IMG/VR virus record: IMGVR_UViG_3300041411_000129
Location: 189,922-253,921 of that record
Direction: 5' to 3' (one strand)
DNA: 64,000 nucleotides
The first letter of the stretch is position 1; each line of letters starts with the position of its first letter. Below the pieces are notes generated by a model. It was not told the origin of the DNA. It ran no database searches and worked only from the letters and a program-made list of their open reading frames with translations. The position numbers and the translations under genes were made by a program. Shown here piece after piece: positions 1-64,000 of the stretch.

Positions 1-981
1 ACTAAACCAGCAGCGAAGAAGCCTGGACCTAAACCCGGCGCTAAAGCCGCGGCTGCTAAAGCGGCTGTCAAGCCGGTTGTCGAGAAAGCAACCCGTAACA
101 TCGGTGAAGCGGAGGTTGGTCTGAAAACTAGCCTCGATGATCTGCCGAAAGGTTTGACCGACATCCTGCCGGATGCGATGTTGGAAATCCTCGATACCAC
201 CAAGGGCGATGCCAAGGTCGTCAACTTCGGTGTAGGCACTCTGCCGAATGATCTCGGCTTCGTCCGCGTTTACGCTGAAGATAAACTGGTGACGATTACC
301 GATCCAGAACATCTACCGCGTGGTTGGGTCACTCTGGAATCGAACAAGACCCTCGGGTCGAAAGTGTTCTACATCCACACGACGAAACTGCCAGGTCACC
401 CGCAAGAAGGCGAATACACCACTGCCCTGCGCAATGCGTACGACGTGGCGATCAGCGAAGCTCTGCGCGATGCTGGCTACAGTGATTTCATCCCAGCCGC
501 TGTTGCAACTATCGGCGTGGTTGAAGAGTTCAATCCAATGCTGGTAAATATGGAATCTATCCATAGTCGTCTGCGCCGCCAGCGTCGTCCTGATCAGCAG
601 TACCTCACCCGCCCTATCGGCGAACACTACAACCGCAACACCATGTCGGTATTGACCCGCAATGGTGAAACCGACTACATGTTCGTTCTCGATAACCTGA
701 TGGAAGTCAACACTTCCCGCGCCGCAGTCAATCAGGCAATCGAACGGGGTCATCAACTGGTGATCGTAACTATCGGCGAGCGTAGCTTCACTGCCGCTGT
801 GACTTTGGAAAGCTATCCAATCTCACTCAACACGTTGAACCAAACACTGCTGCTCGAATACCTCAACGATGCGGTACGTGCATTGTTGGTAACGGCATGG
901 TTTGACAAGATGATCACCGATGTGGTTGTCACCGAGTTCAATACCAAGTTCGCCTACGTCACAACCGCACCAGCCGCTTAA
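1..981 (+). CDS. hypothetical protein, 5'-truncated by window (Lys/Ala/Pro-rich linker then globular domain)
   Basis: Frame open from base 1 (TKPAAKKPGPKPGAKAAAAK...) into the 154..981 ORF; hairpin 990-1016 follows. Confidence 0.75.
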   Translation, partial: TKPAAKKPGPKPGAKAAAAKAAVKPVVEKATRNIGEAEVGLKTSLDDLPKGLTDILPDAMLEILDTTKGDAKVVNFGVGTLPNDLGFVRVYAEDKLVTITDPEHLPRGWVTLESNKTLGSKVFYIHTTKLPGHPQEGEYTTALRNAYDVAISEALRDAGYSDFIPAAVATIGVVEEFNPMLVNMESIHSRLRRQRRPDQQYLTRPIGEHYNRNTMSVLTRNGETDYMFVLDNLMEVNTSRAAVNQAIERGHQLVIVTIGERSFTAAVTLESYPISLNTLNQTLLLEYLNDAVRALLVTAWFDKMITDVVVTEFNTKFAYVTTAPAA

Positions 982-1072
982 CCGGTATACCCCACGCCAG
1001 CAGTTAGGGCGTGGGGCTACATCTACATTTTAATTTTTGTTTGTAGTAACTTTTATTAAGGGGAACTTAACA

Positions 1073-1873
1073 ATGACTCAGGCTCCACGTCATAGACCGC
1101 AGTACATCTTCAGAGTCGTCCACAAGGCCAGTGGGTACTATTTCATGCAGATTGGTTCCATCCAGTCAGTCAACATGGACTCTATCGTCAAGCGTGTGCA
1201 TGACGCGGCTGCGTTGGGACCTAAACGTACTATCGTCAATTACCCGTTGAAAGACTTCGGTGATCGCTGGGCTCCACTGAGTGTAGGGGACTGGGAAGTC
1301 TTCGGTGGGGATATCGCTTATCAGAACTTCGATTCCGCTCTGGAAGCTGCGCGACTTTACGTGACTGAATCTGATACAGGTAAGTTCCTGCTGAGCAGCA
1401 ACGTTTTCGAACGCCACGAATGGCCAGCTTACAAACCTGCTAAAGAACGAGTAGTCAGTCGTCATGCTGCTCAGGCTATCGCGCATACGGCGTCCACTCC
1501 ACTGGCTGCCCTGACGTGGTTTGGCGATATCAAACGTTCTTACATTGAAAGTGGGATCGTGACTTGTACGAAAGGTGTGGATGGCAGCCTGGTAGTCTGG
1601 ACGATGGGTACATCGCTTACAATGCTAACCCCTGACATCGAAGAGCAGTCCAAGAAATGTGCGGCTGCTGGAAAGATCGTGATGATTTCGGTATATCTCG
1701 ATCTGGTGTTCAAGGATACTAGGCGTTTCCATTCAGGTAACGTGATAAAGCCAGTGAAGTTTGCACACTTTGCTCCATCGATTACGATGGCTATGGCTGA
1801 GTTACGCGATCTGGTCAGAGATATCCAACTGACACATACTGGCGACACTGATTATCCAGAATACAAGCATTAA
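1073..1873 (+). CDS. hypothetical protein
   Basis: ATG 1073 after AAGGGGA SD; long ORF. Confidence 0.75.
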   Translation: MTQAPRHRPQYIFRVVHKASGYYFMQIGSIQSVNMDSIVKRVHDAAALGPKRTIVNYPLKDFGDRWAPLSVGDWEVFGGDIAYQNFDSALEAARLYVTESDTGKFLLSSNVFERHEWPAYKPAKERVVSRHAAQAIAHTASTPLAALTWFGDIKRSYIESGIVTCTKGVDGSLVVWTMGTSLTMLTPDIEEQSKKCAAAGKIVMISVYLDLVFKDTRRFHSGNVIKPVKFAHFAPSITMAMAELRDLVRDIQLTHTGDTDYPEYKH

Positions 1874-1884
1874 GGTTAAGCGTC

Positions 1885-2166
1885 ATGGTGAGTAGTTCAC
1901 TGTTGTTGTTCCGCGCACGTCACTACATGAAGATGCATGGCTTTCACGCTACATCGGTTGACCTCCATTCTACCATCGCCAGTAATGGCAGAAGGCAGCG
2001 GGAGGTCAGTCTGTATACTTCGGAGTTCAGACACTTGGCTTCGGAGAACTTCCAGCTGCGTAATTACGCAGAGGCACTGGATGGGTTGGTGAAACTTGGC
2101 TACACAATCAAACCCTGCCTAGAGCGGGGATTAATAGCAATAAACGCACAGGGGATAGTACAATGA
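1885..2166 (+). CDS. hypothetical protein
   Basis: 93-aa ORF coupled to next gene (ATGA overlap). Confidence 0.6.
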   Translation: MVSSSLLLFRARHYMKMHGFHATSVDLHSTIASNGRRQREVSLYTSEFRHLASENFQLRNYAEALDGLVKLGYTIKPCLERGLIAINAQGIVQ

Positions 2167-2609
2167 GTAAGGTAAGTTTTCTTCCTCAGCAAGTCGCATC
2201 TGGAATGTCTGTTCCGGTAAACATGATCTCACTCAATAGTCCGAACGACTTCACTCGTTTCGCTGTTGAGCATAAGCGTCTGCTGACGCTGAGCTTCTAT
2301 CCGAACGACTATCAGGACATGGGTGATAAAGGCCCGACTGAGGAAACCGCCAAAGCAATCGTCGACTTCATCGACAGCTGTAATGGCGAAGACATCGTGG
2401 TTCACTGTGGTGAAGGTCGTATCCGCTCTGCGGCTGTGGCTGAGTTCATCCAGCGTGATTTCGATTACGACATCGACTACGATGCTCCTGGTTCTCTCGG
2501 CAGCACTGGCGGAATGTCCAAGCATCTGTATCGATTGCTGCGCCGTTACTACGATCCTATCAAGAAGGAACGTAAAGCTGCTGAACTGGCAAAGGAAGCT
2601 GTGGAATGA
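2163..2609 (+). CDS. protein-tyrosine/dual-specificity phosphatase-like protein
   Basis: VVHCGEGRIRS = HCX5R catalytic loop. Confidence 0.8.
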   Translation: MSKVSFLPQQVASGMSVPVNMISLNSPNDFTRFAVEHKRLLTLSFYPNDYQDMGDKGPTEETAKAIVDFIDSCNGEDIVVHCGEGRIRSAAVAEFIQRDFDYDIDYDAPGSLGSTGGMSKHLYRLLRRYYDPIKKERKAAELAKEAVE

Positions 2610-2830
2610 TCATGTACTGGGCTACAGCTGCCATCATGGGCGTTCTCTCGGCGCTCATCTACTGGATTCTACATTGGCACTTCCATCGCGATAAGCTGGG
2701 TAACTGGCGCACGTACATGGGGTTCAAGGGTTGGCTGCGTTGGGGCTGGAGAGCTCGCTGGAACATGGTGGTTCTGTTCCTCGCCATCATGGTGATGAAC
2801 TGGGTAACGATGCCGAAAGATTTGATCTGA
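2606..2830 (+). CDS. small membrane protein
   Basis: Two hydrophobic segments; ATGA overlap. Confidence 0.65.
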   Translation: MIMYWATAAIMGVLSALIYWILHWHFHRDKLGNWRTYMGFKGWLRWGWRARWNMVVLFLAIMVMNWVTMPKDLI

Positions 2831-2840
2831 CGGCATAAAT

Positions 2841-2871
2841 AGCGGGGGAGTAATCCCTCGCTTTATTTTTT
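2841..2871 (+). terminator. intrinsic terminator
   Basis: AGCGGGGGA-GTAA-TCCCTCGCT followed by T run. Confidence 0.75.
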
Positions 2872-2898
2872 GTTAGTGTGGTTATCGCAGTAAACTTT

Positions 2899-2916
2899 AT
2901 TACAGTCACACATAGT
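2899..2916 (+). promoter_or_regulatory. phage early-promoter-like motif (ATTACAGTCACACATAGT)
   Basis: Identical 18-mer at 43683-43700; variants upstream of many gene blocks, usually right after a terminator. Confidence 0.65.
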
Positions 2917-2942
2917 TAGGATACACAAACACTATCATCAAC

Positions 2943-2955
2943 GACCGTGGAGGTC
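2943..2955 (+). promoter_or_regulatory. Shine-Dalgarno hairpin GACC-GTGGA-GGTC (family of >=9 copies)
   Basis: 4-bp covarying stem with GWGGA loop, 4 nt before ATG 2960. Confidence 0.65.
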
Positions 2956-2959
2956 TGTA

Positions 2960-3340
2960 ATGAGCATTGAATCTGCATTCAAAATTGGCCTCGGTGTAAT
3001 CGGCCTTGGCATCGCTGCCGTAGGTTGTTATAAATCGTACCAATCGTATCAGGAACAAAAGGATAAAACTGATCGCTCGATCCGTGAGTCCGAAGAGAAG
3101 ATCAAAGCCGCGCAAGCTAAAACTGAACGTGCTCGTAAAGACGCTCAAGAAAGCATGCGTAAAACAGATGCATGGCGTAAGGCTGATCAAGCACGTCACG
3201 AAGAAGTGATGGCTGGCTATCGCAAAGACCAAGAAGAACTGGATCGCTACAATGCGTACTATAGCGAACTGCTTGCCGATCTGGAAGCTGGTCGCATTAC
3301 TCCAGATGAACTCGTTAAGAAAATCAAAGCTTATAAATAA
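2960..3340 (+). CDS. membrane-anchored coiled-coil protein
   Basis: N-terminal TM segment, charged helical C-terminus, strong SD. Confidence 0.75.
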   Translation: MSIESAFKIGLGVIGLGIAAVGCYKSYQSYQEQKDKTDRSIRESEEKIKAAQAKTERARKDAQESMRKTDAWRKADQARHEEVMAGYRKDQEELDRYNAYYSELLADLEAGRITPDELVKKIKAYK

Positions 3341-3367
3341 TAATCGCCCGAGGAGGGCATTGCGTCC

Positions 3368-4051
3368 GTGAAAAAGAACGAACTGAAGAAACTATATAAC
3401 GATTACTTGGTGCGTGAGCATTTGCAAGCACAAGATGCCGTTGTGGGTTTTGGTGGGGCTTTGGTAATGATGGGTCTTCGTAAGGAGACCAGTGACATGG
3501 ACCTGGATGTATCGCCGTACTTCTTCGAGATCAATCGTCGTCGGGGTTATCCGATGCACGATGCTCTCGTTGGTAAATGTATCGACGTTAATGATCGGAT
3601 CTCGCTTCATGCTGGGTTGCCGATGAAGACAGTGGAGATCGAAGGGGTGTGGTGTTACGCTCCTGAGATCCTACTGATGCAGAAGCGTCGTATGCTTCGG
3701 TACAAAGGTCGTAAGCCTGAGAAGATTCCTCAGGACCTGCTGGACATCGAAGCTCTGGAGAAATATCTGAAGATCGATCTTCCAGTAGGTGGGCGTCCTT
3801 ATCCGGGTAGCACTAACGATCTGCTGATGGGGATGGAGTTGACTCCTGAAGAAGAACTCTTCTACGAGCGCCTGCTTCGCCATCACTGGGCATTCCGGAC
3901 TGGTCCGAAGTATCAGCACGACTTGAAGGTTGACCGGTTGCTTTCGGTTGATGCGGCAAAGATGAAGGGTAACTACCTCATCCTGCTGAATCGCTATCGC
4001 TACCGTCATCGCAAAGAACAAGCAAAGCTACAGCTGCAACAATCCGCTTGA
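3368..4051 (+). CDS. nucleotidyltransferase-fold protein
   Basis: VVGFGGALVMMGLRKETSDMDLDV matches the GG-x9-13-DxD Pol-beta NTase signature. Confidence 0.55.
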   Translation: MKKNELKKLYNDYLVREHLQAQDAVVGFGGALVMMGLRKETSDMDLDVSPYFFEINRRRGYPMHDALVGKCIDVNDRISLHAGLPMKTVEIEGVWCYAPEILLMQKRRMLRYKGRKPEKIPQDLLDIEALEKYLKIDLPVGGRPYPGSTNDLLMGMELTPEEELFYERLLRHHWAFRTGPKYQHDLKVDRLLSVDAAKMKGNYLILLNRYRYRHRKEQAKLQLQQSA

Positions 4052-4116
4052 GTTATTGGGGAGCTTCGGCTCCCCTTTGACTTACCTTTTATTTTGTCCA
4101 AAGAAGAAGCCAACGT

Positions 4117-4668
4117 ATGTCTAAGAAAGCAAAGATTGCCATGATTCTGGCCTCCACGATCAATGGTGAGATCGGCTACAAGAACACCATCCCGTGGAAG
4201 CTCAAAGGCGATCTGCCGCGCTTCAAGGATCTAACCAACGGTAACGTCCTGATCATGGGTCGTAGTAGTTACGAATCGCTTCCAGGTCCTCTTAAGGGCA
4301 GGATCGTTATCGTCCTCACTCGTGATCCAGCCTTCGCATCTGAAGTACACGATCCAGAGAACAACGTCTACAGCGCCAGCAGCCTCCCTGAGGCTATCGA
4401 GAACGCACGTACGTTCAAGACCCAGGTCATCTTCCTTGCAGGTGGCGCTTCGATCTACGAAGAAGGCATGGGCATCGCAGACGTTGTTTATCTGACGCTT
4501 GTCCACAAGCACGCTCCAAAGTACGACACTCGCGTTAAGAACATGCGCTTCCCTGACGACGCGTGGACACAGATCGACTACAGACATGTATTCGAACCGG
4601 ACGCAGAGTTCCCTGAATTCAGCAACCCTTCCCACACCTACCACACTTTCGAACGTATCGAGAAATAA
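4117..4668 (+). CDS. folA: dihydrofolate reductase
   Basis: IGYKNTIPWKLKGDLPRFKDLT, LIMGRSSYESLPGPLKGR, AGGASIY motifs. Confidence 0.95.
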   Translation: MSKKAKIAMILASTINGEIGYKNTIPWKLKGDLPRFKDLTNGNVLIMGRSSYESLPGPLKGRIVIVLTRDPAFASEVHDPENNVYSASSLPEAIENARTFKTQVIFLAGGASIYEEGMGIADVVYLTLVHKHAPKYDTRVKNMRFPDDAWTQIDYRHVFEPDAEFPEFSNPSHTYHTFERIEK

Positions 4669-4677
4669 GGATATCCC

Positions 4678-5592
4678 ATGCTCAGCATTCCTAGTTACCT
4701 GATTGACACCTGCTTTGCCTTTACTGATAAAGGCTGGTATCCACTCCACATGCTGGCAATGGAAACCAGCCCTAACCGCATCAACGTGATCGTTACAGTT
4801 GCTAACGTCAAGATGATGCCTCATCACTTCCCGTTCGATGTGATGAAGTCACAAGAGCTGAAGAAGCGCACTCTGTGGGAGCGCGTTAAGCAGTTCTTCC
4901 TGAAGTTGATCGGTAAGACTGATATCGAATCCCGTCCAGTCGATCCGGCCAAACCTGAGTTCACTGTCGAGTTCATGCCGCTCGAAGATCTGCTGGACGA
5001 TCTGGCCAACAGTAAGGCTCGCGCCGTTGAGATCGCCAGCTACGCCGACGTCTCCAGCCAACTCTGGATGGGTAGTCCGTTTGAAGACGATCCTCGGTTT
5101 GCTCAGATGTACGAAGGCTTCCACAATCAACTGATGGCGGCAGCTGCTTTGGGCGTCAACTGGGTCGTGGTTGAAAGCGAGTACATCAACCAAGCATTCT
5201 ACCATCGCGACAACTTCCGTAAGCATGTCGAGGCTGTGGTTCGTTCCCGCTACGCCTTCTTCTGCAAGTCGGTCTGCTTTGACCTGAACCATGCGATCAG
5301 TTACCTGCCAGCAAACATGCAGGAACACGCTCGACTGGTATTGGGGTACGAGCCAATCTCTCCAGCGGCTGAAGCTGGTCTGCTGGCGTATTGCAGTCGT
5401 GTGACTGAGAACGGTCCGAAGGATCAACACATCCACACTGAGGGCGTCACTGAGTCGTTCTGGAAGATGCTGAAAGAATATCAGGAACTCCTGAAGCCTG
5501 AAGTTACTACAGCGAAAACAATCGTCCAGAACCATTCCGGTAAGGGCGACAATATCGTAAAGCTCGATAATACGTACAAGGTCAGGAAGTAA
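4678..5592 (+). CDS. hypothetical protein
   Basis: 304-aa ORF with TAAGGA SD. Confidence 0.75.
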   Translation: MLSIPSYLIDTCFAFTDKGWYPLHMLAMETSPNRINVIVTVANVKMMPHHFPFDVMKSQELKKRTLWERVKQFFLKLIGKTDIESRPVDPAKPEFTVEFMPLEDLLDDLANSKARAVEIASYADVSSQLWMGSPFEDDPRFAQMYEGFHNQLMAAAALGVNWVVVESEYINQAFYHRDNFRKHVEAVVRSRYAFFCKSVCFDLNHAISYLPANMQEHARLVLGYEPISPAAEAGLLAYCSRVTENGPKDQHIHTEGVTESFWKMLKEYQELLKPEVTTAKTIVQNHSGKGDNIVKLDNTYKVRK

Positions 5593-5704
5593 CTATCGGC
5601 ATACAGAGGCGGGAATTCCCGCCTCTTATGTCATGCGCTATAAATAAATTCAGTAACACATTACACACTTGAATCCACAACGACATTAGGAGTCTTCAGC
5701 AATA

Positions 5705-5812
5705 ATGGATAAGCTACAAAGCTTTGCAAAGGTTGCAGTTACTGTAATAAGCTTGGCCGTCGCATTAGTGGTGGTTAAGGTTGTAATTGAAATAGCCCGC
5801 CGCGGCGTTTAA
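5705..5812 (+). CDS. 35-aa hydrophobic peptide (not in ORF track)
   Basis: MDKLQSFAKVAVTVISLAVALVVVKVVIEIARRGV after early-type promoter (5647-5675) and AGGAG. Confidence 0.5.
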   Translation: MDKLQSFAKVAVTVISLAVALVVVKVVIEIARRGV

Positions 5813-5834
5813 TATCGCAGATAGGAGTTACCAC

Positions 5835-6383
5835 ATGCTAAGCAAATCCCTTTACAACGAGGCTTGGGAACGAGTCTGTCGTGAGCAAGTTGATTTAGTT
5901 CCAACCGCTTTCTGTAATTACAAAGTCAGTATTGACGATGCGATGACCATCGCCAAAGCTACCACCCATGCCGACGGCAAGCAGTTCATTGGTCGACGCT
6001 TGGCTGGCGAGTGGGAAGAAGGCCGCTACATCCTGTTCCAAGGTAAGTACGGCACCATCGTGGTCTGCTGGAAGACTACCGATGACACTGGAGTCTGGTT
6101 GGTCAAGTCTCCGGAATACGAATTCGCCGGGTATGCTGACTATAATCAGCACGTCCGTGAACTTGAAGCTATGATCGTCGAAGCTGTTGCATTCGGGTTC
6201 AAGCTTGAAGGGGTAACGTTCTGGTACGACAGCACTTACCGCAAGATCACCAAACGGGAAACTCCGAGCAACTTCGATTCGCTGCGCGTTATGCAGCGGT
6301 TGATGGCTACGATCAAACCCGGCCTTGATGTACTCAAACGTCTACACACACCTTTCGCTGAATCAGTAGGAGAAGCTGCATGA
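5835..6383 (+). CDS. hypothetical protein
   Basis: AGGAG SD; 182 aa. Confidence 0.75.
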   Translation: MLSKSLYNEAWERVCREQVDLVPTAFCNYKVSIDDAMTIAKATTHADGKQFIGRRLAGEWEEGRYILFQGKYGTIVVCWKTTDDTGVWLVKSPEYEFAGYADYNQHVRELEAMIVEAVAFGFKLEGVTFWYDSTYRKITKRETPSNFDSLRVMQRLMATIKPGLDVLKRLHTPFAESVGEAA

Positions 6384-6751
6384 GCATCGTAGAACAAAAC
6401 CAACAAGCACTAGGCGTCCTGAAGAAGTTGATGGCCGAGAACCCAACGCCAACTCACCAGTACAAACCGGTAATCGAAGGCGCGATCTACGAAACCACCA
6501 AGAACCGTATCACCACCAAGGTATACGTGGACCGGGTGAAGAAGGATCAGGTTATCCTCAAGCGCGATAAAGACGCCAAGGACAGCTCGACCATCTCTCG
6601 TGCCAAGTTCCAGGCGTTCTACCATCTGGATCAGTTGCCAGAAGGTTGGGTGCCGTCGGCCGATATCTGCGCTGCGATGGAAGGCATCATGAAGTTCGCC
6701 ACCACTCTGGCGGAAATCAAGAAGCGCGTGTCGGAGTCGTCTAATGTCTAA
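6380..6751 (+). CDS. hypothetical protein
   Basis: AGGAG SD, ATGA overlap. Confidence 0.75.
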   Translation: MSIVEQNQQALGVLKKLMAENPTPTHQYKPVIEGAIYETTKNRITTKVYVDRVKKDQVILKRDKDAKDSSTISRAKFQAFYHLDQLPEGWVPSADICAAMEGIMKFATTLAEIKKRVSESSNV

Positions 6752-7247
6752 GCTTATCACCAGCCCTCTTACCACCGGCGTGGATGATCTGGTACTGCCG
6801 TGGGAGACAGCAGTACCGTTATTCCGGATGCATCTGGCTAGCCTAATGCTCAAGCGTGGGATGAGTGTGGTTGAGCTTACTGAGAAGCTCAGTGACTTTA
6901 AAGACACCACCCTCCTTGAGGAGCTCTTTAAAGAACTGTTCGCCGATGACGCGCCTAAAATAGCAATCTCTATTGCAGATAGGCGTTACGAAGCGACTAT
7001 GTCGTTGAGCATAGCCTGTAACGAAGGTGTCATCCTCAACACAGACCTCACGCCGCGGACTCCAGTCGTTAACGTGGCTGAGCTTACGATCGATGAAGTT
7101 GTGGTCGCTATCGCCGAAGCTTATCCAGATTACACTGTTTGGTGTGACGGAGATGAGCGCGTCTATGTCGACGAAGGTGATGATGACCCGAACCTAATGA
7201 GCGTTAAAGACGCTTATCAGAAATACATCGTCGAAACCGGTAAGTAA
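6744..7247 (+). CDS. hypothetical protein
   Basis: GGAG SD; followed by TTCG hairpin terminator. Confidence 0.7.
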   Translation: MSKLITSPLTTGVDDLVLPWETAVPLFRMHLASLMLKRGMSVVELTEKLSDFKDTTLLEELFKELFADDAPKIAISIADRRYEATMSLSIACNEGVILNTDLTPRTPVVNVAELTIDEVVVAIAEAYPDYTVWCDGDERVYVDEGDDDPNLMSVKDAYQKYIVETGK

Positions 7248-7310
7248 TAGCGGGGGAACTTCGGTTCCCCTGTTACTAATTCTTTCTTCTTTTTTGTTGA
7301 GGTAGTTTTT

Positions 7311-7769
7311 ATGGAATTCGACTATAAGCCGGGTAAGTACACGATCACCAAATGCGTCGCTTCTCACTGCGACACCATTGTGTTCGTCGATCTCGATAAC
7401 GGCCAGACATTGTCACTCGGCGGTAAGGGTGTTGTGCCGGTTGTTGGTGACTACGTCATGTGTCATCAACTCCCCGATGGGTTGAAGATGCACATCGAGC
7501 CACCGGCTGAGCCACACCTCCGTGTAAAGGACATGCTCGAGGAATGGAACCTAATAGGTGTCCAACGATTACGCCGGCTCAGTTACGAGCTGGATGGCTT
7601 CAATCATTTAGATGACTTGGAGCAGGTGAAGATCTTCACGGGCTTACAAAATGCAACAGCCGTAGGTATGTTCATCGAACAATGCAAGTTCAAGAACGCC
7701 TACAAGCACGAGAGGAAATTCACTCGGGCAATCAGAGAAGTTGCTCGCGATCTTCACCTACTAGACTAA
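7311..7769 (+). CDS. hypothetical protein
   Basis: GAGGT SD; 152 aa. Confidence 0.7.
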   Translation: MEFDYKPGKYTITKCVASHCDTIVFVDLDNGQTLSLGGKGVVPVVGDYVMCHQLPDGLKMHIEPPAEPHLRVKDMLEEWNLIGVQRLRRLSYELDGFNHLDDLEQVKIFTGLQNATAVGMFIEQCKFKNAYKHERKFTRAIREVARDLHLLD

Positions 7770-7770
7770 C

Positions 7771-7805
7771 ATCCGTAAAAAGTTACGGAAGTAGTAAATA
7801 AGATG
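7771..7805 (+). promoter_or_regulatory. middle/late-type promoter (ATCCGTAAAAAGTTAC-N15-GATG) for the RNA cluster
   Basis: Same CGTAA-nnnn-TTAC-N15-16-TATG pattern at 34771, 56635, 59074; resembles phiKZ AAanntTAC and TATG motifs. Confidence 0.55.
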
Positions 7806-7878
7806 TTCGAACAGCGCCGCGCGTAGCCGCCTCTTCGTAGTGCAGCCGCCCATTGGGCATTTCGCGGCCTGTTCGAAC
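7805..7878 (+). ncRNA. stem-closed structured RNA leading the tRNA cluster
   Basis: GTTCGAACAG/CTGTTCGAAC and GCCGCG/CGCGGC stems; internal GCCC-ATT-GGGC hairpin. Confidence 0.5.
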
Positions 7879-7883
7879 TCTGT

Positions 7884-7960
7884 TCCGCGATAGCTCAGTT
7901 TGGTAGAGCAAACGGCTGTTAACCGTTGGGTCCCTGGTTCGAGTCCAGGTCGTGGAGCCA
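7884..7960 (+). tRNA. trnN: tRNA-Asn (GTT)
   Basis: Full cloverleaf TCCGCGA/TCGTGGA, AACGG-CTGTTAA-CCGTT, TTCGAGT T-loop, encoded CCA. Confidence 0.95.
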
Positions 7961-7975
7961 ATTTCTTGTTGTAAT

Positions 7976-8053
7976 GGTGGGCTTAGCTCAGTTGGTTAGA
8001 GCAGCGGCGGGCTTTGCTGTGTGTCCTAGGTTCGAATCCTAGAGTCCACCCCA
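7976..8053 (+). ncRNA. tRNA-His-like body (G-1:C73) with non-canonical anticodon loop GGGCTTT
   Basis: GGTGGGCT/AGTCCACC-CCA acceptor, normal D and T arms; loop lacks U33 and purine 37. Confidence 0.75.
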
Positions 8054-8060
8054 TATTCTC

Positions 8061-8151
8061 GAGACTGTAGCACAGTGTTAGTGCGATCAGCAGGCGTGGT
8101 AATTCTCGTCGGCTGGAATGCGTGGGTTCGATTCCCAACGGTCTCACCCCA
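8061..8151 (+). ncRNA. tRNA-like RNA with elongated anticodon arm
   Basis: GAGACTG/CGGTCTC acceptor, GCAC/GTGC D stem, TGGG-TTCGATT-CCCA T arm; anticodon arm TCAGC-A-GGCG-(10 nt)-CGTC-G-GCTGG. Confidence 0.7.
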
Positions 8152-8185
8152 TTTCTTTGCAGGGATGCGTAATCGAGTATTAAGC

Positions 8186-8860
8186 ATGTCTGTTGATATC
8201 AGTAACTATCTGATCGCTACACCACTTCCAGTATCTGAAACCAATCCAGTCGCCTTAGAGCTGCTTGGATCTCTGGCATTGATTCAATGTCCTGAGGTTG
8301 TTTCTCAGCTGGAAGATGGGTCTGTTCAATTCACCGCACCTACTAAAGGTGCGTCCAGTAAGAGTACTCACCGTACTCGCACTGAATGGAAAGAACCTGA
8401 GTACTGGGCGTTGTCTAGTGCAGCTAAGCACTGGAGTCGCCAGACGATGACTGTTACTAAAGTCAACTCTGCTCAGAAGGTGGTGGTTGCACAGATTCAC
8501 GTCAAGGATGCTACAACGCCTCCTTTGAAAGTGTTCTGGAACAAAGGTAAGTTGACGATGGGTTTCCGCGGTAGTTTCGCCGATCCTACAATCGTTAACT
8601 ATACCCTCCATACCGACGTACCCTTGGGCGTTCCGTTCAAGATCAGTATCGGTGTGACAGCCAGCGGTTCGGTGTCTGTCAACGCATCATGTCAAGGGGT
8701 TCCTTCCCTAAAGAACGCGTTGAAGTTGAGCAGCACTTGGTTTGACCGCGTACTTCAGTTCCATGGCGGCGTCTACAACCAAGTCGACTACACCGATCTT
8801 ACCTCTGACGAGGATGGTTCGATCTGCATTATCAGTGAGTTGTCTACAACTCACGAATGA
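8186..8860 (+). CDS. polysaccharide lyase family 7 (alginate lyase 2-like)
   Basis: PL7 motifs RTEWKE, AQIH, FHGGVYNQ; ATG 8186 (ORF-track extension overlaps the tRNA-like RNA). Confidence 0.8.
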   Translation: MSVDISNYLIATPLPVSETNPVALELLGSLALIQCPEVVSQLEDGSVQFTAPTKGASSKSTHRTRTEWKEPEYWALSSAAKHWSRQTMTVTKVNSAQKVVVAQIHVKDATTPPLKVFWNKGKLTMGFRGSFADPTIVNYTLHTDVPLGVPFKISIGVTASGSVSVNASCQGVPSLKNALKLSSTWFDRVLQFHGGVYNQVDYTDLTSDEDGSICIISELSTTHE

Positions 8861-8866
8861 TTCAAT

Positions 8867-9018
8867 GACTTCTATAGCTCAGTTGGTAGAGCGTCGTCAC
8901 TCTCTTTAGGTCGCGGGTTCGAGTCCCGTATCCCCAGCAACGGGGATTAGCTCAGTCGGTAGAGCAGAAGAAAATTACGAGACGAAGGTCGTAGGTTCAA
9001 TCCCTGCTAGAAGTCCCA
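8867..9018 (+). ncRNA. double-elbow tRNA-like RNA: outer His-type body with a complete circularly permuted tRNA in place of the anticodon loop
   Basis: Outer GACTTCTA/TAGAAGTC-CCA and TCGTC/GACGA; inner ATCCCC-AGCAAC-GGGGAT and GAAGA/TCTTT; two D arms and two T arms. Confidence 0.8.
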
Positions 9019-9023
9019 ATTAA

Positions 9024-9102
9024 TGATGCAAGCCTGCGCCCGACACTAAGAGCCCGACGATAGTCATATAGCTCACTACGTTGGCCGCAGGCGGCATCAC
9101 CC
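9024..9102 (+). ncRNA. long interrupted hairpin RNA between tRNA units
   Basis: TGATGC/GCATCA, GCCTGCG/CGCAGGC, CCGAC/GTTGG, GAGC/GCTC stems; ends ACCC. Confidence 0.55.
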
Positions 9103-9107
9103 TACAC

Positions 9108-9184
9108 GCGTTCATAGTTCAGCTGGTTAGAATACTCGCCTGTCACGCGAGAGGTCGGGGGTTCGAGTCCCCCTGGACGCGCCA
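9108..9184 (+). tRNA. trnD: tRNA-Asp (GTC)
   Basis: GCGTTCA/TGGACGC acceptor, CTCGC-CTGTCAC-GCGAG, T arm, GCCA end. Confidence 0.95.
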
Positions 9185-9200
9185 TATTCAAATGCTTCAT

Positions 9201-9327
9201 GATTCGCATAGCTCAGTGGTAGAGCGCCCCCACAACGGTTCGACTCCGTACGCATCCATCCTTCGGTTTGGGTGTGACCTGGATAACATGGGGGAGGTCG
9301 ATGGTTCAAGTCCATCTGTGAATCCCA
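9201..9327 (+). ncRNA. double-elbow tRNA-like RNA 2 (His-type acceptor; nested T arm plus UUCG-capped stem)
   Basis: GATTCGCA/TGTGAATC-CCA, CCCCCA/TGGGGG; insert ACGG-TTCGACT-CCGT then CGCATCCA..TTCG..TGGGTGTG then ACCTGGATAACA. Confidence 0.75.
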
Positions 9328-9333
9328 ATTCAA

Positions 9334-9404
9334 TGATCCTTGCAGCGGCTGCGCCTGAGTAAATGCTGTCTTAACTTGACGTTACGGCGTCAAGAGGATC
9401 ACCC
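9334..9404 (+). ncRNA. branched small RNA with minihelix-like stack
   Basis: TGATCCT/AGGATCA directly abutting CTTGACG/CGTCAAG; ends ACCC. Confidence 0.5.
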
Positions 9405-9411
9405 GTTACAC

Positions 9412-9497
9412 GGAGAGGTTCCCGAGCGGTCAAAGGGATCAGACTGTAAATCTGACGCCTAACAGCTTCGAAGGTTCGAATCCTTCTCTCTCCACCA
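9412..9497 (+). tRNA. trnY: tRNA-Tyr (GTA)
   Basis: GGAGAGG/TCTCTCC acceptor, TCAGA-CTGTAAA-TCTGA, long variable arm, ACCA end. Confidence 0.95.
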
Positions 9498-9518
9498 TTT
9501 ACCGCTTTACCGGTTTAT

Positions 9519-9651
9519 CCCTTGGTCAGCCGAAAGGGGCTGGGCGGCTATCTGTTCGATACGGTACGTGAGCGCTTTAGGCAGCTGGCCATAGGCCGCT
9601 CACGTTCGTCGTTCAGAAGCGTCGAGAGTTCAACTCTCTCACTCGGGGCCA
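9519..9651 (+). ncRNA. tRNA-like RNA 3 with nested T-loop module
   Basis: GAGAG-TTCAACT-CTCTC-ACTCGGG-G-CCA 3' end; CTGGGCGGC/GTCGTTCAG arm enclosing CTG-TTCGATA-CGG and ACGTGAGCG/CGCTCACGT. Confidence 0.6.
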
Positions 9652-9655
9652 TACA

Positions 9656-9793
9656 TGACTCCCTGTGGGACATAGGGGCTATAGCTTCGTTCGTGTTAGT
9701 TGTGTGTAGCGGTCTGCTCTGCGGAGCGCGGCCCAACATGGGAACGAGGGTTTCTGATTATCGCCGGGTGTTCGGTAATCAGAGATGGAGTCA
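9656..9793 (+). ncRNA. multi-branch structured RNA
   Basis: TGACTCC/GGAGTCA closing stem; TTCGTTC/GAACGAG; 13-bp TTTCTGATTATCG/CGGTAATCAGAGA. Confidence 0.55.
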
Positions 9794-9801
9794 ACATACA
9801 T

Positions 9802-9913
9802 GGCAAGATGATCTCTGCGAAGATGATCGGAGTACACTCTAGAAGAGTGACTTAACTAGTGCAGTTAAGGACCTAACCGTTACTGAGGTTCGATTCCTCG
9901 TCTTGTCTCACCA
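9802..9913 (+). ncRNA. tRNA-like RNA with T arm and CCA but extra hairpins instead of an anticodon arm
   Basis: GGCAAGA/TCTTGTC, TGAGG-TTCGATT-CCTCG, ends CACCA; internal CACTCT/AGAGTG and CTTAACT/AGTTAAG. Confidence 0.6.
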
Positions 9914-9915
9914 AA

Positions 9916-9946
9916 CATAAAGCCCGGCATTCCGCCGGGCTTTATG
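9916..9946. repeat. CATA-GC stem-TATG palindromic hairpin (family of ~11 copies; likely terminator)
   Basis: CATAAAGCCCGGC-ATTCC-GCCGGGCTTTATG; near-identical at 47056, 56955, 59902, 60928. Confidence 0.75.
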
Positions 9947-9971
9947 CTGTCACTAACTAAACTGAAGAGAA

Positions 9972-10493
9972 ATGCAAATGACCACTACCTCACGACCAGC
10001 CTACGACTTTAAGGCAATGGTGCAGAGTTTGATCGAACCGTTTACCACTAATGCTGAGTGGTTTGAAGAATGCCGGCTGATGATCGGTTGTGATGACGGC
10101 CATTACTTGAAGGAATTCAAGACCGTCGGTATCGCAGGTCCTCGGCAATGTGGTAAGACGAAGATGCTAATGGAGCTCTTCAGTGTAACACCTGATAGTC
10201 TTTACGTGGTTCCTAATCTGCCACTGAAGAACGCATTAATTGGCTGGGCTACTAATCCAGTTAGTGAGCGTGGTTATGGATTGACGATCCCTGTTGATCG
10301 AGTCGTTACCTCGTATGACATTAAACAAGCTATCAACGCCGTCAAGCACGGCGGTGAGGATACCTTGCCCAAGGCTAGCACTATCTTCGTTGATAGTCCT
10401 TACGGTGTCTTTAGCGAGCTCAGAAAGGCCAAGTTTTATAACTGGCTCGCTGAACGCGGTGGCCACAAACAAATCATCATCACAATTGAATAA
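9972..10493 (+). CDS. P-loop NTPase-like protein
   Basis: Walker A GPRQCGKT; IFVD Walker B-like. Confidence 0.6.
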   Translation: MQMTTTSRPAYDFKAMVQSLIEPFTTNAEWFEECRLMIGCDDGHYLKEFKTVGIAGPRQCGKTKMLMELFSVTPDSLYVVPNLPLKNALIGWATNPVSERGYGLTIPVDRVVTSYDIKQAINAVKHGGEDTLPKASTIFVDSPYGVFSELRKAKFYNWLAERGGHKQIIITIE

Positions 10494-10505
10494 GTGAGTA
10501 GCAGC

Positions 10506-10697
10506 ATGTCCCATCGTGAAATCGATGCAGAAGTCGAAGAGTTGTTGAAGTCGGTTACTAACACCGGTATCAAACAACTCAAGTGCTGCAATGCCACTAA
10601 CCAGAAAGCTCTCAATGAGCTGGTTAATGACATCAACGCCGCCTTCACTAAGGCTGCGCGCGCCTCTACTAAAACCCCCGGTAGCACCGTCCTTTAA
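10506..10697 (+). CDS. hypothetical protein
   Basis: Short ORF in operon. Confidence 0.5.
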   Translation: MSHREIDAEVEELLKSVTNTGIKQLKCCNATNQKALNELVNDINAAFTKAARASTKTPGSTVL

Positions 10698-10713
10698 GAT
10701 CTAGGAGTTTCAC

Positions 10714-11124
10714 ATGTCTGAAGTAACTGAAGTAAAGCCAGTTGTACAAATGGCAAACCAACAACGCCTTCTGGAAATGATGGGTGAGTTCCACACCCGT
10801 GATGAGATCGACGTTCCAGCGTTCTTCGAACGTGTGCGGGAGTGGGTGGCTATCCCTGAAGACGACCGCTATTCGATCGAGCTGATCGGTCTGAACATCG
10901 TCTGGTTTGCTGCGGTGATCGATAAGATCTACCCGAGCGTGGTCGACGAATACGGCGACGACATCAAGAAGTTCGAAGCGTTCATTACCGAGCGTCTTGG
11001 CAAACACGCCAAGTACGTACGTTCCGGCGTCCTGTACCAGAACTCCCTCAAGAACTGGCTGTGTAAGTTCAACTGGGAAACTGCGCTCAAGATCCCACTG
11101 TCCTTCACTCTGCGTGATCGGTAA
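10714..11124 (+). CDS. hypothetical protein
   Basis: AGGAG SD. Confidence 0.75.
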   Translation: MSEVTEVKPVVQMANQQRLLEMMGEFHTRDEIDVPAFFERVREWVAIPEDDRYSIELIGLNIVWFAAVIDKIYPSVVDEYGDDIKKFEAFITERLGKHAKYVRSGVLYQNSLKNWLCKFNWETALKIPLSFTLRDR

Positions 11125-11134
11125 GGGGGGGGGG
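11125..11134 (+). repeat. G10 homopolymer at RBS position
   Basis: TAA-G10-TGTA-ATG. Confidence 0.8.
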
Positions 11135-11138
11135 TGTA

Positions 11139-11498
11139 ATGTTCGTACCTTTCAAAGTCCCTGACCTTGAAGGCGCTACAGAGGCCACACCAGCTCGAGT
11201 ATGGGTTGGTCTGGTCGATGTAGTGAAGACCTTCAAATGGGCGCTTGTAGGAGCTGCCAAGCAGAAGCAGCTCAGCTTTAAGCAAGCCACCGAACTGCTC
11301 AACGATCCTACTACGCCAGAAGACTGGCAGGTGGTTCGTGAATTAATCCAGATTATGTTTTCTAAACATCCGGAGGGGTACATTCTTAAGCGATCCGTCG
11401 GCCTTGGTACTAAAGAGACGTTGAACGTCAGACTCAATCGAGTCGGTAAGTGCAAGGTTAAGCTCAACATCTATTCGGTTAGGTTAGGGCGCTACTAA
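11139..11498 (+). CDS. hypothetical protein
   Basis: 119-aa ORF. Confidence 0.65.
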   Translation: MFVPFKVPDLEGATEATPARVWVGLVDVVKTFKWALVGAAKQKQLSFKQATELLNDPTTPEDWQVVRELIQIMFSKHPEGYILKRSVGLGTKETLNVRLNRVGKCKVKLNIYSVRLGRY

Positions 11499-11507
11499 GG
11501 AGCGGTT

Positions 11508-11744
11508 ATGTTAGGTACAGGAATTATCGGAAGAAGAACGTATTCGTGGCCGGAGTATTATCATCACGAGTATGACCGCTACGGTACACGACGGAGCGCG
11601 ATGTATTACTTCCCCCTCAAGGATGAGCAATCCCCGCTTCGGCTGAGTTGGAAAGAGGAAGCGAAACGTCCTTGGCTGAAGCCTAAACCGAAAGCTAAAG
11701 AGATCTCTTCTAATCTCTACAAGCTTCTCGCCCGTTCTAATTAA
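11508..11744 (+). CDS. hypothetical protein
   Basis: AAGGAG SD. Confidence 0.6.
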   Translation: MLGTGIIGRRTYSWPEYYHHEYDRYGTRRSAMYYFPLKDEQSPLRLSWKEEAKRPWLKPKPKAKEISSNLYKLLARSN

Positions 11745-11749
11745 TCGGA

Positions 11750-11974
11750 GTGATCGAAATGCATGAACCAAGCAAAACACCTATCGCCGATTTGGGCGAT
11801 GACTTCGAACCGGAGTCGCAAGAGGACTTCGCGGAACGTCAACTGACTGGCGAGTTTGATGGCAAGTCGGAAGATGAAATCCGCGACATCTATGTCCGTG
11901 AAGAAGCGGACGACAATCACGAGCATGAGCAACGACTCATTGATGAGGAGGAAGCTGCGGATGACGATGACTAA
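11750..11974 (+). CDS. small highly acidic protein
   Basis: Asp/Glu-dominated 74-aa ORF (start may be ATG 11759). Confidence 0.6.
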   Translation: MIEMHEPSKTPIADLGDDFEPESQEDFAERQLTGEFDGKSEDEIRDIYVREEADDNHEHEQRLIDEEEAADDDD

Positions 11975-12251
11975 TATCGATCTCAAGGCTCACGTCCAAA
12001 GAACAATGGATGCTGCCTTACAGTACTTCGTAGGGACTAAGAAGCTTTCGTTCAAGGAGTTTGATTCAGACTTAGGACCTTTCCTTGAGGCCCACCTGAA
12101 ACAACTTCCGCGTTATGAGCGACTGAGCTATAAGCTCCATTCGTTCCCTGATGGTGATCACTTTGACATCGGTATCGTATTCGATGGCGGCTTTGTAGCC
12201 GCGCAGCTGTTCGAGGTTGATCCGATCAAATCATCGACAACCTTTCATTAA
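11961..12251 (+). CDS. hypothetical protein
   Basis: GAGGAGG SD before ATG 11961. Confidence 0.6.
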   Translation: MTMTNIDLKAHVQRTMDAALQYFVGTKKLSFKEFDSDLGPFLEAHLKQLPRYERLSYKLHSFPDGDHFDIGIVFDGGFVAAQLFEVDPIKSSTTFH

Positions 12252-12300
12252 CGACATAGATCCCCGGCCAAGTGCCGGGGATCTATGCTCTTTCTTTTTT

Positions 12301-12555
12301 TTACTTCTTGAAGAGTGCATCATGGCGGGCCTGTAGATCGTTGAGGGCTAAACCACTACCGCACTGACCACAGTTACCACGACAGGTATTACAAACAACT
12401 TCACCATCTACCGTAATGAAGTCCTGATACTTCATGTCGTTGTGGTATTGAAGCTTAGCCGTAGCCACCTCCGCTGTATCACTTGGCGGGAAGAGTGACT
12501 TAGCCCACAGTTTGATTTTGTATGGAATCATTTCAAGCACCGTTTGCACAGACAA
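12301..12555 (-). CDS. small Cys-cluster protein
   Basis: CNTCRGNCGQCG motif; downstream of RNR on same strand. Confidence 0.6.
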   Translation of the reverse strand: MSVQTVLEMIPYKIKLWAKSLFPPSDTAEVATAKLQYHNDMKYQDFITVDGEVVCNTCRGNCGQCGSGLALNDLQARHDALFKK

Positions 12556-12731
12556 ACATCGCCAGCATCAGCAGCTTCTGGTTTCGACTCTCGTGTCACG
12601 GTCATGCACCAGCAAGTACTAGCAGACTTACCATCTGTCATAGCGCAGTATGCGGGTGCTTTGCACTCAGGGCAGGTGTGAGTGTTGGTTTGAGCTTTAA
12701 GTTGATCCAGAAGCTCCATGTGGACGCTCAT
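12528..12731 (-). CDS. cysteine-rich CWC family protein
   Basis: CPEC-x5-C...CWC...CLCKRCL pattern. Confidence 0.7.
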   Translation of the reverse strand: MSVHMELLDQLKAQTNTHTCPECKAPAYCAMTDGKSASTCWCMTVTRESKPEAADAGDVCLCKRCLK

Positions 12732-12786
12732 GCAGTATTTCTCTGTATAGGGAGTGAAAGGGAGACCCGAAGGTCTCCCAGTTAGA

Positions 12787-15030
12787 TCACTTGAAGATAA
12801 CTTCGCAGGTATCGCCGTTGCAGGCGATGGCACCCATGGTGTCAACTTCGGTGTACGTTTGCTTCTTCAGCTCATCGGAGAAGTCGATAGGCTTCAGTGC
12901 GCGGGTGATGTTCTCCCACTTGTGAAGGTTATAGACATCCTTCAGGCAGAAGGTCATCAGCTCGATGTTGCCACCGAAGTAGTTGTTGGCAAACTTCTTG
13001 GCACGACGAACCCAGTCACGAGGCAGCAGGTGTTCGGAATTGTCGTCTTCGAAGGTCATGCCGAAACCTTGAGCAGTGTCGCACGCAGCCCAGAGGTTGT
13101 TGGCGAAAGCCTTCATGCCGTCAACGATCAGACCCGATGCAAACATTGCACCTTCGCCGTACTTGGTCATGATTTCCTGAGCAGTCAGGACTTCAGTGAA
13201 CGGAGCCTGAGCGTAAGCCTTGTCACCGGCGCCTGCCATCAGACTGATACCAGCGAAGTACTGACGGTTGTCGAAGATGTACTGCTCGACCTCGGCCCAT
13301 TCTTCGTCAGTGTTGCCGACAGAGATGGTATTCGAGATATTGTGGCGGATGCGTTTGTCGACCGACAGCGAATCGTCGCTACCGTGTTCGATCCAGTGTT
13401 GTTGCGCCAGCTTCACGTATTCCAGCTGTTTGACGCCCAGCAGGTCTTTCTTGAAGATAGCGGTTTCACTGGCCACGATAGGGAACGATACAACCAGAGA
13501 CTTGCCGGTTGGGTCCCAAACGGACTTGTCAACCATTTTCGGGTTATGTTCCAGGAACAGCGGCATTACGGTTTCCTGGTCAGTCATCTGCACGTTGCGG
13601 AAGTAGCGTGCGGAGTGAGCGCCGTGGATACCGGAGTCAGTGCCCAGCAGAACAGATGCGTTGCCAGAAGGCTTGGTAGTAGTCGCACGAGGAGCCGGGT
13701 TGATCCCGATCATCTTGGCGATCTTCTTGTTCCAAACCAGAACCAGCTCAGCGCCGGCCTTCATGTTCGCTTTGTCGAACAGAACGTCAGGGCTGGTCAT
13801 CCAGCCAGTGATGGAGCAGCCCAGGAGGGCTTCACGTTCGGTGATCTCACGGGTAGCATCACCGAGGTAGGTGAAGTTCGTGTAGCCGGCTTGCAGGGTG
13901 CCCAGGATGGCGCTGGCCTTGCACATGCGGAACAGGTTTTCTACCGTGGTGATCTGTGCGCCGTTGCCTTCAGTCAGGTTGCAGAACTGGAAGCCAGAAC
14001 GACCATCTTTGGTGTAAGCACGCAGACCGATTTCAACGCAAGGGTTGAAGCCTTGTTCGGTGTCTTCAGCGAAGATGAAACCAGGCTCGCCGAACTGACG
14101 TACCGACTTCATGATCGCAGCCCATTCATCACGGGTCAGATCTTTACGGATCAGCAGAGCGGAGTTGTTCGAACGACCACGTTGCGGGTTGGCGTCGAAC
14201 CAGTTACCGGTCTTGGCAGTCATCATCTCGATGTCATCTTTCGAGAAGATGCAGATGGTGGCAGCGCGACGGATACCGCCGGACAGAACAGCGTCAGCCA
14301 TGTGCATGACGAAGTCATACGCGTGGATCGGCTTGAGGTTCAGTTCAAGATCAGGGTGAGCGATACCGTCCAGCAATTCACGGCATTTCTCGATGGAGCG
14401 TTGCAGGCCGTCTGGACCTGGGGCTTTGAAGCCGCCGGAGATCAGGGCGCCGCGTGGGCGGATCTGCGAGTAGTCGAAGTGGACTTGCTTGCCCTGGTAT
14501 TCAGGGAAGGTGCCACCATCGATGAAGTACGAAGACAGCAGCACGCCGAATGCGTCAGCCCAGCCTTCGATCGAATCAGGAATCTGGAAGACCTTGGCTT
14601 CGTCGCCAGAAGGTGCGGTGATCTTCGGCAACTTGGCGATGTGGTGCTTCTGTACAGAGAAGCCTACGCCGCAACCGGCCAGCAGCAGGTACATGGCGTG
14701 TTGGAAGAACTCAGCACGGTCGCAGTAACTGAACGAGCAGTTGTACATGCGAGCTTCGTGTTGGAAGATCTGTGGACCACCGAATTGCAGAGCGCGCTGT
14801 GCGCCCAGTACTGCCTTGTCCTTGTAAGCCTGTTCAGCGAATGCAATCGCTTCTTCCAGCTCAGGAGTCATCTTGTCCGCGTATTTCTCGCGGTGCATGT
14901 TCATCACACGCTCTACAGCTTCTTCCCAGGTTTCATACCGCCCGTGCTGCTCAGACCAGCGCGAATACCCCATTACGAACTTGGAGTCCGACAGCATGGC
15001 TTTGGCGATTGGTTGGAAATTGAAATCCAT
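12787..15030 (-). CDS. nrdJ: ribonucleotide reductase, monomeric class II (NrdJ)-type catalytic subunit
   Basis: MYNCS, GCGVGFS, IPDSIEGW, FNPCVEI finger loop, KPSGNAS, YAQAPF, C-terminal CNGDTC. Confidence 0.8.
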   Translation of the reverse strand: MDFNFQPIAKAMLSDSKFVMGYSRWSEQHGRYETWEEAVERVMNMHREKYADKMTPELEEAIAFAEQAYKDKAVLGAQRALQFGGPQIFQHEARMYNCSFSYCDRAEFFQHAMYLLLAGCGVGFSVQKHHIAKLPKITAPSGDEAKVFQIPDSIEGWADAFGVLLSSYFIDGGTFPEYQGKQVHFDYSQIRPRGALISGGFKAPGPDGLQRSIEKCRELLDGIAHPDLELNLKPIHAYDFVMHMADAVLSGGIRRAATICIFSKDDIEMMTAKTGNWFDANPQRGRSNNSALLIRKDLTRDEWAAIMKSVRQFGEPGFIFAEDTEQGFNPCVEIGLRAYTKDGRSGFQFCNLTEGNGAQITTVENLFRMCKASAILGTLQAGYTNFTYLGDATREITEREALLGCSITGWMTSPDVLFDKANMKAGAELVLVWNKKIAKMIGINPAPRATTTKPSGNASVLLGTDSGIHGAHSARYFRNVQMTDQETVMPLFLEHNPKMVDKSVWDPTGKSLVVSFPIVASETAIFKKDLLGVKQLEYVKLAQQHWIEHGSDDSLSVDKRIRHNISNTISVGNTDEEWAEVEQYIFDNRQYFAGISLMAGAGDKAYAQAPFTEVLTAQEIMTKYGEGAMFASGLIVDGMKAFANNLWAACDTAQGFGMTFEDDNSEHLLPRDWVRRAKKFANNYFGGNIELMTFCLKDVYNLHKWENITRALKPIDFSDELKKQTYTEVDTMGAIACNGDTCEVIFK

Positions 15031-15252
15031 TGTTTAGCTCCGATGCTCAATATGATGACGTGTAGTTAAGGTGAGTTGATCCCTAATAGGACCTGTTCTT
15101 CGGGTTTATTTTTACGGGTGTTTTTCTTGTTGGCCTATACTATCTTTGACTCGATTTTATACGTTAAAAAGTTACCACGATGGATGATTGTTATAGGCCT
15201 AAATTCCAATGGCTCTTTATTTCTTTTAATAGATCAGGGAGTATACAGATCC

Positions 15253-15927
15253 ATGAATACCGTAGAGAAACTATTACTCAAAGCACTGAACGACATCTCA
15301 GACTTCGAAGCCAGTACAGGTAACGGAATACCTTTCATCAAGAATATCATCGATAAAGTCACCATCGACTATCATAACGCTGTAATGGGGCGTAAAGACC
15401 CAATTCAATGGAACCCAGCAGAACCCCCTCAGGACGCACGTAACTGCAAGGATCATCCAGCAGTACGTAACACTGACTACATGGAAGTTCATCACCTGAC
15501 GGGTACGTCAGGTTGTTCTCCAAAGTATCCTCACTGGACGTGGCCGGTGCTTGGCGTTATTGAAAGCGGATCAAGCAAACAACTGGTAGTTCCTGGCGAT
15601 TGGATCTTCGAGCCAATAGAAGGTCAGTACGTCATAATCAGCGCGATTCAGTACAGCGCTATCTTCGGCGAACAACCTTCCCGGCTTCTGAACTGTACAG
15701 AACTTCATTGCGCCGCCACATGGCTGCGACACAAACACAATCTCGATAACGATAAGTACAGGTCGCAATTCGCTGAACTTGTCGAAGAGGTTGGTCTAAA
15801 GGGTGGCGATGAGCTCACTCCGAAACAACTGGAGTCCATTCTGATGAGGGGCTTCGCGGTTGATCGCGCTGACCTTATAGAGGCGTACGACGCTTACCTG
15901 AATTGGCCTGAACAGCAACGTAAATAA
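15253..15927 (+). CDS. hypothetical protein
   Basis: GGGAG SD before ATG 15253. Confidence 0.65.
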   Translation: MNTVEKLLLKALNDISDFEASTGNGIPFIKNIIDKVTIDYHNAVMGRKDPIQWNPAEPPQDARNCKDHPAVRNTDYMEVHHLTGTSGCSPKYPHWTWPVLGVIESGSSKQLVVPGDWIFEPIEGQYVIISAIQYSAIFGEQPSRLLNCTELHCAATWLRHKHNLDNDKYRSQFAELVEEVGLKGGDELTPKQLESILMRGFAVDRADLIEAYDAYLNWPEQQRK

Positions 15928-15988
15928 ACACAGACCTACATTACTAAATAGAGCAACATCCCTAAACCCCGTAACAAGGAAGCGTCAC

Positions 15989-16318
15989 ATGTCTAAATCG
16001 ACAGTAGTTCCAGCAGAAGTATTGGCCAATCTGCAAACCGAAGAAGGTAAAGCAGGTGGTTTCTACGTCATCGCCCACCAAGGCGAAGATGTGATGACCG
16101 TGATCGTGAAAGACAACGTGCTGGTTCAGATTCCTCTCCACACTGGCGAAGAAGTTCAAGGTAATGGTTCCAACGCCTCTACCCCAACACCTCACCCGAT
16201 CGGCACCAAAGTCTGGTTCAGCGCCGAAGGTAAACTGCTGGATGTTCAGATCCCTAGGTTCGCTCAGCCGAAAGCTTCGAAAGCCCAAGGCTGCGACACC
16301 CCGCGTAAGCAGGCCTAA
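15989..16318 (+). CDS. hypothetical protein (putative early gene)
   Basis: Early-type motif 15927-15944; AAGGA SD. Confidence 0.7.
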   Translation: MSKSTVVPAEVLANLQTEEGKAGGFYVIAHQGEDVMTVIVKDNVLVQIPLHTGEEVQGNGSNASTPTPHPIGTKVWFSAEGKLLDVQIPRFAQPKASKAQGCDTPRKQA

Positions 16319-16386
16319 GCAATAGTACATGGCAGGGGTCATTCCCTGCCATGTATGCCCTTTATTTTTGACATGAGGAGGATGTG

Positions 16387-16914
16387 ATGTCCGTAGTAAT
16401 TTATTCAGATGGTGTCTTAGGCGCCGATCGTCGGTGTGTTATCGCTGGCGGTAGTTGGAACGTTTCTCAGCAACCAATGCAGAAAGTACACACTCATAGC
16501 TCGAAGACTTTCGCTATGGCCTCCGCTGGCCACATCCCTGGTCCTCGTGGCATGAAGATCATCATGGATACGATCCATGGGATGCTGCTTCGGTTCTTCT
16601 TGGAGGAATCCCAAGAGTCGATGGAGATGACGCCAGATATCAAGGCCAAACTCTTCTCGGAAACCCGCACCAGTATCTTCGTCATGACGAAGACTGATGT
16701 CTGGCTCTTCCACAGAGATCAGCCGACGTGGATTGAGATCACTCACCACAATTACTACTCAGGTAATGGTTCTCCTGCGGCGGCTGTATGTATCGCTGCT
16801 GGCCTGACCGTCATCCAAGCGCTTAACGAAATCCCTTACGTCTCTGCTGAAGTTGGGGATGGATACGATACCGTTAAAGCAACCGCCCTCAAACTGATGC
16901 AAGTGGAGAAGTAA
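16387..16914 (+). CDS. Ntn-hydrolase/HslV-like protein (tentative)
   Basis: MSVVIYSDGVLGADRR N-terminus resembles proteasome-beta/HslV-like phage proteins. Confidence 0.4.
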   Translation: MSVVIYSDGVLGADRRCVIAGGSWNVSQQPMQKVHTHSSKTFAMASAGHIPGPRGMKIIMDTIHGMLLRFFLEESQESMEMTPDIKAKLFSETRTSIFVMTKTDVWLFHRDQPTWIEITHHNYYSGNGSPAAAVCIAAGLTVIQALNEIPYVSAEVGDGYDTVKATALKLMQVEK

Positions 16915-16915
16915 C

Positions 16916-17488
16916 GTGGCTAACGTCTGCGCTATCTACAATGATGAGTTGTACGTTGCCACAACTCTCAAGAAACCAAACGGCCTTCTTGCCACCTTCC
17001 CGCTTGAAAGTCTGTACTGCCGCTACGGCATGATCCTACCTACCGAGTATCTGTCGCTGAACTTGATCGACGTTCTCAACGGTACGACTAGTCATCACTT
17101 CAGCGGTGACGTTGCCATCCTCGGCTGCCTGCTCACGCATGAAGGTGTTGTCTACGAGTACTACCTCGGTAACCTCACCCACAATGACGTCGGTGATAGC
17201 AGTATCAGGATGCGCCGTATTCCGACTGGTGAGGGTGTTCGCTTCGTTAAGTCCAACGGTGCGCGTACGGAAGAGCAAGTGCAGATGTTGATGCGCCTAC
17301 TCGACATCGGCAAGATCAAGTCAATGCTCCATGGCTTTGAAATCCTCCACAAGGCTTCTCCAGGCCATTCACCTGAAATGAATAAGCTGAACGTCAAGGC
17401 CGTTATGGCGGAGCTGGTCGCAAAAGGCTTCACTGATCCGATCCCATCCACTATTGTCTTCCACGACATCATGACTCCAAAGGAATAA
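16916..17488 (+). CDS. hypothetical protein
   Basis: GGAG SD, GTG start. Confidence 0.7.
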   Translation: MANVCAIYNDELYVATTLKKPNGLLATFPLESLYCRYGMILPTEYLSLNLIDVLNGTTSHHFSGDVAILGCLLTHEGVVYEYYLGNLTHNDVGDSSIRMRRIPTGEGVRFVKSNGARTEEQVQMLMRLLDIGKIKSMLHGFEILHKASPGHSPEMNKLNVKAVMAELVAKGFTDPIPSTIVFHDIMTPKE

Positions 17489-17491
17489 AGC

Positions 17492-18340
17492 ATGCTCTGC
17501 TGCTACCACGCCCACTGTGTTGATGGTTTGGTAAGTGCTTGGGTAGTATCCAAGTTCGCTACCAAAGAAAAGATCGAAGACATTCGTTACGTGCCATGCG
17601 TTTATAACGATGGCGTTGTTCCTGAAGTGATCAAGGGCGAGACTGTCCTGATCGTTGACTTCTCTTTCGATCCTGAAGTTCTGGTCGAGATGTGTAAGGT
17701 TGCCAGGGCTGTGGTTCTGATTGACCATCACGAATCGGCCATCCGGAAGATCTGGGCGTACTTCGACAATCATCCGATCCCACGTAATCTGGATTTGCGG
17801 CTGAACGAGAAACTGTCTGGCGCAGGTGGTACATGGAACTTCCTATTCCCAAGCGCTGCGATGCCGGTCATGGTGGCTGTTGCTCAGGACTACGATCTGT
17901 GGTTGTTCAACTACCCACATACCCGCGCAGTCATGGCCGGTATCAAGGGTAAACCTCAGACCTTCGAAACACTGGATTGGGTAAGTCACAATCTGGACGA
18001 CTGTATCGCTCTGGGTCAACCTCTCGTAGATAAAGAAGACGAGATGATTGCGACCCACGTCCGTGATGCGGTCATGGTGGAGTTCGAGGGTTACACCGTC
18101 CCTATGGCCAACGTACCTCGCTACATCCACAGCCTGGCTGGTCACGAGTTGGCTAAGAACAATCCATTCTGCATCACGTACTTCGATAACGGTACTGTAC
18201 GTGAGTTCAGTCTGCGCTCCAATCGCGAAACCGGCCTGATCGTCAATACCCTCGCCGAGAAGTACGGTGGCGGTGGACACCCCCACGCTGCTGGCTTCCG
18301 TGTACCTCTCCCTAACCCGCTTGAAGGAATTAAAGCATGA
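17492..18340 (+). CDS. DHH/DHHA1 family phosphoesterase
   Basis: YHAHCVDG, IVDFS, IDHH, GGGHPHAAGF motifs. Confidence 0.9.
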   Translation: MLCCYHAHCVDGLVSAWVVSKFATKEKIEDIRYVPCVYNDGVVPEVIKGETVLIVDFSFDPEVLVEMCKVARAVVLIDHHESAIRKIWAYFDNHPIPRNLDLRLNEKLSGAGGTWNFLFPSAAMPVMVAVAQDYDLWLFNYPHTRAVMAGIKGKPQTFETLDWVSHNLDDCIALGQPLVDKEDEMIATHVRDAVMVEFEGYTVPMANVPRYIHSLAGHELAKNNPFCITYFDNGTVREFSLRSNRETGLIVNTLAEKYGGGGHPHAAGFRVPLPNPLEGIKA

Positions 18341-18987
18341 GTGAAGTTACAACCTCCCTGCCAACGAAACTTCCTCGCATCGACCTCACTTGCGAGAATA
18401 ATGAAGACATCCAGTTCGTCGGTAAGATTGCGCGGCATAAAGACGGGTACATCACCCAGACGATGGAAGAACTGATCAGGGATGTTTACTACGACGTCTA
18501 TCCGCAGAGTGGTCAGCCGGCAATTCTCGGCGTAATCAGCGTCAGCAGTGACTACATCGATCTCCCAGAAGATCCAATGATCGAAGTAGTCATCGAAACC
18601 CTGCGTGGTACTGCGCTGGACTACGCGGTTGCTGAAGCGTTGGAATGGATAGCTCCTCGTGCAGAAGGCGGTAAACTCACCTTCACCAGCGGTGCGGTGT
18701 ACGAGGACAAGTCCTACGGTGAGAAGTTTGCCCCATCCTGCTCCGATTCCATCACATCGTACTTCATCAACAAGCATCAGTTGAGCGTAACGTGGGTGCC
18801 TATCGATCGTGGGAATGAGGCTGGTAAAAAGGTTCCTCTCATTGGTGTGCGGGAGCAGTCCACACACCACGGCGCTACCGGCGATACGTTACCGGAAGCT
18901 GTAGCGCGTTACATAGTGAAGTCAGCTACTCCACGTCCATACGTGTCCATCCCGTACTCTCTACTCGGCCACATCGACGCTGAGTAA
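18337..18987 (+). CDS. NinX/DUF2591-like domain protein
   Basis: LRGTALDYAVAEA...FAPS...GDTLPEAVARYIV pattern. Confidence 0.5.
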   Translation: MSEVTTSLPTKLPRIDLTCENNEDIQFVGKIARHKDGYITQTMEELIRDVYYDVYPQSGQPAILGVISVSSDYIDLPEDPMIEVVIETLRGTALDYAVAEALEWIAPRAEGGKLTFTSGAVYEDKSYGEKFAPSCSDSITSYFINKHQLSVTWVPIDRGNEAGKKVPLIGVREQSTHHGATGDTLPEAVARYIVKSATPRPYVSIPYSLLGHIDAE

Positions 18988-19052
18988 GTAATAACCCAGG
19001 ACAGTTATCATGTGCTAACTGTCCTGATTGTCCTCAACATGGGAAAGTAAAT

Positions 19053-20216
19053 ATGTCTTTGGTAATTGCTGACGAAGGTCCGTTCATCAAGGTTGATCAC
19101 ATCAACTTCAAGAATCGCATCGAGAAGATTCCTGGTGGCGTTTACAAGGTTGGTGTCGTTGACGAAGAGCCGGTCCTGGTAAAGGATCGCGAGAAGTTCG
19201 ATCTTCCGAAACGCATCTACGGTAAACACGAAGCTTACAAGAACGCTGTAGTTCGTAAGTTCCGTGAAACCAAAGGTACGCTCGGCGTACTGATGGACGG
19301 CCTGAAGGGTACTGGTAAGTCGTTGCTGGCTGAAGGTATCTGCAACAAGCTGATCGAAACCGACATGCCGATCCTGCTGGTATCGGACTCCGTCTCGCCG
19401 TCGTTGCTCAAGCACTTCATCGAAGCGATGGGTCCATGCGCGATCTACTTCGACGAGTTCGGCAAGTTCTACAAGGAAGAAGCTCGTGACAAGATGCTCA
19501 CGCTCTTTTCCGACTCCAGCCTGAAGCAAGTCATGTTCATCGTGACATCGAACCACACCGGCGAACTGACGGACGCCATGGTTCACCGTCCTGGCCGTTT
19601 CTTCTACAAGTTCAACTACAAAGGCTTGGAAGAAGAAGAGATCCTCGAGATCATCGAAGACAACAAGATCGAACCCGCGGTCTTGGCGTACATGCTCGAC
19701 TACTGCAAGTATCACCAGTGCAGCTTCGACGTGGTGCGTGTCTTGATCGGTTGCGCATTCAACATGCCGACTGTCGAGAAATACATCGAGGAACTGAAGA
19801 TCCACAACGTTCCTAACCAGGTATACACGCAGTACCGTGTATCTGAAGTGATGTACAAGGGTGATAAGTTCGAAGGCGACATCACTGTCTCCGAAGAGAA
19901 CGGTATCCTGAAGATCGCTCTGCGTGACAAACTCACGACGGACGTGATCGAAGAATGCACCTTCGAATGGACCAAGGCTGATAAGGTTCCACTCGGCAAG
20001 GGCGGTACTGAATATCGCATCAAGCTGTCCGACACATTGACCGTCAAGATTGATCGTACTGTATCGAGTTGGAAAGCCAATGGCGTCGTACTGGATCTGC
20101 CGATGAGCTTCGAGAAAGGTGCTGGTCGCGGTTTAAAGCGCCAACGCCGCCGTGGCTTCGGCGAAGGCGATTACCCCCAGGGTCATCCTCTTCACGATGG
20201 TGACGATGACTGCTAA
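19053..20216 (+). CDS. AAA+ ATPase
   Basis: GLKGTGKS, IYFDEF, VTSN, RPGRF. Confidence 0.9.
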   Translation: MSLVIADEGPFIKVDHINFKNRIEKIPGGVYKVGVVDEEPVLVKDREKFDLPKRIYGKHEAYKNAVVRKFRETKGTLGVLMDGLKGTGKSLLAEGICNKLIETDMPILLVSDSVSPSLLKHFIEAMGPCAIYFDEFGKFYKEEARDKMLTLFSDSSLKQVMFIVTSNHTGELTDAMVHRPGRFFYKFNYKGLEEEEILEIIEDNKIEPAVLAYMLDYCKYHQCSFDVVRVLIGCAFNMPTVEKYIEELKIHNVPNQVYTQYRVSEVMYKGDKFEGDITVSEENGILKIALRDKLTTDVIEECTFEWTKADKVPLGKGGTEYRIKLSDTLTVKIDRTVSSWKANGVVLDLPMSFEKGAGRGLKRQRRRGFGEGDYPQGHPLHDGDDDC

Positions 20217-20319
20217 GTAATAGCCGGGACTTCGGTCCCGGCTATATGCCGCATTGCAATTAATTAAAGCCACACATTGTAAACTCGCTATACTCCCATC
20301 CACCAACGAGGGTCGTAAA

Positions 20320-20727
20320 ATGAGCGGCTCGAGAAACACCAGTATACTGGATAAGGCAGAAGATGCAGTAGTCTATCTTTACAAGTTGTTCAATTACGCA
20401 ACCCACCCTCGACGTAAAGTAGTTGTAGTTGTAGAGCAACCTCGGGCGAAACCTGAAGTACGCCCAACGCCACCACCAGACGTGGAGCAATCTGAAAATG
20501 AACGCAATGGTTCGGATAGTGGCACGCGCCATGAACGCCGAAGGGAGGACATACGACGCCGAAGGGAGAAAAATATCCAAGAGCATCGTGCGCACATACG
20601 CGCACTTCGCGAAGAAAGGGAAGACCTTCTTAAATACGGCGTTGAAATTGACCGCCTTCTGCACGACCAAGAAACAGAACTAAAACAAGAGGGTCACGAT
20701 GTTAACAATCTTGACCTTAAAGATTAA
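20320..20727 (+). CDS. hypothetical protein (coiled coil)
   Basis: Early-type motif 20263-20280; ATG 20320. Confidence 0.6.
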   Translation: MSGSRNTSILDKAEDAVVYLYKLFNYATHPRRKVVVVVEQPRAKPEVRPTPPPDVEQSENERNGSDSGTRHERRREDIRRRREKNIQEHRAHIRALREEREDLLKYGVEIDRLLHDQETELKQEGHDVNNLDLKD

Positions 20728-20750
20728 CCGACGAAGTAAGGGGTAGTTAC

Positions 20751-21077
20751 ATGTCGATCGCAAGCGTCATTACCAAGGTTGGAGCAATCGCCACTGTAGG
20801 AGCTGGTGGCTATTGGCTGTATAAGAAACTTCGTGCGGCTTCATCCGAGATCTCGGCGGAAGAGCGTCTGCGTGAGCTCAACGAAGAGCTTAACAAAAGC
20901 TGGAAGATTTTGAGCAGCTGTGCCAAAGCCGCCTCGAAGGAGTCGGTAAAGGGAGATTGGCTGACGGAATACGACCACCTTCGCGACCGCATGACCGGCC
21001 CACGGGATAACTATCAAGTAGTTGCCCAGCTCCTCAACGACATCAATCTACTCGTAGAGCGTGTCGTTAGCCTGTAA
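20751..21077 (+). CDS. membrane-anchored hypothetical protein
   Basis: N-terminal hydrophobic helix. Confidence 0.7.
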   Translation: MSIASVITKVGAIATVGAGGYWLYKKLRAASSEISAEERLRELNEELNKSWKILSSCAKAASKESVKGDWLTEYDHLRDRMTGPRDNYQVVAQLLNDINLLVERVVSL

Positions 21078-21128
21078 ACAAACATAACGGCGGGGTTTCT
21101 CCCCGCCCACTTCTAAGTAAGGATACAC

Positions 21129-21494
21129 ATGAAATACCTAACAGCACTCGCGCTCGTTCTCTTCGCATCCGCAGCAACCGCAACTGAAAACCCATTCTCC
21201 AACGGTGATGAAACCTCCCAACACGAAATCACCGAGAACACCTGCAAAATGCTGGAAGCGATTGGTCGATCTGCTGTTGATGCTAAATCCAAAGGGGTTA
21301 TCGAATCAACGGTAATCGCCGGGCTCATCAAACCAAGACACATGGAGTCCCCGGCATTCCGGGCTATGTTCCCGGAGATCATTACGATGGTCCACGAGAT
21401 CTACGAAATGGATGGTGACGCTAACCCTATCTCAGATGTTCACTTTGCGGACTGTGAGAAAAGTGTTGGCCGATTTCTTATTTACTACAACTGA
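21129..21494 (+). CDS. secreted/periplasmic hypothetical protein
   Basis: Sec signal peptide MKYLTALALVLFASAATA. Confidence 0.7.
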   Translation: MKYLTALALVLFASAATATENPFSNGDETSQHEITENTCKMLEAIGRSAVDAKSKGVIESTVIAGLIKPRHMESPAFRAMFPEIITMVHEIYEMDGDANPISDVHFADCEKSVGRFLIYYN

Positions 21495-21506
21495 AGGAAT
21501 ACAGTA

Positions 21507-21956
21507 ATGCTCAAAGGTCCTATCGTACAGAAAGAAGTACTTGCCGGTAGCACGGCGTTGAAAGTCTGCTCCAGCGTCGCTAAGTCTGGTGCTTTGGCCC
21601 AGTCCATCTGCGCACTGGATAACTCCAAGATCGGGACGAAGTTCTCTTTCGTCTATGATAAGCCGTTCAAGAAAGGCGAGACAGGTATCATCATCGCCAC
21701 AAGTCGTGGATGGATCGCACTCTCAATGCAGCAGGAGATCCTCGGCATTTCCACTAACTGGTCAGGTACAGACCTCTTCTTGAATGAAGAGTTCACCGAT
21801 CAGTTCAAAGATGTCATCATGGTCGGCCTCCCATCAATCACAATGGCTAAGCTCATGGACTTGTCCACCGAAGATGCCCCTAAGGCTATCCGGATCTGGA
21901 AGTCCATCGCAATCGCCGTTCACGAAGGCATCACAGCCTTTACGGAAATCGAATGA
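21507..21956 (+). CDS. hypothetical protein
   Basis: AAGGA SD; followed by terminator. Confidence 0.7.
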   Translation: MLKGPIVQKEVLAGSTALKVCSSVAKSGALAQSICALDNSKIGTKFSFVYDKPFKKGETGIIIATSRGWIALSMQQEILGISTNWSGTDLFLNEEFTDQFKDVIMVGLPSITMAKLMDLSTEDAPKAIRIWKSIAIAVHEGITAFTEIE

Positions 21957-22095
21957 TTTATAATACGCTACGGAGGGTAACACCTCCGTAGCCCTCATTC
22001 TTTTTTTTTGGTTAAAAAGATACAGGCAGTATAAATATTTTAGGCAACACATTACAGACTTGATACACATCCCTTAATCAATTGGAGTTACATCG

Positions 22096-22401
22096 ATGTC
22101 CAAGCCTGAAGTTACTAACGTCTACGAGATCAACAGCATCGAAGAACTGGCTGGTCTGATCACCAAGGTTAATACCGTGGTACAAGACAAGGGCGGCGTT
22201 ATCGAAACCACCATCACTATCGGTGGTGAAGAGTTCATGGCCCGTTCCGAGAACTACCAGAAGACCGGCGAAACCGGCGAAGTTCTTGCACGTATCTGCG
22301 AGAACATGAAAGACGCACTGACCGCTGCCCTTGACGCTATCGTCAAAGACGGCGAAGTGTACATCGAAGGCGTGCAGTTGGTCTTCGTCGGGGAGATGTA
22401 A
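22096..22401 (+). CDS. hypothetical protein (putative early gene)
   Basis: Early-type motif 22038-22066; GGAG SD. Confidence 0.75.
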   Translation: MSKPEVTNVYEINSIEELAGLITKVNTVVQDKGGVIETTITIGGEEFMARSENYQKTGETGEVLARICENMKDALTAALDAIVKDGEVYIEGVQLVFVGEM

Positions 22402-22404
22402 GTA

Positions 22405-22584
22405 ATGGGGGAGTTGATAGCCTTTGGTATTATCACCTACCTCCTAGCTCTGGTTCAAGGATTCCTGATTGATCTGCGACCTGTTCGCCGCACCTATTAC
22501 GAGCCCAAGAATCGGAGACCCCTCCCAACCAAAGTTCCGACTGCTCCGCCTCCGATACCGAGGAGATGTAAATGTGCTGGTTAA
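22405..22584 (+). CDS. 59-aa membrane peptide (not in ORF track)
   Basis: MGELIAFGIITYLLALVQGFLIDL... after GGGAG. Confidence 0.45.
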   Translation: MGELIAFGIITYLLALVQGFLIDLRPVRRTYYEPKNRRPLPTKVPTAPPPIPRRCKCAG

Positions 22585-22682
22585 CCCCAGAACTTGTAAC
22601 GGCGTTCAAACCAATTGCCTGGGCGTTCGCACTATCCATCGTCGGTTTCGGCGTGGCTAAGTACGGACACCACTGGCTGTAA
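22572..22682 (+). CDS. 36-aa membrane peptide (not in ORF track)
   Basis: GAGGAG SD; MCWLTPELVTAFKPIAWAFALSIVGFGVAKYGHHWL. Confidence 0.5.
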   Translation: MCWLTPELVTAFKPIAWAFALSIVGFGVAKYGHHWL

Positions 22683-22719
22683 ACAATAAACCCCGCAACA
22701 TCCATTAGTGAGTGTAATA

Positions 22720-23610
22720 ATGAAAAAGATGATTCTCGCTGGTCTGGCCATGATGGCCGTTTCGTTCGGTGCAATGGCCGATGTTAAGCAATTGAACTTC
22801 TGCACTGGTGCCGAGGGTGGTTTCTACGACTCCTTCGGTCACCAGCTTGGTGGCGACATCAAGAAGCAATCCAAAGGCCTGGCCACCGTCGACTACCTGA
22901 CCACTGAAGGTTCGGTATCCTCGGCAAGTATGCTGAAGTCCGGCGAATGCAATATCGCCCTGCTGCAAGCAGACGCGGTGATCTCCCGTCCGATGCCTTC
23001 GGACATCGCCCTGTCTGACGCGCACTCCGAAGCGATCTTCTGGTTGCACGGCAAAACCGGGGTCAAAGACTTCGACGACATGAGCGATGACGAGAACAAG
23101 AACTACGGTGTTGCCATCGTATCTGGTTCTGGTGCTGAAGTGACCCTGCGTAACTTCGGTAACGTCGACAAGAAGTTCAAGAACCTTAACATCATCACTT
23201 TCGATGATTGGTTCTCCGCCGCCAAAGCTACAGCTGAAGGCAAGATCCGCCGTGCTGGTAATGACATCATTATCGCTGGCATGATCTACGTCGGCCGTAT
23301 GGGTAACATCTCTTCTGAAATCACCGGTGACTTCAAGGACGACCTGACCATCGGCGAAATCGACGTCAGCTCTTTCAGCGACGTGAAGGATGGGAACAAT
23401 AACCCACTCTACACCAAGTGCAAAGTCGAGAAGACTAACGGCATCAAGACTGATACCTGGGGTGATCCTGTAACTTACTGCGTCCGCGCGCAAGTGGTTT
23501 ACAACAACGAGATCTTCACCGACATGCCTGTCAAAGATGCGCGCGAACTGCGTAAGTCGATGGACAAAGCAATCGTGCAGAACATCCGTCAGCAACAAGC
23601 TGCTAAGTAA
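22720..23610 (+). CDS. TAXI-family TRAP-type periplasmic solute-binding protein-like
   Basis: Signal peptide; TGAEGGFY, TEGSV, IALLQAD and SGSGAEVT motifs. Confidence 0.65.
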   Translation: MKKMILAGLAMMAVSFGAMADVKQLNFCTGAEGGFYDSFGHQLGGDIKKQSKGLATVDYLTTEGSVSSASMLKSGECNIALLQADAVISRPMPSDIALSDAHSEAIFWLHGKTGVKDFDDMSDDENKNYGVAIVSGSGAEVTLRNFGNVDKKFKNLNIITFDDWFSAAKATAEGKIRRAGNDIIIAGMIYVGRMGNISSEITGDFKDDLTIGEIDVSSFSDVKDGNNNPLYTKCKVEKTNGIKTDTWGDPVTYCVRAQVVYNNEIFTDMPVKDARELRKSMDKAIVQNIRQQQAAK

Positions 23611-23687
23611 CACGCGGCCAGCGGGGAAGGGAAACCTCCCCGCTTTTACTTACACTTTATTTTTTCTGTATAGACCAGGAGTTGTAA

Positions 23688-25331
23688 ATGGAATCTGTAT
23701 CTAAAGCGGTCGTGGATAAATCCGGCGCTACTTTCTCTGAATTGAATGCCGTCGTCCAGGCTACTTTCAACAAGAACATGGCGGCTCACGGCCCTAAGTT
23801 GTTCGTCGTTTCTATCCCTAACCCGGAAGAGCTGGCCAAGCCAATGTTCGCTCAGTACCTCGCGGGTTTCCCGGAAGAAGGTCGTCAACATCACAACTGC
23901 CGTTGCTGCTCGCAGTTCATCCATCGCTTCGGTGATCTGGCATTCGTCAGCTCCACCGGTGAGTTGGTATCGGCATTGTGGGATGCCGCTGCTGTACCTG
24001 ATGAGTTCAAGGACTCCGTCGCACGCATGCAGCAAGCTGTAGAGCGTAGCGTGGAAATCCTCCACCCGTTCACCGAAGTCCCAGGCAACATTCTGGGTAT
24101 CGCTGAAACCAACGGTTGGAACCACTTCCAGATCAAGCACCCAGATCTGAAAGAAGTCGAAAAAGACAAGTACGGCGAACTGCGTGGTCAGGGTATCGAG
24201 AAGCACGAACAACTGACCAAGGTCCTCGACACGTACCCGGCCGTTGTTATCCGCGATGCAGCTCACCTGCTGCAAGGCGATATCCTCAACATGGCGCACA
24301 AGTACCGTCACGTTGCTGAGCGTCTGCTGTCCTTCGCAACCATGCTCGAGAACATCAAGAACCTCAAGCACCGCTCCAACCTGATCTGGCGCGAATCGGC
24401 CAGCGTCGGTGAAACGCAGACTCACACCTGCGGTAACGTGTTGGGTCGTCTGATGGACGATATCGCTAAAGGTTACAGCACCGCCAGCGTTATCCGCAAT
24501 TCCAACGAAATGACTCGGAAGGAAGTGTACCAGCGTGTAGTGGCGGCGCCTACCCAAGGCAACGTGCAAGTGGCTATCAAGATCATGACCGAGTTGGGTA
24601 TGACCGAAGATGACCTGATGCGTCGTGCGGCCCGTCTGGAAGAGATCGAAACCTTCTGGAAGCCAACCGAAGCCAAGGAGCCTGAAGCCAAACCTGCTAG
24701 CATGTTCGCTGACCTTGTAACCAAGGAAGCCGAAGCCAAGCCTCAGGACAAGCCTCTGATCGCCCCTGAAGTGAAAGTGACTCTGCGTACCTTCATGGAA
24801 GAAGTGATCAACAAGGGCAAAGCCCTGTCGATGCAGATGTACATCTCGGCAGCTCCACTCGCCGACATCAACTTCACCGCTCCAGTGAAAGAAGATGCTG
24901 GTCGTCTGTTCTGGTTCGACAACCACGAAGATCGTCGTGTACGTATCTCCTGGTTCACCAAGGACAAGCCACTCGCTCCACGCGACCTGGGTCTGAACAT
25001 TGGTAGCTGGGTGAATATCACGGCTCTGGCCGACGTTCCTCCGATGTGGTTCAGCGCTTCTAACCCGCGCTCGCAAGAGTTCTCGGTCTGTGCAGCGATT
25101 CTCGAAGGCGCACAGATGAAGCTGGACTGCACTATGTGTCTGTTCCCTGAACTGTTGCACCCTGAGCTGGCTGAAATCTCCCGTGTCATCGAAACGTTCT
25201 CCAAGAACCGCAAGTTGATCGACAGCGATAAAGGCACTACCACCGGTACGCCGTTGGGTCGTGGTTCACACCTGATCCGTGTAACTACGGCGCTGGGTAT
25301 CAGCACCTACCGTGTTGAAGGCTTGAAGTAA
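23688..25331 (+). CDS. large hypothetical protein with HHNCxCC motif
   Basis: 547 aa; AGGAG SD; QHHNCRCC and GWNHF. Confidence 0.8.
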   Translation: MESVSKAVVDKSGATFSELNAVVQATFNKNMAAHGPKLFVVSIPNPEELAKPMFAQYLAGFPEEGRQHHNCRCCSQFIHRFGDLAFVSSTGELVSALWDAAAVPDEFKDSVARMQQAVERSVEILHPFTEVPGNILGIAETNGWNHFQIKHPDLKEVEKDKYGELRGQGIEKHEQLTKVLDTYPAVVIRDAAHLLQGDILNMAHKYRHVAERLLSFATMLENIKNLKHRSNLIWRESASVGETQTHTCGNVLGRLMDDIAKGYSTASVIRNSNEMTRKEVYQRVVAAPTQGNVQVAIKIMTELGMTEDDLMRRAARLEEIETFWKPTEAKEPEAKPASMFADLVTKEAEAKPQDKPLIAPEVKVTLRTFMEEVINKGKALSMQMYISAAPLADINFTAPVKEDAGRLFWFDNHEDRRVRISWFTKDKPLAPRDLGLNIGSWVNITALADVPPMWFSASNPRSQEFSVCAAILEGAQMKLDCTMCLFPELLHPELAEISRVIETFSKNRKLIDSDKGTTTGTPLGRGSHLIRVTTALGISTYRVEGLK

Positions 25332-25418
25332 CACTGCGGCACATAGGGCGGGGAGAAATCCCCGCCTTTATGCTGTACATTTATATTCTCTACCCTCATT
25401 TATTAGAAGGACTTTATA

Positions 25419-25940
25419 ATGATCCAGATATTGCAGATTCGTAAGAAAGACGGCGAGACTTTCAGCGATCTTCGCGAAGAGTCTCAGATGAAAGCTCTCA
25501 AGCTGTTGCTCGAATGTGAGTTCGGTTTCGGCTGCACCGTTGTAAGTATCGGCGATACGGACGTCTCCGTACAGACGGAATTGATGGGTTGCGTGGATAC
25601 CACAGCTCTGACTGGCCCTAAAGAGGAGATGGCGCTGATCGTTAAAGCGACTGCCTACTACTCCCACATTAAGGATCAGATGTTCCTGCCAGAATACCGT
25701 AAGGACTTGGCTAAACACGTTCTGGAAATGACCGACGGTAATCCGCGGATTATCGCATTGGGTGCCGGGATGTTCGTAGGTGTCTCGTTCTTACGTGGTA
25801 CGCTGATTGCGATGTTGTGCGAAGACGATGTTCAGTACTTGCCCCGAATGCAGAAGCTAGACCAGCCTACGTTAATGGCAATGTTCGAGCTGAAGTTCGG
25901 TGACAAGATTCCGATGAATGAGATACTCGAGCTTGTATAA
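25419..25940 (+). CDS. hypothetical protein
   Basis: AAGGA SD. Confidence 0.7.
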   Translation: MIQILQIRKKDGETFSDLREESQMKALKLLLECEFGFGCTVVSIGDTDVSVQTELMGCVDTTALTGPKEEMALIVKATAYYSHIKDQMFLPEYRKDLAKHVLEMTDGNPRIIALGAGMFVGVSFLRGTLIAMLCEDDVQYLPRMQKLDQPTLMAMFELKFGDKIPMNEILELV

Positions 25941-26291
25941 ATGCATAAACCAGACCCAATCTCAGGGGACTATACGGCGCAGTGTCATTTCGCAATACTC
26001 GAGAACATCAATCTGACTGTACCGTGGTACTTGGCAGTCTCGATAGGGTATTACGAGTACGACACGTCGCTCATCACTGATGCGCTGTACGACCAGATGT
26101 CCATCATGATGAAGACGTTCTGGGGTGATATAAAACACAGGCATAAACACCTGATAGATTACGATGCATTGAAGGCAGGTACGGCTTACTACTTAAAGGA
26201 AACCGACATGCCGACAATCGTACAAGTAACAACAATTCAAATGGTCCGCGCGTATGACGCCGCATTACAATCGAGGTTGAGAGGGAAATGA
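25941..26291 (+). CDS. stand-alone NAD-dependent DNA ligase subdomain Ia-like protein
   Basis: YYEYDTSLITDALYDQM matches LigA Ia motif YY..D.P.ISD..YD.L. Confidence 0.55.
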   Translation: MHKPDPISGDYTAQCHFAILENINLTVPWYLAVSIGYYEYDTSLITDALYDQMSIMMKTFWGDIKHRHKHLIDYDALKAGTAYYLKETDMPTIVQVTTIQMVRAYDAALQSRLRGK

Positions 26292-26437
26292 ACCTTACAC
26301 CGCTTATCAAACGTCTCTTCCTGACACTGATCTTTCTCATCGCGCTTGTCGGTGTGGTTGAGATCAGTAAAGGTCCATCCGCATCAACTCTCGGCACTGC
26401 GATCGAGAACCAGGTGAAGCAACTCACCAAGGAATAA
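26288..26437 (+). CDS. 49-aa membrane peptide (not in ORF track)
   Basis: MNLTPLIKRLFLTLIFLIALVGVVEI...; ATGA overlap. Confidence 0.5.
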   Translation: MNLTPLIKRLFLTLIFLIALVGVVEISKGPSASTLGTAIENQVKQLTKE

Positions 26438-26440
26438 CTC

Positions 26441-26773
26441 ATGCGTCCGAATACCGGAACGTCCGACTACCTCAAGGGGATGAATGTCACTACAGCTGTT
26501 GATGACATCCTCGGGGAATCAGTCCTCAGGACGTACGGTCTTGTGAAGCGAAACTTCCCCGAGATCTGCGTCCCTAAATATTACTCAGACGCGATCTGCC
26601 ATGCGACCATGACTCTGGTCGTACGTGAGTGGCGGAGCAAAGGTAGGGTCTTCTACGGAGACCACGATTACGTCTTAGGTCCTAACGCCATCATCAACAT
26701 CCACACCGAAGTATTGGAAGTTGGTGGGGAAACTATAATCAGAGCAAGACAAACCCCAAGGAGTAAATCATGA
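26441..26773 (+). CDS. hypothetical protein
   Basis: AAGGA SD. Confidence 0.65.
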   Translation: MRPNTGTSDYLKGMNVTTAVDDILGESVLRTYGLVKRNFPEICVPKYYSDAICHATMTLVVREWRSKGRVFYGDHDYVLGPNAIINIHTEVLEVGGETIIRARQTPRSKS

Positions 26774-26985
26774 AGAAAGATAACTTGCTGGAAGCTGTAG
26801 CGATCGCCAAGATGAATAGCACCATCAACATCGGTCGTGGTCTGTCGATCTTCAGTATGTTCCGTAACTCTGACGGTCGTATGGGACTAGGTCTACATCC
26901 CACCCGTAACGATATCGACCGTCATGGGAAACCGGTTAAGAAAAAGAAAGGTAACATGAAGCAAGACAAGAACGTCTACAAGTAA
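26770..26985 (+). CDS. small basic protein
   Basis: AAGGAG SD; Lys-rich C-terminus. Confidence 0.6.
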   Translation: MKKDNLLEAVAIAKMNSTINIGRGLSIFSMFRNSDGRMGLGLHPTRNDIDRHGKPVKKKKGNMKQDKNVYK

Positions 26986-27033
26986 CAATTTCTCGTACCG
27001 AACAGATACTACTTTATTCTTCAGGAGTTTCAC

Positions 27034-27615
27034 ATGAACCGCTTACAGAAACCACAAACCAAACTCGATCCAGTTACAGTTATCTCTCGCAATCTGGTAG
27101 ATCTGGAACCTGGTATCCCTAACTTCAGCGGCGATGGTTACGCTCAGTCTGCGTTATCTCATGGCTGGCACGTCATGTTCAAATCGGCTGAAGGTACTGA
27201 TCTACTTGATCACATGTTCTTGGTCAACCAGTTTACTGGACAGCAAATCCAACTCAAGCTGTTTAAAGAACGTTCCGAGTTCCGCTCACTCATCGAAGTG
27301 AACGATGAACTGGACATGATGGATGAGATCGGTTACTTCTTCCATCCTCGTCACGATTCGGCGATTACCATTTACTGGCAGTCGATCGATAAGGTCGGTA
27401 TCAATCCAGACCACGTTGACGTGCAATACGTTCTGTACGCAGCTCATGAAGGTTCTGTCTTCATCCGCATGGCTGACCTACTGTCCCCGCTGCTCGACAA
27501 GATGTGGCATGATGAAGGTATCGCGTTCGACGCTCCTCCGGTTGAATGGCGTCACCGTCAGTGGAATGATTACGAACAAGGTTTCCACGCTCAAGCGCCG
27601 AAGGGAGCTGAATGA
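27034..27615 (+). CDS. hypothetical protein
   Basis: AGGAG SD. Confidence 0.75.
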   Translation: MNRLQKPQTKLDPVTVISRNLVDLEPGIPNFSGDGYAQSALSHGWHVMFKSAEGTDLLDHMFLVNQFTGQQIQLKLFKERSEFRSLIEVNDELDMMDEIGYFFHPRHDSAITIYWQSIDKVGINPDHVDVQYVLYAAHEGSVFIRMADLLSPLLDKMWHDEGIAFDAPPVEWRHRQWNDYEQGFHAQAPKGAE

Positions 27616-28151
27616 TGTCGGTCATGCACGGAGACTCCCCAGATCTTGACATGCAAGTAATAGTCCACCCAGAACGCGACGCTGGCGCTGATGCGGCTGA
27701 TCGTATTCGTACGGTCGGTGCTGCTATCGCTCACAACGCCAAGGTTGCTCTCAAGCGCCTGATCATTACCTGTATCGTTCTCTTCATCGCAGCTGTTGCT
27801 GGCGCGGTATGGTACGGCTATGAAACCCGTGTACTCGGCACTACCACCGATACCCGCACATGCGAGTTTGAAATCGGTAAGACCAAGATCACGGCAGTTC
27901 GCAGCTACACCTATCCGTACCAAGAGTATTACGGATTCCACATCCGCGATAACAGCAAGATCTACGAGAAGACCGTAATGGCTCTCGACGGTACACAGCT
28001 GACAATCCTCGGTAATGATGCCGGCGCTCTCTGGAGTCAATTCGTTGACGCTGGTGATCGTGGGCAGTTCATTATGAAGCCTTCCGATGAATACACCTTC
28101 ATCGTGGGTAAGCAGGCCGGTAAGGTCAACTACAAAACCTTTTGCAAGTAG
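27612..28151 (+). CDS. membrane-anchored hypothetical protein
   Basis: Single TM segment. Confidence 0.7.
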   Translation: MMSVMHGDSPDLDMQVIVHPERDAGADAADRIRTVGAAIAHNAKVALKRLIITCIVLFIAAVAGAVWYGYETRVLGTTTDTRTCEFEIGKTKITAVRSYTYPYQEYYGFHIRDNSKIYEKTVMALDGTQLTILGNDAGALWSQFVDAGDRGQFIMKPSDEYTFIVGKQAGKVNYKTFCK

Positions 28152-28160
28152 GAGCCTGTA

Positions 28161-28583
28161 ATGGGTAGCTACCTTTACGCAACCGTAATCCGTAAACTGG
28201 AAAGTGGTGATTACGATCACGACAACCACAGTTGGGATACTGTCCTGACTAAACCCAACGCGGTCAAGCGTCATTTGCTTTGCGGTGATGGGCGTTACTA
28301 CAACTTCCCTGAGATCAAGCCCCGCAATGGCGTTCACGAGTCGCTGAGTCTCGATGAGCATACCGGCGGTGCAATGGGGTGGGATCATTGTCGTTACGTC
28401 TGGTACACACCTCAAGAGCTTCTGGCGTTTGACTGGGATCAGGTGATTACCGAATCCCCGCATGACATCGAAGTCATCGGTAAGACGTATCGCCAATGCG
28501 TTCCTGCTGAGTGGTTTGAATACATTCAGGCTCGTGCAAACGAATCGGCCGTGGTGGCTATTCAGTTCTCCGTCGATAATTGA
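28161..28583 (+). CDS. hypothetical protein
   Basis: AGGAG SD. Confidence 0.7.
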   Translation: MGSYLYATVIRKLESGDYDHDNHSWDTVLTKPNAVKRHLLCGDGRYYNFPEIKPRNGVHESLSLDEHTGGAMGWDHCRYVWYTPQELLAFDWDQVITESPHDIEVIGKTYRQCVPAEWFEYIQARANESAVVAIQFSVDN

Positions 28584-28590
28584 GGTTCTT

Positions 28591-29061
28591 GTGGAATACG
28601 GTAAAGACGAAGCACTGAAGATCTTGGACACCCTGCTTGAAGATGAACGTATCACTCCTGAGGTGTATGACTTCATTGTCACCTCAGATCTTCTTCAGAA
28701 GCCCGATGCGCTTGGTTGTGTCCGGCCCGTCACCATCGATGGTGAACCTCGTGAAGAGTTCTACCTTTATACCAAGGATGAGCACTGTATACCGCAGTCG
28801 ATCAGGTCTGCACTTAACCGCCGTAGATTCATTGCTCGCGGTAAAAGAGCTATAGTGAAGTTCGTTGGTCAACTACTGATCGATCGACGGATTAGTCTCG
28901 CGCAGTACGACGGGCTTCTGGCTGCTAAGACCATTAATGAGCCGACGGTTTTCGCTAACATCCTTGTAGTGAATGATCATGAAGAAGTGGTCATAATGGC
29001 AGACGTTGGTGATGCATTATTCACCGTTCTCAAACCACCTATCCCAGTTAAGGAGTCCTGA
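28591..29061 (+). CDS. hypothetical protein (start uncertain)
   Basis: GTG 28591 after GAGG, in frame with ORF 28462..29061. Confidence 0.55.
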   Translation: MEYGKDEALKILDTLLEDERITPEVYDFIVTSDLLQKPDALGCVRPVTIDGEPREEFYLYTKDEHCIPQSIRSALNRRRFIARGKRAIVKFVGQLLIDRRISLAQYDGLLAAKTINEPTVFANILVVNDHEEVVIMADVGDALFTVLKPPIPVKES

Positions 29062-29579
29062 TGGATCTCTTCGTAACCCTCTCCGGCATGATGACTACAA
29101 GTCTGAAAGCCCGCTTCAAAGAACTGGTCGATACCAAGAAGATCGATCTCTCGAACTTCGCCAGTGAAGATAAGTACCACATCGCTGCTCGTCAATGCAT
29201 GGGTGCTTTGAGCAACTCCCTCACCAACGTCGACAAGTCCCACCTCACCTATCTGGACATCTCGGTGTTCAGCTTCCTGTTGTTCAGTCTCGAATCCGAA
29301 ACACCGGCCGAAGTAATCGAAACCGGTCTGGGTCTGACGCAGGGTGATGAGTCCACCGAAGCTGCTGCGCCTGCATCCAATCCTTTGGGTGGCGGTCAGA
29401 CTGTCTGTGGTGCATGGGGCGGTACTCCTGTGTCGCTGGCAGATGCTGACCAAGCCCTTCGTGGTGATCAAGCTCATACGCCCGATCGCTTCGATGGTCA
29501 TCGGCAAGAAGATATCGGCATGTACACGGCCGAAGGTATCAAGCCGGTTAAACCAGCTGACCAATTCGATCAGGAGTAA
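29061..29579 (+). CDS. hypothetical protein
   Basis: AAGGAG SD. Confidence 0.7.
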   Translation: MDLFVTLSGMMTTSLKARFKELVDTKKIDLSNFASEDKYHIAARQCMGALSNSLTNVDKSHLTYLDISVFSFLLFSLESETPAEVIETGLGLTQGDESTEAAAPASNPLGGGQTVCGAWGGTPVSLADADQALRGDQAHTPDRFDGHRQEDIGMYTAEGIKPVKPADQFDQE

Positions 29580-29582
29580 TCC

Positions 29583-29903
29583 ATGCAGGTAGTTCGCAAC
29601 TATGTTCAAAAAGCAGTTCCGGTTGAGATCCTACAGTATGACGGGAAGAACTACTCTGAGCTCCTCGTCTTCTGTAACCCAGACCCACTTACCGCTAATG
29701 CCGTTTACATGCCGGGCCTCAATCAGGTGCGTCTCAGCATGCGTGTGCGGAAAGTGCCAAAGGTACGGGCTGGCATTTCGATCCCCAATCCTATCGAAGC
29801 GCTTGTAAACATCGGCGACGTCATCGTCAAGTATCCTGATGGTACTTTGAAGTTGATGTCCGTTGAAGAAATTCAAACCGAGTTCGAACAAGTCAAGGAG
29901 TAA
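29583..29903 (+). CDS. hypothetical protein
   Basis: AGGAG SD; IGDVIVKYPDG resembles PGDYG-like phage proteins. Confidence 0.65.
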   Translation: MQVVRNYVQKAVPVEILQYDGKNYSELLVFCNPDPLTANAVYMPGLNQVRLSMRVRKVPKVRAGISIPNPIEALVNIGDVIVKYPDGTLKLMSVEEIQTEFEQVKE

Positions 29904-30065
29904 TCCCATGCTCAGTTTCATTGGTGGTTTGGTTGTGTTCATTCTTGCTGTCCGTGGCATCGTCGGTTTCGTCGAAGACTTCAAGAAAGCAGGTAAGTCG
30001 TAAGTAAACGATTGGGGGAGCTTCGGCTCCCCTAGTCTCACTCTTTTTTTTGAGATTAAAACGCC

Positions 30066-31159
<1,094 letters not shown>

Positions 31160-31264
31160 ACAGCATACGGGCCGGGGTAATTCCCCGGCTTGTGTCCACT
31201 TAACTTAAATTTACACAGCCACACATTACGCTATTAGAGTAACCACATCAGAAGGAGTAACGTG

Positions 31265-31981
31265 ATGGGTTTAGTTCATCGTTTCGAAAGGAACGAGAAA
31301 GGGCGTGACATCGCAGTTGCTGACGTGCATGGACACTTCAAGAAACTTCAGAAAGCATTAGACGCTATTGGCTTTGATCCTAAAGTTGATCGTCTGTTCA
31401 TCGCTGGAGATTTGGTGGATCGTGGTCCTGACTGTCTCGATGCGTTGGATTGGTTAAAGCGAGCTCATTGTGTACGTGGTAACCACGATAACTACGTGGT
31501 CCAGTACATCAAGGGCGATTCCGGTAAATGGATTTCTGAAGGCGGCGTTTGGTTCGAACCGTTATCAGAACAACAGAAGCGACTCTGGCTCTGGCACTTC
31601 TACAGGTTGCCGCTGGCAATCGAAGTGAAGACAAGTCGTGGAACAGTTGGGATCATTCATGCCGACTGCGTAATGCCACACTGGCCTGATCTGATGGCTG
31701 AGTTGGATGGCTATCAGGATCTCGATTGTAAGCGTAAGAAACTTATTCGTAACTGCTGCATGTGGTCAAGGGGTCGATTTGAACTTAACGATACTACTTG
31801 GGTCACTGGCATCCGGGCTGTAGTGGTTGGACATAACCCAACTAACCTACCGGTAGTTCTTGGAAACGTACACCACATCGATACGACTGCTGGATATCCG
31901 CAGGCTCGTTTCACTTTCATTGATCTGGAAACACTGCAAACATTTACAGCTCCGTTTAATTACGGTTGGATGATGCAGTAA
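31265..31981 (+). CDS. serine/threonine protein phosphatase (lambda NinI/PphA-like metallophosphoesterase)
   Basis: DVHG, GDLVDRGP, VRGNHD, GHNP, IDT motifs. Confidence 0.9.
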   Translation: MGLVHRFERNEKGRDIAVADVHGHFKKLQKALDAIGFDPKVDRLFIAGDLVDRGPDCLDALDWLKRAHCVRGNHDNYVVQYIKGDSGKWISEGGVWFEPLSEQQKRLWLWHFYRLPLAIEVKTSRGTVGIIHADCVMPHWPDLMAELDGYQDLDCKRKKLIRNCCMWSRGRFELNDTTWVTGIRAVVVGHNPTNLPVVLGNVHHIDTTAGYPQARFTFIDLETLQTFTAPFNYGWMMQ

Positions 31982-31992
31982 GGGGATGTTTG

Positions 31993-32253
31993 ATGCGCAC
32001 TAAGATTGCGTGGCCGGAAACCTATCGTGAGATCCCAGGTATGATGGGGTTTCCAACCGAGTATGTAGATTATACCGCTGGCTTCTATGAGCAGCGCGTT
32101 GTCCCACTCGTGACGGCGGCGATCACCACGCTCGAGAATCAGATCGACGTGTTGAAGCAACAGAACGAAGCGCTTAAGCAAACGATTGCCGCGAGCAAAC
32201 CTAAAGTCAAGTACTGCCACGAAACAGGTAACTGGATCGTGATCAAGGAATAA
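31993..32253 (+). CDS. hypothetical protein
   Basis: AAGGGG SD. Confidence 0.6.
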   Translation: MRTKIAWPETYREIPGMMGFPTEYVDYTAGFYEQRVVPLVTAAITTLENQIDVLKQQNEALKQTIAASKPKVKYCHETGNWIVIKE

Positions 32254-32257
32254 CGAA

Positions 32258-32470
32258 ATGAAGTTAATCGGATTAGATGTTGAAGACTTTGACGATGTGG
32301 ATATGGATCGGGTAACTATCTCTACATCGACCGTACCAATGGCTTCACTCCTGGCTAATATGGCTGATGCTAATTGGTTCATTGAAGTGCAGCCAATCCA
32401 GCAGAACGAGAAGTGGATAACCACATTCAAACGCGGTAATTCCGATAACGGCACAATCTTTCCTAAATGA
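32258..32470 (+). CDS. hypothetical protein
   Basis: AAGGA SD. Confidence 0.6.
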   Translation: MKLIGLDVEDFDDVDMDRVTISTSTVPMASLLANMADANWFIEVQPIQQNEKWITTFKRGNSDNGTIFPK

Positions 32471-32480
32471 GGAGTTCGTC

Positions 32481-32714
32481 ATGACTTACTTGATTTATGG
32501 TTCGATGGTGCTATTGGTCTACCTAGCCATCAGTGCCACGCTGTACTTCCACATGAGGAAGTTAAGGAAGACCCGCAACATTCCACCACAAACCGTTTAC
32601 GAATGGAATCGCATGTCGGTCATCTGGCCAGGCTATATTGCTTTCATTATTTTCGGTATTGTGTACGGCTGCGTTGCAGCCATCATTTCTTTTGCTAGGG
32701 ACAAGTTTCGATGA
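32481..32714 (+). CDS. small membrane protein
   Basis: Two TM segments; GAGGAG SD. Confidence 0.65.
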   Translation: MTYLIYGSMVLLVYLAISATLYFHMRKLRKTRNIPPQTVYEWNRMSVIWPGYIAFIIFGIVYGCVAAIISFARDKFR

Positions 32715-33511
32715 CACCACGTACCAAACACGCTCTCAGACAAGCTGCGATCTGCATCCCTATAGCGCTCGCGGCTGGCTGGGGTATCGCCGGCACCATC
32801 ATACCCCTCATGTTAGATCACTTCTGGACTGGGGCTATGTACGTGATGCTCACGGCCATCTGCTTCGATACATTCCTCAAGATGGTCTATCCGAAGTTCG
32901 CATGGACTAGACCTTACGAGCCACCGGCCTTCGATTTCAACGATCCTAAACGATGTAACTTTACTGGCATCCAGCAAATATCCAGGGCTCATCGACAGGG
33001 GGCTTCTTCCGAACACCTCTTTCCGACTATAGTTGTCGGTTATGAAGAGGTCGTTAATCAATCAGCACCAATCCCTAGACTCTGGCCGTCCGAAGAAGAG
33101 TTGATGAAGTTCTGTGGTGATGATCCAGATCTTCGCGCTAAGTATTACAAGGCATGGCGGGAAGCTAATCTCAAATCATGGAACCTGCACAACGACAGAG
33201 ACTGGATGGTGCGGCACCTAGACTACGCCGCTAATTACGAAGAACAGGAACGCATGCGCAAACTGTTCTTAGGTGTGTGGGAGCCTAAACATCCACTCTA
33301 TCGTTACGCCAGTGTCGAGTATCTGGAAAGAGTATTCGAGCAGATCGAACTGATCGGCTACGCCGACGTAGTCTTCAAAGAACTAGAACAACAGCCCGTT
33401 CCGATCGATCCAGATCTGCTGTACGACATTCTGCGTGAATTCATCATCATGGTTAAGGTCAACCCGAATGAGAAAGCGATATTTAAGCCCTTCCCGGAAA
33501 CACACGCCTGA
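32711..33511 (+). CDS. membrane-associated hypothetical protein
   Basis: Two N-terminal TM segments. Confidence 0.7.
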   Translation: MTPRTKHALRQAAICIPIALAAGWGIAGTIIPLMLDHFWTGAMYVMLTAICFDTFLKMVYPKFAWTRPYEPPAFDFNDPKRCNFTGIQQISRAHRQGASSEHLFPTIVVGYEEVVNQSAPIPRLWPSEEELMKFCGDDPDLRAKYYKAWREANLKSWNLHNDRDWMVRHLDYAANYEEQERMRKLFLGVWEPKHPLYRYASVEYLERVFEQIELIGYADVVFKELEQQPVPIDPDLLYDILREFIIMVKVNPNEKAIFKPFPETHA

Positions 33512-33691
33512 AGAGAAGCGGCTTATCATTAAGTTGTTTGCTGTAGAGCGTGCAAAGAAGAGTATCGATGTACCCGTAGTCGAGTTCAACGTAATCCCGT
33601 TCTCGTCTGAACCTCGTCTCGATCAGTTACTTGAAAATCTCAGGCGGTCTGTCGTATTGACGATGGGTATGCCTCCACATTTAGTAAGGAG

Positions 33692-33973
33692 TTGGGGATG
33701 ACTAAAGATGGCGTACGTGAGGTTGTCTTTCATGAACTGGATGAAGAGTTGACGCTTTATCCAACCTTGATCCCGGTCTGCAAGAAAGAGTTCGAATCCT
33801 TCCTTGCTGAGGCACGTATCCCGATTCGTAACCCGCAGGTTCGGATTCGTCTGCCAGAACAACCGTGTGGTCATCAAATGAGCTGGGCTGTTGAACTCGA
33901 AGTCTTGGGTGATATATTTATCTTCAAGGCTCGTAGAGTTCCATTCAGCGCTGATAAGTTAAGAGGTGAGTAA
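33692..33973 (+). CDS. hypothetical protein
   Basis: AAGGAG SD (start probably ATG 33698). Confidence 0.6.
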   Translation: MGMTKDGVREVVFHELDEELTLYPTLIPVCKKEFESFLAEARIPIRNPQVRIRLPEQPCGHQMSWAVELEVLGDIFIFKARRVPFSADKLRGE

Positions 33974-34770
33974 TGCAAGACCAAGGTTTTAAATGGATTA
34001 TCGTTTCTGACGTAGCTGAGCTGACTGCGTTTAACAACATCCTCGGCCTCGGCCATCCCCTGTCGCTTGATGATCTGTTCCAGAAGATCAGCGATGAGGT
34101 TGACACTGAGTTCCAAGCCCACTGGGAAGAGAATGCTGCGCGTGGTCTGATCGAAGACGACATGCCGCATAAGGGCGCGATGGAGAAGGCTAAACGCCGA
34201 TCGGCTCTGGTTCAGGAGTTGGCCTTGTCCAGTAATGGCGAGGCTACCTACTACACCCTGATTCCACCGAAGGCTGTGGTCGAACTAAAGGCAGCGTTGC
34301 GTAGCCTGTTGCTTACCCAGACAAGTAAGCTGAAAGCCGTCCAGTCTGCTGGCTATAACGCCAAGGCTCCTGAAGCTACATGGTTCCTTGCCCGCGGTGT
34401 CGCCGTTATCATCGAAGGTGATGTAGACATCCTTCGTAAGGCTGAAGGTGTATGGGGACATCTACCTAGGGCTTTCCAGTTGATGGAACCTAAGGAGTTG
34501 GATGACTCCCGCGCCTACGCGTGCCAGTCGGTCGGTCCTACTGGTTTCACTACGTGGATCTCTCAAGACATCGACAGTATCCATCTGGTCGTAGAAGAGG
34601 GTCCAACCGTTAAGCTGGTTTCCTACAGTCCTACCAATGCTTTCAGTGAAGAAGCTGTGTTGGGTGAAGTTCAGCGGTTGTACGAAGGTCGTCCTGTCGA
34701 GCTGCATGAAGCTTTCGAAGACATTCAGTTCGATGCGTCCAAGTACGACCCAGTCAAGGAAATAGTGTAG
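33973..34770 (+). CDS. hypothetical protein
   Basis: GAGGTG SD; 265 aa. Confidence 0.75.
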   Translation: MQDQGFKWIIVSDVAELTAFNNILGLGHPLSLDDLFQKISDEVDTEFQAHWEENAARGLIEDDMPHKGAMEKAKRRSALVQELALSSNGEATYYTLIPPKAVVELKAALRSLLLTQTSKLKAVQSAGYNAKAPEATWFLARGVAVIIEGDVDILRKAEGVWGHLPRAFQLMEPKELDDSRAYACQSVGPTGFTTWISQDIDSIHLVVEEGPTVKLVSYSPTNAFSEEAVLGEVQRLYEGRPVELHEAFEDIQFDASKYDPVKEIV

Positions 34771-34806
34771 ATTACGTAAATAGTTACTGGCATAGTGCTA
34801 TCTTAT

Positions 34807-35395
34807 GTGAACATTCGCACTAAGGACTTCGATTGGACATTCGTGCCCGACTCGCGGTGGCTCTTTGCGTGGTTCTTGCTTCGGTAGATACGATGGCAGC
34901 GCCTCTCGAGATTCGGGTGCCGCAACCTAAGTACTACTGTTCCTCAGATGAACAACTTACTAAGATGCAAGTCTTCTTGCAGGCGAAGGAGTTGGAACTC
35001 GAGGAGCGCAGATACGACCCGTTCTTAAGTACCACGTTCTTCTGGGGAACGAAAGGGCTGAGCGGGACGTATAAAGAACTATACCTCGGCAACCCTGGCG
35101 ACAACATACTCACCCCACGCCGTTGGAGCATGTAAGGTGATGATAGTGACTCCCTGACGCCTTTGGGTCATACAGAAACCACCCCACTGATAAGCGTAGA
35201 TAGTCAACAACCGATTCGGGATAACCGGTCAAAGAGGCTCCTGTGTGGAGCAAATGCCAACCCTGTCCCCGTGCGCATACACGGACGCCAGATGGTAGAT
35301 GTATCCGCCACCCCGCGCATCGAGGGCGTCGCTGTTCCAACTCCCCGGAGCGGGGCTAGGTTGAGTTCAGGATCGTCGGTAGAGTAGGGGTGGCC
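34807..35395 (+). ncRNA. candidate large structured RNA (~590 nt); may include a 100-aa ORF at 34833-35135
   Basis: Preceded by CGTAAATAGTTAC-N16-TATG; many stems; ends in T run; second half lacks a credible ORF. Confidence 0.4.
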
Positions 35396-35440
35396 ATTTC
35401 TTTTCTTTATGCCGCAAACATTTATTAAGGTGCCATCATC

Positions 35441-35953
35441 ATGACTACACCACGCTTAGGTGATCCAATCATCTCGACCGATAAAGATGGTAAAGAACGC
35501 CGCTCGTACGTTACGGTTAACCCTGATCGCCGCACAGCTCCGCATCGCCGTATGAAGAAAGACATCGCCGAGCAAGCCAAACTCAGGGAAGAACGGGAAG
35601 CCCAGGAGTGTTTGGATGAACCAATCCCAGTGTTCGATGGTACAGCAATAGCCGAGGCTTACGCCACCGCTGCGGAGCATCTCGGCATTAGCCTCATGGG
35701 GACAAACATTCGTGTTCTCGATATGTTGGAATCGTATCAGCTCAATGTCGAGCGTAGTCACGATGGACTTCTCAAGATTCCGTATTCCAAGGATATCGAT
35801 GAGTTCCTCCAGAACAGTGACTTCAAGACGTACATCGGTAAGCTGTATAACCACCCAATCGACTATGTCGGCAACGTCGGCATTGCGCTAATGGAAGCAC
35901 TACCTAACTCCGGGTTCACTGGATCTGCAACACTAACTTTCGTAGCAATATAA
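35441..35953 (+). CDS. hypothetical protein
   Basis: TAAGG SD. Confidence 0.7.
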   Translation: MTTPRLGDPIISTDKDGKERRSYVTVNPDRRTAPHRRMKKDIAEQAKLREEREAQECLDEPIPVFDGTAIAEAYATAAEHLGISLMGTNIRVLDMLESYQLNVERSHDGLLKIPYSKDIDEFLQNSDFKTYIGKLYNHPIDYVGNVGIALMEALPNSGFTGSATLTFVAI

Positions 35954-35965
35954 GGAAACAACGGA

Positions 35966-36727
35966 ATGAATCTGGTAATTGAAGATGTAGTAAAGAGCCA
36001 TGCTATTAAGAAAATGAATAGCTCTCTTGAACTCGCCAAGATGTGGCTGCACATCACCGGAACCAACCCAGGTGGTGAAAACCCTTACCACAACAACACC
36101 CACATGAAGCGCATGGCCGGTATCGCAGGCTTCCTATTGGAGAGTGATCCTTTCTACGCTACTCTGACTCCAGATCAGAAACGTATCGAAAGTACACTCC
36201 TACTCATCGCCTGTCTCTGGCATGACTACGGTCATAGCGCCGGGAAGAAGCCTGATCTCGAGAACATTCAGTTCGCGACAGAAGCATTCATGAACTGGTT
36301 CAATGGCGCGTGGCCTGAAATGATCATGTACCTTGAAGGGAAAGATCACGCAACCCTCAATAAGGACGATGAAGAAGGTGCTGTTAAACTGGCGGCTAAG
36401 CACGCCAAGGTCATCTCAGAACTCCTCAAGGTCACCGAATTTCCATTCGTCCATCAACCAAGAACTGTCCTCGAGAAATGCATCCGCGACGCTGATCTCC
36501 TGTATACGTTCGACGTTAACACTGGTCAGATCGTTCATGGTCTTTACCTGGAACTGAAGAGTTCCGGTAAGTTCCCTTTCTCGTTCATGAGCTTCATGCA
36601 TCGCCAGTCGGAGTTCCTCGATAGCTGCGAACACTTCACAGACCTTGGCAAACAGATCCACGCGACAATGAAAGACGACGTTCTAGCTCGTCAATTCGCT
36701 TGGGCTGAATCCCAAGGCTTCGCGTAA
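35966..36727 (+). CDS. HD-domain phosphohydrolase
   Basis: NPYHNNTH, WHDYGH, RDAD motifs. Confidence 0.8.
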   Translation: MNLVIEDVVKSHAIKKMNSSLELAKMWLHITGTNPGGENPYHNNTHMKRMAGIAGFLLESDPFYATLTPDQKRIESTLLLIACLWHDYGHSAGKKPDLENIQFATEAFMNWFNGAWPEMIMYLEGKDHATLNKDDEEGAVKLAAKHAKVISELLKVTEFPFVHQPRTVLEKCIRDADLLYTFDVNTGQIVHGLYLELKSSGKFPFSFMSFMHRQSEFLDSCEHFTDLGKQIHATMKDDVLARQFAWAESQGFA

Positions 36728-36789
36728 TAACAAACCAACAATGGAGAGGGTATATACCCTCTCCCACTTATGCCCCTAGGAGTATCACC

Positions 36790-37065
36790 ATGTCCATTAA
36801 GATTAATGAAGTATCCTTCACCGCAGCTGTAGGCGCCGAAGGTCACATCAACGTAACTCAAACTGTCCTCACCCTCATCCCAAGTCTGAAGGCCGAACAA
36901 ATCTCCATCGACAAGCGCGTCTATGAAGACAACGACGGTATCATTTACGATGAAGAAGAGGGCATGAATAAGAAGATCAATGGCGACATTGTTCTTGATT
37001 ACAAGGCCTACGGTAACAAAGAACAACAGCAACTCGAAATCACCGCAATCATCACCCACCGATAA
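36790..37065 (+). CDS. hypothetical protein
   Basis: AGGAG SD. Confidence 0.7.
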   Translation: MSIKINEVSFTAAVGAEGHINVTQTVLTLIPSLKAEQISIDKRVYEDNDGIIYDEEEGMNKKINGDIVLDYKAYGNKEQQQLEITAIITHR

Positions 37066-37075
37066 GGAAGTCGCC

Positions 37076-37471
37076 ATGTCTGAAGAAGTTAAAGAATACC
37101 CAAAGGCTCAAGTACTGGTCAACCAACGTCTGGTGCTGCCGGATGCATTCATTAATCCTGAAGTTCATCTATACCTGCCAACCGACGCCATCGGCAACAT
37201 GACCTGTCCTCTCAAGGCCGTTCGTATCGAATGCTGGAAGCGATCTACGGGCGATGTCAAACGCAGCGTACTGGCGGACATCTTCAGTAGCAATCGCTCC
37301 GGCCTGGCGTTCAGCCTCCTGAAGCATCAATCAGAGCTGGAGTTCGGCATGCTGACCATGAGTGTGGCCTTCGGTAGCCTGAAGGTTCTGAACGACTGGT
37401 TGTTCACGCTGGAACGTTTCCCAGCAGGCGACCTGAATCGCTTCGACGCCTACTACACTCCAGGCAAGTAA
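37076..37471 (+). CDS. hypothetical protein
   Basis: TAAGGA SD before ATG 37076. Confidence 0.7.
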   Translation: MSEEVKEYPKAQVLVNQRLVLPDAFINPEVHLYLPTDAIGNMTCPLKAVRIECWKRSTGDVKRSVLADIFSSNRSGLAFSLLKHQSELEFGMLTMSVAFGSLKVLNDWLFTLERFPAGDLNRFDAYYTPGK

Positions 37472-37518
37472 TTGACACGGGGGACTGATACTCCCCCGAC
37501 TTTATTAAGGAATAGATC

Positions 37519-38508
37519 GTGGCTAATAAACGTCCTCTCGTTTTATTTTCTGGTGGTTTGGATTCAACCTTCAACATGCTTCTCCACACGCTTGAAGGTG
37601 AGTCGGTTGATTACGTTTATATCGACGGGGGTCAAGGTAAAGGTAAGGTCAAGGCAGAGGAAGCGACTATCGATCGTATTCTGACCGCACTACATGAACA
37701 TGCTCGACGTAAGGAGAAAGACGTACGACATCGGTTCAGCACGCACCCTCTGTCGGAGGTTAACTTCTGCAATACTCCTAGCGCTGGCTGGCGTCAACCT
37801 ATCCCATGGTTGGTATCGGCGTTAGAAGTAGTAGATCCAGAGAAACACTCGGCTGTTGAAGTCTCCTACGTTCAGGGTGATGAAATCATCAGCCGACTCC
37901 CTGAACTACAAACGGCGTGGGCTGCGATGTGGGCAGTCACTAAAGTCGGTGAGTTGGTTCCACTGAAGTTTCCGCTCAAGGATGTCAGTAAGCAGGGTAT
38001 CCTCTGTCAGATGCCTGAAGATTTGTACAAGCTGACGTGGGTTTGTGAAACACCGATCCTGCAAACGTTCGCTTGGCCAAAGAGTTGTATCGAATACGGC
38101 CGTAGTCATAATGCTCGCTGCCGCGCATGTGAAACTCGTCTCGTTGAGCTGTATCGTTTCGAACTCCGTAACGGTAAGACTCTCGAACAATACCACACTG
38201 AATGCGCTGAGAAGATTGCTCGTGAAGAGCAGGAAGAGAAAGACCGTGTTCGTCGCCGTGAAGAACGTATCGCTGAAGATATGGCCGATGGGTATAAGTC
38301 AGCGCTACCTGCTGGTGATGAACTCTCATCTACCTTCGATCGACTACCTAATCGCGGTGACTGGAAAGAACCAGATCTCATTAAAGAACCGGATGTCTTT
38401 GCTGGTACAGACACGTCTACTATTGACGACATGATGCGCTTTGCCCATAACCCGATGATTCTCGGCAACGTAGAAGCCGTTCAAGAAGTAGAAATGCAGG
38501 AAGCTTAA
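37519..38508 (+). CDS. QueC-like PP-loop ATPase (7-cyano-7-deazaguanine synthase fold)
   Basis: LFSGGLDST PP-loop; FPL..SK; TWVC...C...CRAC Zn ligands. Confidence 0.7.
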   Translation: MANKRPLVLFSGGLDSTFNMLLHTLEGESVDYVYIDGGQGKGKVKAEEATIDRILTALHEHARRKEKDVRHRFSTHPLSEVNFCNTPSAGWRQPIPWLVSALEVVDPEKHSAVEVSYVQGDEIISRLPELQTAWAAMWAVTKVGELVPLKFPLKDVSKQGILCQMPEDLYKLTWVCETPILQTFAWPKSCIEYGRSHNARCRACETRLVELYRFELRNGKTLEQYHTECAEKIAREEQEEKDRVRRREERIAEDMADGYKSALPAGDELSSTFDRLPNRGDWKEPDLIKEPDVFAGTDTSTIDDMMRFAHNPMILGNVEAVQEVEMQEA

Positions 38509-38605
38509 CGACATAAGGGCCGGGGATCTTCCCCGGCCTGTGTTTGTATCTTGTTACATTTGGGACACTAAGTATGTCCACATATTCCCTTTTAGGTCGT
38601 TCATT

Positions 38606-39430
38606 ATGTCCGTATTTTCTGATGGCGAGCTGATGGCTCGCAGTATCAAACCAACGTACTTCAAGATCTGCCCAGACGCAGCTCCAGTACCTGTAATCCC
38701 CGGTGTCACCCACAACAGCGCCGAGATGCTCCAGTTGTTGAATCTTAAGGACATCTATCCCGAGATGGTCGTCGAAGCAACTGACGAGATGCTCGAGGAG
38801 ATGAAATGGAAGCCTCTCATCACGCCGTTTGTAGCTGACTCCGTCAAGTACATGTCGACGTCGGCGCCGAAGGAAACAGCCAAGCCTCAGGGCACCAACT
38901 ACGAAATGCCCGGCGGTTATATCGCATGGGACCAACGTATCCCAAGCTACGGCGTTTCCAGCTACGGCTATGACATTCGTCTGGCTGAGAAAGACATCAA
39001 GATCTTCAGTAACATCAATTCTCCGATCATTGATCCGATGGATGTGTCTGAAGATTGTTACGTGCAGGCTGAGATCCGCACCTGCCCGAAGACTGGTCTG
39101 CGTTACTACATGCAGCCGCCTAACAGTCTGGCCCTCGCCCACACTGCTGAGATCTTCAATATCAGCCGTGACATGCTGGTAGGTTGCTTCGGTAAGTCCA
39201 CCTACGCCCGTGTAGGTCTGGTTCCAATGATCACGATCCTCGAACCTGAGTGGTCTGGTCAACTGGTACTGGAACTGGCTAACCAAACCAACTCCCCGGT
39301 CAAGGTCTACATCGACTGCGGTATCGCTCAGCTCGTGTTCTGGAAAGCTTCCGAAGTCTGCCGCGTAAGCTACGCAGATCGTGGTGGTAAGTACATGCAT
39401 CAGCGTGGAACTGTTGGCGCGATCATTTAA
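38606..39430 (+). CDS. dcd: dCTP deaminase with N-terminal insertion
   Basis: SYGVSSYGYDIRL, GKSTYARVGL, LEPEWSGQLVLE, SYADRGGKY. Confidence 0.9.
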   Translation: MSVFSDGELMARSIKPTYFKICPDAAPVPVIPGVTHNSAEMLQLLNLKDIYPEMVVEATDEMLEEMKWKPLITPFVADSVKYMSTSAPKETAKPQGTNYEMPGGYIAWDQRIPSYGVSSYGYDIRLAEKDIKIFSNINSPIIDPMDVSEDCYVQAEIRTCPKTGLRYYMQPPNSLALAHTAEIFNISRDMLVGCFGKSTYARVGLVPMITILEPEWSGQLVLELANQTNSPVKVYIDCGIAQLVFWKASEVCRVSYADRGGKYMHQRGTVGAII

Positions 39431-39459
39431 GGCAACCGTAGTTTTAAAAGGAATATGGA

Positions 39460-40791
39460 ATGTTCGAACTATTACTAGGACTAATCAAAACCAACCCACA
39501 AGTAGCTGGCGCCCTGACGTTAGTCATCGGTGGATCGGTGTCTTATTTCGTACGTGACATTCCTCTGAAACTGTGGGTATTCCTCAAGGCTCAGGCTATA
39601 GTTGAAGCTGAGTTGGATAACACGTCTGAGTGGAATGGTAAAGATCCTATCTTCATGAGATTCATGAATTGGTATCCTAATCATTCCATTCAATGGATGT
39701 CACGGAGCTATAAGTACAATTCAGAAGGGAAGATGGTTGCCGGTAAAGGTAATCAGTACTTCATGTTCAAAGGTAGATTGTTCTGGTTCTTCATTACAGA
39801 CCTTTCTTCCGATGGAGTCCATTTCCGCAAACAGGTCATTAACATTCGGTGCTTGTCTAGAAGTAAAGCATTGATGAACGACATGTTGGACACTGCAACG
39901 TTTGTAGAGGCAGGTGCAGCGAAAGCAGCTATCCAAGTCTTCTCATTGCGGGTGACTCAATATGAACAAACGTGGGTTAGTGTTGGTTCATATCCGATCT
40001 TGAAGAATATGGTTCCTTTGGTAAACGCTGATACGTTTGGCGTTATCTCCGAATGCCTTAAACGGTTTGCGGGGACGAAGGAATGGTTCGATGAGAATCA
40101 CATCACTTACAAACGAACGTTCCTGTTCTCAGGTCCGCCGGGTACTGGTAAATCTACATTGGCGATGCAGATCGCCATGATGACTGGTCGAGATGTTTAC
40201 TTAGTTGATTTGCAGAACATCCGCGGATCTGACTTCACCAACATCGTTGGGTCTATCCCTTCAGGGTCAGTGATGTTGTTGGAGGATGTACATGGATGCG
40301 ATGAGCTCCTGAAGCGCGAACCGCTTGAAGACGGTAATCGGTACGTGAGTTCCCAAGGTCCGGATTTGTCTCAGGTGTTGAACGTCCTCTGCGGTATCAT
40401 TCCGTTAGCAGACATCATCACCATCATGACGACCAACTATAAAGAACGATTGGAGCCTGCTCTTTACCGCCCAGGGCGGGTTGATGTGGATGTCGAGGTT
40501 GGGTATCTGAATAACGAAGCTATCCTTGCTTGGGTGTATCGCACCTACGGTCCCGAGGTTAGCTCTCATTACGTCGACCTGAACTTCCCTCACACTCTCA
40601 CTGTTGGTGAAGTGTATCGGCTGTACGAACTACACAGAGACGATCATCGTTCTGTGATAAACGGGATGTTGCGTTATGGGTATAAGGAACTGGGCTATGC
40701 AACTTCAGCAGATAGCAGTGAAGGTACGCGGTCTTCTCAAGTTGCCACCACCAGATCAGTCAAACACCTTGGAGAGTTTGCCAGTAATTGA
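39460..40791 (+). CDS. BCS1-like membrane-anchored AAA ATPase
   Basis: N-terminal TM; YKRTFLFSGPPGTGKST, LLEDV, MTTNY, RPGRVD. Confidence 0.8.
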   Translation: MFELLLGLIKTNPQVAGALTLVIGGSVSYFVRDIPLKLWVFLKAQAIVEAELDNTSEWNGKDPIFMRFMNWYPNHSIQWMSRSYKYNSEGKMVAGKGNQYFMFKGRLFWFFITDLSSDGVHFRKQVINIRCLSRSKALMNDMLDTATFVEAGAAKAAIQVFSLRVTQYEQTWVSVGSYPILKNMVPLVNADTFGVISECLKRFAGTKEWFDENHITYKRTFLFSGPPGTGKSTLAMQIAMMTGRDVYLVDLQNIRGSDFTNIVGSIPSGSVMLLEDVHGCDELLKREPLEDGNRYVSSQGPDLSQVLNVLCGIIPLADIITIMTTNYKERLEPALYRPGRVDVDVEVGYLNNEAILAWVYRTYGPEVSSHYVDLNFPHTLTVGEVYRLYELHRDDHRSVINGMLRYGYKELGYATSADSSEGTRSSQVATTRSVKHLGEFASN

Positions 40792-41338
40792 AGACAAACT
40801 CATTCCACGGCCACCAATTCTTCTACGACTGGAAGATTGTGAGACTGAGAGGGAAACCATCCCACAGTTTTTGGGGTATGGGTGGTCCTTCGGTAGTGAG
40901 CATTATCTAACCGCATCTATCCACAATTCGGTTCATGCGGCTACTAGAGGTGACCATCCGTTTAATGTCAAGACATCTGAGATCGAGATCGAGACACTCA
41001 GCGAACTCCACGATAGCCTGACTATAAATGTCAAAGCATCTCAGATAGTGAGTAGTGAGTACTACGAGTTCGCAGGTCCTCTGTTTGCCGCTATGTTCTG
41101 TCCTAGCGGTTACACGATCTACGGTGGGTCTATGCTCAACGAGATGGTTGGTGGTCCTTCTGAGGTCTTCCTGAGACTTATCCAAAAGATAGCCTTACGC
41201 CTCAACTGTAGGATCAACACTATTGAGACAGCGAAGGATGGAGCAACTCTGGTGTTGTTCACCCCATGGGATGCTAACCAAACCTTCTTTGACCTCATAA
41301 CCAAAGTGGACGATAGAACTGCTGATGCTGGTGAATAG
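40697..41338 (+). CDS. hypothetical protein
   Basis: TAAGGA SD before ATG 40697; overlaps the ATPase 3' end. Confidence 0.6.
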   Translation: MQLQQIAVKVRGLLKLPPPDQSNTLESLPVIEDKLIPRPPILLRLEDCETERETIPQFLGYGWSFGSEHYLTASIHNSVHAATRGDHPFNVKTSEIEIETLSELHDSLTINVKASQIVSSEYYEFAGPLFAAMFCPSGYTIYGGSMLNEMVGGPSEVFLRLIQKIALRLNCRINTIETAKDGATLVLFTPWDANQTFFDLITKVDDRTADAGE

Positions 41339-41393
41339 AAATAATCAGAGGCGAGTCTAACAATCGCCGATTGTCGTAATTAGGAGTATCACG

Positions 41394-42071
41394 ATGAATA
41401 AGAAGCCGGCTGCTAAAAGCAAGAATCTGTCTCTGGGGATTCCCGCTGTTTCCAATGGGGATGGGACGGACATTACAAGCATTAACGCGACGGTGTTTCA
41501 CATCCTGCGCAAGAAGAAGACCGCCGATGTTAGCACCTACGGGTTGCCAAACATGAACGACGATGTCTTCAGCCGCAAGATTCGTCTGGTCAAGCTTCCG
41601 AAGAAAGATGCCCTCGGTCCAATCGAAGACATCCCGGATCTGGAAGATGTGCATCACACTGACCTGCCATGGATCGGTCAAGCCACCTTCGGTACGGCCA
41701 GTCGTCAGTTCCGCTCCAAGAACATCCTGGCATGCGCTGTGGAGGTCGTTCGTGAGATCGACGGCTATCTGTACCGTCTGTCTGTAGCGATCGATGAGCC
41801 GAGCGGTGAACCGCTTCCGCCGACTCTGGTGTATCTAAACAAAGCTACGCCACTGGAACGCGAACACACCCTCGTGGTCAATCGCGAGGTCACTGAAGCG
41901 GAGCGTGAGTTCTACATGGCCGATGCTCCACCTGTTCCAATGGGTCTGCTGAAAGAACTGTCGGCTCTTGGCTACGGCTGCACCGGCACCACCTTCAAGC
42001 TCCTCAATGACGCTCGTATGGGGACATCGATCCACTGCGAACTGTACGGGAAAATCCTATTGGCGTCTTAA
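41394..42071 (+). CDS. hypothetical protein
   Basis: AGGAG SD. Confidence 0.75.
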   Translation: MNKKPAAKSKNLSLGIPAVSNGDGTDITSINATVFHILRKKKTADVSTYGLPNMNDDVFSRKIRLVKLPKKDALGPIEDIPDLEDVHHTDLPWIGQATFGTASRQFRSKNILACAVEVVREIDGYLYRLSVAIDEPSGEPLPPTLVYLNKATPLEREHTLVVNREVTEAEREFYMADAPPVPMGLLKELSALGYGCTGTTFKLLNDARMGTSIHCELYGKILLAS

Positions 42072-42082
42072 GGGGGGGGGGG
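42072..42082 (+). repeat. G11 homopolymer at RBS of i-spanin
   Basis: TAA-G11-TAAC-ATG. Confidence 0.8.
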
Positions 42083-42086
42083 TAAC

Positions 42087-42590
42087 ATGTTCGGACTGGA
42101 TATTAAAGGGTTAGCGAAGACTTACATGCCGTTGATTATCGGTTTGATTGGTCTCGCGCTCTTCATGATGATTCGATCAGCCTTTATAGGGTACGTTGAT
42201 AATGAAAAGGCACTCACTGAAGCACAAGCTGCAACAGCGAATGTACTTACAATCAACGCTAGCCTTAATACTGAGATCACGCGACTTACGCAAGATGTCA
42301 AAGATCGCGCTGATACGAATCAGAACATCAGCCAAGGCCAAGCAGCCTTAGGTGGGGATCTTGATGGACTCAAGTACGAACTCGACATTGCAACAGCCGC
42401 CCGCGACGAAAGTTACATCGAGTATCAGTCGCAGTGCAAAGCCAAAGTTCCTACTTCGGTTCCGGCACGTAATACCGTTGCAAATGTCGGGCTACATCAA
42501 GACGTGGAAGCGGTAGAGCTGACAATAGCATGGAAGGCTTACTGCAAAGTAACGCCCGATGCTACCCAGTGTCTGGAGAAAGATAAATGA
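42087..42590 (+). CDS. i-spanin (Rz-like)
   Basis: N-terminal TM plus periplasmic coiled coil with Cys; abuts lipoprotein gene. Confidence 0.65.
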   Translation: MFGLDIKGLAKTYMPLIIGLIGLALFMMIRSAFIGYVDNEKALTEAQAATANVLTINASLNTEITRLTQDVKDRADTNQNISQGQAALGGDLDGLKYELDIATAARDESYIEYQSQCKAKVPTSVPARNTVANVGLHQDVEAVELTIAWKAYCKVTPDATQCLEKDK

Positions 42591-42910
42591 TTCGATCACT
42601 CATCCTACTCATCGCAGTGCTTGGACTTTCAGGCTGCGGACATCAACAGATTGTGGAGAAGACAGTCACCAAATACGTTGCACTCGATGAAGGTTGGTTT
42701 GCGCCATGTCCAATGGTAGAGCCGCCTAAGATGTTGGATTACAATGCGGTCACTGATCGCAAGAAAGCTGACATGTGGGCAAGAAAGTATCTGGATCAAG
42801 CAGGCGTCAATGGCGACTGTAACATCCGGTTAAAAGAAGCCCTCGAGTACCAACGCAAGAAAGCTGCCGAAACTACGACAGTGACATGTGTGGATGGGGT
42901 TTGCAAATAA
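42587..42910 (+). CDS. o-spanin (Rz1-like lipoprotein)
   Basis: Lipobox LSGC; PCPMVEPP Pro/Cys region. Confidence 0.7.
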   Translation: MIRSLILLIAVLGLSGCGHQQIVEKTVTKYVALDEGWFAPCPMVEPPKMLDYNAVTDRKKADMWARKYLDQAGVNGDCNIRLKEALEYQRKKAAETTTVTCVDGVCK

Positions 42911-43015
42911 CATACAGGCCGGGGAAATCCCCGGCCTTATGTCTGCGTACTCAACTTTTTTATGGTCATACATTGTCGGGGTACATAAACGCTACGAAAG
43001 CAAGGGAGGTTCATC

Positions 43016-43237
43016 ATGCTTAACGAATACGCTACAAATGGCGTTAGTCGTGGTGAACTGCTTAACAGGCACTCCCACGCTACCGTCATGTTTAAACGCG
43101 CTATGCGTCTGCACGGCGTTAACTCTAACGAGGCAAAGCACTGGGATGGTCTCTTGAACGAACTGGAGAAGTATCTCCACTCTAAAGGAATCATCCGCAT
43201 TGACCACAAAAGCTTTTTGATCACCGAGGATAACTAA
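43016..43237 (+). CDS. small early protein (paralog of 43750..43935)
   Basis: GGAGGT SD; FKRAMRLHGVNSNEAKHW. Confidence 0.7.
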   Translation: MLNEYATNGVSRGELLNRHSHATVMFKRAMRLHGVNSNEAKHWDGLLNELEKYLHSKGIIRIDHKSFLITEDN

Positions 43238-43328
43238 ACAGTTGTCTTCTGGTACAGAACTGCTACAATGGACTCGTTCCAAAGTAGTAGTGCAACACCC
43301 CGTGTAACTAACGACCGTGGAGGTCAAG

Positions 43329-43622
43329 ATGTCGTATGGAGACAAGTTCAGCTACGACGAAGAATTCGTCGCTCTTTCATCTGGCTTAGGTCAGGCGGTA
43401 CAGGAGCTTCGAGATCGTCGAAACGAACTGAACGAGAGCTATCGGTTGTTAGGAGCGGAGCGCATGACAATGCGCTTGCAAGGCTTAAGTACTACGGACA
43501 TTGATGTTAAGATGTCTGAAGTGATGCAGGCAATCCGTGAGATTGGAGCTAAAATTGATTCCACTCAGTCCGCCCACTTAAGTTACTTGCGAAACTGTCA
43601 GGTTGGTTATACTGACAGGTAG
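43329..43622 (+). CDS. hypothetical coiled-coil protein
   Basis: SD hairpin 43313-43325. Confidence 0.7.
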   Translation: MSYGDKFSYDEEFVALSSGLGQAVQELRDRRNELNESYRLLGAERMTMRLQGLSTTDIDVKMSEVMQAIREIGAKIDSTQSAHLSYLRNCQVGYTDR

Positions 43623-43749
43623 CTGTAGGAGACGGGGGTAACACCCCGTCTTTTTTTTGTCTGAATAATCGTAATGAAAAAGATTACAGTCACACATAGT
43701 CGACGTAGTGAAGCACTTCATTTACCCGACTCTGTAAAGGACTATCGCC

Positions 43750-43935
43750 ATGCTTACATTCTTGAGCAATCTGTTTGACGGCAACACCAACGAAACTCGT
43801 GAACGCGCTTTGAAAGAACTGCGTATTGCGAAGAACTGCTTTGAACGAGCGATGCGCACTCACGGCATCAACTCGGAACAAGCAAACCACTGGTCGGCGA
43901 AAGCTGACGAAGCCGAGAAAGCCCTGGGTCTGTAA
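43750..43935 (+). CDS. small early protein (paralog of 43016..43237)
   Basis: FERAMRTHGINSEQANHW; early motif 43683-43700. Confidence 0.7.
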   Translation: MLTFLSNLFDGNTNETRERALKELRIAKNCFERAMRTHGINSEQANHWSAKADEAEKALGL

Positions 43936-43951
43936 CCCAGAAGGATGCAAC

Positions 43952-44125
43952 ATGATGAACTTTAAACTGATCGTTACGACAGTCTCATTAATAGCCGCTG
44001 GTACAGCGGCTAGCTATGCTGCGTACCGAGTAGTGAAGAAGTCCCGTGAAGAAGGTATTCCAGTCTTCACGGTTATCGTCCAGGCTTATAACACCACCGT
44101 TGATGAAATCCGCAATAAGCTGTAA
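43952..44125 (+). CDS. small membrane-anchored protein
   Basis: AAGGA SD; hydrophobic N-terminus. Confidence 0.6.
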   Translation: MMNFKLIVTTVSLIAAGTAASYAAYRVVKKSREEGIPVFTVIVQAYNTTVDEIRNKL

Positions 44126-44152
44126 TCATCCAACCGACTGAGGAAGTCCGCT

Positions 44153-44407
44153 ATGCAAGTACAAGCCTACAAAGAAGCAATGCTTAAATTGGCCGCCCGT
44201 TACAAGGAGCTGAAGAAGCGCCTCAACGTGATGGGTACAGAACCATGGAACTGGCCGATCGCCGCACATCCGCTGTTTGTCGCCTACACCACGAAGGTTC
44301 TGGATACTGACCCTACTCCGGAAAATCTGGAAGAAGTAATCTCCGGGATCAATCGACTGATCCTGGCTATCGACGGTGAAATCTCAGTAACCGCATTCCC
44401 TGTATAA
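44153..44407 (+). CDS. hypothetical protein
   Basis: SD hairpin 44136-44148. Confidence 0.7.
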   Translation: MQVQAYKEAMLKLAARYKELKKRLNVMGTEPWNWPIAAHPLFVAYTTKVLDTDPTPENLEEVISGINRLILAIDGEISVTAFPV

Positions 44408-44439
44408 CACTTTCTTATTATCGTCCGAGGAGGACTAAC

Positions 44440-45012
44440 ATGCAAAAGCGCAACTTTATCACTAACACCGTTATCAACACTAGCCGTCTGGTAGCCGTCT
44501 ATGACGATCAGATGGGGATGGTCGGCTACACGAATGACCGCCCAATCGGCGATGCATTCGTGTTCATCAAGGAACATGGTTACTTCGTCAGGATCGGTTT
44601 CTTCAACATGGATTACGAGGACTACGTCAACGCAGCTCTGTATCTGGAGCTTCCCGTAATTACTAACTTCACGTACAACGAGTATGTGGAGAAACTGAAT
44701 TACGAACGTGCTGTGTATGGCGCACTTAGCGGCGCAATCACTGAAACCATTCTGGCTCAGTTGATAGAAGGTCTTGCCCGAATGGATGAAACCTTCCCAG
44801 GTCCAACGCTGACGTCGTTCGAAAACTACGACGAGGTAGTTAACAATATCAACTGCCTCAAACGAGTGATAGTCCAGCACGGAGGCAAGCCTTTCAATGT
44901 AGGCACTGCATTCGAGAAAGATCCAGAAGATTACAGCCGGCCATTACATCATGCGCTGAAAGTGATCGTCGAGGAAAATACCCGTCGAGTACGTGGCAAT
45001 CGCCACTACTAA
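44440..45012 (+). CDS. hypothetical protein
   Basis: SD hairpin 44423-44435. Confidence 0.75.
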   Translation: MQKRNFITNTVINTSRLVAVYDDQMGMVGYTNDRPIGDAFVFIKEHGYFVRIGFFNMDYEDYVNAALYLELPVITNFTYNEYVEKLNYERAVYGALSGAITETILAQLIEGLARMDETFPGPTLTSFENYDEVVNNINCLKRVIVQHGGKPFNVGTAFEKDPEDYSRPLHHALKVIVEENTRRVRGNRHY

Positions 45013-45073
45013 CCCGCAACAAGAGAGCAGCTAATCCCTGCTCTCTTTTTTTTACCCTAAAAGGAATACCCCG

Positions 45074-45730
45074 ATGTTCGAACAAACCGAATCACGTCAA
45101 CTGACTGAAGCTCAGAAGAAAGACATCAAACAGAAGTACGAGCAAGGTCTGAATCAGGACAAGGTCAAGAGCGCACTGCACTCGGTCGACATGTCTCTGG
45201 GCATCTTCGGCGGCGGTAGCAAGATCTCTCTGATGGAGCGTCCAATCAGCCGCTTCGTTTTCCACACGATCTTCTCCAACCCGAAGGTCGAATCATTCTT
45301 CCGTCGCTGCCACGAGGCTGAGACGTACATCACCTCTGACGAGTTCGCCGAGTTCGAGAAGATCTGCCAAGAGATCACCGTCAAGATCTCCAAGACCTCC
45401 ATCGAACAGATCTTCCTGTCGGCCGCCAAGCTGCCGCACACCAACGTTGATCTGTGGGTGATCGAAGCTGACTGGCGTGATCTGACTGCCCGCATCACCT
45501 GGACTCCTGAAATGGAAGCCGCGGTTGAGCAACAGATGGCCGGCATCTTTAACCACCTCGAGCGTCTGCGCGCACTGTCCACCCGTGACGTTCAGTACTA
45601 CACCCTGGGCGACATCCTGACCGGCGAAGCCGCCTCTGAAGCCCGTGCTAACGAAGCGCTGATGGAAGCATCGTGCGCTCTGCTGCGCCAGCACCTGCTG
45701 TCCATGCCTGTGCAACAGCACGTCGGCTAA
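45074..45730 (+). CDS. hypothetical protein
   Basis: AAGGA SD; strong C-ending codon bias; terminator follows. Confidence 0.8.
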   Translation: MFEQTESRQLTEAQKKDIKQKYEQGLNQDKVKSALHSVDMSLGIFGGGSKISLMERPISRFVFHTIFSNPKVESFFRRCHEAETYITSDEFAEFEKICQEITVKISKTSIEQIFLSAAKLPHTNVDLWVIEADWRDLTARITWTPEMEAAVEQQMAGIFNHLERLRALSTRDVQYYTLGDILTGEAASEARANEALMEASCALLRQHLLSMPVQQHVG

Positions 45731-45813
45731 TCGATAGACGCTCCTTCGGGAGCGTCGTTCTATTTCTTTTTTTTATCTGAATTCGATGCTATGCCCACAC
45801 TGAGGATAGCATC

Positions 45814-46254
45814 ATGGCATCGAAGACATTTGGTAATTTGGACACGCGTGAATTAGCACGTCGGGACTATCTCTTATTAGGGAACTTCTGGCGTCAGGAC
45901 AAAGAGCTGGGTCTCATTGTTGCGAAGAAAGGTTTCCGAACCAACTACGCGAGCATTGACGTCTTGCTGAAAACTGGCTTGATCTTCTTCTACGCCTTCT
46001 TGGCGAGTTACGGGGATCAGTCAGCTACCATCCACGACTGGTTGTACAGCGGTTATGGCATCGAGCGTGCAGACGGTAGTATCTATTACCCTACACGTAA
46101 AGAATGCGATGAAGCGTTCCACAGAGCCTTGTTGGATGAGGGTGTGGGACCTATCAGAGCGATGATGTTCTACATCGGTGTACGTCTTGGTGGTGCTGCG
46201 CATTACTCGAAGGTTCCGGTTAAGTTTGTGCCTCAGGCGGTGCTTGAGGCGTAG
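45814..46254 (+). CDS. DUF1353-like protein
   Basis: GFRTNYASI, IHDWLY, TRKECDEAF, GVRLGG. Confidence 0.7.
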   Translation: MASKTFGNLDTRELARRDYLLLGNFWRQDKELGLIVAKKGFRTNYASIDVLLKTGLIFFYAFLASYGDQSATIHDWLYSGYGIERADGSIYYPTRKECDEAFHRALLDEGVGPIRAMMFYIGVRLGGAAHYSKVPVKFVPQAVLEA

Positions 46255-46275
46255 TAGATTAATAGAAGGGCGACC

Positions 46276-46566
46276 ATGGAACGATTTCATCGTAAGAAAG
46301 AAGCTGCTGCGAAAGGATTCTTCTTCCTAGATCATGAATGTACCGGTAAGCTATACACCGGTAAGTCCACGAACATCTTGAAAGAAGTATTGGCCATCAG
46401 AGCGGCCTTGAGAGTCGGGAACTGTACTTGCAAGAAGCTCCAGAAGCTCTTCAATTCAGATCCCGAGTTTGATGTGCGGTTTATAATCACGAAGGCAATA
46501 CCCGACGCTGCGCTACTCGAGAAAGAGTTCCGTAAAGGTAAGCCCAAACATCTATTGATCAACTGA
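46276..46566 (+). CDS. degenerate GIY-YIG-like small protein
   Basis: GFF...TGKLYTGKSTN...LEKEF...LIN spacing. Confidence 0.4.
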   Translation: MERFHRKKEAAAKGFFFLDHECTGKLYTGKSTNILKEVLAIRAALRVGNCTCKKLQKLFNSDPEFDVRFIITKAIPDAALLEKEFRKGKPKHLLIN

Positions 46567-46575
46567 GGTAAAGTC

Positions 46576-47049
46576 ATGAAAGCTCTATGGAATATCATTA
46601 AACCCATCATAATGCCGTGGAATCTTCCATGGCTGCTGGTGACTATCCTCCTCGGGTACGCTACGTGTCACTATTACATCGAGTATAGCACGTACCGCCA
46701 GAAGGAAATCCGTAAGGTTGTTCTTCTCGATACGTGGAGTGAAATGCATGGATCGAAGCACAGCATCCATGAAGAGTTCATGGGTTACTTCCGTGACGAT
46801 CTTAGCGGCACTGGGTTTGAGTATCCGGTGAGTGGTGGCCTACACGAGTCCTTCTCTAAGACCTTGAAAGCAATGCCGCTCGATGTCAGGCTGTCGCCGC
46901 GAGATGTGGGGAATGAAGGTCAGAAAGACTGGATGATGTTTGCATTCCTCCTCTATGGAATTGGGTTCCTCGTATCGATAGTTGTCAGGATCGGTGTGTG
47001 GGGTGATTCCATTAAACAGAAGTCTTACGAGAAACACTCGAAGAAATAA
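46576..47049 (+). CDS. membrane protein
   Basis: Two TM segments flanking a soluble loop. Confidence 0.7.
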   Translation: MKALWNIIKPIIMPWNLPWLLVTILLGYATCHYYIEYSTYRQKEIRKVVLLDTWSEMHGSKHSIHEEFMGYFRDDLSGTGFEYPVSGGLHESFSKTLKAMPLDVRLSPRDVGNEGQKDWMMFAFLLYGIGFLVSIVVRIGVWGDSIKQKSYEKHSKK

Positions 47050-47093
47050 GCGCAGCATAAAGCCCGGCACAATGCCGGGCTTTATGTCGTTCG

Positions 47094-50000
47094 TCACTTG
47101 ATGCTACGTTCCATCCACGTCAGCAGAGCGATGATTGTGTCCTTAGCAATCACGTCTGGATGAGGTAGACCTTCCACGAAGACTTGACTAACACCCTGGT
47201 GATACCACTTATCGTAGAAATCCATGTACAGGGGATTGTCGTAATCGTAGATAGCGTCACTGAACTCAGACCCATCCGAATGATCCAGCCAAGTGAACCA
47301 GTAGTCCTTCTCATACATCGGAAGGAGCTGCTCGATCAACTTAACTGCCTGTAGAATCTCAGCTTGTGTCAACGCCTTGATCGTTTCAGGAGCCTTCACT
47401 GGAGTTTCGCGACTGTCAATCCAAATGTCGAATTCACGTTTCTCTACCTTAGTAGTGAATGCCGTGTGTCCGCCGATAGAATGAGTAGGTTTCAGATCAA
47501 CGATAGGGGTTGGGATTTTCTTGAAGTCGGCGATAGCCTTCTCCCCCAACTCCTTAACCTTATCCGCATCATCCGCCTTGATCGCCGCGATAATCTTCGG
47601 TACTACACCTTTGTAGATCGATTGAACTGCGTCGTTCATGGCTTTCAATTGACCATGGAACTTATCACACAACCGACTGGCGTCACCTACAGCGCTACTG
47701 ACCGCAGGAATGGAGTCCAAGAACTTACCGTTCAGCGAGAGTGCCTGAGCGATACCACCACTCGATACCGTGCTATTGAAAGTCTGCTCCGACAACCATT
47801 TGCTATTGCCGAAGTATTCTTTCAGGTATCTGTCAATACCTGTCGCATCGAGCATGTTGTGTTTTTCTTTAATGACGGCCTTGTTCCTGGCTTCATCCAT
47901 CTTCTTCTTTGGATCGCCGACGATCAGATTTTTAATGCTCTTCATCATGTCGGAGAAACCTTCAAAGGAAGGCGGAATGACTTTAATCTGCACAGAGTAG
48001 CCGTGCAGTGCCTGCCTGACGTCAACAGGTACGCAACGAACGATGTTCTTGCTGACTTCGCCTTGAGTCTTGTACTCACCAGACAATCCATTGACTGGGT
48101 TGTAGTTTGCCATCCAACCATCTTTGACGTCCGGTTTGATCGTGTACAGGAATACCTGCAACGCATGAACGTCAGTAATAGTCAGAGGTTCGTTCGACTC
48201 GATCTCGATACGACGGCCAGTGAACTTGTAACGGTTGAGTTTGAACTTCTTCTCGATAGCCGAGGAGATACCCAACATCACCGCCGTGTCCTTGTCGTCA
48301 GCAGCGTACAGCCATTCATTAGTCTCGCACTTATCCCAACGCACGATCTCACCACTACGTTGGAAGCCAGGCAGAAGCTCGCCTTGCTTGAACGCAGAGC
48401 CGTGGTAGAGGTATTGCGGCAGATCTACTTCAGGTTCTTCCTGTACAGCGTACGGCGCAATGGTGTCGCCAACTTCACGGGAATAAGCAGCCGATTCCGA
48501 GTTCCAGCCTTCACCACCGCCACGATGCATGTCGCCTTGGAAGACGCCCAGCAGATCAGCAACGAACGACCCTAAGTCAGCCATGAAGTCGAACACTTCC
48601 AGAGACAGAGTCTCGGTGTCCACGTTCTTGATGCCGAGGATAGATGCGGTCATTTCAGCCGACCACGTCAGGATGTCGTTACTGCGGGTGGAGATGTTTG
48701 GAGCATCGCCAGTATCCAGCAAGAAGTCGAAGACGAATACTTCACTGTCTTGACCCAACCGGGCAGCACGAGCGATTGTCTGTGTGCGGATCGCATCACG
48801 GAACGGTTGGTTGAGCATCAGGATGGTGTTTGCAACGGTCAGTGGTACGGCCGTAGACAAACTCTGGAATGTAGCGACCAGAGGATTGAGGTCCTCATCC
48901 TTGTAGTACTTGGCCACGATGGTTGGTAAGTCCTTATTGGTCTCACCGTACACCTTCGCTGGAGTATACCCATCGTGGTACAGTTTGTCGGCAGCAGCTT
49001 CCAGCACTTCAACGTAACTGGTGAAGATCAGCGTCTTCTTCTTAGCCGCATCGATGTACTTCTCGAGATCGATGTGCGCCAGCATATCCAGGTGGCATGC
49101 ACTGCGGGCCTTACCAAGCACCCCGCCGAGCGCCTCACCCATGATTTTCAACTTGACATATTTAACTACACTGCGGGCGCCTTTGAACTCAGCTTTCAGA
49201 GAACCATTCAGCCTTGGCATGATGGTCTTCAGCTCGTACCGATTACAGAGCTGAGCCTCAGCCTTCATGGTCATCGGATCAAATCCGCCAGATACAGTTG
49301 CGAAAGCAGATCGATAAGCGTTGAACTCACGACGATCAAGATCAGTACGAAGAGTCTTCTCAAATTCATTGAGACCTTCCTTGTACTTATCTTCGTAGAA
49401 CTTCCGGTTCTTCTCGTAGTAGTCCTTGCGTTCATCAATGAACTTACGCATCCGAGCGCCGATGGCTTCCAACGTATAGTCGTTACCATTAGGCATCTTC
49501 ACCATGACCTGTTCCACAGTCACCACTGTGTCTACCACGTCCTGTTTAGGAACGTGATACTTCAGGTGACCGATGCGGTTACGGAGAATGTCGTTTGCGC
49601 GTTTAGCGTCCTTGCCGTAGATCTTACGGAAGGCTTCTTCGCAGTTATCATCAAAGTACGGATCGACACACTTAAGGAAAGGAATACATTCCGATCCCAT
49701 CGCTTGGATTGGTGTACCGGACATCCATAGGCAGTAAGCGATAGTCGGCATCTTACACATCTCGACCAATAGCTGGGTGCGGTCAGCGGCAAGACGGTTG
49801 AAGTTGTGCGACTCATCGACGATGATCATGGCGTCTTTGAATTCGCGAGGGTTGGCTTTAACGAAGTCGAAGATCGTTTGGATCGATTCGTAGTGGCAAA
49901 CGTAGAAGTGCTCGTCCAGCGTCGGGAGACGACCTTCAGTACTCACCCAGTAACGACGCTTGGTCATCATGATGTCTTGGATGGTATCCTTCCAAACACG

Positions 50001-50549
50001 CTCTGCGGCGTTCTTAGGAGTGAAGACGATAACCTTAGGCGCATGTAGTGCCTCGCTCAACACGAGAGCTGTAACAGTCTTACCGGTGCCTGCGCCAGCA
50101 TCGAGCAGATAACCTTTAAGCTTGTAAGCAGGGACCATCCGACCGTACAGTTGAGCGAACTCACGCTGGAAAGGCTTCAGTGGGAATGGAACCTGATTGT
50201 CCACTACAGACATGTCAGTGATCGACTTGACATCACGGTCTACGTCACCGAGCCAAGTCTTCTCACGTAGCTCCTCGATGACCTTAGCCAGTACACGCTT
50301 CGGCGTACGGGTCTGCTTGTCATCGTACAGCGTTTGACACATGTAAAGGAAGTCGAATCCGAAGAAGTGACGCATCTTGAATTCGCTACTTCGAACATTC
50401 TGGAACATGTACTTGTAGAGAGCGTTGGTTCCCCAGAGACGATACACGTCCTTGAAGAACAGCATCGTACTGATACCTTCCACTACAATGAAATCACGGG
50501 TAGTGGTTACGTCCACTAATCCAAGACGCCGCCTTAATCCTGCTAACAT
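47094..50549 (-). CDS. SNF2/DEAD-like superfamily 2 helicase with two C-terminal accessory domains
   Basis: DAGAGTGKT, IVDESH, MSGTP, QTIARAARLGQ in first ~650 aa; ~500-aa extension. Confidence 0.85.
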   Translation of the reverse strand: MLAGLRRRLGLVDVTTTRDFIVVEGISTMLFFKDVYRLWGTNALYKYMFQNVRSSEFKMRHFFGFDFLYMCQTLYDDKQTRTPKRVLAKVIEELREKTWLGDVDRDVKSITDMSVVDNQVPFPLKPFQREFAQLYGRMVPAYKLKGYLLDAGAGTGKTVTALVLSEALHAPKVIVFTPKNAAERVWKDTIQDIMMTKRRYWVSTEGRLPTLDEHFYVCHYESIQTIFDFVKANPREFKDAMIIVDESHNFNRLAADRTQLLVEMCKMPTIAYCLWMSGTPIQAMGSECIPFLKCVDPYFDDNCEEAFRKIYGKDAKRANDILRNRIGHLKYHVPKQDVVDTVVTVEQVMVKMPNGNDYTLEAIGARMRKFIDERKDYYEKNRKFYEDKYKEGLNEFEKTLRTDLDRREFNAYRSAFATVSGGFDPMTMKAEAQLCNRYELKTIMPRLNGSLKAEFKGARSVVKYVKLKIMGEALGGVLGKARSACHLDMLAHIDLEKYIDAAKKKTLIFTSYVEVLEAAADKLYHDGYTPAKVYGETNKDLPTIVAKYYKDEDLNPLVATFQSLSTAVPLTVANTILMLNQPFRDAIRTQTIARAARLGQDSEVFVFDFLLDTGDAPNISTRSNDILTWSAEMTASILGIKNVDTETLSLEVFDFMADLGSFVADLLGVFQGDMHRGGGEGWNSESAAYSREVGDTIAPYAVQEEPEVDLPQYLYHGSAFKQGELLPGFQRSGEIVRWDKCETNEWLYAADDKDTAVMLGISSAIEKKFKLNRYKFTGRRIEIESNEPLTITDVHALQVFLYTIKPDVKDGWMANYNPVNGLSGEYKTQGEVSKNIVRCVPVDVRQALHGYSVQIKVIPPSFEGFSDMMKSIKNLIVGDPKKKMDEARNKAVIKEKHNMLDATGIDRYLKEYFGNSKWLSEQTFNSTVSSGGIAQALSLNGKFLDSIPAVSSAVGDASRLCDKFHGQLKAMNDAVQSIYKGVVPKIIAAIKADDADKVKELGEKAIADFKKIPTPIVDLKPTHSIGGHTAFTTKVEKREFDIWIDSRETPVKAPETIKALTQAEILQAVKLIEQLLPMYEKDYWFTWLDHSDGSEFSDAIYDYDNPLYMDFYDKWYHQGVSQVFVEGLPHPDVIAKDTIIALLTWMERSIK

Positions 50550-50671
50550 GGTAATCCCCGTTGTTTCGAAGTAGTGGAGGTAAATGACATAAAATGTGTC
50601 TCTACCTATTCGAGTGATTTACAAGCATACATCATTGAACTAGATAACCCCAATCGACCGAGGAGGTCGCG

Positions 50672-51217
50672 ATGTCTGAGTTAAAAGATCCGTACGTTTT
50701 GTTTGAAGCACTGGTAGCAATTTCTAAGGGCTGTACCAACGTAACTCAAGCCAAGAACATCGCAGCACAAGCACTTAAAGACTATAGCGCTGGTGATGTT
50801 CGCCTAGCCGTAAAGTCTGGCGTCGATAAGGTTACTGGCGCTGTCTTCCAGAAGGTCACTCCGGGGATGTATACGAAACCCGGTAGCAATCTCACTAGTT
50901 ACGTTCTGGACATTCCTTATAACGAAGAGTGCGAATATCGCTGCGTGTATGTCAGTTACCGCAACGGTGATTCCACTCGATTCATTCTTGAGACTCCTAA
51001 AGGCGTTGATACTAACGTCCTCAAGAACGATCTCAAAGATGCTGGTCTCGGCTGGTATCTACGCAATAATCCTGATTTCAAATACTGGATTCTCGAGGAT
51101 GTCGCTCGGACCGCAATTGAAGCGGGTTTCAAACCAACCACTCCGGTAATCACTATCCGGGAGTGGAACCATAACAAACGTTTCCGTCATGGCTACATTG
51201 TAGTGGCCAAACACTAA
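50672..51217 (+). CDS. hypothetical protein
   Basis: SD hairpin 50655-50669. Confidence 0.75.
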   Translation: MSELKDPYVLFEALVAISKGCTNVTQAKNIAAQALKDYSAGDVRLAVKSGVDKVTGAVFQKVTPGMYTKPGSNLTSYVLDIPYNEECEYRCVYVSYRNGDSTRFILETPKGVDTNVLKNDLKDAGLGWYLRNNPDFKYWILEDVARTAIEAGFKPTTPVITIREWNHNKRFRHGYIVVAKH

Positions 51218-52560
51218 TGAGGAACCCATCGATGTCTAGCACTACCTCTATTGCGTTCTCCACAGTTAACCGTTATTCACCTCAAGCGGCGTACCCTGTC
51301 AGTAACCCAATCAACCTGATGGTGGATAAGACCACCGCTGATAACTGGCCCGAACGTTCCAACTACCGAAAGGATACTGCTCATGACCGTATCTTCGATG
51401 CGGCGCAAGAGAATCGGTTACAGTTCGTTATCACCCACACCGTGAGTCAGACTGCATCCTCGACTGTCGTTCACCACATGTTCGGTTATGCCGACCATGA
51501 TGGTAATCCTGAACTCATGTCCGACGACATACAGCTCTTCTTCAGCCGTGCGATCACAATCCGCTCGGCACAGGTGCGTGACATCACTGGTATTCGTACC
51601 ATCTCCAACGTGGTAGAAGACGTGCTGTTAACGCAGGGGTGGATGGAGGGTGCGCGCGTACAACGTCCTGGAGATATCTTCCAGAATCTTAGTGCCGAGT
51701 CAACCTTCAGCGCTTTCTTCACGCCTGGCATGGTGTGCGTTAATCTATCCGGGGCTTTCAAGAAGAACCAAGTGAAGATGATGCACACGAGTAACGAGAG
51801 TCCTACTCGTTACATCAAGACCGTCTCCGATGCGTTACACGGCGCCATCAAAGACTGCATTGCTGATCCGATAGAGATGAAAGACGACTATCTGTTCAGT
51901 GCTGCGCAGGATCGGACGAGCGAACCCGTACTCACTCACCACTGGTTCTTCCATCAGCTAGCGCTTGAAACCGAATATGATCTCGCCGGTTATGTAACTC
52001 TCGGTGACTTCAAGCGGATCTTCGAACCTGAGAATGTATCGTTCACGCTTAATGAATCGGCTGATCGTACAGACCTCACTCCGTGGACTGGCTCGGTGGA
52101 ATCTTATCTGGCCAACCTTCTGATCAACTCTGTCAATGCGAGCATGACTGACTACGGCTACATGTCTGTCAGACTCGACGGCATCATCGGTAAGGGTAAT
52201 GTTCACATTACCCAGCACGCTGTCGGGATGCTTGATCGGAATACGTTCGACGATCTCATCCCTGAGTTCGACATCAAGCGACCGGCGTTTGCTGATGTCG
52301 TGAAGAAAGATCTGAAGATGTTCGTGTGGAATAACGATAGTCCGCCGATCCAGTTCAGCATCGTGGTCGATATCGCTGGCGTGGCTTCAGTCCACCTGAA
52401 AGTGGGCGATGAATCACCTCAGAGGTTTGAACGTCCGATGTACATGGTCGGTATGTTGTCTGGTCAATGGGTGGTGACTGAAAGTACTATCGATAACAAT
52501 CGTGCGTACTTCAAGGATGCCATCAGCGTTCTTACCAGTCGCGCTGTCGTTCAACAGTAA
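51217..52560 (+). CDS. hypothetical protein
   Basis: 447-aa ORF (start may be ATG 51232 after GAGGA). Confidence 0.8.
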   Translation: MRNPSMSSTTSIAFSTVNRYSPQAAYPVSNPINLMVDKTTADNWPERSNYRKDTAHDRIFDAAQENRLQFVITHTVSQTASSTVVHHMFGYADHDGNPELMSDDIQLFFSRAITIRSAQVRDITGIRTISNVVEDVLLTQGWMEGARVQRPGDIFQNLSAESTFSAFFTPGMVCVNLSGAFKKNQVKMMHTSNESPTRYIKTVSDALHGAIKDCIADPIEMKDDYLFSAAQDRTSEPVLTHHWFFHQLALETEYDLAGYVTLGDFKRIFEPENVSFTLNESADRTDLTPWTGSVESYLANLLINSVNASMTDYGYMSVRLDGIIGKGNVHITQHAVGMLDRNTFDDLIPEFDIKRPAFADVVKKDLKMFVWNNDSPPIQFSIVVDIAGVASVHLKVGDESPQRFERPMYMVGMLSGQWVVTESTIDNNRAYFKDAISVLTSRAVVQQ

Positions 52561-52610
52561 GCGGCATAAGCACCCACTCCTTCGGGAGTGGGTGTGGTCG
52601 CTTCTTTTTT

Positions 52611-52928
52611 TTAGAGTTCGGACTCAGGGATGTCAACCATCGACACTGTTTGTCCAGCCAGCTCGTGCGTGCAGTCGCTGAGGAATTCCCACTGCCCGTT
52701 ACGAATGAAGCTGTGGCAAACAACCGCTTCAGTGCAGAACTTATTGAATTGAACCATGATGCTTGGCGAATACGTCGGCATGTTGACGTTACCATCCCAC
52801 TGCCACTGCTGATTACTATCACTCGGTTTATCTACTGCGATGTGGTGCATCCACTTACAGCCTGGGCAATAAAGTCCATGCATGAAGCCTGCGAAGAGTT
52901 CGATCTTAGGTGAGAGTAATTCGCTCAT
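52611..52928 (-). CDS. Zn-binding small protein (DUF6527-like)
   Basis: CPGC..H...WQWDG...PTYSPSI...CHSFIRNGQWEFLSDCTHELAGQTV. Confidence 0.6.
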   Translation of the reverse strand: MSELLSPKIELFAGFMHGLYCPGCKWMHHIAVDKPSDSNQQWQWDGNVNMPTYSPSIMVQFNKFCTEAVVCHSFIRNGQWEFLSDCTHELAGQTVSMVDIPESEL

Positions 52929-52964
52929 GATTTGTATGTCCTATAGAACCATTGGGGAACTAAC

Positions 52965-53396
52965 ATGTCTGGGCTTTCTTACGATCTGGAGCGGCTATTA
53001 AAGCTAGCGCTACGAGATCCATTTCTTGGTCACGCAGCCTTACAGTCGAACATGGAGAACATCACTCCTATCGTCTATAAAGGACACACCGTTGGCTTCG
53101 CAGTTCCGTTCCGTGAAAAGGATGGCTACTGGCGAACTGGTTCTATCTTCATCGAACCTGCATTCCGTCGTAAAGGAATCGCACACGCTTGGATCGAGGA
53201 GTTCATGGAAGGTAAGGCTGGGCGTGCATGGATTGATCCACGTAACGCTTCGAGCATCGCAGCTTACACTGCGGCAGGCTTTACCAAGTCAGGAAGACGT
53301 GTCAAATCAGATAAGACTGGTAACTGGTTTGATGAGTATCTGACAGAAGAAGCAGGTATGGAGAGCAAGCTACCTACGACGCTGCTGGCTTGGTGA
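52965..53396 (+). CDS. GNAT family N-acetyltransferase
   Basis: IFIEPAFRRKGIA motif A; NASSIAAYTAAGF motif B. Confidence 0.85.
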   Translation: MSGLSYDLERLLKLALRDPFLGHAALQSNMENITPIVYKGHTVGFAVPFREKDGYWRTGSIFIEPAFRRKGIAHAWIEEFMEGKAGRAWIDPRNASSIAAYTAAGFTKSGRRVKSDKTGNWFDEYLTEEAGMESKLPTTLLAW

Positions 53397-53410
53397 TCAC
53401 TATTATATAT

Positions 53411-53675
53411 GTACTAGGCTGCTTCGGGCTGATGAAGCCAAGTATCATGCTAGGTGGGCTCACACGCTCCTCCACCTAGCCACTGAGGTCGGGACGCTCT
53501 CCTCGACCTAGGCGTTGATGTTCGCGGGTTCGTCAACGTCTTGTTAGGTACTCAGTACTTAGCCGTTTGAGAATGGTAACGTGAGAGCGCGCCTTTCTCA
53601 AACGGATAGCTACTGCGCCCCTGTGTGTTATCGGTATTCTCCCCACCTACTGGAGCAATCTGGTAGGTGGGGTTT
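53411..53675 (+). ncRNA. candidate multi-hairpin ncRNA with kissing loop
   Basis: Starts at TATG; six tandem hairpins; terminator CCCCACCTAC..GTAGGTGGGG-TTT. Confidence 0.55.
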
Positions 53676-53744
53676 ATGCTGCGTGTTAAGAAACCGCAGC
53701 CACACATTACCATTTCGTATAACATCAATCAATGGAGTAACACC

Positions 53745-54134
53745 ATGGCAGAACGTCTCGTAGCAATTGTCCACATGCACCAAACCGATTCAGACAAACA
53801 CATGTTCGACTATAACGGTCGGATGATCCATATTTGCCCACGACCTTACAAAGAGGACTGTGTCCCAGTCGAGGTGGTTTACGTAAACCTGATTGGAGAT
53901 CTGGTGATCGAGCGTGGTGATGTCTACATGCACGTCCTGAAACACGGTGATCAGGCCGGCTACTCTAAGGCTATGGCGGGTCCTTTCCGGATTGGATTCG
54001 AAGACCTTAAGAAGCGGTTCTATTTCCACTACCTCAAGAAAGAAGGCATCCATAAATGGCGGTGTCCTACAGACGACATCGAACTGGCTTGGGAGCATGC
54101 TCAACCAATGCCGTATAAATCACAGTCAAAATAA
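53745..54134 (+). CDS. hypothetical protein
   Basis: GGAG SD before ATG 53745. Confidence 0.65.
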   Translation: MAERLVAIVHMHQTDSDKHMFDYNGRMIHICPRPYKEDCVPVEVVYVNLIGDLVIERGDVYMHVLKHGDQAGYSKAMAGPFRIGFEDLKKRFYFHYLKKEGIHKWRCPTDDIELAWEHAQPMPYKSQSK

Positions 54135-54211
54135 TTACAGTCATACATTGCGTCAGTACATACACACAACGATATCCATTCCGGATACGTTAAACGACCG
54201 TGGAGGTCAAC

Positions 54212-54604
54212 ATGTCTGCAATCACTCTCGCTACTATCGAAGCCACCCTGCGCGCAGTACTGACTGCTCCTGAAGGCGATCAAGTAATCACCTTCTCTCA
54301 AGGTGCTATCGACCAGATGAATGAAATAACTGACATCATCATCACCGCCACAGGCTACGATGAATCCAAGGTGTCTGAAGACGATCTGATTCTAGCCGCT
54401 TCTTTCGCCAGCTATTTCACCAAAGCCGCAGTTAGTGGTGTGGTTGTAGATGGGGTTATTCAGCCAGCCAAGGAAGAAGAATACCGTGCTGAGCTGGTGA
54501 AGGTAAAAGAAGTCTACAGTCAAGGCGCTGGCATGTGCGGCGTAGCTTTACCTGTAGTTCTTCTTTGCAAGCTATTCAACGAACTGCCTAGCTTCACCCG
54601 TTAA
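54212..54604 (+). CDS. early hypothetical protein (tandem paralog 1)
   Basis: Early motif 54134-54151; SD hairpin 54196-54208. Confidence 0.75.
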   Translation: MSAITLATIEATLRAVLTAPEGDQVITFSQGAIDQMNEITDIIITATGYDESKVSEDDLILAASFASYFTKAAVSGVVVDGVIQPAKEEEYRAELVKVKEVYSQGAGMCGVALPVVLLCKLFNELPSFTR

Positions 54605-54633
54605 TCAACCCAACGTCCGTGGAGGACCGCAAT

Positions 54634-55026
54634 ATGACTACCGATAACATTACAGTTGAATCCATTGAAGCTCTGCTGCGCGATGTAATCACTGCGCCTA
54701 CTGGCGCGCATCTGATCATCATTCCTGAGTCTTCCCTGAAACAACTTCAGGCAGTGAGCGATGCTTTCGTTGAAGCTTCCAACCTCGATGTTAACAACGT
54801 TGGCAAGGACGCTTTACTGGCTGCGAAGTTCGCGGCTGAGATGTACAGCAAAGACCACATCACCGGTGAGATCGTTGCCGGTGAATTGATCGCTTACGAT
54901 CAGGAAGCATTGGACAAGAACCTCAAGTCCATTCGTGAACACCCAGACTTCGTCAATGAAGGCTTGGCGCTTACGATCTACCTGATCAACAAGATCTTCG
55001 CTGAAGTTAAACAATTCCGTCGTTAA
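54634..55026 (+). CDS. early hypothetical protein (tandem paralog 2)
   Basis: SD hairpin 54615-54627; similar to upstream gene. Confidence 0.75.
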   Translation: MTTDNITVESIEALLRDVITAPTGAHLIIIPESSLKQLQAVSDAFVEASNLDVNNVGKDALLAAKFAAEMYSKDHITGEIVAGELIAYDQEALDKNLKSIREHPDFVNEGLALTIYLINKIFAEVKQFRR

Positions 55027-55036
55027 GGAGATTGCG

Positions 55037-55360
55037 ATGCTTGAATGGCTCCATGCACACGGCATAACGATCGTCTGCGTGCTTAACATCATCGCAGCCT
55101 CATCCATAATCTACGGAGTACTTGCCCGAAACTATTGGGCCAATGAAGAATCCCACGAGTACTGGGAAAGGGCTATCAAGAAGAAGTGTATTCAGATTGA
55201 TAAGCTCTGTCAAAAGAAGGGGTACAAACTACGTCCAGCTGATGCAGCATTATTAGTCTGGGCTGCTGGACATTCCACTGTAAGGGAGTATACTCGTAAA
55301 CAGCTGGAGCCGTATTACATTCAGCTGAATGACGTGCTACAACAGATCGAGAAACACTAG
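55037..55360 (+). CDS. membrane-anchored hypothetical protein
   Basis: AAGGAG SD; TM segment. Confidence 0.7.
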   Translation: MLEWLHAHGITIVCVLNIIAASSIIYGVLARNYWANEESHEYWERAIKKKCIQIDKLCQKKGYKLRPADAALLVWAAGHSTVREYTRKQLEPYYIQLNDVLQQIEKH

Positions 55361-55389
55361 ACTACCTATCGCCCGAGGAGGGCAAATTT

Positions 55390-55836
55390 ATGTTCTGCGC
55401 AACCCGTAATGAAGTAGCTGTGACCAAGAAACGCTTCGTCAATCTGACTGAAGATGATTTCAACGTTGGCATGTACACCATCGCGACTAAGCTGAACAAG
55501 TTCGCCGACTTCGCGATGTTCCAATCTTCGCATGACGAAGATGGCTTGCGGATGACTTTCTTTGTAGAGAATGCCAAAGGCGAAGAGATCGTTAAAGGGA
55601 TCTACCGCAAATGGGCTCAGCTGTTGGCTAACACCATGAAGACTGGTGCAGCTAAACGTAAGATGTACGACACGACTCAGATCGCCGTACGTCAAATACG
55701 TCACCCGTATGCGGAAGGTCGAGACATCCCAGTGTGGGTTTGGGAGATCTCTACCAAATACGAACTTCGCACCAACACCGATGCAGTCTACGATTTACTG
55801 AAGACCGCTATCGAATACGTTGAGAAGCATCACTAA
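55390..55836 (+). CDS. hypothetical protein
   Basis: SD hairpin 55371-55383. Confidence 0.7.
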   Translation: MFCATRNEVAVTKKRFVNLTEDDFNVGMYTIATKLNKFADFAMFQSSHDEDGLRMTFFVENAKGEEIVKGIYRKWAQLLANTMKTGAAKRKMYDTTQIAVRQIRHPYAEGRDIPVWVWEISTKYELRTNTDAVYDLLKTAIEYVEKHH

Positions 55837-55891
55837 TCGATTACCGGCGGGGTTTCTCCCCGCCAACACTTTCTTATTTAGGAGCTACACC

Positions 55892-56593
55892 ATGAACAAT
55901 ATTCAAGATGCTGGTGTTGTACTGGCTGCATTGGCTGAAGCCGGTGGCCGTTATGTTGACGATCACATTGATCGTGAAGCTACCGTAAAGCACGCTGCAA
56001 TCTTCCAGCGTGCTAACTCTCGTGACGTATGCGTACCAATCCTCAGCGGGCAGTACTTCTGCCTCAACGGCATGTACATCGGCGAAGATTCGAAAGTCCA
56101 CCTGTCCAAGGAATCTGTTGGCGGCGTGGTTGACGGTCGAACGCTTGGTGTGAAAGAATCGATCGAATACTTCAACAAAGTTTATCAGCCTTCTCGGTTG
56201 ATCGACCTGACTGAATTCGAAGCGCGTCCTGCGGCCGCTACCCGATCTGTCTTCAAGAAGCACGAAAGCTTCTACGCTTACAACGTCGTCGACACTCACG
56301 ACGCAGCAGGTACGATCTTCTACCGCAACACTTATTACAACACCATTCGTGAGAAGGATTGTGTTGACTGGCAGATCGCTCGTGCGGTGCAGCTGAGTCC
56401 AACTGACGTGTACGTACGTGAGTACACTGCGGATGGTGCGATCAGTCACTACATCCACATGCCGGTAATGGAGAAGTTGATTGAGCACCGCGACTTCTGC
56501 AAGAACGCTGGTATTCCGTACGGCGAGATCCACAACGTAGACGCCATCAAAGCAGCTATCGTTGAGTTCTACCAGATCCGCGCTGGCAAGTAA
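55892..56593 (+). CDS. hypothetical protein
   Basis: AGGAG SD before ATG 55892; terminator 56599-56628. Confidence 0.75.
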   Translation: MNNIQDAGVVLAALAEAGGRYVDDHIDREATVKHAAIFQRANSRDVCVPILSGQYFCLNGMYIGEDSKVHLSKESVGGVVDGRTLGVKESIEYFNKVYQPSRLIDLTEFEARPAAATRSVFKKHESFYAYNVVDTHDAAGTIFYRNTYYNTIREKDCVDWQIARAVQLSPTDVYVREYTADGAISHYIHMPVMEKLIEHRDFCKNAGIPYGEIHNVDAIKAAIVEFYQIRAGK

Positions 56594-56669
56594 GAGGGTG
56601 GGGACTTCGGTCCCCATTCTTTTTTTTTGTCGTGATCCGTAATTAATTACTGTGGCGATGTGATACTAT

Positions 56670-56985
56670 GTAGAAACGCCCTCATTGATTAGTCAATGCA
56701 CAGTTGATACACCTAGCTCTTTTACAACTTATTAGTCTCCCTCAAGATAGTAAGGACGAACTCATACGTCCAGCTCCCTCTGATAGACACAAGCATCGCT
56801 GGTATAAAGCCCAGCACACCCCTAGCGGTCTTACAGAGTCTGACCGCGTTCCCTTAGAGTTTGGAATAGAACCAGTACAGTACGGGTCCAATCGCCGCGA
56901 TTGCTTTAGTACTCGAACAAACGTGCCGGGCCTTTCGGAGCATCCCGTAAGAAATATAAAGCCCGGCCTCGCGCCGGGCTTTATG
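56670..56985 (+). ncRNA. candidate multi-hairpin ncRNA
   Basis: ATCCGTAATTAATTAC-N16-TATG promoter; string of short hairpins; ends at palindromic hairpin. Confidence 0.45.
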
Positions 56986-57068
56986 CCGCATGTGTAATAA
57001 AAGAAAACAGAGTCTTATATTGTACACTTGAATCTATACCGCCCCTAATACCCGCACGGAGCATTAAC

Positions 57069-57866
57069 ATGTCTGCCTACCTGTCTCAACAAGATAAAGC
57101 TAAAGTCAACATTCTGGAAGGCTACGCTCCTCGCAAGCTTACCAACGTTGAAGTGATCATCAACGAGATTCGTCTATTCGATTGGACGTATCCTGATAGC
57201 GACTGCCCAAAGACCTATAAGGCCGGCGCTGAGCGTAAAGAAGTTCTGCGTAGCGCTATCTCCTACACTCTGGGTGATAATCCGTCTCTCGCCACTCTGG
57301 CTCGTGCAGCGTTGGAAGGTCAGCAAGCTCGTAACGATCTGTTCGACAAATACCCGTATGTCAAACACTTCGACCTGATGAACGCCAAGAGTCATAAAGG
57401 TCTACTTGGGTGCCATCTGGCTGGTCACGACACGTATCGAGTCATGGCTTGCATCGACTTCCTTAAAGACCTCTACGACATCGTTGTAGCCCTTCCAGCG
57501 AACAAGAGCAACGTGTTCATCTCCACGAATAGAACGCCGATGTACCGTGACCTGAGAGCCATTGCTGTCAACTCCAAGGTTCCAGCATTGTTCGGTATGG
57601 CGATCCCGGCTGCACTTCAGCAACGCGTCTACGACGTCCTGCGTGTAAACACGTATACGCTCGACATCATCCAACAGTTCGGTCTGCACGGCATTGACCA
57701 GATGATGGATTACTACAAGAACCACCCGTCCTCCAAAGAAGCTTTCCGCGTCTTCAATATGTTTGAAGTTGTGGACTGTCCTTACGTGCGGGATGCGAAG
57801 TATCTTCAGGTAATCATGAACGATCGGTACTACTCGTTCTACGTCAAGCGTAATCAGTTCGTGTAA
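57069..57866 (+). CDS. hypothetical protein (putative early gene)
   Basis: Early motif 57006-57034; GGAG SD. Confidence 0.75.
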   Translation: MSAYLSQQDKAKVNILEGYAPRKLTNVEVIINEIRLFDWTYPDSDCPKTYKAGAERKEVLRSAISYTLGDNPSLATLARAALEGQQARNDLFDKYPYVKHFDLMNAKSHKGLLGCHLAGHDTYRVMACIDFLKDLYDIVVALPANKSNVFISTNRTPMYRDLRAIAVNSKVPALFGMAIPAALQQRVYDVLRVNTYTLDIIQQFGLHGIDQMMDYYKNHPSSKEAFRVFNMFEVVDCPYVRDAKYLQVIMNDRYYSFYVKRNQFV

Positions 57867-57921
57867 CTAGGTGGGAGGCTTCGGCCTCCCGTCTCCACTT
57901 CTTTTTTTTTGAGTAATTTCC

Positions 57922-58293
57922 ATGGATGCGTCTACGACGATTGATGATTTTCTATTAAGAGAAGTCCGACACACTATCCCCGCTGCACTACTAGGTGTGC
58001 TTGGCGATCGAGCTGAACTCATCCGTCTTATTCAGGAACATCTGACTACTGCCAAAGGTACGCTTGGCGATGAGATACGTCCTTCGATATGGAGGACTGT
58101 TAGTCGATACGTCGTCAGTAAAATCAAATTCAACATCTTCGAACTATATCCGAAGCGAGAGAATGACATAACCCTCGAACCACGATTACTTGAGTTCTGT
58201 TCTGAGTACGATGAAGCCGACGAAAGGGCGGAACTCGTATTGCTTGAAATCAAAGACATTTGTCGTAAGTACGGTTCAATTCGGAGATCTTGA
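57922..58293 (+). CDS. hypothetical protein
   Basis: 123-aa ORF. Confidence 0.6.
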   Translation: MDASTTIDDFLLREVRHTIPAALLGVLGDRAELIRLIQEHLTTAKGTLGDEIRPSIWRTVSRYVVSKIKFNIFELYPKRENDITLEPRLLEFCSEYDEADERAELVLLEIKDICRKYGSIRRS

Positions 58294-58294
58294 A

Positions 58295-59074
58295 ATGATT
58301 CAAGTCATGGTTAGCGGTAAAGTTGGCGTTGGCAAGAGCCATGTGTTAGCGGTCATTGAGCGAGCCTTGAATGAGGCTTACGGAGAGACCATCCAGATCG
58401 TTTGCGAAGATACTGAGGAAGAGCGCCGGTCTATCGGCGAAGACATCCGTGAGTGGCAACAGCCGACGGTTGAGAAGATCGTACTGACTCCGTATACGGC
58501 TTGGCATCGGGAAGAGATCGTGGATGCCGGTGATGAGCCTGTTCGTGATTACTTCACTGAGTGGACAAGAGGTCGTGAAGAATCTCCCTTCAAGGCTGGC
58601 GCCCTGGCTAGCTTCATCGAAGATAAATATCCTCCGTTCAAACCCCGCTACGAAACATTGAATGGACGGGTAATCAGGATTGATGAAGCTCACCCAACTG
58701 CTGCTAAAGCGGCGGTTGCTAAATTGGTTGAATCTGCTAACGTACTGCACATCGAAATGTTTATGCCTGGTGATAACCATCAGATGATCGGAATGGGTTA
58801 CCTGAACGATGGCAAGATTGCCGCGCAGTATGCAAACCTTATCAAAGGTATTGTCTTCGATATGGCGTTTGTAGAGCCGTACTTCGGAGATCAGGAAAAG
58901 GTTACTACGTTCCGCAATGTAGAGGTGCAGTCAGCCATGTCCCAAAATAAGGATGGTGCGACTTCAGCATCCATCGGCTTTAAGGTCGGTAAGATGAATG
59001 TCGTCTTGCGGAATAAGCACGATCCTAATCCATTGCAGTTCGGTATTCCTCTTGGAGTTACTGAGGAAGGCTAA
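58295..59074 (+). CDS. protein with N-terminal P-loop motif
   Basis: SGKVGVGKS; GGAG SD before ATG 58295. Confidence 0.65.
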   Translation: MIQVMVSGKVGVGKSHVLAVIERALNEAYGETIQIVCEDTEEERRSIGEDIREWQQPTVEKIVLTPYTAWHREEIVDAGDEPVRDYFTEWTRGREESPFKAGALASFIEDKYPPFKPRYETLNGRVIRIDEAHPTAAKAAVAKLVESANVLHIEMFMPGDNHQMIGMGYLNDGKIAAQYANLIKGIVFDMAFVEPYFGDQEKVTTFRNVEVQSAMSQNKDGATSASIGFKVGKMNVVLRNKHDPNPLQFGIPLGVTEEG

Positions 59075-59107
59075 TCCGTAATTACTTACGGGTGATGGAA
59101 TCAGTAT

Positions 59108-59298
59108 GTGAGAACACCCTTCGGTCATTAAAGTCCTAAGCTTGGTCGCCCAATGTCCTGCGTGGTCGCTGGGTGTTCTCACTACATTCAATGAGACGTC
59201 TTGTACGGTTGCGGTATTTCCTGTGCTTAAACTCTCATTCGCTCGTTGGATGCCTTGCACTCCGTCGGTGGCTTCGGTCATCGACGGGGTTATTTTTC
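59108..59298 (+). ncRNA. candidate ~190-nt structured ncRNA
   Basis: Promoter motif 59074-59108; 12-bp stem GTGAGAACACCC/GGGTGTTCTCAC; AATGAGA/TCTCATT; UUCG terminator with T run. Confidence 0.55.
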
Positions 59299-59366
59299 GT
59301 TTTATGTCGTTTGTTGGGGATCGTATGTAGTGAATTGGTTCGCTACGTTTAGCAGGGAACTTCGCC

Positions 59367-59891
59367 ATGAAAGTGAATATCGCTATTTCTCCGTTGGCCA
59401 ACATCTTGGCGGCCATCAACGCGGCTAACACCGCTTCCTCTACCAACATCACCGAAGCCCAGATTACTGCTGCTGCTCCGGTTGTTGCTGCTGGTACTGG
59501 CGGGCGCAATACCACCGTCGAACTGACTGGCGTTGACGGTCAAGGTATCGAAGGTTCTCGTACCTTCGCTTACACCCGTCAATCTCTGGCTACTGGTGCA
59601 GTGGCTTCCACCGCTCCAGCCAGCGTCACCGTTCTGGAAGCAGATGACCAGGCGGCATCTGTCACCAAGGTTGCCACTGCTCTCGGCCTGCTGGCCAGTG
59701 AATTCGATGCCAGTGCTTACACCGCTCCTGTGGATCAAGGCACTCCTGGCACCGTGACCATCACCGCCAAAGCTACCAGCCTGCTGTACGTTGGCGAACG
59801 CGTCGTTCCTCTGAACTTCGCTGACGAAGACGTAGCGTTCGCTACCGTAGCGCCGATCACTGACCTGGATGCTTTCGAAGCTGAAGCGTAA
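59367..59891 (+). CDS. virion structural protein (phiKZ-like tail-associated paralog family)
   Basis: AINAAN...NTTVELTG..GIEGSRTFAYTR...SLLYVG module; Ala/Thr-rich. Confidence 0.65.
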   Translation: MKVNIAISPLANILAAINAANTASSTNITEAQITAAAPVVAAGTGGRNTTVELTGVDGQGIEGSRTFAYTRQSLATGAVASTAPASVTVLEADDQAASVTKVATALGLLASEFDASAYTAPVDQGTPGTVTITAKATSLLYVGERVVPLNFADEDVAFATVAPITDLDAFEAEA

Positions 59892-59975
59892 GTGATGTAA
59901 ACATAACGCCCGGCTTCGGCCGGGCTTTATGCTATGCGAGGGGTGTTTATACTCTTTATTGCTGGAGGAGTCTGT

Positions 59976-60920
59976 ATGCAAATCAATCTGGGTCTTAGCC
60001 CACTATCTAACGTATTGGGTTTGATCAACGCAAAGAATGGATCGAGTATCGTCGAGACACAAGTGACTGTCGATGCGGTTATTGAATCCACAGAGAATCC
60101 GGGTGACAACACCAAGGTGACTTTGACTGGTATTGACGGACAAGGTATTCAAGGATCGAGATCATTCTACTACGGACGGTACAGTTTACTCGGCGCGAAG
60201 GAACCTGATCCAGGTCGCGTTAACATTCTGGGTACTGACGATCAGGCTCAGATCGAAGCTAAGGTCTGTACGACTTTCGGTCTGAAGGCTTCTGAAGTAG
60301 AAGTCAGCGACGTAACTATCCCTGCGTCCGGTAACTTCACCGTGGCTACAATGATGCCGGTAGACAACTCGCTGCTTTATAATGGCGATCCTGTCGATGT
60401 CCACATCACGTTGGAGGGTGATGTTATTCCTTTATCGGTAGCTATCCCCAATACTGAATTCGCTGGGTTGACTGATGGGTTTGTTGACCTGACAAAGACA
60501 GGGGCTCAAAACCTCTACCGCATGATCAACGCCAGTTATCCGTGGAGCTTTGGCTCAACCGTGGTGACTACCAGCGGCTTGGCTGTATATAGCGCTGAAG
60601 GCTCTCCTGCTAACACGAGCATCCAACTCAATGCAGTGACTGACATGGGGTTCTCTGGGTCACTGACTATCCATTACAAGCGTTTGGAAATCAACGCTCA
60701 GATAACCCCACTGCCTAGCAGTGTGACCATCCTTGAAGCCGATACTGATGCGCAAGTTAAGGCTAAAGTATCTGCTGCTTATGGCGTGCTCAACTCAGCG
60801 ATCCAATTGTCTAACGTGGTACGGCCTACAGCTGGCGTTCCTGGTTCGTGCGACATACGTGCATCATCTACATCGGTACTTTACACCAACACGCTTTACC
60901 CGGTGGTACTGACTCTCTGA
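59976..60920 (+). CDS. virion structural protein with two tandem copies of the same module
   Basis: GGAGGAG SD; NTKVTLTG..GSRSFYYGR..SLLY and NTSIQL..GSLTIHYKRL..SVLY. Confidence 0.65.
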   Translation: MQINLGLSPLSNVLGLINAKNGSSIVETQVTVDAVIESTENPGDNTKVTLTGIDGQGIQGSRSFYYGRYSLLGAKEPDPGRVNILGTDDQAQIEAKVCTTFGLKASEVEVSDVTIPASGNFTVATMMPVDNSLLYNGDPVDVHITLEGDVIPLSVAIPNTEFAGLTDGFVDLTKTGAQNLYRMINASYPWSFGSTVVTTSGLAVYSAEGSPANTSIQLNAVTDMGFSGSLTIHYKRLEINAQITPLPSSVTILEADTDAQVKAKVSAAYGVLNSAIQLSNVVRPTAGVPGSCDIRASSTSVLYTNTLYPVVLTL

Positions 60921-60962
60921 TAGACAGCATAAAGCCCGGCGTGAGCCGGGCCTTATGTCGCG

Positions 60963-61619
60963 TCATGCTTCTGGATCGAAACCAAGGGCATCCGTTACAG
61001 GAGCGATTGTAGCAAACGCTACATCCGTGTCGCTGGAACCGATTCGAATGGTTGAGCCAGGTGTGAAGTAGATACTGCTAGCCAGTGTCGTCAGCAATAT
61101 CGAAGTAGCACCCGGAGCGATAGGTCCATCGGCAACATCCGTCTGGTCTAACTTGACTGTGAACTTGGTATTGATCGCTGCCAAGGTCTCCCAGATAGTA
61201 GCACCGACTGTAGCCGGCATGCTCAACGTTTGACCGTCGAAAGCTTCAGCGATAGGGAACCGAGCATACTGGAAAGTATAGCTGCCAGTATACCCAGAGC
61301 TCTTTCTCGCCGTTACCAGAATGGTCGTGTTGTTCGACGTCTGTGTGTCCGGGTTTGGTTGTGGTGTAGCGAAGGTCAGTTGAGACGAGATGAAGTTAAC
61401 CCCCTTCTCCTTGTTGATCGCTGCCAGCAGACCATCCTTACCGAACACGTTCAGATTAGGTCGACGAACCATATCGACCAATGCGTATCCGTTGACGCGG
61501 CGAAGTGTGACAGGTTCCACTGTGGAGGCCAGCGCGTATCCGTCAACAGCTCGAACTTCAAACGTTGTAAGCGATCGTGTAGCTACGTAAAGGTCAACAC
61601 CCCTCAAGGTAGTAGACAT
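60963..61619 (-). CDS. virion structural protein (same module family)
   Basis: LLAAINKE...NTTILVTA..GYTGSYTFQYARF...SIYFTPG. Confidence 0.65.
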   Translation of the reverse strand: MSTTLRGVDLYVATRSLTTFEVRAVDGYALASTVEPVTLRRVNGYALVDMVRRPNLNVFGKDGLLAAINKEKGVNFISSQLTFATPQPNPDTQTSNNTTILVTARKSSGYTGSYTFQYARFPIAEAFDGQTLSMPATVGATIWETLAAINTKFTVKLDQTDVADGPIAPGATSILLTTLASSIYFTPGSTIRIGSSDTDVAFATIAPVTDALGFDPEA

Positions 61620-61630
61620 AAGTACTCCTA

Positions 61631-62704
61631 TTACGATGTAGGGGTGATGACCAATTCAAGCTCACCCACGTTAGTCGCATTCAACTTACTTCCACCCGGA
61701 AGGGTATTAGTGAGTATACCGCCTGCGACGTTGACTGTCGCTCCACCTGGAGACGGAGTCATGCCAACCGGCACCGTGTCATTACCTGAATAGCTGAAGT
61801 TCACGTTGAAGTTCTGACCGTCGGTGACTTTGGTTGATGCGACCTTTACGTCAACGCCAACTACATCCACTACTCCGAGGCCGCTATTATCAAACTTCAG
61901 ACGAAGCGGGGTATTACCGGCTGGCATGACAGCATTCGGTACGTTCAGACTGGCCGTATCTTCTCGACCAGTATTCAGTACACTCGGCACACTCGATCCA
62001 TCAGATGCGGTATAACCATCACCCACGGCGGAAAGCACAGGTAGTCGCTTCACGCTAATAGGACCAAGTCTCTCGAGAGGAACAGCTGCATCGTTACCGT
62101 CATCGCACATCGCGTAGATATCCGAGAATACCCAAACGTCTTCAGGAGCCCCAGCAGGAATCCAACTGGCGTTTGGTTGCCCGATACCCCACCAAGCCAC
62201 TGTACTTATCGTTGTCTTACTGAAGCCTGAGATCGTACCTGTAGCGGCCTGCACATCGTCGACGAACCGATACCATTTGGCGGTATTGAAATCCATGACG
62301 ATTTCAACGTAGCAGTCATCCGGCAATGTGCTGGCAGGACAATAGACACCTAGGTCAGCAGCAACCGACGACGACGATCCACGCACTACAAATGCGTTAG
62401 GCGCACCGGTTGTTGCAGCTAGACGCTTAAATCTGAATCCGATGACGACCCAGTTAGGGCTAGCGGCATCACCGATCAGTTTACCTATTTTCAGTACGTT
62501 CTGACCTGAAGAGGCAGCGGCGTTACCGATGGTTTTCCCAACCACGAGTTTGTTGGCAGAAACCCGCGCCGGCGACAAGATTGTAAGTGTGGTAACGCAT
62601 ATCGGCGCCAACTCATGGTAAGCCAGGCCGTAACATGCCGCTGGCGTACCGATAGCGTTACCTTCAGGCAGATTATCGAAACCGAAAAGTCTAAGTCTCT
62701 TCAT
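61631..62704 (-). CDS. putative tail fibre/receptor-binding-like virion protein (paralog B)
   Basis: FGFD N-terminus, YVEIVMD, FSDIY..D, RLGPI; lectin-like beta-rich. Confidence 0.55.
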   Translation of the reverse strand: MKRLRLFGFDNLPEGNAIGTPAACYGLAYHELAPICVTTLTILSPARVSANKLVVGKTIGNAAASSGQNVLKIGKLIGDAASPNWVVIGFRFKRLAATTGAPNAFVVRGSSSSVAADLGVYCPASTLPDDCYVEIVMDFNTAKWYRFVDDVQAATGTISGFSKTTISTVAWWGIGQPNASWIPAGAPEDVWVFSDIYAMCDDGNDAAVPLERLGPISVKRLPVLSAVGDGYTASDGSSVPSVLNTGREDTASLNVPNAVMPAGNTPLRLKFDNSGLGVVDVVGVDVKVASTKVTDGQNFNVNFSYSGNDTVPVGMTPSPGGATVNVAGGILTNTLPGGSKLNATNVGELELVITPTS

Positions 62705-62709
62705 GATAG

Positions 62710-63810
62710 TCAGCCTGTAATCAGTTTGAGTTTAGCCGCCTGGATTGCCGAACGTGTCCAACGAACGCCAGCAGGCGACTTCTCACCGAAGTAAAGCCTA
62801 TAGCCACCGGTTGGAGTATTTGTCAGCGACGTATTCACTACTGGTGAACTATCGCCGCCAGATACGACCTGCGAACCGATATTACCGACTGACCCATCCT
62901 TCTTCCGGCCGGACACATCGAGAATAACGGCGTTGATCTGTCCAGGAAAGTTAGGGATAGCCAGCCCGATATTAGCGGTCAAGTTATTCACATCCGACGT
63001 TACCACTGGAGTGGCTAGACTAGCCACGTCAGTAATATCGGTATTCAACGCAGTTACAGCGTCGGCAGCACCGGTTGCAGCCCAGGTTGGTTGGTCAATG
63101 CTCGAAGTCGTGATTGGAACAACTTGCTGAGGACCTAAGAAGGTATCAGCAGTACCGTCATTGGTCTTTTCAACGAGGTACATGTCTTTGAACCAATACG
63201 AGTACTCGATGTTGCCAGCGATGGTACCAGACGATGCGATAATACCAGCCGCGAACTGAGCTGTACCGGCAGTAATTGCCGTCTGCGTAGTCGAAGTCAT
63301 CGCCAAATCAGCAATCGACACACCGTCGACCTTACGACGAATTACTTGAGCGGCTACATCGTACTGCGCCTCAAGATAATATTCCTTACCGTATTCCCAT
63401 CCAGGAATACTACCGAATGGGAATGCAGTGCCGATAGAGAGAGTAGTTAAGGTGACACTTCCGGAGGTTACGATACCCATCGGATGCGGCCAGTTAGCTG
63501 CGACCGTTACAGGTATTGGAAAAAACCAGCGGACGCCAATAGTGATAACTGCTGATGCCCCTTGAGTTAACCCAAGGGATGCTAATGTAGCGATAAAGTG
63601 GTTATTTTTACTGATACTCGATGAGCTAGAATCCACGCTACCGGTACACTTCAGCCAGCCATTGGCCTTACTGTAGGTAACGCCACCTTTAGCTACAGCT
63701 TGTCCTGGCTTGAATGAGAACGGTAATTGTCCCAACGTAACTGTTGCAGCAACCTGCTCGCCTGCTGGCAGTGGTACGTCATCGAAACCGAAGAAATTAC
63801 GAATAGCCAT
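62710..63810 (-). CDS. putative tail fibre/receptor-binding-like virion protein (paralog A)
   Basis: FGFD N-terminus, EYYLEAQYD, FKDMY, FLGPQ. Confidence 0.55.
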   Translation of the reverse strand: MAIRNFFGFDDVPLPAGEQVAATVTLGQLPFSFKPGQAVAKGGVTYSKANGWLKCTGSVDSSSSSISKNNHFIATLASLGLTQGASAVITIGVRWFFPIPVTVAANWPHPMGIVTSGSVTLTTLSIGTAFPFGSIPGWEYGKEYYLEAQYDVAAQVIRRKVDGVSIADLAMTSTTQTAITAGTAQFAAGIIASSGTIAGNIEYSYWFKDMYLVEKTNDGTADTFLGPQQVVPITTSSIDQPTWAATGAADAVTALNTDITDVASLATPVVTSDVNNLTANIGLAIPNFPGQINAVILDVSGRKKDGSVGNIGSQVVSGGDSSPVVNTSLTNTPTGGYRLYFGEKSPAGVRWTRSAIQAAKLKLITG

Positions 63811-63820
63811 ATTTAATACC

Positions 63821-64000
63821 TCAGCTCCAACGGATAATTGGATCGCTAAACAGAGCTGCGAATGAAGGCAGTGTCTTACCTACCATGACTTTAGATCCTG
63901 CGGTGAAGAAGTAGCTGCTGGACTTAACCGTCAGCTCCACCTTTGTCGCCTCAGAGTCGATTGGACCGTCCTCAACATCGTTCTGAGTGAGAACCCAACC
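63821..64000 (-). CDS. C-terminal part of a virion protein paralogous to 60963..61619
   Basis: GWVLTQNDVEDGPI...SSYFFTAGS vs LDQTDVADGPI...SSIYFTPGS. Confidence 0.65.
   Translation of the reverse strand, partial: GWVLTQNDVEDGPIDSEATKVELTVKSSSYFFTAGSKVMVGKTLPSFAALFSDPIIRWS

Follow-up and report, generated by a model that had tools for sequence, protein, structure and literature searches.

The tRNA array and its genomic setting

The window analysed here, a 64,000-nucleotide stretch of DNA, is a portion of a 254-kb contig from an uncultivated jumbo phage (IMG/VR UViG_3300041411_000129) whose nearest cultured relative, judged by an alginate-lyase-like neighbour gene (8189-8860), is Pseudomonas phage Psa21. 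A cluster of tRNA genes occupies 7880-9950 on the + strand, in which ARAGORN in its default mode and Rfam at its gathering thresholds report five ordinary-looking tRNAs. Both programs miss 8867-9018 and 9201-9327, two elements with the frame of a tRNA in which a second tRNA-like elbow sits where the anticodon loop belongs. We refer to these as double-elbow RNAs, of the E1 type (8867-9018) and the E2 type (9201-9327). The Rfam tRNA model gives a partial match to 9201-9327, and ARAGORN detects this element in intron mode only.

Double-elbow genes lie in tRNA arrays in every case, often with several different ones side by side. One neighbour is conserved beside the arrays, here the gene at 9972-10493, which encodes a generic RecA-like P-loop domain; its product has no sequence match in the PDB and only weak fold matches (TM-score ≤0.45). 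Scans of the neighbouring genes with Pfam, PHROGs and NCBIfam revealed no tRNA-related partner gene beside the arrays, and no sigma-70 promoter-like sites were found flanking the cluster.

Architecture of the E2-type RNA

The unconstrained minimum-free-energy fold of 9201-9327 consists of exactly the helices read by eye, and the elements named in the initial annotation (the outer body, the D arm, the AGGTC variable loop, the stems and the parts of the insert) were all confirmed in place (Table 1). With an acceptor stem, a D arm, a T arm and a 3' CCA, the outer frame fulfils the criteria for a cloverleaf. The insert that replaces the anticodon loop is joined to the outer anticodon stem by 2 nt on its 5' side and 12 nt on its 3' side in the E2 type. 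Within it, the acceptor-like stem stacks on the inner T arm and is closed by its cap, leaving no free ends, and the inner T stem is 5 bp long in the distant homologues as against 4 bp in 9201-9327. The folding energy of the element is ordinary (z = -1.07), and thermodynamics alone therefore provides no proof of the fold; the proof is comparative.

The extra pair G-1:C73 at the end of the outer acceptor is shared by 9201-9327, 8867-9018 and 7976-8053, together with their close orthologues. G-1:C73 is the main identity element for HisRS in bacteria, and an 8-bp acceptor is as found in bacterial tRNA-His.

Table 1. Double-elbow RNAs of the window and the parts from which they are built
Feature	Coordinates	Strand	Remarks
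E1-type double-elbow RNA	8867..9018	+	Outer tRNA with G-1:C73 and CCA; minimum-free-energy fold z = -2.32
Complete circularly permuted tRNA in the E1 anticodon loop	8903-8971	+	Own T arm, capped acceptor, D arm and anticodon stem
E2-type double-elbow RNA	9201..9327	+	Outer tRNA frame whose anticodon loop gives way to a 56-nt second-elbow insert
Outer acceptor, 5' strand	9201..9208	+	Partner 9317-9324; 8-bp stem, first pair G-1:C73
Outer D arm (GCTC, AGTGGTA, GAGC)	9211..9225	+	Invariant across all E2-type homologues
Outer anticodon stem, 5' strand (CCCCCA)	9227..9232	+	Partner 9289-9294; closes the whole insert
Inner T arm (ACGG-TTCGACT-CCGT)	9235..9249	+	4-bp stem, T loop TTCGACT
Inner acceptor-like stem, 8 bp (CGCATCCA/TGGGTGTG)	9251..9276	+	9251-9258 paired with 9269-9276; C-UUCG-G cap
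Single strand (ACCTGGATAACA)	9277..9288	+	12 nt with GG; proposed stemless D-loop mimic
Outer anticodon stem, 3' strand (TGGGGG)	9289..9294	+	Helix in the covariation alignment
Outer variable loop (AGGTC)	9295..9299	+	Read from the sequence
Outer T arm (GATGG, TTCAAGT, CCATC)	9300..9316	+	Helix 7, covarying
Outer acceptor, 3' strand	9317..9324	+	C73 last; encoded CCA at 9325-9327

Conservation and covariation of the E2 type

Homologues of 9201-9327 were drawn from 12 metagenomic phage contigs, and eight distinct E2-type sequences were aligned with MAFFT (alignment A6, preceded by a seven-sequence version of the covariation analysis). Close orthologues are those of L005, L431 and L004, and the distant ones are those of L103, L330, L345 and L511. 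Standard pairs fill 96.2% of the pair cells of A6, compared with 82.1% once the alignment is shuffled, and pairing falls to 30-45% in a control in which the 3' partners are slid by 1-3 columns. Both sides have changed at 17 of the 36 pairs, and the covariation score is 0.494 as against 0.209 in shuffles, with none of 500 shuffles attaining 0.494. The set is nonetheless small, its eight sequences representing about five lineages, so that the shuffle statistics overstate independence.

Compensatory changes are present in each E2 helix that varies, the inner stems and the insert-closing anticodon stem among them. Double-sided changes are seen in six of the eight pairs of the outer acceptor (helix 1), in four of the six pairs of the outer anticodon stem (helix 3) and in all five pairs of the outer T stem (helix 7). 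The inner T loop (GGTTCGANTCC) and the core of the inner T stem are invariant among the E2 homologues, the closing pair of the inner T arm switches from A-U to U-A in four of the eight sequences, and the inner cap CTTCGG (CUUCGG in RNA) is invariant in the type. The single strand contains a motif, YUGGAUAMCA, that holds the GG and is kept in the window clade, in L345/L330 and in L511. This conservation fits a mimic of the D loop that lacks a stem; the tertiary contact between the T loop and the GG is itself inferred, and only the conservation of the two partners is shown. At the outer -1:73 position the window clade has G-1:C73, whereas L103, L345 and L330 have U:A and the two bases are unpaired in L511.

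A covariance model built from A6 (R1) gives 120-139 bits to the eight aligned homologues and to an identical copy in L510, and no more than 73 bits to all other sequences. Ordinary tRNAs reach up to 67 bits with R1, and a score below about 75 bits is not diagnostic on its own; because these low scores are ambiguous, every candidate was individually folded. Three proteins encoded beside the array in the window have homologues at 30-45% identity in L345, and likewise in L103 or L330, with the gene order preserved. As the RNA still scores 120-139 bits where the proteins are only 30-45% identical, it has been retained while the proteins strongly diverged. Both halves of the double-elbow RNAs are held by selection on structure.

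The E1 type, a tRNA within a tRNA

The insert of 8867-9018 runs in the order anticodon 3' strand, variable loop, T arm, acceptor 3' strand, cap, acceptor 5' strand, D arm and anticodon 5' strand. All eight helices of the RNA are kept in nine distinct homologues, with many compensatory variants; these include ATCCCC/GGGGAT, CACCGC/GCGGTG and ATGGGTC/GACCCAT in the inner acceptor, TCGTC/GACGA, ACGCC/GGCGT and CCGTT/GACGG in the outer anticodon stem, and TCTTT/GAAGA and CCTTA/TAAGG in the inner anticodon stem. The inner acceptor is 6-7 bp long and its cap ranges from 4 to 30 nt with the inner helices all intact, the whole insert measuring 69-102 nt and its junctions consisting of 1-4 nt opposite 6-10 nt. 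RNAalifold, run on a plain MAFFT alignment of the E1 type, independently recovered the outer stems around the insert, with compensatory changes at 15 of 35 pairs. Outside the window clade the outer -1:73 bases of the E1 type are U/C or U/U.

The best non-tRNA Rfam match of the region is that of the 8867-9018 insert to YrlA (RF02553), an end-to-end match of 40.9 bits (E = 1e-6) for which the gathering threshold is 69. The E1 and E2 types are two separate orthologous groups and not a single alignable family.

Tandem identical tRNAs are a class of false positive in a search for nested tRNAs, and these were filtered out by a cross-pair test that compares pairing in cis with pairing in the nested arrangement. 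Neither the E1 nor the E2 type shows any pairing in cis, with cross-pair scores of 0-4 out of 7, and in both the nested helices pair perfectly. A purpose-built nested-tRNA scanner was run on 4.6 Mb of real loci, where it made 20 hits; on reversed or shuffled versions of these loci it made none.

Distribution of double-elbow RNAs

The same topology, in which the outer anticodon stem leads into an inner T arm and a capped stem followed by either a GG strand or a D arm, recurs in RNAs of unrelated sequence. One such lineage comprises L130, L111, which has an array with three copies, and FLC9, a cultured Burkholderia phage; another is made up of 13 IMG/VR contigs that share a conserved 28-nt strand. 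L103, L330, L345, L511 and FLC9 carry members of a third orthologous group, whose inner D arm is tRNA-Leu-like, and additional E1-like elements are found in L364 and L358. In L103, L330, L345 and L511 a single array holds the E1, E2 and Leu-like types together.

Searches with sequence patterns located the E2 type in 11 IMG/VR contigs and the E1 type in 7, and neither pattern gave a hit in 185,579 bacterial and archaeal species (one genome each). Insofar as it rests on these two patterns, the conclusion that the family is specific to phages is a likely one. Comparison of the window region with GenBank phages by blastn gave matches to ordinary tRNAs only, as did that of the L345 array, and blastn of group 2 against the same phages gave no match whatsoever. 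The syntenic region of Psa21 contains no E1 or E2 element, and the only array that leads to a cultured phage is that of L111, through which FLC9 was reached. A metagenome scan by way of a neighbouring protein yielded just one new orthologue, L431. Broad patterns of a D arm followed by a T loop matched mainly mini tRNA-likes and tandem tRNAs.

We found no description of a natural tRNA-in-tRNA or double-elbow RNA in the literature searched. Closest among the published work found there are a paper on YrlA (PMC4201824) and surveys in which 'tRNA-like' candidates from viral contigs are reported as unexplained (PMC10690425). The double-elbow RNAs are a real family and, as far as that literature shows, an apparently undescribed one.

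The initial annotation, made from sequence alone, had claimed that double elbows make a family, and this held, with the same topology built from unrelated stems in several lineages and with nine E1 homologues. Its claim that 8867-9018 shares the topology of 9201-9327 also held, but the former proved richer, with a complete permuted tRNA that has its own D arm and anticodon stem. The inference that the second elbow is the selected feature was likewise upheld by the invariant inner T loop and by inner stems that covary despite flanking protein identities of 30-45%. It had offered two findings as grounds for refutation: an inner T loop that is fully reactive and not conserved in homologues, where by sequence the loop is invariant, and splicing that leaves a normal anticodon loop, for which no conserved loop is seen, although the evidence on this is confined to sequence. 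Its comparison of the single strand with the stemless D loop of tmRNA is supported by the conserved GG strand in YUGGAUAMCA, the docking being inferred. One proposal failed, namely the inclusion of 9519-9651 as a third member of a covariance model; this element has a tRNA-like acceptor and T arm but is missing a second T loop, and it was rejected as a double elbow and is unfit for the model.

Relationship to known RNAs

The double-elbow RNAs resemble YrlA (RF02553) in having a permuted tRNA-like module, composed of a T arm, a loop-closed acceptor-like stem and a D arm, that is mounted on a closing helix. The YrlA module is a mimic of the tRNA elbow, and the tRNA enzymes TruB and DusA modify it (PMC4201824). 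The module order is fully present in the E1 type; in the E2 type the T arm and capped stem are followed by no more than a D-loop strand, and, unlike YrlA, this type is without any D stem. The double elbows also differ in their closing helix, for which they use the anticodon stem of a second, complete tRNA with a CCA end of its own.

The tRNA-like domain of tmRNA is a second point of comparison, since a T arm on an acceptor stem with the D loop reduced to a single strand containing GG is the design of 9235-9288, and permuted two-piece tmRNA genes join the acceptor strands by a linker much as the inner stem of the double elbows is capped. The double elbows, however, have no tag reading frame, pseudoknots or inner CCA, and their inner acceptor is capped. 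Identity with tmRNA was considered and rejected: ARAGORN reports no tmRNA, and in Rfam the match reaches only 19.7 bits where 70 are required.

Intron-containing, split and circularly permuted tRNA genes, known from archaea and Cyanidioschyzon merolae, likewise carry extra sequence at the anticodon loop, and the permuted genes place the 3' half ahead of the 5' half as does the inner unit of the E1 type. The double elbows differ in lacking a bulge-helix-bulge and in having no conserved anticodon after removal of the insert, and the permuted unit of the E1 type is nested in another tRNA rather than forming its own gene as in those organisms. Bacteria are not known to possess a splicing enzyme for tRNA inserts of this kind.

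With G-1:C73 followed by CCA, the outer acceptor of the window clade resembles that of tRNA-His, but there is no anticodon loop and so no GUG anticodon, and the -1:73 feature is lost in the distant homologues. Histidine-accepting viral tRNA-like structures have been covered elsewhere (PMC8127992); they are the 3' ends of RNA genomes, whereas the double elbows are genes of DNA phages. A final parallel is man-made. Engineered tRNA scaffolds, in which the anticodon stem carries a grafted structured RNA, reportedly yield chimeras that are processed and protected like a tRNA (Ponchon and Dardel 2007). The double elbows differ from these in being natural and conserved, and in carrying a payload that is itself tRNA-like.

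Alternative explanations

One alternative is that these are intron-containing tRNA genes from which the insert (56 nt in the E2 type) is spliced to leave an ordinary decoding tRNA. ARAGORN in intron mode does call both 8867-9018 and 9201-9327 a 'tRNA with intron', the 7 nt (AUAACAU) that immediately precede the 3' anticodon strand in 9201-9327 resemble an anticodon loop with U33 and A37, and group I introns do occur in other phage tRNA genes. However, the anticodons that ARAGORN is forced to assign vary among orthologues (Val-AAC and Arg-ACG in the E2 type; Val-UAC, Glu-CUC and Val-CAC in the E1 type), and the U33 of the only plausible loop is missing in L004. Inserts of 56 nt, or of 69-102 nt in the E1 type, are far too short for a group I intron, which requires about 200 nt or more and a catalytic core, and no intron family of Rfam was matched in 7000-12000 at E values up to 10. 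Both the minimum-free-energy and the consensus structures are devoid of a bulge-helix-bulge, with no 3-nt bulges spaced by a 4-bp helix. The insert is itself under selection, with covarying helices and an invariant T loop, neither of which an excised spacer would need, and the E1 caps can be anything from 4 to 30 nt while every inner helix is preserved. We consider the intron explanation very unlikely, although splicing, like cleavage at the inner cap, can be excluded only by experiment. The absence of a 7-nt anticodon loop with U33 and a conserved anticodon makes it likely, as an inference from sequence, that 9201-9327 does not decode. An origin without function, as decayed or recombined tandem tRNA genes or as an assembly artefact, is suggested by the composition of the E1 type, which is the part list of two tandem tRNAs with the halves swapped, and by the spurious 'nested' hits that a naive scan gives on tandem identical tRNAs. 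It is all but ruled out by the perfect nested pairings in the absence of cis pairings, by the recurrence of these elements across independent assemblies, where each helix has compensatory changes, and by their persistence while the neighbouring proteins fell to 30-45% identity.

The remaining alternatives accept the fold and assign it a different role. In one, the insert is the tRNA-like module of a YrlA-type Y RNA that binds the Ro60/Rsr ring of the phage or its host and tethers an exonuclease. The 40.9-bit match of the E1 insert speaks for this, as does its permuted arrangement, in which T arm, capped acceptor and D arm follow one another as they do in YrlA. YrlA genes have been found in phages (PMC4201824) and a TROVE protein in some jumbo phages (PMC7824862). 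The score is nevertheless under the gathering threshold of 69, the insert of 9201-9327 has no YrlA match at all, and tandem or nested tRNA parts are a known cause of false YrlA hits (PMC4201824). The helix that closes the module is the anticodon stem of a full tRNA, the 5'-strand Ro60 motif GNCGAAN0-1G is absent, and the ends of 9201-9327 form a tRNA acceptor stem in place of a Ro60-binding helix. A search with Pfam of 30 ORFs of the window, including all five of at least 400 aa, found no TROVE domain, a result that applies to the window only. This explanation, too, we regard as very unlikely. Somewhat less improbable, though still unlikely, is a two-piece precursor in which RNase P and 3' processing open the inner cap to give two paired strands. 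Such a product would have two acceptor ends, both of which might carry CCA and be charged. The inner stem and T stem together amount to 12-13 bp, which is the length that RNase P measures from the elbow; the short E1 inner acceptors, with caps that vary so freely, look like a disposable linker; M. smegmatis YrlA is cut in precisely this way by RNase P and receives CCA (PMC4201824); and 9227-9294 has a weak match to the permuted cyanobacterial tmRNA model (19.7 bits). Against this, that score is far below the threshold of 70, no member encodes a discriminator and CCA after the inner 3' strand, the YrlA of S. Typhimurium and Yrn1 of D. radiodurans remain uncleaved (PMC4201824), and the conserved and very stable C-UUCG-G hairpin of the E2 type favours a closed end. 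Opening of the inner cap by RNase P thus remains a live, if improbable, alternative for the E1 type and is less likely still for the UUCG-capped E2 type.

A possible role as a tRNA-scaffold RNA

The reading that we put forward in place of these alternatives is that 9201-9327 is the gene of a stable, non-decoding, tRNA-derived ncRNA and belongs to a phage-specific family of tRNA scaffolds that carry a second elbow as payload. There are no expression, end-mapping, modification or binding data for any double-elbow member, and in their absence this proposal could prove right or wrong with equal ease. A plausible scenario is that the outer acceptor, D and T arms would let the host tRNA machinery (RNase P, 3' trimming, the CCA enzyme and the enzymes that modify T loops) excise the RNA from a polycistronic tRNA transcript and stabilise it. 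In the window clade G-1:C73 would shift the RNase P cut one base early, to -1, producing an 8-bp acceptor end like that of tRNA-His. The inner T arm is predicted to stack on the capped stem, with the GG strand docking there. In the E2 type the outer anticodon stem would double as the D/anticodon (long) arm of a second L, and in the E1 type a small internal loop would link two full L shapes, anticodon stem to anticodon stem. The molecule would then display two elbows and a single free CCA end.

The outer acceptor sequences and the -1:73 bases vary freely between clades, and the frame therefore seems to be needed as a shape and not for aminoacylation identity. An identity common to the family is thus unlikely, while the His-like acceptor end may possibly be specific to a clade. 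Conservation falls on the inner T loop, the cap and the GG strand, which points to the second elbow as the payload. Speculatively, the RNA may act as a bivalent tRNA mimic that occupies a factor reading the tRNA elbow or body and not the anticodon, two elbows giving the avidity that would be needed against a large cellular pool of tRNA. It could be aimed at a multimeric defence nuclease that targets tRNA, at RNase P or at the L1 stalk of the ribosome. Such a decoy role is conceivable, and it rests on the architecture alone. A bolder version, which we think improbable, is that the phages maintain a toolkit of tRNA-scaffold RNAs and that double elbows on a rigid rod have a much higher affinity than single tRNAs for a multimeric factor specific for the tRNA body, blocking or redirecting that factor during infection. 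Were this true, it would represent a new RNA-based principle of counter-defence or takeover, with targets that include a defence enzyme directed at the anticodon or acceptor, RNase P or the L1 stalk.

Mimicry of tRNA is recurrent, being known from tmRNA, Y RNAs, viral tRNA-like structures and mascRNA, and what is apparently new here is a natural tRNA-like domain inside the anticodon loop of another tRNA. The double elbows offer a natural system for asking what recognises an isolated tRNA elbow in bacteria, a question that was left open for the YrlA module. Because neither default-mode ARAGORN nor Rfam at gathering thresholds picks up the family, phage tRNA repertoires and calls of 'tRNA with intron' may be misread; in the GenBank record of FLC9 the double-elbow region is blank, with no annotation. 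The carriers are distantly related jumbo phages of soil and plant-associated bacteria. Conservation of the double elbows across such phages, in arrays with other tRNA-frame RNAs that bear different inserts, suggests that the tRNA body serves as a general chassis for small functional RNAs; in L103, L330 and L345 the same array also contains tRNA frames with simple hairpin inserts.

Double and triple T arms in other RNAs

An RNA with a tRNA frame and a double T arm is present in 13 IMG/VR contigs. Its single strand is highly conserved and consists of UGUGUAGGGU, 1-2 variable nucleotides, and then CAAGCGAGUGUG. In three of the four examples inspected the RNA ends in ACAA rather than CCA, and the only Rfam match obtained is 'tRNA'. 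A further contig, L359, has three T arms within a single acceptor closure, and this could be a triple-elbow variant.

Arrays of tRNA-frame RNAs and the adjacent P-loop protein

In L345, a distant relative of the window, the array at 5589-7170 holds six tRNA-frame RNAs, all different and each with a structured insert, and similar arrays are seen in the distant relatives L103 and L330. Each RNA in the L345 array is followed by N-CCU, in most cases with AUU next, in place of CCA, and adjacent RNAs are separated by only ~7 nt. Because of this pattern, which is evident at the sequence level only, we infer that the members of such arrays may have a 3'-processing signal in common. The cultured jumbo phage FLC9 has a tRNA cluster for which no tRNA features are annotated in the GenBank record; ARAGORN reports nine tRNAs there, and the region contains three more tRNA-frame RNAs with inserts.

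In distant relatives, at ~43% identity, a single-domain P-loop protein is still encoded a short way downstream of the tRNA-frame arrays. Its AlphaFold model has a pLDDT of 77.6, and structure and family comparisons gave no specific match.

Simple hairpin inserts and mini tRNA-like elements

Shorter tRNA frames recur among jumbo phages, including those similar to Pseudomonas phage Psa21. Of the five listed, all but L521 were folded, and in all four the anticodon loop gives way to a hairpin plus a single strand in which ACCA is often present. The acceptor stem sequence AGCACTG is common to the L018 frame and the E1-type (tRNA-in-tRNA) RNA of L103.

At least 87 distinct mini elements, each 56-65 nt, are found in IMG/VR contigs L086-L203. 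These are tRNAs from which the whole anticodon arm is gone. Their acceptor stem encloses a D arm and, after a linker of 8-14 nt, a T arm, and CCA is encoded in only a minority. They have the appearance of an abundant 'elbow-only' class of mini tRNA-likes, although we propose this tentatively.

Other elements of the window cluster

The tRNA at 7976-8053 has a seven-nucleotide anticodon loop (GGGCUUU) that lacks U33 and has a pyrimidine at position 37. ARAGORN labels it tRNA-Ser(GCU), as it does the counterparts in the close relatives L004 and L005, yet there is no long variable arm. It looks like a further His-type tRNA, perhaps one that is non-decoding or oddly decoding. For the neighboring frame at 8061-8148, ARAGORN alternates between Leu(CAG) and Thr(CGU) with an intron.

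In the 9519-9651 RNA the anticodon arm is replaced by a long arm of ~70 nt (fold z = -3.6), and a second T loop is absent. L004 retains this RNA at 95%; L005 and L431, also close relatives, have only its last 46 nt in common. Two further RNAs, the second of them tRNA-like, lie within 9655-9915, and the transcription unit likely ends at the GC-rich hairpin beyond them.

Locations of the RNA and protein features; (-), minus strand
Feature	Size	Location
tRNA with tRNA-His-like end (G-1:C73, CCA)	77 nt	window 7976-8053
tRNA frame, anticodon region larger by ~13-22 nt, ACCCCA tail		window 8061-8148
tRNA-like acceptor and T arm, hairpin replacing D arm		window 9519-9651
Conserved structured RNA	~140 nt	window 9655-9795
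tRNA-like RNA (acceptor, T arm, three hairpins), directly 3' of the preceding RNA	110 nt	window 9802-9911
GC-rich hairpin		window ~9920-9945
RecA-like P-loop protein, single-domain, phrog_2586	173 aa	window 9972-10493; L345:7985-8503; L330:2425-2955
Double-T-arm RNA		L085:4856-4981; L135:2847-2973(-); L158:12519-12645(-); L166:7770-7894(-); also L513-L519
Three T arms within single acceptor closure	167 nt	L359:464-630(-)
tRNA frames	~100-115 nt	L009:7532-7643; L018:6896-6998; L103:8133-8244; L364:3273-3385; L521:3778-3890
Mini tRNA-like examples		L088:1566-1622; L090:3078-3134(-)
tRNA cluster of Burkholderia phage FLC9 (L520)		LC667451.1, ~128.3-129.7 kb
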